Translations under genes and position numbers: made by a program
Shown here: positions 1 through 32,000 of the stretch, piece after piece
How positions within the stretch are numbered: the first letter of the stretch is position 1
Layout of the letters: each line of letters begins with the position of its first letter
Notes under the pieces: model-generated
Seen by the model: only the letters and a program-made list of their open reading frames with translations
What the model was told of the DNA's origin: nothing
The model's database searches: none
NCBI GenBank assembly: GCA_030614005.1
Contig: JAUWKS010000004.1
Coordinates: forward strand, 30,001-62,000
Source: Candidatus Heimdallarchaeota archaeon
GTDB lineage: Archaea > Asgardarchaeota > Heimdallarchaeia > JABLTI01
Reading direction: 5' to 3'
DNA: 32,000 bases

Positions 1-1
1 A

Positions 2-145
2 ATCATTAATCAAATCTTTGAACAAATTGAAGGATTTGTGGATGTTGGTGCAATTCAAAACGCAAAATCATGGGCTAAACTTTTACAATTGCAATTGGAA
101 TTAATGAAAGATATTCCTAATCAATTGCCAAGCAAAAATGAGTAA
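2..145 (+). CDS. 3' end of a gene entering from the left edge (hypothetical protein, partial)
   Basis: Open frame from base 2 (IINQIFEQIEGFVDVGAIQNAKSWAKLLQLQLELMKDIPNQLPSKNE) ends at TAA 143-145, followed by a T-rich tract and the convergent helicase-like gene. Not in the ORF track because it has no start codon in the window. Confidence 0.6.
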   Translation: MINQIFEQIEGFVDVGAIQNAKSWAKLLQLQLELMKDIPNQLPSKNE

Positions 146-189
146 ATCACTCATTTTAATTTTTCTTTTTATTTTCACATTCTGATTAC

Positions 190-1590
190 TTAAACATCAA
201 TTAATTTTGTGCTCCAAGGATACCTTTCAAGTATTGTGTTTATCACTGAATTAACTTTCTTAGCTTCATATGTATCTTCGTAATAGAGAAAGATTCCATG
301 CCCACCACGAATTCTTTTCAGTTGTTGGTACACTGTTTTTGTTGTTCTAACACAATCAAAAATAATCAATTTTTCTGCTTCGGGTAGATCAATATCGCGT
401 TCCCCAACTGGGGACATTATCAGAGCTGCTTGACCATCATAATTTCTAAATGCTTGTAAAACAGCATTTTTATCAAAAATTTGACCTGTAAGCAGAAATG
501 ATTTTATCTTTGCTTTTGTTAGAAAATTTACAACTGTTTTTGCCGTAGTAATATAAGAACATATGACAACTGTTTTTTTGGTAGATTGAGCAATTTCAAC
601 TACTTTTAGTATTTTCTGAGGAATCACGGATAAATTACTAACTTCTACATTAGGTAATTTCCAAAGGAATTTTTTCAATTGTTGTGGAACCATTGCAAAT
701 AGATATTTTCTAATCAAAGTTAATGATTGAGCTTTCCCTCTTACTTCTTCTGAAACAGGGGCTTGTAATAAAGCCTGTGGACCTATTTTTTGAACTTGTT
801 TCAAATATGAAGGATTTTCTCTCTCGAGTTCCAATTGAATTTCTTTATATGCTTCTCTCAATTGTCCACCTATAATACTAGATATTTCTGCTAATGAAGG
901 ATCGAATACCGGAACGGCTTCTACACTGGTTTCTTTAGTAAAATCACCAACATCAGTTCCAGCTAGATAATCCATGTAAATCAATTCAGTATTTGGTATG
1001 TACTCCATGAGAGTATCTAACTCTTGGCGCATTTCAATTTGATCTTGATCAAGAACATAATGTGAATCACGAAGAGTTCCACTCATTCCAATAACGAGTG
1101 ATTTTTTTAATTTCTCAAAAATAGTTGTCCAAGGATATACTAGAACTCTTTTGGAACCAACTCTTCGGATTAACTTATCTACTTCATTAATGATTACTAA
1201 ATCAAAACTTTCAGCAATTGATGCAGGTGCTTTCTGTAAAATATTTGCCAATTTTTGTGGAGTACAGAGTATTACTCGAGAGTCTTTCAGCATCTTTTGA
1301 GCATATGAATTACCAATACCAGGACCTATCCAATTGAATCCTTCAACTCCTCCATACTCATTAATGAGAAAGTCCTTAGTTTCAACAAGTGACGAAGATG
1401 AAAGGACAATTAACAAAATCTTCTTTTCAGGAAACAGCGAAGTCAATAATTCGTAAGTGATGACTCTTTTTCCCATACCACAATCTAATTCTAATATCAC
1501 ACTTTTGTCCTTATCTAAATGAAATTTTATTAAATCTAAAATTAGTTTTTGGTAACCTCTGGGCACAATTTTTCGATCTACTTTGCTCAC
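190..1590 (-). CDS. Hef/FANCM-type SF2 helicase-domain protein with degenerate ATPase motifs (no nuclease domain)
   Basis: SF2 motifs in order: Q motif PRGYQ, I LDCGMGKR, Ib CTPQK, II IINEVDK, III GMSGT, IV VVICSYITTA, V GERDIDLPEAEKLIIFD, VI QQLKRIRG. GTG start with GAGG about 10 nt upstream. Confidence 0.75.
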   Translation of the reverse strand: MSKVDRKIVPRGYQKLILDLIKFHLDKDKSVILELDCGMGKRVITYELLTSLFPEKKILLIVLSSSSLVETKDFLINEYGGVEGFNWIGPGIGNSYAQKMLKDSRVILCTPQKLANILQKAPASIAESFDLVIINEVDKLIRRVGSKRVLVYPWTTIFEKLKKSLVIGMSGTLRDSHYVLDQDQIEMRQELDTLMEYIPNTELIYMDYLAGTDVGDFTKETSVEAVPVFDPSLAEISSIIGGQLREAYKEIQLELERENPSYLKQVQKIGPQALLQAPVSEEVRGKAQSLTLIRKYLFAMVPQQLKKFLWKLPNVEVSNLSVIPQKILKVVEIAQSTKKTVVICSYITTAKTVVNFLTKAKIKSFLLTGQIFDKNAVLQAFRNYDGQAALIMSPVGERDIDLPEAEKLIIFDCVRTTKTVYQQLKRIRGGHGIFLYYEDTYEAKKVNSVINTILERYPWSTKLIDV

Positions 1591-1650
1591 TGAATGACAT
1601 CCTCAACCTACTACGTTAAACCTTCAATATAAAGCTACAATTAAAATGAA

Positions 1651-1680
1651 TGAAGGGGCGTGGGAAAAAGCCCCTTTTCA
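1651..1680. terminator. GC-rich hairpin, possible terminator or attenuator between nusA and the helicase-like gene
   Basis: AAGGGGC (1653-1659) / GCCCCTT (1670-1676) around a 10-nt loop in AT-rich DNA. Confidence 0.4.
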
Positions 1681-1693
1681 TGGTAGCAAAGTA

Positions 1694-1794
1694 TGTGCGA
1701 GGTGCACACAAGAAGACCACCTAATTTTTTATCTCTTGCCGAGGAGATGATATTGCCGAGGTATCAATCCAAAAGTTATGTGTTCTTCTTATGT
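1694..1794. ncRNA. Candidate structured RNA or cis-element with repeated-loop hairpins
   Basis: TTGCCGAGG direct repeat (1736-1744, 1753-1761), each copy enclosed by 5-bp inverted repeats; 11-bp enclosing stem 1706-1716/1784-1794; extra hairpin TGTGC-GAGGT-GCACA at 1694-1708. Confidence 0.3.
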
Positions 1795-1907
1795 ATAGAA
1801 CTATACAGATAGTGATATTAAAGAACCAACAATGGAGTTAACCGAAAGTATTCGGTGTTCTTTACTAAGTAAAAAAATTAGATTGAAAAAGGAATTTGAA
1901 GAAAACA

Positions 1908-2348
1908 TTAATCGCTTAAGATAATGTTTTCTATATCAAAATGTCGTTTAGCTAATACTTTAGCACGCTCAATATTGCGACCTTCTTTACCAATAGCTAA
2001 ACCTCTTTGATCACGTTTTACAGTAACAAAAGCTAATGTTGGTTTATCCTTTCTTCTAACAACAGCAACCTTTTCAATTGAAGCAGGAACCAGAGCATTC
2101 TGTATGAACCTCTCGGGTTGATCGTCATCCTCAACAATCTCTATATCTTTTCCAAAGACATTCTTGAGTTTCTTGATGTGTATTCCATTGCGACCAATTG
2201 CATTACCAACATATCCGCGTTTCACCAGAAAAATTATTCGATCGAGTTTTTTGTCTATTATACAATCTTTTGGACTGATTCGTGTTATACTCGAGAAGAT
2301 ATCCATAGTTTTCATTTCATCAATGGTAATCTTTATGCCAGAAGACAG
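1908..2348 (-). CDS. nusA: Archaeal NusA (KH-domain transcription elongation factor)
   Basis: Two KH GxxG-type motifs (VGNAIGRNGIHIK, AIGKEGRNIERAK) and the canonical position after rpl30e. The ORF track starts at ATG 2315, but the conserved-looking N-terminus (GIKITIDEM) continues in frame to a CTG at 2348. Confidence 0.93.
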   Translation of the reverse strand: MSSGIKITIDEMKTMDIFSSITRISPKDCIIDKKLDRIIFLVKRGYVGNAIGRNGIHIKKLKNVFGKDIEIVEDDDQPERFIQNALVPASIEKVAVVRRKDKPTLAFVTVKRDQRGLAIGKEGRNIERAKVLAKRHFDIENIILSD

Positions 2349-2386
2349 TTCACTACACGACCTATATTTTTTCTAAATTCCTAGTG

Positions 2387-2692
2387 TTATTTCTTCAACG
2401 CTTTCAATATTTTACTGTCACCAGTGTCATATACTGAAATTGCTGAAACAACATGTTCCCTGCCACAAAGTGCGCCAAGTTCATATCCGTTTCCGTTGTA
2501 TTCAACAATTGGAATAGAAGCTAAAGAACAGTAGTATTCTACATGGGTTCTCTGTGTAGCCATGCAATTTTTTGCAAGGATAACCAATTTTGCTCGACCA
2601 AGCTTTGTAGCTTTGATTGTTCGCTTTATACCATAATCTCTTTTACCAGTTCTAGCGATAATTTGTATTTCTCTATTTAAATCGTATGACAT
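2387..2692 (-). CDS. rpl30e: Large-subunit ribosomal protein L30e (eL30)
   Basis: TGK..YGIKRTIKA, KLVILAKNC, YNGNGYELGALCGR, SAISVYDTGDSKIL; canonical position after rpo1C. Confidence 0.96.
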   Translation of the reverse strand: MSYDLNREIQIIARTGKRDYGIKRTIKATKLGRAKLVILAKNCMATQRTHVEYYCSLASIPIVEYNGNGYELGALCGREHVVSAISVYDTGDSKILKALKK

Positions 2693-2745
2693 TTTACTTT
2701 ACTCCAACATTTGTTAGTTATCTCAAAGTAACTTTTTGTTGTTTT

Positions 2746-2777
2746 AACATAGGGAATTTAAATCATTCCCTAATGTT
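2746..2777. promoter_or_regulatory. Stem-loop in the rpo1C-rpl30e spacer
   Basis: TAGGGAAT (2750-2757) / ATTCCCTA (2765-2772), extendable by AACA/TGTT with one bulged base; 7-nt loop. Confidence 0.35.
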
Positions 2778-2794
2778 GATTTGTTGTTTATTAC

Positions 2795-6728
<3,934 letters not shown>

Positions 6729-6741
6729 TCTTTTTTTCCTC

Positions 6742-9700
6742 CTAAGCCATATCCTTCAATATTAATTTTGGAGCCATACCAAGAGCTGTTAATTCTTGTA
6801 AAAGCAATTTGAATGCATAGCTCATTACTACATTTGATACTTCAGACTCACCTTTGCATATTGGACAAAGGTATTTGTCTCGGTTTCTATCGTAAGTTGC
6901 GATTACACCACAGTTGCCACAAACATTGATATTTGTTTTATCTGATTCTTCGAGTAAACGCTCTTTCAGAAGCAAAGCTGCTCCATGTCCTACTAAACAA
7001 TCACGTTCCATTTCACCAAATCGCAAACCACCTTCTCTTGCACGACCTTCTGTTGGTTGCCTTGTAAGAATTTGGACTGGTCCTCTTGCACGAGCATGAG
7101 TTTTATCTTTTACTAAATGGTGAAGTTTTTGATAGTAAGCAATGCCCATAAAAATATCAACATCATATTTTCTACCAGTTATACCATTATACATTGCTTG
7201 TTTTCCATAGTAGTTCAAGCCTAATTTTTTCATTTCTTGAACTAAGTAGTCAGAAGTAATTCCTTCAAATGGTGTTGCATCAATCACTGTGCCAACTTTT
7301 GTTCCATACACAGCAGCCATAGTCTCAAGAATTTGACCAATGGTCATTCTTGAAGGTATAGCATGGCAATTTACAATGATATCGGGAATAATACCTTCAG
7401 AAGTAAATGGTAAGTCTTCAGGTGGTGCGATTAAACCAATTACAGCTTTTTGTCCATGTCGTGACGCAAACTTATCACCCACTTCAGGAATTCGCATATC
7501 TCTCATCTTAACTTTAACCAAACGATTACCATCGCTTGTTTCAGTTAAGATAACAGTATCAACAAACCCTTCTTCGCTATGACGCATACTAATACTGGTT
7601 TCATGTCTAATTGGAGCACGTACTTCAAATTCACTGTATTCTTCAAGAAATCTTGGTGGAGAAGTTCTACCAATAATTACTTGATCTCCAGCAACTTGAC
7701 TTTCTGGTTCAACAATACCATCAGAGCTTAAATGAACATACGCTTCAGGTGGTCTAAAACCTCTAACCTCTTTACTCATACGTTCAAATTTATCTTCTTG
7801 ACCAGCTGGATATCGTCGTTCTTCTGCTTCATATCGTCTGAAGAATGCTGATCTAGCTAATCCACGTTCAATTGATTGTTTATTGAAGATAATAGCATCT
7901 TCCATGTTGTAGCCTTCATAGCTGAGTAAAGCTATTACCATGTTTTGTCCTGCAGGACGTTTATCAAAATTGATAATGTCCATTCCATGAGTTTTAACAA
8001 GTGGTTTCTGCGGATAAAAGAGAATGTGTGAGCGAGTATCAACTCTCAATCGATAGTTTGCTGCATACATACCTAATGCTTGTTTAGCCATTGCAGATTC
8101 GTAAGTATTTCTTGGAGATTGATTATGCTCTGCAAAAGGAATAAGTGAAGCACAAATGCCTAAGATTGAACTTGGTGCAATCTCTAAATGTGTATGACCA
8201 GTATCTTTTTCTAAATCCTCTATTTGCATTGCAATATAAGCGCTTTCTTCTTCTTCAGCATCGATATATTCTATGATTCCTCTTTGAATTAAATCATGCC
8301 AGCTCCAAGCACCTGAAATAATCTTTTCGACATGTTTTTTATCGAGTTTGATCTTTCCTTTGTCAACAACAATAATTGGTCTTCTTACTCTACCATGATC
8401 ACTGTTAACTTGAATTTCTTGAATATCATCATAGAAGTTGATATTAACTTCAGAACTGATTAGATTTTTTCTACGCGCTTTTCGGACATCATTTACAAAT
8501 CCTTTAGGATCTGGATGTGAACCTAGTAAACGACCATTGAGAAATACCTTTGTTGAATCTGTTGATTGTAGGTTTTGTAATCGATTTAGGCCGAGAGTAT
8601 AAAGGAAATCTTCAATATTTTTTTCAATAGTACCAACACTGATGTAAGCATCTAATGCAAGATTCTTTACTAAACCACAATTTGGTCCTTCTGGTGTTTC
8701 ACTTGGACATATTTTGCCAAAATGAGTTGGATGCAAATCTCTTGCTTCAAAATGAGGTTGGTTTCGGCTTAATGGGCTTACTACTCTTCTCAGATGGCTC
8801 AAAGTTGAGAGATAATTAGTTCTATTAAGCAATTGACTAACTCCGGCTTTTCCACCGACCCAATTGCCTGTAGCTAAAGCATGTCTTAATCTTTCGGTAA
8901 TAACATCAGCTCTCACTGCTGTTCTAATGTTTGGAGTCCTTCCACGAACAGCTGTTCTTTCGAGTTGATATTTAATATCTCGACATAAGCTCATAAAAGC
9001 TACTCTGAATAGAGAGATAAGTGACTCTCCAGAGAGTTTAAGCCTCTTATTTGAATAATGATCTTTATCGTCTACCTCGCGTTTATCTAATTCAAGTTCA
9101 AGTAAACGTTGCGCCATTTGGCCCAGAAAGAATGCTTTACCGATTCGATGTTCTTCTTTCGTACCGATATGTCTGAGAAGGTATCGATTTAATATTTCAC
9201 GAGCTCTTTTAATTCTATAATCCATTGTTTGACCGACTGCAACTCGTTTGCCAATAAAGTCAAGAGCTCTTTCCTCATCAGTGATCTCAGAAGCTTCATC
9301 TAATGAAGGAATTAATTCTTTTCGAACATCGGTTTTATCTGAAACAGCTTCTACAATTAGTTTATCAGAAGATAAACCTAAAGCTTTCATTAATACTACA
9401 AAAGGAATTTTTCGAGGAACTGAGGGAAAACTTACGTTTAAACTACCATCACGAGAGCGTTCCATAGTAACAGGTGCACGTACTCCTTGAGCTGTGCTGA
9501 ATACTTTAGCCATACTTGTTACGCTGCCTGTTTTCTTCTCAATCAAAATACGATTTGGAGCTAAATCTTCTTGAGTTACAAGAACCCTTTCGCTACCATT
9601 AATAATAAAATATCCACCAGGATCATTGGGATCTTCACCGGCTTTTATTAATTCCTCTTTCGTCATTCGACTAAGAGGGCAGACTTTGGATTTGAGCATA

Positions 9701-10083
9701 ATTGGCATACGACCAACAAATACTCTGGAAGTTTCTCTTGGAATCTCGTTACCAGCTTCATCAACTCGAATTGGAGTCATATCGAGATATAATGGTGCTG
9801 TGTATGTTAGATTTCTTATTCTAGCTTCACTTGGAAAAATGTTATTTAATGATCCATCAGCTTCTCTAATATTGGGAGGATCCATATCGATTTTATTGAT
9901 CTTTACATAATAATTAGGAATTTCAGGCTTAATACTACCAATTTCTTTTACAACATTTTGCATCCCATTTTGAATAAATTCATTATAACTATCAAGATGC
10001 TGTCGTACAAGGCCAAGTTCCTTAACCATTGATTCAATAAGAATCCATCTGTCCTCAATTGTTATTTTTTCGGTCTCAGACAT
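6742..10083 (-). CDS. rpo2: DNA-directed RNA polymerase subunit Rpo2 (B), unsplit
   Basis: QHLDSYNEF, DPGGYFIINGSERV, ETPEG.NCGLVKNL, GDKFASRHGQK, HAIPSRMTIGQ, GGLRFGEMERD and a C-terminal zinc ribbon in one 1113-aa ORF. Confidence 0.99.
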   Translation of the reverse strand: MSETEKITIEDRWILIESMVKELGLVRQHLDSYNEFIQNGMQNVVKEIGSIKPEIPNYYVKINKIDMDPPNIREADGSLNNIFPSEARIRNLTYTAPLYLDMTPIRVDEAGNEIPRETSRVFVGRMPIMLKSKVCPLSRMTKEELIKAGEDPNDPGGYFIINGSERVLVTQEDLAPNRILIEKKTGSVTSMAKVFSTAQGVRAPVTMERSRDGSLNVSFPSVPRKIPFVVLMKALGLSSDKLIVEAVSDKTDVRKELIPSLDEASEITDEERALDFIGKRVAVGQTMDYRIKRAREILNRYLLRHIGTKEEHRIGKAFFLGQMAQRLLELELDKREVDDKDHYSNKRLKLSGESLISLFRVAFMSLCRDIKYQLERTAVRGRTPNIRTAVRADVITERLRHALATGNWVGGKAGVSQLLNRTNYLSTLSHLRRVVSPLSRNQPHFEARDLHPTHFGKICPSETPEGPNCGLVKNLALDAYISVGTIEKNIEDFLYTLGLNRLQNLQSTDSTKVFLNGRLLGSHPDPKGFVNDVRKARRKNLISSEVNINFYDDIQEIQVNSDHGRVRRPIIVVDKGKIKLDKKHVEKIISGAWSWHDLIQRGIIEYIDAEEEESAYIAMQIEDLEKDTGHTHLEIAPSSILGICASLIPFAEHNQSPRNTYESAMAKQALGMYAANYRLRVDTRSHILFYPQKPLVKTHGMDIINFDKRPAGQNMVIALLSYEGYNMEDAIIFNKQSIERGLARSAFFRRYEAEERRYPAGQEDKFERMSKEVRGFRPPEAYVHLSSDGIVEPESQVAGDQVIIGRTSPPRFLEEYSEFEVRAPIRHETSISMRHSEEGFVDTVILTETSDGNRLVKVKMRDMRIPEVGDKFASRHGQKAVIGLIAPPEDLPFTSEGIIPDIIVNCHAIPSRMTIGQILETMAAVYGTKVGTVIDATPFEGITSDYLVQEMKKLGLNYYGKQAMYNGITGRKYDVDIFMGIAYYQKLHHLVKDKTHARARGPVQILTRQPTEGRAREGGLRFGEMERDCLVGHGAALLLKERLLEESDKTNINVCGNCGVIATYDRNRDKYLCPICKGESEVSNVVMSYAFKLLLQELTALGMAPKLILKDMA

Positions 10084-10600
10084 TCAGTTTATCCTCGCTG
10101 ATACGGTCTTCTAGGACTATCTTTTCATGCCAAAAATATAATCATGAAGTGTGCTACTTTTTAGCTGGAAGAGCAATGAAATCAATGCGGAAACTTTTAT
10201 CTTTTAAATCTTATGCAAGAAACGCCATTTTGTAAATTTTTTTTCTCTTATTTGTTAATTTGCTATTAATAATAATAATGCACCACGGTCTTTAACATAA
10301 AATAATCTGACTGTAATTCATTTTTTGCAAAAAGTGTTTTTTTAGTTAGCAGATTCTAAGATGATGTTCCTATTTTTCGATTCCCCTCAATATGATGACT
10401 TCTGGACATGATTTTTAATTATACAATATTTATTTATACAAACTCCTTCAAAAATTTTTCTATTATGTGAAAAAATAAATTCGTGGTTTTTTAATGCTCT
10501 AATTTGAATTAAGTTATAGAATTCTTTAGCATTAGCAGAAATCAATTATTTGTGATCTAATGGTTAAAGAAAAAGCTAAAACAAATGAGATGAATCCCTT

Positions 10601-11560
10601 ATGCATACAGAACAAGAATTGGAGATGGAAATAGAAAAAGTTCTAATTGCTGGATTAGATAATGCCGGGAAAAGCTCAATTCAAGATATATTGAAATATA
10701 TCCCAATTGAAGCTGCGCAGAGAAGAACACCGAGTAAAGATCTTGAGATATCAGAAAAAAAATTCTTAAAAAAGAAGTATATCTTTTTCATTCCACCAGG
10801 ACAAGAAGATTTACGGTTGAAAGAATTTCATGGTACAATGAAAAATGAGTATTTTGAAAATGTTAGTACGTTCATTTTTGTTGTTGATTCATCTGAAATT
10901 GAAAGAGTAAATGAAGCTAGAGAAGAGTTACAAAGATCAATTGAAGATCTAATGCTGCTTTCTCCTGAATGTAAAAAATTTATTCTTCTTGCTCATAAAC
11001 AAGATCTAGACGAAGCTGAAAATGGGTTATCTCTCAAAAAGCAAATTCTCGATCCTTTAAATCATCTTTTTCCAAATATTATTTATCAATTCAAAATATT
11101 TGAAACAACACTCTTTAGTCCTGAGACAATTCATGAACCATTTGTAAAAGTTATTGCTAAACATGTTGGTATAAATAGATTCGATTTTGATAAATTGGCT
11201 GAATGGGTTCGAAAGCAAACGAATGCTAAAATCGTTCTTGTTACTGACCCCAATGGGTTACTCATTGGAGAATCATTTACAGGTATTGAAAATTCCACTG
11301 TTTTTGCTGCTTATGTAGCAAAAATTTTCTCTGCTATTGAAGACTTTCAAGCAGATTTAGAAGTTGGAGGGATAAAAATTATTGTCCTTGAGGATGAAGA
11401 TGAGTCAAATTATAGTATAGTATCCAGAATTAATTGCACAAAAGATGATTATTTAGCACTTTTAATTGGATTTCCAAAAACGCAAATTGGGATGACGAGA
11501 ATCATAAATCGCACAGGGTTAAGTCATTTGAAGGATGCTTATAATAGCTATAAGACTTAA
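10601..11560 (+). CDS. Rag/Gtr-like small GTPase fused to a C-terminal roadblock domain
   Basis: G1 GLDNAGKSSIQ, G3-like IPPGQ, FVVDS, G4 HKQD, G5 region ETTLF; from about aa 195 a roadblock pattern (VLVTDPNGLLIGES, long helix, three strands, GM..I helix). Confidence 0.8.
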   Translation: MHTEQELEMEIEKVLIAGLDNAGKSSIQDILKYIPIEAAQRRTPSKDLEISEKKFLKKKYIFFIPPGQEDLRLKEFHGTMKNEYFENVSTFIFVVDSSEIERVNEAREELQRSIEDLMLLSPECKKFILLAHKQDLDEAENGLSLKKQILDPLNHLFPNIIYQFKIFETTLFSPETIHEPFVKVIAKHVGINRFDFDKLAEWVRKQTNAKIVLVTDPNGLLIGESFTGIENSTVFAAYVAKIFSAIEDFQADLEVGGIKIIVLEDEDESNYSIVSRINCTKDDYLALLIGFPKTQIGMTRIINRTGLSHLKDAYNSYKT

Positions 11561-11610
11561 TGAAGAAAATCAAATAAAAAAATCCAATTAATTAGACCTG
11601 GGTGTAGGTA

Positions 11611-12672
11611 ATGATTACAAGTACAAAGTTGGGCATAATTCTTGTTGAATTTGATTCACTTAAAGGACCAGTTATTCGAAATAAAAATCCAAAGAATTTT
11701 CAAATTCCAAATGAAACAAATGATGAAAATTTACTTATGTGGATATTAAGAGCAAATGAGTTCTCTGTTCGAAAAATTGGAAAGCAAACAGCATTTGCAA
11801 AAGCTATTTCTTTGGATGACCCAAATTTTCCTAGAAAGAAAAGACAGTTTGGATTAGGATTAATAGCTCAACCAACTATAGATTTGATTGAAGCAGAGAA
11901 AATCTTAGATTTAATTATTTCTACAAGTAAAAAAATAAGTAATAATAAACCATACTTTAAGATGCTAAATGGATTATTAACTTCAATTGCTAATTTCATA
12001 ATTCCAAGTGAATTCAGCAATAGTGAAACTCTATCACCTCAAGAAAGAAAACCAATGAGCAGAATTCAAAATGAAATTATTCTGAAGCAAGAAACACCAC
12101 GTATGCTAATTAGTAACAAATTTAATGTATTTCAAAAAGTAGTCATTTCTTCAAAGCAATCAAATTATACCATTTCTATTGGAAACAAAGAAACCTCCCT
12201 TGAATTAGAAAGAAATACTTCACATAAAGAAATGAGCATTTCTACAGAAAAAATGAAAATTGATGTTGTAGTTCAAAAAGATATTCCGGAGAACTTACAG
12301 ATAGGGCTAGATATTTTTTCAAGAATACTAGATGTTGTAATAGATATATCAAATATTGAGAATAGGGTAGTATCCAGTTTGGAGTTTTTGGATAGATTAC
12401 TACTTGAAGATGTTGATATTCACTATTACATGCCTTTCTCACAATACCTAGTTGCAATGGAAGCATATACCATATCTGAATTTAAAAATGAAGAAATTGA
12501 AGATCAAATTGCTAATTTCAAAGATACATACGGAGAATGGGTAGAGTGTATAATTGGAAAGGAATTTGATGGAAAAAAATTAGCTGAATTTTTCACTGTA
12601 ACAGGTATAACACGTGAGAGTTTAGAATTACTGATTGACCTATTATTTGTGAAACTTGTTGCAATCTTTTAA
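11611..12672 (+). CDS. Longin/uDENN-domain protein resembling NPRL2/folliculin-type GAP subunits, with a possible C-terminal winged helix
   Basis: N-terminal IILVEFDSLKGPVI...P and ISLDDPNFPRKKRQFGLGLI match the longin pattern of NPRL2/FLCN/SMCR8 as recalled; C-terminal FDGKKLAEFFTVTGITRESLELLIDLL is wHTH-like. GGTG-type SD upstream. Confidence 0.6.
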   Translation: MITSTKLGIILVEFDSLKGPVIRNKNPKNFQIPNETNDENLLMWILRANEFSVRKIGKQTAFAKAISLDDPNFPRKKRQFGLGLIAQPTIDLIEAEKILDLIISTSKKISNNKPYFKMLNGLLTSIANFIIPSEFSNSETLSPQERKPMSRIQNEIILKQETPRMLISNKFNVFQKVVISSKQSNYTISIGNKETSLELERNTSHKEMSISTEKMKIDVVVQKDIPENLQIGLDIFSRILDVVIDISNIENRVVSSLEFLDRLLLEDVDIHYYMPFSQYLVAMEAYTISEFKNEEIEDQIANFKDTYGEWVECIIGKEFDGKKLAEFFTVTGITRESLELLIDLLFVKLVAIF

Positions 12673-12721
12673 GAATCACAATAATTACTAGAATAACTAG
12701 TAAGGAGGCATCTCCGAAAGA

Positions 12722-13582
12722 ATGACCCATTCCATCAACGAGAAGAAAGCACAATCCAATTCGATAATTATTCCAGATACGCCCGCAATAATGTTTAATG
12801 AAAAGGAATATAATAAAACATTAATTGTTTCTGATTTACACATTGGATACGTTTATGGAAGAAACACAAAAGGAATCATCCTTCCTGAATCAAAACGACC
12901 AGAAGATGATATCATTCGATTGCTTGATGAAAAACAACCAGACACGCTAATATTTCTTGGGGATTTTAAAGACGATATTTATGGAACACCACATCCAATT
13001 GCTGGAAGGATTTGGAAGTTTCTTAAACAATTAATGAAAAAGACTAATGTCATAATAATTAAAGGAAATCATGATGGGAAAATTGAAGAAATCATTCCGG
13101 AAGAAATAACTCTTATTCAACCTGAAGGATTGCTATTAACCCAAAAAGAAACAAATAAATCGATTGGTCTTTGGCATGGACATGCTTCACCAGCCTTAGA
13201 TGCATGGACAGCAGACATAACTATTTCTGCACATGCTCACCCAGCATATACTTTTCGTGATGAGATTGGATCCAAGATAACTCAAAAAGTTTGGGTAAAA
13301 GCAAAGTGGTTGAATGCCAAAGAAGGAAAACCGGATAGAATTCATATTATCATTCCCCCATTCAACAGATATATTGAAGGATATTCTGTAGATAGTGATT
13401 ATTTTAAAACAATAGTATTAATGAGAGATGCAATTGATTTTGATAATGCTGAAATATTTACTCTCGAGGGAATTTTAATTGGTACATTAAAAAATCTCCG
13501 AGAGAATAGAAGAGAACTAGAAAGGAGATTAAATACATTAAGAAAAGAAGTAAATGCTAGTAAAAAGAAAAGAAAATACTAG
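12722..13582 (+). CDS. Calcineurin-like metallophosphoesterase (archaeal ICC/COG1407-like)
   Basis: Five motifs in order: SDLH, LGD, GNHD, HGH, HAHP. AAGGAGG SD upstream. Confidence 0.88.
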   Translation: MTHSINEKKAQSNSIIIPDTPAIMFNEKEYNKTLIVSDLHIGYVYGRNTKGIILPESKRPEDDIIRLLDEKQPDTLIFLGDFKDDIYGTPHPIAGRIWKFLKQLMKKTNVIIIKGNHDGKIEEIIPEEITLIQPEGLLLTQKETNKSIGLWHGHASPALDAWTADITISAHAHPAYTFRDEIGSKITQKVWVKAKWLNAKEGKPDRIHIIIPPFNRYIEGYSVDSDYFKTIVLMRDAIDFDNAEIFTLEGILIGTLKNLRENRRELERRLNTLRKEVNASKKKRKY

Positions 13583-13606
13583 CAACTAAACAAAGTTCAG
13601 CACTAA

Positions 13607-14989
13607 CTATTTTTTGTTGGCTTTAGCCACAACAATTCCCGAAATAGCACTTTGCATAACACCTCGAGTAATTCCAGCACCATCTCCACAGAAGTATAGA
13701 TTTTTGATATCCTTAGATTCAAGGTCTTTGGTGAGATCAATTCGAATACTATAAAGCTTTATCTCAGGAGCGTAAAGCAGTGTATTTGGTCCATCAATTC
13801 CTGGCATTATAACATTCAAATGAGTTAGGAAATCTCGCAAGTCACTCATCACTCTACTTGGCATCGCAAAAGTAATGTCTCCTGCTATTGCGCTTTCTAG
13901 TGTTGGTTTAATCACTGAACGAGCTAATCTTTCGGGTGTTGAACGTCGACCATTCTTCAAATCTTCAAATCGTTGCACTAAAACGGAGTTTCCGCCTGAG
14001 AGCATGTTTGAAAGATATGCAACATGTTTTGCATATTGGATGGGTTGATTGAATGGTTCGGTGAAATTACAAGTAACAAGTATAGCAAAATTTGTATTGG
14101 GGCTCTTAACATCAGTTCTACTTTCACCATTCACACATGTTGTTTCTTCATATCGTTCAGTTGTAACATATCCTCCTGGACAAACACAGAAGGTTCTAAC
14201 AGAATCCTCATAGGTTTTCGTTGAGTATTCGATTTTAAATTCATATAAATTATCTGTGTATTCAGCACAATATTCATTCAAGGTTTCAATGCGAACACCA
14301 ATATCAACAGCATTGTTAGAGTATTTGATTCCTAATCTATCACATTCTGCTTTAAGCCAATTAGTACCGCCACGACCAACAGCCATAACTACATTTTTAG
14401 CTTTGTAAATGTCACCTTTTGTTGTTGAAACGCCTATTGTTTTGCCGTTTTCAATAAGAATTTTATCAACAGAGGTTTTTAGAATGATGTTAATTTTATC
14501 TTTCAAAAATAGGTAAATATTATCCATTATCGCAGAAGCATTATCAGTTCCCAAATGTCGAATGGGGTATGTGGTCAATTTCATATTTTCTGCTCTGCAG
14601 ATACTTTTCTTTTGATCAACAAATTCAGGGTCAGGAGAAAAATACCGATCCCCACCATTGCTATAAGAAAGAATAACTTCATCAACATATTCAGTGTATT
14701 CTTCTAGTTCTTCGAGAGTAAGAAAATCACTCATCCATCCACCAACAGTGCCAGAGATATCTTTTGTAATCTTACCATCTGACCAAGCACCAGCTCCACC
14801 AAAACCACTTGTAATGTTACAAATAGTACAAGCTACACATTCAATATTTCGCTCTCGACGAGGGCATTTCCTTTTGTATACTTCCTTACCTCGATCAATA
14901 AGGGTGATTTTTTTTATCCCTTGTTTAAGAAGTTCTAGAGCACAGAAAATTCCTGAAGGACCAGCACCAACGATAACATAATCATCCAT
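13607..14989 (-). CDS. FAD/NAD(P)-dependent oxidoreductase (COG2509-like)
   Basis: VIVGAGPSG dinucleotide fold, Cys cluster followed by GFGGAGAWSDGK, RHLGTD, MAVGRGG, RTFCVCPGGYV, LYAPEIK, FCGDGAGITRG. Confidence 0.88.
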   Translation of the reverse strand: MDDYVIVGAGPSGIFCALELLKQGIKKITLIDRGKEVYKRKCPRRERNIECVACTICNITSGFGGAGAWSDGKITKDISGTVGGWMSDFLTLEELEEYTEYVDEVILSYSNGGDRYFSPDPEFVDQKKSICRAENMKLTTYPIRHLGTDNASAIMDNIYLFLKDKINIILKTSVDKILIENGKTIGVSTTKGDIYKAKNVVMAVGRGGTNWLKAECDRLGIKYSNNAVDIGVRIETLNEYCAEYTDNLYEFKIEYSTKTYEDSVRTFCVCPGGYVTTERYEETTCVNGESRTDVKSPNTNFAILVTCNFTEPFNQPIQYAKHVAYLSNMLSGGNSVLVQRFEDLKNGRRSTPERLARSVIKPTLESAIAGDITFAMPSRVMSDLRDFLTHLNVIMPGIDGPNTLLYAPEIKLYSIRIDLTKDLESKDIKNLYFCGDGAGITRGVMQSAISGIVVAKANKK

Positions 14990-15077
14990 TTGACATTACC
15001 TTGCTTTACTTTTTTTTCTTAATAAAAAATTCTTCGCTCGTTATTATAAATAAAATAGCTTTTTTCATTCAAATTGA

Positions 15078-16361
15078 TTATAAATTAAATAATAATAGGG
15101 CAATGTTGCCATACAACAAATACTGAATATACCCTAAGAACATTAGAGAAACAAAAGGTATTCCAGGTGTAACCCAAACTGATTTCTTGTGTTGTTTTCT
15201 TAGCTGCCAGAGAGTTCGCAATTGTCTTTGCTCCATAACATCATCTTCATCTAAGCCCATTCTTATTTTGAGTTGCCAATCTTGAGAGTTCTTTGTAGTG
15301 TTACCATTCATTTTTCCTTTTGATGACTGACCTTCAAAATCGCCAGCTAATTTACCAATCATTTTTCCAGATAATTGACCTTCGAAAATTCCTTCAAGTG
15401 TACCAATAAAACATCCTTTAATTGGATGAGTATATCTACCATCAATATTGATTAGATATTCATTGGGTTCCAAAGCTACCTCTTCGGTTTCTTCAAAAGT
15501 TCCACGATATTTCATTAAGAGAGCAGTAACCGTTTCATCGTCATCATCATCTTTTCTGAGCTCTAATGCTTTTGTAAGACGTTCAGCTTTTGTAATAGCA
15601 TTCTCAAGAGTTAATTTCTCGAAATTTTCAGTATCAGCCAATTGAATTACTCCAATTACTTTTCCTGTAAATTCACCTATTAATTCACCATCGAAAATTC
15701 CAAGGAATTTCCCATCTAATCGACCTTCAAAGTTACCTTCAAAATTGCCCGAGAACTCCTTATCGGTGAATTCTTCTAGAAAATCAAAATGTAATTTTTT
15801 CTCATTAATTTTGCTTACAGGTTTCTTATATCCGAAGAAGAAGCATCTGATTTTTTGGGATGCAGTACCCCTTACTTCATTAAAGAGCGATTCCTTTGAT
15901 GCAGAAATAGCATTTACTACCATAAGAATTAGTGGATAGAAAATAGCTATAAGACCAGCATTCAGTAACAATGAGAATACCATTGAGTCAATAATGTTTA
16001 TTATCAATAAATCAGGTAAGTTGATGTTTACTAAATTAGTAGTAAGAGGATTAACAGGAGTAAGTATCGAGAGTGCCCAAAGTGCTTTGGTATCTGCTCC
16101 ACCCCATACACCAAGATAAAATAAAATAAAGCCTATTAAAAATCCTAAAACAACAGTAATTAGGATGAGAAGCAGAGCATTATTTTGATCCTCGGCATTA
16201 ATAACATACAAAGTATCCATTACTAATCCTATGATAACCATAAGGACCCATACTATCTCTCTTCGAACCTCTCTGTGGAGAATATCTTCAATTCCTGCAT
16301 AAAGTAAAGCAGCAAGAGTAACTGTGGGAACTATAATTGAATAAACAAGTTCGAATGACAT
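15078..16361 (-). CDS. flaK: A24-family GxGD-type preflagellin/prepilin peptidase (FlaK/PibD-like) with a large repeat-containing insertion
   Basis: First Asp motif EDILHREV, second GVWGGADTKAL, several TM helices, C-terminal VWVTPGIPFV.LM.LGY typical of archaeal A24 peptidases. 427 aa, much longer than typical members. Confidence 0.85.
   Translation of the reverse strand: MSFELVYSIIVPTVTLAALLYAGIEDILHREVRREIVWVLMVIIGLVMDTLYVINAEDQNNALLLILITVVLGFLIGFILFYLGVWGGADTKALWALSILTPVNPLTTNLVNINLPDLLIINIIDSMVFSLLLNAGLIAIFYPLILMVVNAISASKESLFNEVRGTASQKIRCFFFGYKKPVSKINEKKLHFDFLEEFTDKEFSGNFEGNFEGRLDGKFLGIFDGELIGEFTGKVIGVIQLADTENFEKLTLENAITKAERLTKALELRKDDDDDETVTALLMKYRGTFEETEEVALEPNEYLINIDGRYTHPIKGCFIGTLEGIFEGQLSGKMIGKLAGDFEGQSSKGKMNGNTTKNSQDWQLKIRMGLDEDDVMEQRQLRTLWQLRKQHKKSVWVTPGIPFVSLMFLGYIQYLLYGNIALLLFNL
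15298..15758 (-). repeat. Two blocks of tetrapeptide (F/L/I/V/M)-x-G-x repeats inside the peptidase
   Basis: Block 1 (about 15645-15755): FSGN FEGN FEGR LDGK FLGI FDGE LIGE FTGK VIGV. Block 2 (about 15298-15425): IKGC FIGT LEGI FEGQ LSGK MIGK LAGD FEGQ, then KGK MNGN. Confidence 0.85.
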
Positions 16362-16400
16362 AATAGAACACTCATTACAATATTCTGTTTTAAATTATAT

Positions 16401-17378
16401 TTACTTACCATTCTTCTTTTTATTGGTGGAAGCACTTTTCTTCTTATTTTTTGGGAGATCTTCTTCATCTTTAGCCGGAGGTCTCAGACAACCAGAGGTA
16501 ACTAAAATATTGCGTAATTTTTCTAAATCACTGCCAGATAGTGGGAAAATGGGTTTACGTGGATTACCAACATTAACTCCAAGAAGGTTCAAACTGGCTT
16601 TTATTGCAGCAGGAAATGATCCAAGTTTTAAACCAATTTCAAGAGGGAGAAGTTTAGTTTGAATTTCTTCAAAACGTTCTTTCATTTCAACATTGAAAGC
16701 TTCATACAATTCAACGAGTAAATTTGGAACGACGTTTGCACTTGGAATGATTGCTCCTTCTATTCCACCTTCTTTTAGAGCTTGAGGAAGCAGTAAACCT
16801 CTTCCAGTAAATACTCGAAAATCATCACTTACTTCTGAGCTTATTTGTGAGATTTTCTTGAAATCACTACTAAGCTCAATCATTCCAATGGTATGAGCAA
16901 ATTTAGAGATTTTCCTAATAGATTCAACAGATAAATCTATGCCACATCTATCTGGATTATTCACGAATAATGTGAAATTAGTTATGTTCTTACTTATTGA
17001 TTCATAATGATTGATTAATTCAAGAGCTGAAAGTGTAGGTATTTTTGGAGGGTAAACTACAAAACCATCTGCACCCGCATCTGTAGCATATTTAGCAATT
17101 TCCAGTAACCTCGCTTTTGATTCTGAGGGAAGACCAATATAAACCGGCACAGCTCCATTTACTTGATCAAGTATTGTATCAATTACTTGATGATATTCTT
17201 CATCACTTAAAGAATAGTGTTCTCCACTACTGCCAGTAGGTATTATGGCATTAATTTCAGAATTAATTAAAAAGTCAATTAACTCTCTTAATCCAATAAG
17301 ATCTAAACTTTCGTCTTGATTGAAAGGGGTAATGCAGGGACAACCGATTCCTTTGAATTTTTTACCCATTTTTTCCAA
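16401..17378 (-). CDS. DapA/NanA (DHDPS-family) TIM-barrel protein lacking the catalytic Lys and Tyr residues
   Basis: Family motifs ITPF, GSSGE, AGADG, NPDRCG, PAAIKA.L...G...G.PR.P; but GMIELSSD where GIKxSSGD is expected and LFVNNP where LYNxP is expected. The true start may be ATG 17369. Confidence 0.85.
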   Translation of the reverse strand: MEKMGKKFKGIGCPCITPFNQDESLDLIGLRELIDFLINSEINAIIPTGSSGEHYSLSDEEYHQVIDTILDQVNGAVPVYIGLPSESKARLLEIAKYATDAGADGFVVYPPKIPTLSALELINHYESISKNITNFTLFVNNPDRCGIDLSVESIRKISKFAHTIGMIELSSDFKKISQISSEVSDDFRVFTGRGLLLPQALKEGGIEGAIIPSANVVPNLLVELYEAFNVEMKERFEEIQTKLLPLEIGLKLGSFPAAIKASLNLLGVNVGNPRKPIFPLSGSDLEKLRNILVTSGCLRPPAKDEEDLPKNKKKSASTNKKKNGK

Positions 17379-17410
17379 CTCAGTATTTTCAGTTTGATAT
17401 CAATATTGAT

Positions 17411-17860
17411 TCACTCTATAAGTTTTTCAGTACCACAAATAATACAAAATTGTTCAGCGGAAAGGGGTTGGCCACATAAAGAACAAGTCATTCCTTGATA
17501 CAATGTTGAAGAAGCTACTTCACCTGTTTCTTCATCAAAAAAAACTTTTAGTTTACCTTGACCACGTAGAGTTAGTATAAGTTCGCGCAAATCAGAAATT
17601 TCAATATTTAGATCTATTGAAAGTTTGGTCAAACTAATTCGCTCATTTTCCATTGTGGAAATATATTTCAAAAGCACTCTATCAGAAACTATACTATCAA
17701 AGATACCTAGTAAACCGATAACGACCAATATTATGCCTGGAATTATCATCCAAATATCACCAGGGATAAGAGTAAAACTGGGTGCAATTGAAGCCCAAAT
17801 GATAAAAAGTATACCTAATACGCTGCTTGTAATGAACCAAATAAAGTGATTTTCACGCAT
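17411..17860 (-). CDS. Membrane protein: two TM helices, PCI-like winged helix, zinc ribbon
   Basis: Two hydrophobic helices (about aa 6-55); ISLTKLSIDLNIEISDLRELILTLRGQGKLKVFFDEETGEV resembles a PCI/wHTH C-terminal module; C-terminal CSLCG...CIICG. Confidence 0.6.
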   Translation of the reverse strand: MRENHFIWFITSSVLGILFIIWASIAPSFTLIPGDIWMIIPGIILVVIGLLGIFDSIVSDRVLLKYISTMENERISLTKLSIDLNIEISDLRELILTLRGQGKLKVFFDEETGEVASSTLYQGMTCSLCGQPLSAEQFCIICGTEKLIE

Positions 17861-17998
17861 TATTTACACCATAATAATTGCAATAAACATTCAGTGTTCT
17901 GCATTGATACTACTTCTTTTAATTATCTTGATTTAAAGCATTTTTCATTAACGAAGAATTATCTATTTAGGATGCTAAGAATAAAAGAACATAGAATA

Positions 17999-18670
17999 TT
18001 AGTTGAACATTGTATCTTCAGCGATTCGTGTAACTTCAACAAGAGCAATTTTAGTTGCATTTTTGCCAGTTTCAGTCAATTCATAGACTTTGCGTTCTCG
18101 ATCGCCTTCCCACTGTGATTTACCCACGATATACCCCTTCTCAACTAAGCGATGAAGTGAAGGATATATTGTGCCAAGTGCAATTTTCTGTCCAAAAAAA
18201 TTATCTAATTTTTCAACAAGTTCGTATCCATGTAGAGGAGATAACTTAAGTATTAATAAAATTCTAAATTGAGCTAGACTTTTCAGCAACTCTATTCCGG
18301 GAGAATCATCATCTAGATTAGGAGCTTTATTAACGATGATACAATTCAAGCTGTCCTGAGCATTATCCATCGCAATTCGACCTAAGCGAGTTACAACATA
18401 GGTTTTCCTTTTTCGACCAGATACTATCGTGGTTTTACTTTGAATATACTCTTTTGTTTTCATCCTTTGAAGTAATGGATAAATTGTGCCAGGTGAAAGT
18501 CTTCGTCCATAAATGGGTTCAAGCATACTTACAAGCTCATACCCATGTTGCGGGCCTTTTTTAAGAATTAAAAGAACCAATAATTGCGTTAAACCTGATA
18601 TTAATTCATGACCTATTTTAGAAACTGAATTTTCACTACTACGATTAGTACTCTCACTTTTTCCAGGCAA
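17999..18670 (-). CDS. Tandem (two-domain) PadR-family transcriptional regulator
   Basis: Two copies of the PadR signature: LLILK.GPQHGYEL...SPGTIYPLLQRM...RKRKTY.VT..G and LLILK.SPLHGYEL...LGTIYPSLHRL...RERKVYELTETG. TTG start. Confidence 0.9.
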   Translation of the reverse strand: MPGKSESTNRSSENSVSKIGHELISGLTQLLVLLILKKGPQHGYELVSMLEPIYGRRLSPGTIYPLLQRMKTKEYIQSKTTIVSGRKRKTYVVTRLGRIAMDNAQDSLNCIIVNKAPNLDDDSPGIELLKSLAQFRILLILKLSPLHGYELVEKLDNFFGQKIALGTIYPSLHRLVEKGYIVGKSQWEGDRERKVYELTETGKNATKIALVEVTRIAEDTMFN

Positions 18671-18690
18671 GAAATCACAACTTTACAAAG

Positions 18691-18728
18691 ATATAGTTAG
18701 ATAACAATATATTGGTATCTAGTTATAT
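18691..18728. promoter_or_regulatory. Imperfect palindrome upstream of the tandem PadR gene (candidate auto-operator)
   Basis: ATATAGTTAGATAACAATA|TATTGGTATCTAGTTATAT, 16 of 19 pairs complementary, 21-58 bp upstream of the TTG start. Confidence 0.5.
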
Positions 18729-18789
18729 GTATGTTTTCAATTACTCATCAGTTAATTTGAATTAAAAAATCTTTTCCAGATGAATGAAA

Positions 18790-18843
18790 GAGAAAATAAA
18801 AATAAGAAAAAAGAGAATAGAATTTAGATTTCTATTCTTTTTA
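18790..18843 (-). terminator. Probable terminator after EF-1alpha
   Basis: AGAATAGAA (18814-18822) / TTCTATTCT (18830-18838) hairpin just after the stop codon, followed on the minus strand by long T tracts. Confidence 0.5.
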
Positions 18844-20259
18844 TTATTCTTTTTTAGCTTTTATTGCTTTTTTTGCTTTTACGTCTGTAACAATTCCTAC
18901 AGCGACTGTTTGTCCCATATCACGTGCGGCAAAACGTCCCAATGCGGGGAAGTCTGCGAATTTTTCGCAAATGAATGGTGCAAATGGTTGGAATGTAATC
19001 TCAGCAAAGTCACCTTGTAAGAGGTATATTTTTGGATCATATTCACCTGTGGCTACTAGGGATTTACGTTGTGGTGATTTCTTCAAAACCTTCCAATCAA
19101 CAATTTGGCATGCTTGTGCAGCTTGACCAAGATGGATGATTGGTGCATACCCTTTAGCCATACCAGTTGGTTGTGAAGCTCCAGGTTTGGAGAGGTTCTT
19201 CAATACGAAGGTACGGGCTACAAAGGTTTCAACGATCTTTGGAGCATCTTTGGGATGACCAATGACATCGCCTTTGATGATTTCATTTCGAGCAATACCT
19301 TTTATGTTAAAGCCAACATTATCACCAGGAACTGCTTGTGTAAGTTGTTCGTGATGCATTTCAATGGATTGAACTTTAGCTTTTTGGTTTGAAATTGGGA
19401 AAACAACTTCATCGCCTGGTTTTAAGATACCAGATTCAATTTTCCCTACTGGGACAGTACCTACACCTTTGATTGCATATACATCTTGAACAGGCATTCT
19501 AAGTGGTTTGCCAGTTGGTTTTTCTGGAGCTTTAAATTCATTAATCGCATCCATTAAAGCTAAACCTTTATACCAAGGCATTTTATCGCTTTTGCCAACT
19601 AAACCATCGCCAGTCATTCCACTTGTTGGAACGAATTTGATAGATTCAACACGTTCTTTTGAAACAAGACCGCTTTTAACAAAGCCGTTAAGTAATGCTG
19701 TTATTCTTTCAACAACACCAAGGTAAGCTTTTTCTTCAAACTTTACTAGATCCATTTTATTTACTGCAACAACTATTTGGGTAATACCAAGAGTAATTGC
19801 AAGTGTTAAATGCTCAATTGTTTGACCACCAGGGATTCTTCTATCACCCTTTGGTGTCTTCTCAACTCGCTCTTCAGCAAGACCAGACTCAAGATCGTTC
19901 TTTTCAACAGAAACGACGAGAATTGCAGCATTGGCTTGAGAGGCACCAGTAATCATGTTCTTTACAAAGTCCCTGTGACCAGGGGCATCAATAATTGTAA
20001 AAACGCTACTTTTAGTCTCAAACTTAAAGAAAGAAACATCGATAGTTAAACCTCTTTCGCGTTCTTCTTGGAGCTTTTGTAAGACCCACGCGTATTTCCA
20101 TGAGGGCTTTCCGATTGCCTCTGATTCTTCTGCATACTTCTGGATCAACCTTTCGTCGACTGCCCCTGCTTTATAGAGAGCATGTCCAGTCATTGTACTC
20201 TTGCCATGATCAACATGACCAATGACCACTAAGTTCAAATGGGGTTTATCGTCAGCCAT
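18844..20259 (-). CDS. tuf: Translation elongation factor EF-1alpha, divergent, with several insertions
   Basis: GHVDHGKST, EERERGLTID, DAPGHRDFVKNMITG, NKMD, PLRMPVQDVY..KGVGTVPVG, LGRFAARDMGQTVAVG. 471 aa. GGTG SD upstream. Confidence 0.93.
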   Translation of the reverse strand: MADDKPHLNLVVIGHVDHGKSTMTGHALYKAGAVDERLIQKYAEESEAIGKPSWKYAWVLQKLQEERERGLTIDVSFFKFETKSSVFTIIDAPGHRDFVKNMITGASQANAAILVVSVEKNDLESGLAEERVEKTPKGDRRIPGGQTIEHLTLAITLGITQIVVAVNKMDLVKFEEKAYLGVVERITALLNGFVKSGLVSKERVESIKFVPTSGMTGDGLVGKSDKMPWYKGLALMDAINEFKAPEKPTGKPLRMPVQDVYAIKGVGTVPVGKIESGILKPGDEVVFPISNQKAKVQSIEMHHEQLTQAVPGDNVGFNIKGIARNEIIKGDVIGHPKDAPKIVETFVARTFVLKNLSKPGASQPTGMAKGYAPIIHLGQAAQACQIVDWKVLKKSPQRKSLVATGEYDPKIYLLQGDFAEITFQPFAPFICEKFADFPALGRFAARDMGQTVAVGIVTDVKAKKAIKAKKE

Positions 20260-20380
20260 TATATTACACCTAGGTTTATCTCAAATTCATTTATTTGCAG
20301 TTTTTTCTTACCTTTAAGAATCTTTTGAATAGAATTCAAATTGGTTACTATTTCTGCTGTTTCTTAATTTCTGGTTTTAA

Positions 20381-20647
20381 TTATAAAATTTTTGTTTCTT
20401 TGTAAGGTTTTTCGCCATTTTTAGTCAAGAAATTTAATAATGATGAAGAATATTGTTTACTGACTAGAGAGAGATGGACACTTAGTGTATAAATTTCTTC
20501 AGCAAAGATTTGCTGAATAGTTTTCTCTTTTCCCGAGAAGAAAATTGGAAACGGGCGGGGATTCTTTACCCCCGTCCTTCTCTTTGAAATAATAGCTAGG
20601 AAAAAGTCTAGTTTGTTACTAGAAGTAGTATAAATCACAACATCCAT
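20381..20647 (-). CDS. Hypothetical 88-aa ORF (may be non-coding)
   Basis: Fills the tuf-pspC gap; ATG lies about 20-25 nt downstream of a TTATAAAA element (leaderless geometry). No recognisable family. Confidence 0.25.
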   Translation of the reverse strand: MDVVIYTTSSNKLDFFLAIISKRRTGVKNPRPFPIFFSGKEKTIQQIFAEEIYTLSVHLSLVSKQYSSSLLNFLTKNGEKPYKETKIL

Positions 20648-20722
20648 TTTTTAGTTTGAAAAGGTTTTATAATATGAACACTTAAACAAATCTTAGTCTT
20701 ATATTCAAGGAGAAAATAGTGA

Positions 20723-21082
20723 ATGCCTATATTCTGTCCTAATTGCGAAGCAGCAAACGAAGAATTAGCCCAATATTGTGCAAGTTGCGGTGATGATCTT
20801 TCAAGTGCTAGAGAGAAAAAAACTAAGAAAGGTCAAACTTCAGAACCTAAATTTGATTCAACAGAACCCAAAACAAAGAAAGTACTTTTTCGCTCTCGAA
20901 CTAATAGAATGGTAACGGGATTATCAGCAGGTTTAGCAAAACATCTTGATATGGAAGTTGATGTTGTCAGACTTCTCTGGATTATTGCTTTTGCGGCATC
21001 TGGGGGAGCGGTAATCATAGTTTATTTAATAATGGCAATGGTTACACCCGAAGAACCGGAAATAATTACCGAAGAGAAATAG
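20723..21082 (+). CDS. Zinc-ribbon plus PspC domain membrane protein
   Basis: CPNC...CASCG ribbon; LFRSRTNRMVTGLSAGLAKHL...VRLLW...YLIMAMVTP is the PspC signature. AAGGAG SD and TTTTATAA box upstream. Confidence 0.88.
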   Translation: MPIFCPNCEAANEELAQYCASCGDDLSSAREKKTKKGQTSEPKFDSTEPKTKKVLFRSRTNRMVTGLSAGLAKHLDMEVDVVRLLWIIAFAASGGAVIIVYLIMAMVTPEEPEIITEEK

Positions 21083-21136
21083 GATTAAATTTCCCTTTCT
21101 CTTTTGCAGAACTTTTTAACAAGTTATTTTATTACT

Positions 21137-24025
21137 TCAAAGTTCTCTCATAATTTTTGCTTCTTTCGTTCTTGAGAAGAGAACTCCAGGAATTGCTGAG
21201 CTAATCAGGGAAACGAATAACATAACAAATATTGTTCCGAGCAGCTTCAAAGGTGAAAATACCATTTCCCAAGGTGGGACAAAACTATTGATTGCTATAA
21301 TTGACATAAACATATATGATGCAATCATCCCCAAGAATATTCCAACAGTTGCTCCAACAGTAATGACAGAGAGTGATTCTACAAAGAAATAAGAAAAGAG
21401 TTGCCCTGGAGAGATACCAATAGCTTTCATAATTCCTACTTCATTCGCTCGCTCCAAACTATGTATTACCATCATTAGCGACATAGCAAAGATAAGAATA
21501 AAAACAGATGCAATAAAATTAGAATTTAGAGATCCATATATTACTGCTGCTCTGAGACTACCTGTCGAAATAGTTACTCTTTCATCTACATCTTCAATTC
21601 TTCGTCCAAAAACTTTCTCGCGAATTTCAGTTGCAACTGTTTCAACGATATAATCATCACTTACATCAATAAACAGCTGAGCATAGACATCGGTAGAATC
21701 CAAAGTAAGTGAATAGATTGTTGCTATATTGGTAACTATACCAATTCTGAAATTAGTTGAGCCTTGTTCTGGAACATTCTTGTACAAAGTTGGCCAAAAA
21801 TTATAGAAACCAGTAGTAGTAACGGTATAATTGTGTTCAGCTTTTGAACCACCATACCAATAAGAGTATATTATATTGAAATTTGTTCCTTCAGTTAAAT
21901 CAAATGCTTTAACTTGATCTTTTTGAACTAAAACATTTGCAGAGGACCCCAATACTGGTGGTTGTTCTAAAATCGTTAGTGTTTCCTCTAAATTATTATC
22001 CAAATATTCATCTTCAAAGAAGCCAACATCAGCAAATTCCGAGGTATTTATACCTAATATTGAATAAAAATACGTTATACTTCCTCGTGATAGAGGTGAA
22101 TAAGTTAATCGAGCCACGTATGTTGTGTCTTCAACGCCCTCTATTGCTTCGATATTTGCTCTGAAATCAGGATCATTCATAGATACCCCTGAAATCACAA
22201 TATCAGATCCAATATCATAAGCAGCATTTTCATAATCAAAACTTTGATATGTATCAGGTATAACAATGGAAACTATTGCCATAGTAAACGTAAGTAAAAT
22301 TAGAACCAAAGACCTCATCGACGCGCTTCTTCTTCTACTTAAACTCCTTAATGAAATACTAATCATTTCCAATTTATTAAATTTCCAAGAAATTTTCGAT
22401 AACCAATTAGTTATTATCGGATATAATCGGGAAATGAATAAAACTACTCCAAAAATTACTAGGATTGGTGCTGGTGCACCTAAGACTTGAGCAAAAGCAG
22501 AAGAAACTGCTACATTACGAAGTTGGATAAATGTGATAATCCAAGCAGTTGTGCCTACAATTAGGAAAAATATATCAATATAAAATCGTTCCCAGAAGGG
22601 TTTTTTTGCTTTCCTTTCGCTGAAAGCTTCCTGAGAGCTTATTTTACTTAAATTCCAAATGTTACTGAAATTCACTAGCAACGACCCACCAAAACCTGCT
22701 ACAATAATAATTTCAATAATGAAAGCATATAGTTGCGGTGTTATTGTTTCACCTTGAAAACTTAGAAAAGCATCACTCTTTAAAATTAGAAATGAATAAG
22801 GATAGGCAATAATGAATGATATTATTATTGCTATTATTGTAAAAAGCAAGGTCTCACTAAACAACATAAAAAGAATCTCAAATTGGGAAGATCCTCTTTG
22901 ACCTAACAAAGCAAGTTGGCGTTTTCTACGTTTTTTGACAAGGTTAGTTGAGTATGCTGCTAAAGATAAAGCCATACTTATAATAGGTACCATAAATAAA
23001 AGGGTAAAAATCTTAAAAATTTCAAATTCAGATGCAAAACTTTGAAGGATGACTATTAAATCTAAATCGATATGTACATCATTTGTTAAATCTGTAGTTT
23101 CAAGAGAAGAACGTAATTGTTCTGAAAAAGCGATTAATTTCGATATATCTTCATCAATTCTAAAAGCATTTACTTCGTTCAAATTGAAAAGAATTGACCC
23201 CACATAAGTTTGTTTATCTGGAGCAACCAAGGAAGGCATACCTGTTAAACCAGATGTGAAATACATAACATTTTTATGAAACGTTAATATCATTTCGTCA
23301 TTATCAATAACTGATAATAGATTGCTAATTTTAGTTGTGTCATCTGAAGTATTGTTTAAACTGTTCTGTAAATCGTAGACATTGACAATACCAGTAACAT
23401 TCATTGCTGCTCCACCATCAGGGATTCCTTGTGATACTGCAGCCCAAATATTAGTAAAATCATAAACAACAAATAGGTTTTGTTCACCGATACTGACATT
23501 TGTTGAGGTTAAACGCTCTGGTCGAATAAGGACGATAATTTCATTTGAACTCGAAGGCATTCTTCCACCTTCAATAAGATATGGTTGCAAAATATCAAAA
23601 AACTCTACTGGAACACCAACCATTGAAAGTGGCAAAAGTTCAGTACTATTATTATGATTTCGATCTTCATAAGGAAGAACTACCGCACGACGATTATACC
23701 ATCCTCTATACGATACTCGCCCTTGTAATCCGGAATCACTTATTGAATTATCCACAAGTGAGTTTAAATCAGGAATCAAAGTATCCTCTTGTCCAAAAGA
23801 ATTAATCATATTATTTGGGGTTATTGTTATTTGCTCTTCGGGATGATCAACTACATATTTATTGAAAGCATTGAATTGATAACTATAAAGAAAAATTAAA
23901 CTTGTAGATATAAGGGAAAGGCTTATTCCTAAGCCAATAAAAGCTACTAGAGTATATTTTTTATTAACGAAAATCATTCTGAGAAATAGATTAAGTTTCT
24001 CAAATGCCCTAGATATTAAGCTCAT
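21137..24025 (-). CDS. MacB/FtsX-family ABC transporter permease (two permease repeats)
   Basis: Two repeats of TM, large extracellular domain, three TMs; RKRQLALLGQRG.S..E and ERANEVGIMKAIG.S motifs; ends PG..FSRTK.AKIMR. Confidence 0.9.
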   Translation of the reverse strand: MSLISRAFEKLNLFLRMIFVNKKYTLVAFIGLGISLSLISTSLIFLYSYQFNAFNKYVVDHPEEQITITPNNMINSFGQEDTLIPDLNSLVDNSISDSGLQGRVSYRGWYNRRAVVLPYEDRNHNNSTELLPLSMVGVPVEFFDILQPYLIEGGRMPSSSNEIIVLIRPERLTSTNVSIGEQNLFVVYDFTNIWAAVSQGIPDGGAAMNVTGIVNVYDLQNSLNNTSDDTTKISNLLSVIDNDEMILTFHKNVMYFTSGLTGMPSLVAPDKQTYVGSILFNLNEVNAFRIDEDISKLIAFSEQLRSSLETTDLTNDVHIDLDLIVILQSFASEFEIFKIFTLLFMVPIISMALSLAAYSTNLVKKRRKRQLALLGQRGSSQFEILFMLFSETLLFTIIAIIISFIIAYPYSFLILKSDAFLSFQGETITPQLYAFIIEIIIVAGFGGSLLVNFSNIWNLSKISSQEAFSERKAKKPFWERFYIDIFFLIVGTTAWIITFIQLRNVAVSSAFAQVLGAPAPILVIFGVVLFISRLYPIITNWLSKISWKFNKLEMISISLRSLSRRRSASMRSLVLILLTFTMAIVSIVIPDTYQSFDYENAAYDIGSDIVISGVSMNDPDFRANIEAIEGVEDTTYVARLTYSPLSRGSITYFYSILGINTSEFADVGFFEDEYLDNNLEETLTILEQPPVLGSSANVLVQKDQVKAFDLTEGTNFNIIYSYWYGGSKAEHNYTVTTTGFYNFWPTLYKNVPEQGSTNFRIGIVTNIATIYSLTLDSTDVYAQLFIDVSDDYIVETVATEIREKVFGRRIEDVDERVTISTGSLRAAVIYGSLNSNFIASVFILIFAMSLMMVIHSLERANEVGIMKAIGISPGQLFSYFFVESLSVITVGATVGIFLGMIASYMFMSIIAINSFVPPWEMVFSPLKLLGTIFVMLFVSLISSAIPGVLFSRTKEAKIMREL

Positions 24026-24203
24026 CAGATATACTGCCTCAGCTAAGATTCGGAGAAATCAGTTTTAAGCATTTATACTAATATCATTTTAAAGAATTAG
24101 TTTTTTTAAATATAAAATAGAAAACAAAAATGGATGAATTTTAACGATTTTTTAGCAAATATTAAATTTGAAAGAAAGAAAAGGATATTTGTGGTTCACT
24201 TTT

Positions 24204-26420
24204 ATGACTAACAAAAAAGATTTTTCCAAAATAGGATTTGTTTTTATTGTATTAACGATTTGTGTAAATATTAGTATGGCACAGTTACTTGACTCTGACA
24301 TATTAAATTCAAAACAGCTAAATCCTCAAATTGAACAGAAACGAGAATCTATCAGTGAACCAGTCTTTGCTATTAACTCTGTTGCTGAAATAGAATCCTA
24401 CTTTAGAAATGCCCTTTGGATGCAGGAAAATTTAATCGGTTCAGCAATATCTTCTCCAACTTTATCAGATTTAGATGGAGATGGAGATATGGAAATTATT
24501 ATCTTAACTACAAATAGCATCATCTATATTTTAGATCACGAAGGGAATTTTCTAGAAGGTTGGGGAACACAAGGTATTGTTGGAACTGATGAGCAATTAA
24601 CATCAGATTTAGGTGTCTCACCTTATCCAATTGCTTTAGATCTCAATGATGATGGAGTAAAAGAAATTATTTGTGCAACATACAATCCCGGATCTTTACA
24701 AGCTTGGTTTTTAAATACAACAGCAGTTCCAAATTGGGATATTGTATTAAGCAGTAAAATCACTTCTTCACTCTCTGCAGGGGATATCGATGGTGACGGA
24801 GAGATAGAAATAGTAGTAGGAACTTGGGATAATAATGTTCATGCTTTTGAGCTTAATGGATCAGAAGTAGATGGGTTCCCATATACAGGAGCAACAGATC
24901 AAATCATTGGCACACCAGCTTTAGCTAATCTTGATGGAGATTCTGCATTGGAAATTGTTTTTGGTTCTTACGATAATGCTGTGCACGTCATTGATGGTAA
25001 TGGAATCCCACTACCAGGATGGCCACAAAACACAACATATCATATTAGAGCTTCTCCAGCAGTTACAGATTTGAATAATGATAGTAAGAATGAAATAATT
25101 ATTGGGTCATGGGATAGGAATTTATATATTTATCATCAAAACGGTTCACAATTTGATGAATGGCCCTGGGAGGCTAAAAATGCAATATTAAATAGTGCAA
25201 CAATTGGTGATTTGAATATGGATGGAATTAATGACTTCATAATTCAACCAACAAATGTCACTCTCTTTGCTTTTACCGACGCGAGAAACAACAAGAACAT
25301 CTATTGGAATAACACTCAAAGTGAAGTTATTTACGAAGATGCAATTATTTGCGATATAGATGGAGATTTCATTCCCGAAATTATCGAAGTGACCCCATCT
25401 GGGAAAATATTAATTCTTTCCAATAATGGAACTGAATTGCATAAAGAAGAACTAAGCATAAAAGGAATTGATTCCGCACCAGTAATAGGTGATATTGATC
25501 AAGATGGATTAATTGAAATCATAATTGCTACCCACGGGACAGGGATTAAACGAGATTTTTCAGATGTTTATTGCTATAAGCTAGGTTCATTTGGACTCTT
25601 ACCTTGGCCAAGCTACCGAGGAGGTAATGAACGAATAGGTATAACCTCAGATGCAGATCAAGATGGCCTAAGTGATTTAGAGGAAGAAATTGTTGGAAGC
25701 AATCCCCAAGTGAAGGATACAGACAACGATGGATTGCTTGACGGAGATGAAGTTTACAAATATCGTCTGGACCCAACAGTGAATGACGCAGATTTTGATA
25801 CAGATGGTGATTTGTTAACAAATGTAGATGAAGCAGATATTTATTTTACCGATCCAACAATCAAAGACACAGATGAAGACGGATTAGAAGATGGATATGA
25901 GGTATTAATTTCGGGAACAAACCCAATCAATTCAGATACAGATGAAGATTTCTTACCAGATGGGTTTGAAGTACAATATGAAAATCCGGATCCTTTTGTA
26001 CCAGATACTTATGAGGATCTAGATGAAGATGATTTTACTAATATCGAAGAGTACACTCATAGCACGAATCCAGATATTCCGGATACGGATGGAGATGGTT
26101 TATTAGATGGGGATGAAGTGAAACGGTATTTAACAGATCCACTTGTTCAGGATGCAGATTTGGATTCCGATGGCGATGGGATTTCAAATGTTGATGAAAT
26201 CGATATTTACGGAACAAATCCGATTAATGATGATACGGATGGGGATGGAATAACTGATGATGTGGAAATTAAACGTGGTAGTGATCCAAATGACCCAAAT
26301 AGTAAACCTTTCCCTCTTTGGACCTTAGCGCCTATAATAGGTGGTTCAATAGTAATACTTGCAGTTTCTGGATATTTTATAGGTAAAAATATCTATAAAA
26401 AGAGAAGAGGATTTGTTTAG
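24204..26420 (+). CDS. Secreted, C-terminally anchored surface protein: FG-GAP/VCBS-type propeller plus TSP3-like Ca-binding repeats
   Basis: N-terminal hydrophobic signal; 8 (D/N)(L/I)(D/N)xDxxxE(D)I(F)I(V) repeats; 9 DxDxD repeats; C-terminal TM followed by KKRR. The ORF track starts at TTG 24168; ATG 24204 is the likelier start. Confidence 0.85.
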   Translation: MTNKKDFSKIGFVFIVLTICVNISMAQLLDSDILNSKQLNPQIEQKRESISEPVFAINSVAEIESYFRNALWMQENLIGSAISSPTLSDLDGDGDMEIIILTTNSIIYILDHEGNFLEGWGTQGIVGTDEQLTSDLGVSPYPIALDLNDDGVKEIICATYNPGSLQAWFLNTTAVPNWDIVLSSKITSSLSAGDIDGDGEIEIVVGTWDNNVHAFELNGSEVDGFPYTGATDQIIGTPALANLDGDSALEIVFGSYDNAVHVIDGNGIPLPGWPQNTTYHIRASPAVTDLNNDSKNEIIIGSWDRNLYIYHQNGSQFDEWPWEAKNAILNSATIGDLNMDGINDFIIQPTNVTLFAFTDARNNKNIYWNNTQSEVIYEDAIICDIDGDFIPEIIEVTPSGKILILSNNGTELHKEELSIKGIDSAPVIGDIDQDGLIEIIIATHGTGIKRDFSDVYCYKLGSFGLLPWPSYRGGNERIGITSDADQDGLSDLEEEIVGSNPQVKDTDNDGLLDGDEVYKYRLDPTVNDADFDTDGDLLTNVDEADIYFTDPTIKDTDEDGLEDGYEVLISGTNPINSDTDEDFLPDGFEVQYENPDPFVPDTYEDLDEDDFTNIEEYTHSTNPDIPDTDGDGLLDGDEVKRYLTDPLVQDADLDSDGDGISNVDEIDIYGTNPINDDTDGDGITDDVEIKRGSDPNDPNSKPFPLWTLAPIIGGSIVILAVSGYFIGKNIYKKRRGFV

Positions 26421-26448
26421 ATAGAAAGTTAATTGAAAAGTGACTAAG

Positions 26449-26490
26449 AAAAGAACGAATTCTATCTCGTTTTTTCCTTCTTTCACTATT
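26449..26490 (+). terminator. Possible terminator between the surface-protein gene and the ABC ATPase
   Basis: AAAAGAACGA-ATTCTATC-TCGTTTTTT hairpin followed by a pyrimidine tract. Confidence 0.3.
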
Positions 26491-26562
26491 AATTTTAATT
26501 AGATTATTAGAAATGCTTTTTATTCTAATAACCTCTGATAAAATAGCTGGTAGTGAACTTCG

Positions 26563-27300
26563 TTGACTGAAAAAAATGACTTTATTATTCAGACTAAAGG
26601 ACTGACAAAAGAATACCCTTTTGGTGAAGCAACAATTAAAGCTATTAATGGTATTGATTTTGCTCTTGAGAGAGGAGAATATGCAACGATAGTTGGTCCT
26701 TCAGGAAGTGGAAAAACAACTTTTCTCAATTTAATTGGAACAATTGACAATCCTACATCAGGTGAAATTTTCTTCAATGGAATAAACTTGACTCAAATGC
26801 CAAGTAAAGATATTCGTGAGATTCGTAGAACTAAAATTGGTTTTGTTTTCCAAGCATTTAATTTGCTTGAAATTTTAACAACATCAGAAAATATCGCACT
26901 TCCAATGATTATAAATGGTACTCCAACATATGAAAGAGAAGAGAGAGTACATGAACTTCTTGAAGTCATTGGATTACCAGACAGAGGTGATCATTTTCCA
27001 ATGGAGTTAAGTGGTGGGCAAAGACAAAGAGTAGCAATTGCTCGAGCATTGGCCAATAAACCTGAATTAATCCTTTTAGATGAACCCACAGGTCAATTAG
27101 ATAGTAATACCTCTCGGGAAATTATTGATTATTTAATGAAGATTAATGATGAAGAAGGTGTTACTCTTGTTGTTGTAACACATGAAGATATGATTGCTAA
27201 CGAAGCAAAAAGACCATTGACAATTCTTGATGGGAAAATCTATGAAGGTATTCTTGAATCATTCCTAGATATCAAAGCAATCGAAGAAGGAACGCTTTAA
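26563..27300 (+). CDS. ABC transporter ATP-binding protein (LolD/MacB-type)
   Basis: [49 protein letters not shown] start. Confidence 0.96.
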
Positions 27301-27535
27301 TTCCTTTCTTCTTATTTAATTTTGAAATTTTTATGGAAAAGAAGTAAATTTTACTTTTTATGATGTTTTCGTCTTACCTTTAATTTGTAAGAAGAGCAAC
27401 TTATTTATACAATCTCCTTTTCTGTTTTACTTGTTAATTTTTGTTAGACAAACAGAAATTTACAACCTTTGATTTATTGTAAAAGAAAGAAAGTAAGAAA
27501 CTATTTTGTAATAAAAAAATGAAGGGATATATATT

Positions 27536-29890
27536 ATGTCAACACCAGCTACCACACCATTTCTTGAAAGAATTGGTTTAAGTGAAATAGAACAAAAGGT
27601 GTATCTCGCATTACTTGCTTTGGGCCCCCTATCTGTAGGGGAGATTTCTAAGTATTCCCAAGTTAAACCCATCTCAAAAGTAAGAACCACTCTTGAAGTA
27701 TTATATGGAAAGAATTATGCCTATAATATTGAAGGGTTGGTAGATAAAACAATTGGTCTTTATCCTTTTAGAGAAATAGCTGAAGAAGCAGGAAAAGATG
27801 CACAAAAGATTGATCAGCTTGTAACTGAATTGAAAGAGTATGTTGCAAATCAAATCAGGCATTTTGATCAAGTTATGAAAGATACTGAAGAATTTGTTCA
27901 TTCTGAGAAGAAGAAAAATAGTGATATTGTTTCTCTCAATAGCAAAGAAAGCAAAACCGCTGTTGAAAGTAAAACACTTGAAGCAACAGAAGTTGTTACA
28001 CAAACAGTTGCTTCAACTAAGAAAGCAATCAATTCAGCAACAAACAAGTTCTTGACCAAACAAACTGAAACAGTTGAAGCTTTTGAAGGGAATGTAAATG
28101 AAAATCTAGATACTTTTTCAACTAATGTAAAGTCAAATTCCCAAACCGCTCTGGAAGAATTGAACTCAACTATAAAAGGAAGAAATGATGAATTCCTTAC
28201 AGAGGGAACAAATGCTATTGCAACAGCATCAAAGACCATCACCAATGAGGTTGGAAAGCTTGGCAATACATTGAAAAATGACTCTAAAGAAAAATTAGAA
28301 GCTACTAGAGATCATGTCTTATCCGGTTTGACAACTTTTGTAAATGAAACAGAAGGCAATGTTACAATTCTAAATGAAGCAATAACTACAGAAACAAATG
28401 AGCAAGGAACTTTCTTAAAGGAAACAGCAGAAGAAGCCAAGAAAAATAGAATTGATTTGAATAACCAATTCAAAGAAGGTCTTGATGCCAATTTTGGTCA
28501 AGTGAAAGAGCATTTTGCTTCTGATATGAATGATTTTGAGGGAAAATTCAATAAACAATTGACGAAGATTTCTGAAAAATATAAAAAACAAATTGACGAT
28601 TTGAATGCTAACACAAGTCAAGAAATTGCTGCATTAATAGAAAATGCTAATGCCTCAGTTGCTGAATTAGTAACAAAACACAATGAAGAAATCGCTGCCA
28701 ATGTGGATATCGATAATAAAGCAGTCGAAGATGGCACTGCACTAATGATTGCAAAGGTTGAAAAACAAAATGCAAAAACTTTGGAAGCAACAAGTTCTAC
28801 AATAGATACCTTAAATTCAAGCGTTGTTTTATTGAAATCTAATTATTCAGCAGATATCAATGTCAAAGTTGATGAAACAGTTACAGGAATGCATACAACC
28901 ATTGATAGCTCTGTAGATGCTTCAAAAACTCAATTCAATGTAACAAAGAATAATGTTACAGAGAAATTAACCACTCTAACAACAAGCAACTCTGATACCG
29001 CAGCTACTGCAACAACACAGATGACAGCAGACATTGCATCTATGGCAAATACTACTGTTGCTGGCACTAAAGAAAAGCTCGCTGAGACCAAGGAGTCATT
29101 CATGAATGATACCAAGAAAACGAAGCAAAAAGTTGCTAGAGATAGCACTACCAGTGTTGAAACTATTGGAAGCACAACCACCACGGTAATAAGTGAAGTA
29201 AATACTACAGCAACGACCAGTATCAGGAACAATGAAGAAACTACCTTGAAAGCAATTACAACAATAACAGATGTAGTTGAATCATCAGTTAGAAAAGAGA
29301 TAGAAGCTGTAAAAGGTGGATTCAATGATTATTATAAGAGATTCTCAAAAGATTCATTGAAGATTTCTCAATTATTGATGGAATTCAAGAGTCAAAATGA
29401 AGCGTTCCAAACTACAGTTGCAACCTATCCAAGACCAAAAATAGAGACAGCAATTCTTTACAGTAAAGAGGCAATTTTTGATAGATTGGATGATATGCTC
29501 ACTAAGAGAATAAAATCCAATGTAACAATGGTTATACCTGATCCCACAGATATTCCAACAAAGACTTTAGGAAAGATCAAAGCACAAGCTAAACTGACCA
29601 TCATATCAAAAATTGATGAAGTCAGCAACAAGAATATCATAGATGAAATCAAAGCATCTGATGCACTTGGTAGAGCGAAAATAAGAAAGATTGGGAATCA
29701 AGATATGCAAGGTTATGCTGAATACATCGCTTTTGATAGAGATGGAGGAGAAGAAATGCTCATTGCTTTCAAAGATGAAACAGAAAAGGATTGGGTTGGT
29801 ATTCTCTCCACTTCAGATGGATTCAAGAATGTCGTTATTGGTGAAACTCTAGGTCGACAAGCACTCTCAATCTCTCGAGAGCTAAAATAA
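27536..29890 (+). CDS. TrmB-like wHTH protein with a ~550-aa helical/coiled-coil spacer and TrmB-like C-terminal domain
   Basis: N-terminal LERIGLSEIEQKVYLALLALGPLSVGEISK is TrmB-HTH-like; the central region is almost Pro-free and T/E/N/K/A-rich; C-terminal alpha/beta domain from about aa 636. Confidence 0.7.
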   Translation: MSTPATTPFLERIGLSEIEQKVYLALLALGPLSVGEISKYSQVKPISKVRTTLEVLYGKNYAYNIEGLVDKTIGLYPFREIAEEAGKDAQKIDQLVTELKEYVANQIRHFDQVMKDTEEFVHSEKKKNSDIVSLNSKESKTAVESKTLEATEVVTQTVASTKKAINSATNKFLTKQTETVEAFEGNVNENLDTFSTNVKSNSQTALEELNSTIKGRNDEFLTEGTNAIATASKTITNEVGKLGNTLKNDSKEKLEATRDHVLSGLTTFVNETEGNVTILNEAITTETNEQGTFLKETAEEAKKNRIDLNNQFKEGLDANFGQVKEHFASDMNDFEGKFNKQLTKISEKYKKQIDDLNANTSQEIAALIENANASVAELVTKHNEEIAANVDIDNKAVEDGTALMIAKVEKQNAKTLEATSSTIDTLNSSVVLLKSNYSADINVKVDETVTGMHTTIDSSVDASKTQFNVTKNNVTEKLTTLTTSNSDTAATATTQMTADIASMANTTVAGTKEKLAETKESFMNDTKKTKQKVARDSTTSVETIGSTTTTVISEVNTTATTSIRNNEETTLKAITTITDVVESSVRKEIEAVKGGFNDYYKRFSKDSLKISQLLMEFKSQNEAFQTTVATYPRPKIETAILYSKEAIFDRLDDMLTKRIKSNVTMVIPDPTDIPTKTLGKIKAQAKLTIISKIDEVSNKNIIDEIKASDALGRAKIRKIGNQDMQGYAEYIAFDRDGGEEMLIAFKDETEKDWVGILSTSDGFKNVVIGETLGRQALSISRELK

Positions 29891-29908
29891 TCCTGAATCA
29901 GGATAAAC

Positions 29909-29950
29909 ATGGGAACCTCTTAAGAGGGCCCATTATCTACTTTTTTTCTA
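29909..29950 (+). terminator. Hairpin plus T tract after the TrmB-like gene
   Basis: ATGGG-AA-CCTC-TTAA-GAGG-G-CCCAT (29909-29933) followed by TTTTTTT. Confidence 0.5.
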
Positions 29951-30055
29951 TTTGTAGGTTAGTGTATAAGGGAAATGAGTTCTCAACAATGGGTAGTGAA
30001 ATAAAAAATTGAGTATGCACAAATATCTTTTTAAGAAAAGAATTTAAACTTCACA

Positions 30056-30071
30056 TACTCAAATTTGAGTA
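30056..30071. promoter_or_regulatory. Perfect 16-bp palindrome, candidate RbkR operator
   Basis: TACTCAAATTTGAGTA lies about 8 bp downstream of a BRE/TATA-like AAAAGAATTTAAA (30036-30048) and 44 bp upstream of the ATG. Confidence 0.6.
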
Positions 30072-30114
30072 ATAGTATCATTAACCTAAAGCAGGAATGA
30101 AGGTAGGATAGTAA

Positions 30115-30858
30115 ATGGCAAAAATCTCACAAGAGAAGAAAAGCTTCTTTTTTGGTAGTAGTGTTGATTTTGATAGCAAACAATTAGCAGTTGTCCTAAA
30201 ATTAGGAATTTATGGAGCATTGAGTAATCCAATTGATATCACTAGCAGTGAATTAGGTAAATATTTAGGAGTGTCTCAGCAAACTGCTGCAAGATATCTT
30301 GTTGAGTTAGAGAAAAATCATCTCATTGAACGTTCACGGACCTCAAGAGGACAAGCAGTACATATCACTAAATTAGGAAAAGAGCTGTTAGAAAACCTCA
30401 GTATTATGATCACAAAGGCTCTTTACTCACAGAAACGCTCAACAACAATTTATGGTGTAATTGAAAATGGTTTAGGAGAAGGAGCATGGTATATTACCCA
30501 AGAGGAATATAAAAAACAATTCGAGGAAACATTGGGATTTGTTCCTTATCCTGGAACAATTAATTTGCGAATACTCAATGTTGATGATTTGAAAAAAATC
30601 GCTCAAATAAGACAATCTGAACCCTACATTATTCATGGGTTTGAAAAGAAAGGCAGATATTTTGGCGATGTTATGTGTTACAAATGTCGTTTCCAAGATG
30701 GAACAATGGGAGCAATCATAATTCCTAGTAGAACACATCACAACAAAGACATTCTCGAGGCTATTGCTCCAGTTTATATGCGTGAAAAATTGGCAGAAGA
30801 AGGAACTAAAGAGCTACCAGATGGTAAAACGCTTAAAATAGAAGTATTTCTACAATAA
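30115..30858 (+). CDS. ribK: CTP-dependent riboflavin kinase with N-terminal winged HTH (RbkR type)
   Basis: HTH ITSSELGKYLGVSQQTAARYLVELE; kinase motifs GLGEGAWY, LGFVPYPGTINL, P.RTHH..DILEAIAP.YMREKL. Confidence 0.93.
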   Translation: MAKISQEKKSFFFGSSVDFDSKQLAVVLKLGIYGALSNPIDITSSELGKYLGVSQQTAARYLVELEKNHLIERSRTSRGQAVHITKLGKELLENLSIMITKALYSQKRSTTIYGVIENGLGEGAWYITQEEYKKQFEETLGFVPYPGTINLRILNVDDLKKIAQIRQSEPYIIHGFEKKGRYFGDVMCYKCRFQDGTMGAIIIPSRTHHNKDILEAIAPVYMREKLAEEGTKELPDGKTLKIEVFLQ

Positions 30859-30894
30859 AAAAAGTAGAAATATTTATTCCTATTTTTTTAGTTA

Positions 30895-31392
30895 TTAATA
30901 CGTCAAATTAACAGCTTGTAAAGTTGCTTCAAAGAGTATTTTCACTATCTCTTGTTTTAATTGAATGCGTGTTTGTTTAGGATCTAACGTTAATTCCTTT
31001 GCGTAGGTTTTTTGGCCTGCAATAGCTACTGCAATAAAAGCAGTGCCTTTCAATTTATCTTCAATAGATTCACCAACCACTCCAGTAGTAGAAAGACCAA
31101 TATCAACGTCATAACTAAGTAAACCTTCCGCCATTAACTTGGCGCATTCTATTGATATTGAACCAAAATCGGGAATAATGTACGAAGGAAGTCCTAGAAA
31201 TTCTTCTTTTGCATCTGTAGAATAAGCAATTATGCTAAAGGGTAAGATTTCTGAGCAATCATCTAAATCAGTAAGAAGCGAGGTTGCTAAACCTCCAGTA
31301 CAGCTCTCTGCAATAGCAAGGGTCAATCCACGAGTAGTGAATTCACTAAGGATTTCTGAAGCCAACTCTTGTAAACGTTCTTCGAAAGACAA
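30895..31392 (-). CDS. pncC: CinA C-terminal-domain protein / NMN amidohydrolase (PncC)
   Basis: LTLAIAESCTGGL, AYS..AKEEFLG, GSISIECAKLMAEG, STTGV.G. TTG start. Confidence 0.88.
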   Translation of the reverse strand: MSFEERLQELASEILSEFTTRGLTLAIAESCTGGLATSLLTDLDDCSEILPFSIIAYSTDAKEEFLGLPSYIIPDFGSISIECAKLMAEGLLSYDVDIGLSTTGVVGESIEDKLKGTAFIAVAIAGQKTYAKELTLDPKQTRIQLKQEIVKILFEATLQAVNLTY

Positions 31393-31521
31393 AAATCTAC
31401 ACCAAGATAGTTTTTGTTCTTTCTCTTTCTAAATATTTCCTTTTTATCTGACTTATATCTTCATTGTCACAAATGTTAATGGTTAAATAAGATAAGACTC
31501 TATTAATAATCCGGGATGTTT

Positions 31522-32000
31522 ATGATTGATGCAAAAGAAGCTCGCACTGCTTTAATTGAAAGCAAAATAATAAAATCACAGAAAATTGTTCGATTAATCA
31601 TTTGGTTAACAGTTCCAGTATTAATTTTAACACTCGGACTTGCTTGGATTTTCTATGCTGAAAGTTACGAATTCATTTATGAGTTTATAAGCGCATTAGG
31701 CAATATCAGAAGTTTTGATCTAGATAATATTAACACAACTTCTAGGATAATAATGACCACGGGTTTTAGCCTATTGGCATTCTTGAATTTAGCAATAGCT
31801 ATTTTCTATTTCATTCGACCCGTTCTTCGATTTAACAAACTGAAAGGTTCCCTTTACATACTTGTTTCTGCTGGAGCAGCATTAATAGGAGTTCCTGGCG
31901 ATCATCCAACATTATCGCTCTTTCATGTTATTGGGGCATTCGTTTTTGTATTCAGTTTTGCCTTGGTGAACTTTGTTCAACAGTTACTGCGGTTTTCTCG
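31522..32000 (+). CDS. Polytopic membrane protein, DUF998/Frag1-DRAM-like (partial, runs off the window)
   Basis: Own translation from ATG 31522: MIDAKEAR...YEFISALG...GVPGDHPTLSLFHVIGAFVF..., open to the window end; ISALG and PxD....H..GA pattern with several TM helices. Confidence 0.65.
   Translation, partial: MIDAKEARTALIESKIIKSQKIVRLIIWLTVPVLILTLGLAWIFYAESYEFIYEFISALGNIRSFDLDNINTTSRIIMTTGFSLLAFLNLAIAIFYFIRPVLRFNKLKGSLYILVSAGAALIGVPGDHPTLSLFHVIGAFVFVFSFALVNFVQQLLRFS

Follow-up and report, generated by a model that had tools for sequence, protein, structure and literature searches.

The window, a stretch of 32,000 nucleotides from an Asgard archaeon of the Heimdall group, contains a conserved module of two genes that are probably co-transcribed. 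Gene A (10601..11560, + strand) encodes a GTPase of 319 aa with the architecture of Rag proteins, a G domain followed by a roadblock C-terminal domain. Gene B (11611..12672, + strand) encodes an NPRL2-like longin protein of 353 aa, a candidate GAP for the product of gene A. We consider it probable that A and B constitute a cognate GTPase/GAP pair, with B most likely acting as a GAP of the NPRL2/FLCN/SMCR8 longin class. Each of the two protein classes was already known from Asgards; the new element is a GTPase-longin pair that is conserved in distant Asgard lineages, and we found no publication describing the pairing. A preliminary description, made from the letters of the sequence, had reported two co-oriented genes 50 bp apart in an archaeon, and the ORFs, the spacer and the Heimdall-group host all agree with it.

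Both ORFs are found on the same strand, in different reading frames. As read from the sequence, the 50-nt spacer (11561..11610, + strand) contains a Shine-Dalgarno-like GGGTGTAGGT (11600-11609) immediately 5' of the gene B ATG and no T-run or oligo-T run. Both proteins are small and have no additional domains detectable by Pfam. The next gene, gene C (12722..13582, + strand, 286 aa), starts 49 nt 3' of gene B with an AGGAGG site and encodes a calcineurin-like metallophosphoesterase (Pfam Metallophos, 2.8e-9; NCBIfam SbcD_rel_arch, 74 bits, which is under the family cut-off). The order A-B-C is retained across the GTDB family of the window and is absent from Njord-type loci. Gene C is therefore outside the conserved A-B core, and it is probably co-transcribed with A and B in the lineage of the window. 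The DNA runs containing the stretch are marine-sediment and cold-seep metagenomes; no RNA runs are listed as containing it.

The pairing of A and B is retained over large evolutionary distances. The B family occurs in all 12 genomes of the GTDB family of the window (the genome of the window included), and in 11 of them, that is, in all genomes whose contigs reach far enough, B is adjacent to A. The same adjacency is found in both loci of family f25, in both loci of family f24, and in all four Njord-type metagenomic contigs that allow assessment, with stop and start codons overlapping in some of them. Our tabulated summary covers 18 of these loci: in all 18 assessable loci, from three GTDB families, A precedes B on one strand, with protein identities down to about 15-25%. 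The preliminary description had proposed synteny across Asgard genomes as a check, and the adjacency in 18/18 loci bears it out. The gap between the genes varies across relatives from +61 to about -26 nt; for one locus the ORF call gave -59 nt, and the called genes there overlap by 14 nt. The other neighbours differ between lineages, with rpoB upstream of A in the window, eIF2-gamma upstream in Njord-type loci, and different downstream genes as well. In a tree that samples 13 of the paired GTPases, these group as a single clade (97/90) to the exclusion of every other paralogue of this genome, and the clade is represented by one gene only in this genome. These observations fit inheritance of the A-B pair as a unit and a cognate switch-and-regulator module; the tight pairing is more than chance, in line with the earlier suggestion that it marks such a module.

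Among relatives of the Freyarchaeia type, the closest homologue, P0092, has no longin neighbour. Another Frey-type paralogue was considered as a further instance and rejected: the protein encoded directly downstream has a winged-helix match and is not detectably B-like (hhalign probability 0.6%). Freyarchaeia-like loci are not counted as the same module, because their neighbours are not detectably B-like longins.

Pfam assigns gene A to both Arf (9e-16, 58.2 bits) and Gtr1_RagA (5e-15, 55.9 bits, residues 13-215), each exceeding its cut-off, and three other GTPase paralogues of the same genome have a higher Gtr1_RagA score than gene A. By sequence, the G domain cannot be separated between Rag/Gtr and Arf. 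The best full-length Foldseek matches are RagA (6s6d_A, 2e-17), Gtr1 and the Lokiarchaeal RagA-like protein 8yl2 (2.5e-16), with values from 1e-17 to 1e-14; matches to Arf are restricted to the G domain (1e-11 to 1e-10), and there are no MglA structures among the top 50 matches. Against the PDB, the A family profile matches Arf1 (8e-19), LokiRagO (8yl2, 2e-16) and RagA (2e-15), and the alignment with 8yl2 spans residues 5-294, including the roadblock domain. In a tree that does not contain eukaryotic Rag sequences, A is placed outside the clade with eukaryotic Arf. The C-terminal domain (11186..11557, + strand, residues ~196-319) is of the roadblock/LC7 type: Robl_LC7 matches gene A itself at 0.009 (residues 205-264) and is found in 33 of 34 members of its family (best E 1.3e-6), and in the AF2 model the G domain is followed by the order alpha-beta-beta-alpha-beta-beta-beta-alpha, at a pLDDT of only 40-65 for the roadblock. 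The domain most likely mediates dimerisation. A Rag/Gtr layout of A, G domain then roadblock, is thus supported, in agreement with the small GTPase with C-terminal roadblock that had been read from the sequence.

The nucleotide-binding motifs of A depart from the Rag pattern at one position. The P-loop (G1) GLDNAGKS (residues 18-25, 10652..10675, + strand) has G18, A22, G23 and K24 invariant in 34 homologues. The G4 motif HKQD (residues 132-135, 10994..11005, + strand), with H132, K133 and D135 invariant in the same set, is shared by 17 of the 18 paired GTPases and corresponds to the HKxD variant typical of Rags. The non-canonical G3/switch II motif IPPGQ (residues 64-68, 10790..10804, + strand; F62, F63, G67 and Q68 invariant in 34 homologues) has an isoleucine in place of the aspartate of DxxGQ and retains the catalytic Gln68. 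The aspartate is absent throughout the paired GTPases, 18 of 18 of which have F[FV][IVTF]PGQ. Of the canonical Rag/Gtr set of G motifs, A therefore has HKQD and Gln68 and lacks DxxGQ. Since its G3 has no Mg-coordinating aspartate, the nucleotide cycle of A may be unusual. There is no switch I arginine that is conserved across the A subfamilies, as R41/R42 are not kept in Njord-type homologues. Retention of the catalytic glutamine together with the lack of a conserved switch I arginine fits an arginine that is supplied in trans.

Gene B has no Pfam match at E values up to 1 and no NCBIfam match, and its assignment comes from structure and motifs. In the AF2 model (mean pLDDT 80), residues 1-127 (11611..11991, + strand) form a longin domain with the DSSP order beta-beta-alpha-beta-beta-beta-alpha-alpha. 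VIA-align scores B against human NPRL2 chains at Z 10.7, 10.5 and 10.3 (for chain 9o5d_D, Z 10.7 with an rmsd of 3.5 A over 130 aligned residues) and against yeast Npr2 at 9.7-9.8, with generic longins at 8-9, such that NPRL2 exceeds generic longins by only 1-2 Z units. NPRL2/Npr2 is the best structural match of B in the PDB, the Swiss-Prot models and the ESM Atlas; the ESM Atlas feature matches are leads only, because all their scores are below 0.9. DENND1A/B, Mon1-Ccz1 and CPLANE are also among the structural matches (Z 8-9.4). The matches of DENND1A/B, DENND10/11, FLCN and SMCR8 are confined to residues ~1-150, and folliculin and Afi1 appear in the B family as isolated sub-threshold Pfam matches only. 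Gene B had been described as a longin/uDENN protein; the longin domain is found (AF2 fold order, Z 10.7 to NPRL2), whereas for the uDENN part nothing more than the longin fold is confirmed, since the alignments with DENN proteins are limited to residues 1-141.

A linker (residues 134-162, 12010..12096, + strand) with a pLDDT of 23-42, whose columns vary in length and sequence and are poorly conserved, leads to the C-terminal half of B (12100..12666, + strand), which consists of a beta-meander (residues 164-221) and a helical domain (229-352) at a pLDDT of 72-95. This half contains many family-conserved residues, e.g. E258, D261, Y272, Q278, Y279 and G308; short Njord-type B homologues do not have the last helical domain. 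Searches with this half return little: there is no usable match in the ESM Atlas, no HTH match in the Pfam scan of the B family, and one uncharacterised match, to residues 157-344, in the AFDB clusters. Foldseek 3Di alignments of B with NPRL2 orthologues extend over the full length, at an rmsd above 20 A. By its own full-length profile, gene B occurs once in the genome. A single further weak match exists there, to a folliculin-family protein from a different contig, and none of the genes beside B encodes a second longin. The eukaryotic longin GAPs are heterodimers (NPRL2-NPRL3, FLCN-FNIP, SMCR8-C9orf72), and an operon with a single longin counts against reading B as a GAP.

Conservation within the longin domain is concentrated at very few positions. 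In 23 sequences from two subfamilies at 17-25% identity, the only invariant positions of B are F14, D15, G19, P20 and R75. The first four belong to the EFDSLKGP motif (residues 13-20, 11647..11670, + strand), whose GP motif, G19-P20, is located at the turn between beta1 and beta2. A regular-expression search of the genome for EFDxxxGP-like N-termini returned B and chance matches only. The invariant Arg75, a candidate arginine finger, is located with Lys76, which is nearly invariant in both subfamilies, at the turn between beta4 and beta5 (11833..11838, + strand). The GP motif is reported to be specific to GAP-type longins, and GP together with the arginine to be their signature, absent from non-GAP longins (PMC12290439). 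In NPRL2 the arginine finger of GATOR1 is Arg78 (PMC8534245). HMMER aligns the invariant positions of the EFDSLKGP motif of the B family with E14-F15 and G20-P21 of NPRL2 (G19-P20 on G20-P21), and R75 with Arg78. The longin-domain profile that gave this alignment finds human NPRL2 as its only natural match among 177,635 distinct PDB sequences (E 0.23), and a wider profile of the domain repeats the alignment, below threshold both times (E 0.23-0.66). With the full-length profile, the PDB sequences return noise only. Pfam NPR2 (PF06218) is matched by none of the 41 B family members at E up to 10; the Pfam matches of these members are scattered and non-significant. None of the sequence searches gives a significant E-value for a link between B and eukaryotic NPRL2. 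The B sequence family is small: it has 49 matches in 5.8 billion proteins, and a profile search across 1.84 billion representatives yields no more than 22 proteins, each standing for a cluster. None of these 22 is linked to a eukaryote, and where a source is named it is an Asgard MAG or one labelled as Korarchaeota or Thermoproteota. Taken as a whole, the assignment of B as an NPRL2-like longin with a GP motif and with Arg75 aligned to NPRL2 Arg78 is supported. The comparisons with profiles and structures that the preliminary description had proposed thus recover Gtr1_RagA and roadblock on A and, on B, a longin fold with NPRL2 as its best match, the Pfam NPR2 profile remaining unmatched and folliculin sub-threshold.

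As a cognate pair the two proteins would work as follows. A would be a molecular switch with Rag/Gtr layout and B its cognate regulator. The longin domain of B would bind A, in its GTP-loaded form, at the switch regions, and the GP turn (G19-P20) would shape the catalytic pocket. Arg75 would then serve as the arginine finger: inserted at the nucleotide, it would cooperate with Gln68 of A to speed GTP hydrolysis and thereby turn the switch off. In this scheme we infer physical contact between A and B, GAP activity, the dimer state, and any upstream signal and downstream effector. None of the observations connects the pair with amino acids or TOR, and the possible ancestor of amino-acid sensing named in the preliminary description finds no support in them.

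Partnership of the two proteins does not by itself imply a GAP. B may partner A as a GEF, a nucleotide-state-specific platform or an effector/adaptor, comparable to DENN, Mon1-Ccz1, TRAPP and the Ragulator-type longin and roadblock proteins; the invariant Arg-Lys would then bind something else, for example a membrane lipid, nucleic acid or phosphate. We regard this as rather unlikely, yet the argument for it has several parts: longin-domain regulators are more often GEFs or platforms than GAPs (PMC12290439; PMC3747258), DENND1A/B, Mon1-Ccz1 and CPLANE are among the structural matches named above (Z 8-9.4), conservation extends to the C-terminal half of B, and in a GTPase without the G3 aspartate exchange rather than hydrolysis could be the regulated step. 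However, what stays invariant in B is precisely the GP turn and the arginine characteristic of GAP-type longins, features that the longins of DENND, TRAPP and adaptin proteins are reported to lack, and the best structural matches of B are the catalytic GAP subunits NPRL2/Npr2.

A different mechanism is known from bacterial MglA and MglB, where a GTPase with an intrinsic arginine finger is regulated by a roadblock dimer that contributes no catalytic residue: the partner repositions the catalytic residues of the GTPase itself. A pair of this kind would govern cell polarity or surface structures and not a Rag-like pathway. The Asp-less xPGQ G3 of A recalls the G3 of MglA. A GTPase gene followed by the gene of a roadblock/longin-superfamily regulator is, moreover, the classical prokaryotic arrangement (MglA-MglB, PMC10933270). 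We nevertheless judge this mechanism improbable for A and B, as Rag/Gtr heads the structural ranking of A, followed by Arf, and MglA is absent from the top 50, no switch I arginine is conserved between the A subfamilies, and B, unlike an MglB-type roadblock, has a longin fold and a conserved arginine where NPRL2 carries its finger. That the adjacency reflects nothing but shared transcription or genome conservation, with A and B serving unrelated processes, appears very improbable. Synteny inside one family can be simple inheritance, and gene C also stays beside B in the family of the window without an obvious functional link; but the A-B pair persists where all other neighbours differ (rpoB here, eIF2-gamma in Njord-type loci) and where the proteins share 15-25% identity; stop and start codons often overlap, and in eukaryotes members of the two classes are known to act as partners.

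If B is indeed an Arg75-dependent GAP of A, GAP catalysis on Rag-like GTPases by longins with an arginine finger would predate eukaryotes, and the pair would offer a minimal setting for studying a mechanism that has proved difficult to trap in GATOR1 and FLCN. The G3 without aspartate in the paired GTPases represents an unexplored switch variant. A more far-reaching proposal, which we hold to be possible but doubtful, is that a Rag-type GTPase and an NPRL2-type longin GAP were already cognate and co-inherited before the Heimdall and Njord lineages diverged, and that eukaryotes inherited the catalytic core of Rag/GATOR1 as a ready two-protein switch, whose connection to lysosomes, NPRL3/DEPDC5 and TORC1 came only later. 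In that case the operon would represent a surviving minimal form of the Rag/GATOR1 switch.

Among known systems, the closest comparison is RagA/B (Gtr1) with NPRL2 (Npr2). On the GTPase side the likeness comprises a G domain with roadblock, an HKxD-type G4 and the catalytic glutamine; on the side of the partner it comprises an N-terminal longin, a GP turn, an arginine at the Arg78 position and a further C-terminal domain, which in NPRL2 consists of winged-helix repeats (PMC3747258). The differences are that eukaryotes have a RagA/RagC pair, whereas a single GTPase gene is found here, that the G3 of eukaryotic Rags is DxxGQ and that of A is IPPGQ, that the A and B genes form an operon, and that B, with Pfam NPR2 unmatched, is linked to NPRL2 by structure and motifs only. 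The preliminary description had proposed a minimal switch of the GATOR1 type; this stands for the catalytic subunit only, the NPRL2-like B, because no NPRL3-like or DEPDC5-like partner was found here. Asgards are also reported to lack a TOR kinase (Liu et al. 2020 preprint, doi 10.1101/2020.10.19.343400).

Several prokaryotic systems share parts of the arrangement. The MglA-MglB system of bacteria and archaea likewise has a small GTPase gene followed by the gene of a roadblock/longin-superfamily regulator, which there is a GAP (PMC10933270), but A has a roadblock domain of its own and B is a longin with a candidate arginine finger acting in trans. A conserved Asgard operon of LAMTOR1-like, Rab-like GTPase and DENN genes, a predicted GEF module, likewise combines a small GTPase with regulators of the roadblock and longin superfamilies; there, the GTPase is Rab-like and stated to be distinct from Rag, and the regulator is a DENN protein (Liu et al. 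2020, doi 10.1101/2020.10.19.343400). The two-domain layout of A is the same as in LokiRagO (8yl2), LokiRagM (8zla/9m28) and the reported GTPase-roadblock architectures (PMC10933270). In the Lokiarchaeon MK-D1, small GTPase genes are generally not in operons with roadblock/longin genes, and partners are unreadable from the genome (Tran et al. 2024, PMC10933270); the clade of paired GTPases described here is an exception to this pattern and also carries the unusual G3. Asgard NPRL2-like longins and GP-motif longins of the FLCN/SMCR8 type have been described without an assigned GTPase partner (Liu et al. 2020, doi 10.1101/2020.10.19.343400; Traffic 2025, PMC12290439), and the latter study, which finds longins with GP and arginine in Heimdallarchaeia, asks whether their partners are ArfR or Rag/Gtr GTPases. 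B belongs to the same class, with a GP motif and a candidate arginine finger, whereas here a specific GTPase of Rag architecture is fixed beside the longin across lineages. The A-B pair therefore offers a concrete, bench-testable answer to the question of which GTPase the GAP-type longins of Heimdallarchaeia act on.

Gene A (10601..11560, + strand, 319 aa), the candidate Rag-like GTPase, and gene B (11611..12672, + strand, 353 aa), the candidate GAP with an NPRL2-like longin domain, are separated by a spacer of 50 nt. The sequence GGGTGTAGGT is read at the end of this spacer, immediately 5' of the ATG, and inspection of the spacer revealed no oligo-T run. The metallophosphoesterase gene C (12722..13582; SbcD_rel_arch-like, below cut-off) starts 49 nt past gene B and is preceded by an AGGAGG site 13 nt upstream. 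The rpoB-rpoA operon of RNA polymerase lies upstream of gene A on the opposite strand. The arrangement given in the preliminary description, two co-oriented genes 50 nt apart encoding a GTPase-roadblock protein and then a longin protein, is confirmed by ORFs, Pfam, AF2 models and structural matches. The genome (3.6 Mb, about 33% GC, 90% complete) has relatives that carry the labels Heimdallarchaeota or Asgard MAGs. Elsewhere in the window, an A24 prepilin/preflagellin peptidase (15078-16361, - strand) shows two Pfam matches separated by an insert of roughly 230 aa, which holds G-x-hydrophobic-x repeats.

The Pfam matches of gene A to Arf (58 bits) and Gtr1_RagA (56 bits, residues 13-215) are nearly equal, and a weak match to Robl_LC7 (residues 205-264) recurs in 33 of 34 homologues. 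The AF2 model is confident for the G domain and less so for the C-terminal domain, which has the order alpha-beta-beta-alpha-beta-beta-beta-alpha. In Foldseek, the top matches are RagA, Gtr1 and the Lokiarchaeal RagA-like GTPase LokiRagO (8yl2), all full-length (2e-17 to 1e-14); Arf proteins rank below these and align with the G domain only. The family profile likewise matches 8yl2 across both domains (2e-16). The P-loop GLDNAGKS, Gln68 and HKQD are invariant. Gene A is placed outside the clade holding a eukaryotic Arf in a tree that contains no eukaryotic Rag sequence. We therefore name gene A a Rag-architecture GTPase, short of a proven Rag orthologue. Its genome contains 26 Gtr1_RagA-like matches, three of which outscore gene A. 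The two best (407 aa, 116 bits; 604 aa, 82 bits) are convergent on contig C101 (149-3247, L002/L004), with 60 nt between them and a 1596-aa ORF alongside; they cluster phylogenetically (95/91) and may form a Rag-like pair.

Gene B has no match in Pfam or NCBIfam and belongs to a small family, with 49 proteins in a search of 5.8 billion and 22 representative clusters in a search of 1.84 billion. In its AF2 model (pLDDT 80), the longin domain spans residues 1-127; a disordered linker then leads to a beta-meander and a C-terminal domain of helices. For the longin domain, NPRL2 and Npr2 lead the PDB matches in Foldseek and reach Z 10.7-9.7 in VIA-align, with DENN, FLCN, SMCR8 and generic longins 1-2 Z units below; NPR2 clusters lead in the ESM Atlas, and among Swiss-Prot models gene B matches human NPRL2 at 5.9e-5. 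We built one alignment of longin domains from the long subfamily, that is, the window's own GTDB family, and from a short subfamily of roughly 250 aa; the named members of the latter are Njordarchaeota or MAGs carrying wrong Korarchaeota or Crenarchaeota labels. Only F14, D15, G19, P20 and R75 are invariant across both subfamilies, E13 and K76 nearly so. Searched against all PDB sequences, the two-subfamily profile yields three matches at E up to 10: one designed protein and human NPRL2 in two sequence versions (E 0.23 and 0.26, not significant alone). The alignment places EF..GP on NPRL2 E14-F15..G20-P21 and R75 on Arg78, the established arginine finger of GATOR1 (PMC8534245). With a wider longin profile NPRL2 becomes the top match in an unchanged register, and this register agrees with the structural superposition of model residues 4-136 on NPRL2 5-144.

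The gene B profile matches 12 of 12 genomes of its own family, the window's genome included, and weakly two of five genomes of one other family; there are no further matches among 399 Asgard genomes. Gene A is directly upstream of gene B in the 11 own-family genomes whose contigs reach far enough, usually with gene C downstream. In the distant family f25, a GTPase of 329-331 aa, 25% identical to gene A, abuts a GP-longin of 253-261 aa, and four further Njord-type metagenomic contexts have the same layout, with gaps from +18 nt to a 26-nt overlap. The gene A profile adds two pairs in family f24, whose partners are homologous to the gene B longin domain (hhalign probability 98% and 96%), one with an NPRL2-like reading (EFHPVEGP ... 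YSRKF). Across 18 loci, HKQD is present in 17 of the paired GTPases and the GP motif in all partners. The 13 sampled paired GTPases form one clade (97/90) without any paralogue from the window's genome; the two genes have thus been passed on together. Gene C, which keeps the same place behind gene B across the own family and is absent from Njord-type loci, is lineage-specific and may be a passenger or an effector. In Njord-type genomes (L021, L022, L028-L034) the pair is always divergent beside the eIF2-gamma gene, in the window beside rpoB; both settings adjoin core information-processing genes.

The best-supported reading is that A and B are a cognate switch and GAP, for which we infer physical contact, catalysis and stoichiometry as well as an input signal and an output. 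The longin domain of B would engage A in its GTP-bound state, and Arg75 would be an arginine finger supplied in trans to work with Gln68 of A; the catalytic Gln retained in A and the lack of any switch I arginine conserved between the subfamilies fit this. A probably dimerises through its roadblock domain, as Rag proteins and LokiRagO do. That B is a GEF, a platform or an effector is rather unlikely; the GP motif is reported as specific to the GAP-type longins NPRL2, FLCN, SMCR8, C9orf72 and certain Heimdallarchaeial longins (PMC12290439). Mere co-transcription of A and B is highly improbable; the pair's other neighbours vary by lineage (rpoB, eIF2-gamma).

The G3/Walker B motif of gene A (10790-10804, + strand, residues 64-68) reads IPPGQ, or FFIPPGQ with the two residues before it, and has the Asp of DxxGQ substituted. 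The pattern F[FV][IVTF]PGQ occurs in 18 of 18 paired GTPases (L010-L052), while sister Frey-type GTPases retain E or D (FFECGGQ, FFDTGGQ). The MglA-type G3 resembles this Asp-less form, and an MglA/MglB-like mode without a trans finger is improbable, set beside the invariant R75. As a sequence feature, the Asp-less G3 suggests that Mg and nucleotide handling may be altered. For the proposed Rag/GATOR1-type switch with its putative GAP, protein identity and functional linkage are supported, and the full GATOR1 analogy and amino-acid sensing are unsupported.

A second GTPase/GP-longin neighbourhood exists in the same genome (contig C74, L068, 308-3427). Its GP-longin is a folliculin-family protein of 417 aa that scores 25.2 bits against Pfam Folliculin, above the cut-off, and has RFDDRIGP at its N-terminus; the flanking genes are two for CheY-type receivers and, divergently oriented, one for an Arf-type GTPase with a C-terminal extension. 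In two Freyarchaeia-like genomes (G117, L048 1492-3541; G115, L053 1384-3557), a Gtr1_RagA-type GTPase is directly followed by a protein of 324-337 aa that starts YFDAVEGVV and has a winged-helix match (HTH_24, 9e-5). It has no detectable similarity to gene B and could be a highly diverged analogue.

Full-text literature searches found no description of the A-B pair. Whether GP-motif longins partner with ArfR or Rag/Gtr GTPases is a question already posed (PMC12290439), which the pair makes testable. The ArfR preprint includes no analysis of gene neighbourhoods, and GTPase-regulator operons are generally absent from the cultured Lokiarchaeon MK-D1 (PMC10933270). NPRL2-like longins in Asgards were described by Liu et al. 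(preprint 10.1101/2020.10.19.343400), together with a separate LAMTOR1/Rab-like/DENN operon; that operon differs from the A-B pair in that its GTPase is not of Rag type.

What the first reader, a model, noticed from the sequence alone, without database searches (positions are those of the whole stretch)
11611..11880. Putative arginine finger (Arg75) at the NPRL2 Arg78 position
Seen: LDDPNFPRKKRQFGLGLI, with Arg75 at codon 11833-11835. It aligns without gaps to human NPRL2 IEHKKYSRNALLFNLGFV (recalled from memory), putting Arg75 on Arg78, the established GATOR1 catalytic arginine; FLCN Arg164 and SMCR8 Arg147 occupy the equivalent loop. The N-terminal EFDSLKGPVI also matches NPRL2 EFHPTLGPKI, and the C-terminus is wHTH-like as in NPRL2/3. 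Inference: an active GAP rather than a scaffold-only longin.
Basis: partly seen in the sequence, partly recalled or inferred. Interest (0 to 1): 0.72.

Follow-up and report, generated by a model that had tools for sequence, protein, structure and literature searches.

The report
Archaeal Rag-type GTPase with longin GAP candidate
A Heimdall-group archaeon encodes, right after a Rag-like GTPase gene, a protein whose first domain carries the two signature motifs, including an invariant arginine, of the eukaryotic longin-type GTPase activators NPRL2 and folliculin, so it is a good but untested candidate for an archaeal forerunner of that switch.

Summary
ORF 11611-12672 (353 aa) reads LDDPNFPRKKRQFGLGLI, with Arg75 at 11833-11835.

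Arg75 is invariant in 30 orthologues. It is one of only six invariant columns (F14, D15, G19, P20, D70, R75) once distant homologues from a second Asgard lineage are added. Arg78 becomes Lys in some of them.

BLASTP, hhalign and MAFFT all put Arg75 on NPRL2 Arg78 and G19-P20 on G20-P21. The statistics are weak (best hhalign P = 0.005). The link to a folliculin-type paralogue in the same genome is stronger (P = 3e-5), but there the finger arginine sits one residue earlier. The AlphaFold2 model is a longin domain, and NPRL2 and Npr2 are its best solved and Atlas matches.

New here:
- The gene order "Rag-like GTPase-roadblock, then this longin" recurs in four Asgard families whose other neighbours differ.
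- The C-terminal half starts with a second longin-like domain rather than a recognisable NPRL2 C-lobe.

No Pfam NPR2, NPR3 or IML1 match was found, so this is not a GATOR1 orthologue. Asgard longins with a GP motif and an arginine finger were published in 2025. I file this as a new member of a known kind. GAP activity is untested.

The parts
10601..11560 (+). Rag/Arf-like GTPase with a C-terminal roadblock domain (P0002, 319 aa); the presumed substrate GTPase
   Evidence: Pfam Arf 9.3e-16, Gtr1_RagA 5.4e-15, Robl_LC7 0.0088. PDB matches include Arf1, the Lokiarchaeal RagA-like 8yl2_A over residues 11-293, RagA and Gtr1. Orthologues lie immediately upstream of the longin gene in 11/11 loci.
10790..10804 (+). 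G3/switch II motif IPPGQ. The catalytic Gln68 is kept, but the Walker-B Asp of DxxGQ is replaced by Ile64.
   Evidence: (aligned to Arf1 WDVGGQ). Partner GTPases in the other lineages read VTPGQ, VFPGQ or ALPGQ.
11611..12672 (+). 353-aa two-lobed longin protein (P0001); candidate GAP
11623..11991 (+). Longin domain 1 (residues 5-127): b1 7-15, b2 19-26, a1 38-47, b3 52-56, b4 59-70, b5 73-86, a2 92-110, a3 115-127
   Evidence: AF2 model, per-block pLDDT 71-94 over residues 11-130. Best solved matches are NPRL2 8fw5_B (Z 10.0) and 8adl_S (Z 9.4); Foldseek top rows are GATOR1 chains at E 1e-5. ESM Atlas structural neighbours are Asgard longins and eukaryotic PF06218 NPR2 clusters.
11665..11670 (+). 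GP motif (Gly19-Pro20) at the start of beta2
   Evidence: Present in all 28 sequences that cover it and invariant across both families. Aligned to NPRL2 G20-P21. This motif is described as specific to GAP-type longins in PMC12290439.
11818..11853 (+). Conserved hairpin motif DPNFxRKKRQFG (residues 70-81)
   Evidence: D70, P71, N72, R75, R78, Q79, F80 and G81 are invariant in 30 sequences.
11833..11835 (+). Arg75 codon (AGA); candidate arginine finger
   Evidence: Invariant in 30/30 orthologues and in all ten homologues examined from families f20 and f23 except two f23 ones, where the arginine sits one residue earlier. Aligned to NPRL2 Arg78.
12019..12096 (+). Disordered, length-variable linker (residues 137-162)
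   Evidence: pLDDT below 50; variable in length and sequence in A1.
12100..12453 (+). Second, divergent longin-like alpha/beta domain (about residues 164-281), without GP or Arg motifs
   Evidence: Separate AF2 model, pLDDT 85. All 50 top VIA-align rows are longin, SRX, sigma-adaptin or TRAPP folds at Z 5.1-7.6. Atlas rows include Clat_adaptor_s and Fuz_longin_2. No sequence similarity to domain 1.
12463..12669 (+). C-terminal helical domain (about residues 285-353); strongly conserved, fold not assigned
   Evidence: No Pfam match. Only weak, mixed structural matches at Z 4-5.
12722..13582 (+). Metallophosphoesterase gene, 49 nt downstream. Conserved next to the pair only within this GTDB family, so probably not part of the core module.
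   Evidence: Pfam Metallophos 2.8e-9. Present in L001, L003 and the P0009 contig. Absent from the distant loci.

Best explanation
ORF 11611-12672 encodes a two-lobed protein found in one Heimdallarchaeial family. Its N-terminal longin domain belongs to the NPRL2/FLCN/SMCR8 class of longin-type GTPase-activating proteins.

The gene is most likely co-transcribed with the gene just upstream, which encodes a Rag/Arf-like GTPase with a C-terminal roadblock domain. I propose that the longin protein is that GTPase's GAP. In this model the longin platform docks on the switch regions. The beta4-beta5 hairpin inserts Arg75 into the nucleotide pocket next to the GTPase's own Gln68. The neighbouring GP motif (G19-P20) shapes the catalytic pocket.

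The second longin-like domain, or a second copy of the protein, would play the part that NPRL3, FNIP or C9orf72 plays in eukaryotes.

Shown here: the fold, the motif conservation, the alignment to NPRL2 Arg78, and the conserved gene pairing. Inferred: binding, GAP activity, the role of Arg75, and the role of the second domain.
For: 1. Fold. The AF2 model of residues 5-127 is a canonical longin domain. The best solved matches are NPRL2 (8fw5_B, Z 10.0, 200 residues aligned) and a yeast SEA-complex chain (8adl_S, Z 9.4). Foldseek's top rows are GATOR1 chains at E 1e-5. ESM Atlas structural neighbours include three eukaryotic PF06218 NPR2 clusters.

2. Motifs. Across 18 sequences from two Asgard lineages only F14, D15, G19, P20, D70 and R75 are invariant. 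These are the GP motif and the arginine that PMC12290439 names as the signature of GAP-type longins.

3. Residue mapping. BLASTP, hhalign (P = 0.0053) and MAFFT all put R75 on NPRL2 R78. The spacing from the arginine to the conserved aromatic residue of beta5 is +5 in both proteins.

4. Superfamily link.
- hhalign against a paralogue in the same genome that passes the Pfam Folliculin cut-off gives P = 3.1e-5.
- A distant homologue itself reaches the PF11704 cut-off (23.4 against 23.3 bits).

5. Gene pairing.
- The GTPase-roadblock gene lies directly upstream in 11/11 loci of family f1.
- It also lies 0-5 nt upstream, or overlapping, in families f20, f23 and f25, where the other neighbours differ.
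- GTPase orthologues co-occur with the longin in 9/9 genomes of the genus, plus the window's own genome.

6. Substrate. The GTPase keeps the catalytic Gln68, so a Gln-plus-trans-Arg mechanism is possible.
Against: - No Pfam family matches this protein or any of 29 relatives. The NPRL2 alignment is not significant as a database-style search (E 0.24-0.31; P 0.005 with the wider profile).
- In the more significant folliculin-type alignment, the finger arginine falls on variable position 74, one residue before Arg75. Arg78 falls on FLCN Arg168. Exact equivalence therefore depends on a one-residue register shift in the hairpin.
- No residue-level structural superposition could be made, because the tools give aligned ranges only.
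- One homologue (f25, L059) lacks both arginines yet keeps the adjacent GTPase. Pairing therefore does not require the arginine.
- Most longin and roadblock dimers are GEFs or scaffolds. The two-domain model also aligns with the tri-longin GEF subunits Fuzzy/Inturned and Mon1 (Z 7.5-8.4).
- The GTPase has an unusual G3 motif without Asp and an invariant Arg41-Arg42 just before the switch I Ser45, which could change the catalytic requirements.
Confidence: 0.55

Rival explanations
1. The protein is a GEF or a passive platform for the neighbouring GTPase, like Mon1-Ccz1, Fuzzy-Inturned, DENN proteins, TRAPP or Ragulator. On this reading the conserved GP and Arg residues serve folding or binding, not catalysis.
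For: - There are two longin-like domains in tandem.
- The full model aligns across both domains with CPLANE chain 7q3d_C (Z 8.4, 187 residues) and Mon1 9rs7_A (Z 7.5, 193 residues).
- Most known longin and roadblock dimers are GEFs or scaffolds (PMC3747258, PMC10933270).
- A homologue without the arginines keeps the GTPase neighbour.
Against: - PMC12290439 reports the GP motif and hairpin arginine as absent from non-GAP longins. Here they are the only invariant positions.
- NPRL2 and Npr2 rank above the GEF longins in three structure searches.
- The sequence link is to folliculin-type longins.
Confidence: 0.2
2. The protein is a longin-type GAP, but the catalytic residue is not Arg75. It could be Arg78 or Lys76, or the GTPase could supply its own arginine (Arg41/Arg42 before switch I) with the longin only positioning it, as MglB does for MglA.
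For: - Arg78 is also invariant in the 30 orthologues.
- Arg78 aligns without gaps to the second conserved arginine of folliculin-type longins, FLCN Arg168.
- Arg41-Arg42 are invariant in the 11 GTPase orthologues, three and four residues before Ser45.
Against: - Arg78 is Lys in several distant homologues, whereas Arg75 stays Arg.
- The Arg41-Arg42 pair is absent from the partner GTPases of the distant lineages.
- NPRL2-based alignments select Arg75.
Confidence: 0.15
3. The resemblance to GAP longins is only a shared fold plus a chance basic motif. The protein has a role unrelated to the GTPase, for example its basic hairpin binds lipid or nucleic acid, and the gene adjacency is inherited synteny.
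For: - No Pfam match.
- Weak NPRL2 statistics.
- Within family f1 the whole neighbourhood (RpoB, FAD protein, A24 peptidase) is syntenic, so adjacency there says little.
Against: - The pair recurs in three further families where the surrounding genes differ.
- hhalign to a Pfam-validated folliculin-type longin gives P = 3e-5.
- The invariant positions coincide with the published GAP-longin signature (PMC12290439).
Confidence: 0.07

Closest known systems
NPRL2 / yeast Npr2, the catalytic subunit of GATOR1/SEACIT (Arg78 / Arg84)
   Same: - N-terminal longin domain, then a linker and a C-lobe.
- GP motif at beta2.
- Arginine on the beta4-beta5 hairpin with the same +5 spacing to the beta5 aromatic residue.
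- Best structural match.
- Its substrate is a Rag-type GTPase with a roadblock domain.
   Different: - No PF06218 match.
- No NPR3 or IML1/DEPDC5 match in the genome.
- The C-lobe modelled alone matches longin folds, not the NPRL2/3 C-lobe.
- Sequence similarity is only marginal.
Folliculin (FLCN Arg164) / Lst7 and SMCR8 (Arg147): longin-DENN GAPs
   Same: - GAP-type longin with GP motif and hairpin arginine.
- The family links by profile to a folliculin-type paralogue in the same genome (P = 3e-5), and a distant homologue reaches the PF11704 cut-off.
- D70, R78 and F80 align without gaps to FLCN D160, R168 and Y170.
   Different: - No DENN domain.
- The two arginines are spaced RxxR here, not RxxxR, so Arg75 is one residue out of register with Arg164.
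- This protein itself does not reach PF11704.
Asgard 'Folliculin/SMCR8 longin domain-containing' proteins with GP motif and arginine finger (Traffic 2025, PMC12290439), and NPRL2-like Asgard proteins (Liu et al., bioRxiv 10.1101/2020.10.19.343400)
   Same: Same idea, already published: Asgard (notably Heimdallarchaeial) longins keep the GP motif and the arginine in the same arrangement and may be GAPs.
   Different: - Those papers leave the partner GTPase open and report no operon with a Rag-like GTPase.
- Liu et al. report NPRL2-like architecture in Thor and a few Loki MAGs.
- This family escapes Pfam and has a second longin-like domain.
- I could not check whether it is among the 15 proteins of that paper, because no supplement is held.
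MglB-MglA (bacterial roadblock GAP with a Ras-like GTPase)
   Same: A prokaryotic longin/roadblock-fold regulator encoded next to its small GTPase.
   Different: MglB is a roadblock homodimer that supplies no arginine finger. The GTPase here has a Rag-type architecture.
Tri-longin Rab GEF subunits (Mon1, Ccz1, Fuzzy, Inturned, HPS1/4)
   Same: Tandem longin domains in one chain; two-domain structural alignments at Z 7.5-8.4.
   Different: Those have three longin domains and act as GEFs. PMC12290439 lists no GP or Arg signature for non-GAP longins. Here there are two longin-like domains plus a helical domain.

Membership tests
Longin-type GAP catalytic subunits (NPRL2 / FLCN / SMCR8 class) | Longin fold (b1-b2-a1-b3-b4-b5-a2-a3) | tested here: met
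   AF2 model secondary structure and pLDDT. Longin-fold proteins fill the structure-search lists.
Longin-type GAP catalytic subunits (NPRL2 / FLCN / SMCR8 class) | GP motif at the b1-b2 loop or the start of b2 (PMC12290439) | tested here: met
   G19-P20 begin b2, are invariant and align to NPRL2 G20-P21.
Longin-type GAP catalytic subunits (NPRL2 / FLCN / SMCR8 class) | Conserved arginine on the b4-b5 hairpin at the NPRL2 Arg78 / FLCN Arg164 position | tested here: met
   Arg75 is invariant and lies at the start of b5 after the P71-N72 turn. It aligns to NPRL2 Arg78. Caveats: it is one residue after the FLCN-type arginine, and no residue-level superposition was available.
Longin-type GAP catalytic subunits (NPRL2 / FLCN / SMCR8 class) | Sequence-profile membership (Pfam PF06218 NPR2 or PF11704 Folliculin) | tested here: inconclusive
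   No hit for this protein or 29 relatives. A distant homologue reaches PF11704 at 23.4 against 23.3 bits. hhalign to a paralogue that passes PF11704 gives P = 3.1e-5.
Longin-type GAP catalytic subunits (NPRL2 / FLCN / SMCR8 class) | Works as a dimer with a second, non-catalytic longin domain | tested here: inconclusive
   No paralogue of this protein in the genome. A second longin-like domain exists in the same chain. Its pairing with domain 1 was not tested.
Longin-type GAP catalytic subunits (NPRL2 / FLCN / SMCR8 class) | Arginine-dependent stimulation of GTP hydrolysis | not testable with these tools
   Needs a biochemical assay.
GATOR1 NPRL2 orthologue | NPRL3 and DEPDC5/Iml1 partners encoded in the genome | tested here: not met
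   No PF03666 or PF12257 match at E <= 1 in the 90%-complete genome.
GATOR1 NPRL2 orthologue | NPRL2-type C-lobe (repeated winged-helix domains, PMC3747258) | tested here: inconclusive
   Full-length alignments to NPRL2 run across both lobes. Modelled alone, however, the C-lobe matches longin folds, and it aligns only to the N-terminal longin ranges of NPRL2 and NPRL3.
Rag/Gtr GTPases (for the upstream gene) | GTPase domain followed by a C-terminal roadblock domain; HKxD G4 motif | tested here: met
   Pfam Gtr1_RagA plus Robl_LC7. Full-length matches to 8yl2_A and Gtr1 8fw5_D. HKQD at 10994-11005.
Rag/Gtr GTPases (for the upstream gene) | Canonical DxxGQ G3 motif | tested here: not met
   IPPGQ: Ile64 replaces the Asp and is conserved as I or V in 11 orthologues.
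Tri-longin Rab GEFs | Three tandem longin domains | tested here: not met
   Two longin-like domains, then a helical domain.

The most novel reading that the evidence does not exclude
This is a minimal, self-contained archaeal version of the Rag-GATOR1/FLCN switch. A single chain carries a catalytic longin (GP motif plus Arg75) and a non-catalytic longin-like domain, so the heterodimer of eukaryotic longin GAPs would form within one protein. It is inherited as an operon with its own Rag-like GTPase across several Asgard families. That would place a matched Rag-type GTPase/longin-GAP pair before eukaryogenesis and give the first defined GTPase-regulator pair in Asgard archaea.
Probability: 0.3. 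Interest if true: 0.75.

Novelty: new member of a known kind. Interest (0 to 1): 0.55.

Why it matters
Which small GTPase each Asgard longin or roadblock regulator acts on is an open question. Tran et al. 2024 (PMC10933270) note that Lokiarchaeal GTPase genes are generally not in operons with such regulators. The 2025 Traffic paper (PMC12290439) explicitly asks whether Arf-like or Rag-like GTPases are the partners of the Asgard longins that carry the GP motif.

The pairing found here recurs in four Asgard families and names a concrete candidate pair. It could be expressed and assayed directly, using R75A, R78A and GP-motif mutants. If the protein is active, arginine-finger catalysis by longin GAPs on Rag-type GTPases would predate eukaryotes.

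Tried and rejected
- Complex prediction (two copies of longin 1-135, GTPase 1-195, GTP and Mg) gave "no answer": median score 0.32, while a control scored 0.39. It counts neither for nor against binding.
- Pfam found nothing for this protein or any of 29 relatives. HMMER searches of PDB sequences with the single protein and with the family profile found nothing relevant. The same was true for the distant homologue and for the folliculin-like paralogue.
- Pfam NPR2 searched over 200 Asgard genomes gave only two sub-threshold hits, so it could not serve as a bridge.
- hhalign of the family against vertebrate NPRL2 alone was not significant (E = 0.31). It reached P = 0.005 only after distant homologues were added. 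I could not widen the NPRL2 profile beyond vertebrates, because the listed hits were all vertebrate.
- hhalign of domain 1 against the C-terminal half showed no internal repeat.
- The supplement of PMC12290439 is not held, so I could not check whether this family is among its 15 Asgard longins.
- The profile search of the large protein collection added only three more distant homologues.
- The match of residues 270-312 to a 2537-aa protein is to a tenfold 5'-nucleotidase C-domain repeat. I take it as spurious.
- Model coordinates are not exposed, so I could not measure where Arg75 sits relative to NPRL2 Arg78 in a superposition.
- The winged-helix reading of the last 70 residues found only weak, mixed matches at Z 4-5.
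Full report
**What is there**

The window comes from a Heimdall-group Asgard archaeon. Related contigs are titled Candidatus Heimdallarchaeota, and the genome is 3.6 Mb and 90% complete.

Three genes on the + strand follow a 517-nt gap after the divergently transcribed RNA polymerase subunit B gene:
- 10601-11560, a 319-aa GTPase (P0002);
- 11611-12672, a 353-aa protein (P0001);
- 12722-13582, a metallophosphoesterase.

The gaps between them are 50 and 49 nt. The first gap has no T-run and carries a GGTG just upstream of the start codon.

**Checking the observation**

P0001 reads EFDSLKGPVI at residues 13-22 and LDDPNFPRKKRQFGLGLI at residues 68-85. Arg75 is AGA at 11833-11835.

- A 24-mer around Arg78 matches PDB 6ces_N residues 67-90 exactly.
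- The EFHPTLGPKI string is residues 14-23 of mammalian NPRL2.

The ungapped 18-residue pairing scores 23 in BLOSUM62. It is the best window in both directions, and the runners-up score 12 and 13.

**Conservation**

P0001 has about 50 relatives, all from Heimdall/Asgard metagenome bins. An exhaustive HMMER pass over 1.84 billion representative proteins found only 13 clusters.

- In 30 aligned sequences, D70, P71, N72, R75, R78, Q79, F80 and G81 are invariant. G19-P20 are present in every sequence that covers them.
- A profile of the longin part, searched over 300 Asgard genomes, found the family in 10/10 genomes of one GTDB family (f1). It also found distant 253-261-aa homologues in another family, f20.
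- A wider profile reached f20 (5/5 genomes), f23 (2/7) and f25 (1/1).
- With five of these distant sequences added, only six columns stay invariant: F14, D15, G19, P20, D70 and R75. Lys76 is nearly invariant, and Arg78 is Lys in two of them.

Conservation therefore favours Arg75 over Arg78.

**Fold of the first domain**

AlphaFold2 with the family alignment (pLDDT 81) gives a canonical longin domain at residues 5-127. Arg75 lies at the start of beta5, just after the P71-N72 turn of the beta4-beta5 hairpin. G19-P20 lie at the start of beta2.

- Foldseek against the PDB puts chains of GATOR1 complexes first (E 1e-5 to 4e-5, alignments of about 400 columns), then a yeast SEA-complex chain. Other longins (DENND10, FLCN, FNIP2, Lst4) start at about 1e-3.
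- The Foldseek-independent search puts NPRL2 chain 8fw5_B first (Z 10.0, 200 residues aligned over model residues 5-353). 8adl_S is second (Z 9.4). A Lokiarchaeal longin, Lst4 and DENND1A follow at Z 8.4-9.0. One search confirms that 8fw5_B and 6ces_N are NPRL2. I infer the identity of the other GATOR1 chains from their lengths.
- ESM Atlas structural neighbours of residues 5-138 are Asgard stand-alone longins and three eukaryotic clusters annotated PF06218 NPR2. The feature-based Atlas search gave the same picture, at scores that count only as leads.

**Residue mapping**

No tool gave a residue-level superposition, so the mapping rests on alignments.

- hhalign of the family profile against a vertebrate NPRL2 profile gives the same alignment at E = 0.31.
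- With the distant homologues in the profile, the same alignment reaches P = 0.0053.
- MAFFT of 14 diverse sequences again puts NPRL2 Arg78 in the Arg75 column.

In both proteins the arginine is five residues before the conserved aromatic residue of beta5.

The link to folliculin-type longins is statistically better:
- One distant homologue just reaches the Pfam Folliculin cut-off (23.4 against 23.3 bits, E 6e-5).
- hhalign of the combined profile against a 417-aa paralogue in this same genome, which passes that cut-off, gives P = 3.1e-5.

In that ungapped alignment, D70, R78, F80 and G81 fall on the paralogue's D79, R87, F89 and G90. The paralogue's "ARG" arginine falls on variable position 74, one residue before Arg75.

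Human FLCN reads DSLARGFQRWY, with Arg164 and Arg168. Folliculin-type longins therefore have RxxxR, while this family has RxxR. The two f23 homologues follow the folliculin register.

The safest statement is this: Arg75 is the first arginine of a conserved pair on the finger hairpin. It is in register with NPRL2 Arg78 and one residue off FLCN Arg164.

**The partner GTPase and the gene pairing**

P0002 matches Pfam Arf and Gtr1_RagA and has a weak Roadblock match at its C-terminus. Over its full length it matches a Lokiarchaeal RagA-like protein (8yl2_A) and fission-yeast Gtr1 (8fw5_D). It keeps the P-loop, Gln68 and the Rag-like HKQD, but its G3 motif is IPPGQ with no Asp.

- Its orthologues lie directly upstream of the longin gene in all 11 f1 loci that have upstream sequence. 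They co-occur with the longin in every genome of the genus that was searched. Within f1 the whole neighbourhood is syntenic, so this alone is weak evidence.
- The decisive point is that in f20, f23 and f25 the distant longin homologue again sits 0-5 nt downstream of, or overlapping, a 318-368-aa Rag-like GTPase. Four of the five checked by script match the P-loop pattern, all five carry an Asp-less (V/A)(T/F/L)PGQ G3 motif, and four have an (H/N/T)KxD G4 motif. The remaining neighbours there are unrelated: an aminotransferase, ribosomal protein L15e and a translation factor.
- The two GTPase groups are only 26% identical.

This supports a functional pair. I found no published description of this operon. 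Liu et al. describe a different LAMTOR1-like/Rab-like/DENN operon. Tran et al. note the general lack of such operons in a Lokiarchaeon.

**The rest of the protein**

A disordered, variable linker (residues 137-162) joins domain 1 to a C-lobe.

- Modelled alone (pLDDT 85), the first 110 residues of the C-lobe match only longin-type folds. These include AP-3 sigma (Z 7.6), SRX (7.4), VAMP7 (7.0), synbindin and C9orf72 (6.9), and the NPRL3 N-terminal longin (6.3). All 50 top rows are of this kind, and the Atlas rows agree.
- These Z values are in the range the tool calls common. I therefore treat "second longin-like domain" as likely rather than proven.
- It carries no GP or Arg motif and has no detectable sequence similarity to domain 1.
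- The NPRL2/3 C-lobes were not recovered, and the last 70 residues have no clear match.
- The genome has no Pfam-level NPR2, NPR3 or IML1.

For these reasons I do not call this a GATOR1 orthologue.

**Mechanism and rivals**

The best reading is a longin-type GAP for the co-encoded Rag-like GTPase, with Arg75 as the finger working alongside Gln68 (confidence about 0.55).

The rivals are:
- a GEF or scaffold role, supported by the tandem-longin resemblance to tri-longin GEFs and by an arginine-less homologue that keeps the pairing;
- a GAP whose key residue is Arg78, or the GTPase's own Arg41/Arg42;
- no functional link to the GTPase at all.

The single complex prediction allowed gave no verdict.

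**Novelty**

Asgard NPRL2-like longins were reported by Liu et al..

What this locus adds:
- a Pfam-invisible family with that signature;
- a conserved operon that names the likely substrate GTPase;
- a probable second longin-like domain in the same chain.

Noticed in passing
window 10790-10804; also L029-L031 and L054-L059: The partner GTPases all lack the Walker-B Asp of DxxGQ. They read IPPGQ or VPPGQ in family f1 and VTPGQ, VFPGQ or ALPGQ in the distant lineages, while Gln is kept. An Asp-less G3 motif seems to be a hallmark of this Rag-like subfamily.
   Followed up: partly
window 10721-10735: Arg41-Arg42 are invariant in the 11 GTPase orthologues (RRxPS). Arg42 lies three residues before Ser45, which aligns with the switch I Thr48 of Arf1. 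The pair is absent from the distant partner GTPases (ALDTEPS). From memory, RagA and Gtr1 have an RR pair in a similar place.
   Followed up: partly
L045 (G000 contig C74, 32422-35601): The same genome encodes a 417-aa folliculin-type longin protein (it passes PF11704; FDDRIGP and NARGGNRAFG motifs). It lies divergently next to a 203-aa Arf-family GTPase. In another Asgard genome (L058) a 454-aa folliculin-like protein is followed by an Arf-like GTPase. This may be a second type of longin/GTPase pair.
   Followed up: partly
L044 (G000 C57) and L046 (G000 C74): Two further PF11704-matching ORFs appear to start at the position of helix alpha1 (MKSHLSTLSL / MKTMVSALSF). They would therefore lack strands b1-b2 and the GP motif. 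This could reflect truncated longins or wrong start calls.
   Followed up: no
L059 (G084 contig C274): The f25 homologue keeps the GP motif and its adjacent GTPase (ALPGQ, NKQD) but has no arginine at either hairpin position (NSYHQFSL). It may be a naturally finger-less variant, which would be useful as a comparison.
   Followed up: partly
L060, L061 (family f13): The weak longin matches here lie inside 307-aa proteins that begin with a response-regulator receiver-like sequence. This fits the fusions of NPRL2-like longins with two-component domains described by Liu et al.
   Followed up: no
window 12722-13582: A metallophosphoesterase gene follows the pair at 49 nt in every f1 locus seen, but not in the distant lineages. 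Its link to the pair is unknown.
   Followed up: partly
P0001 residues 270-312 (window 12418-12546): HMMER reported nine weak repeated matches of this stretch to a 2537-aa protein that consists of ten 5'-nucleotidase C-terminal domains. This is probably a repeat-amplified chance match.
   Followed up: partly
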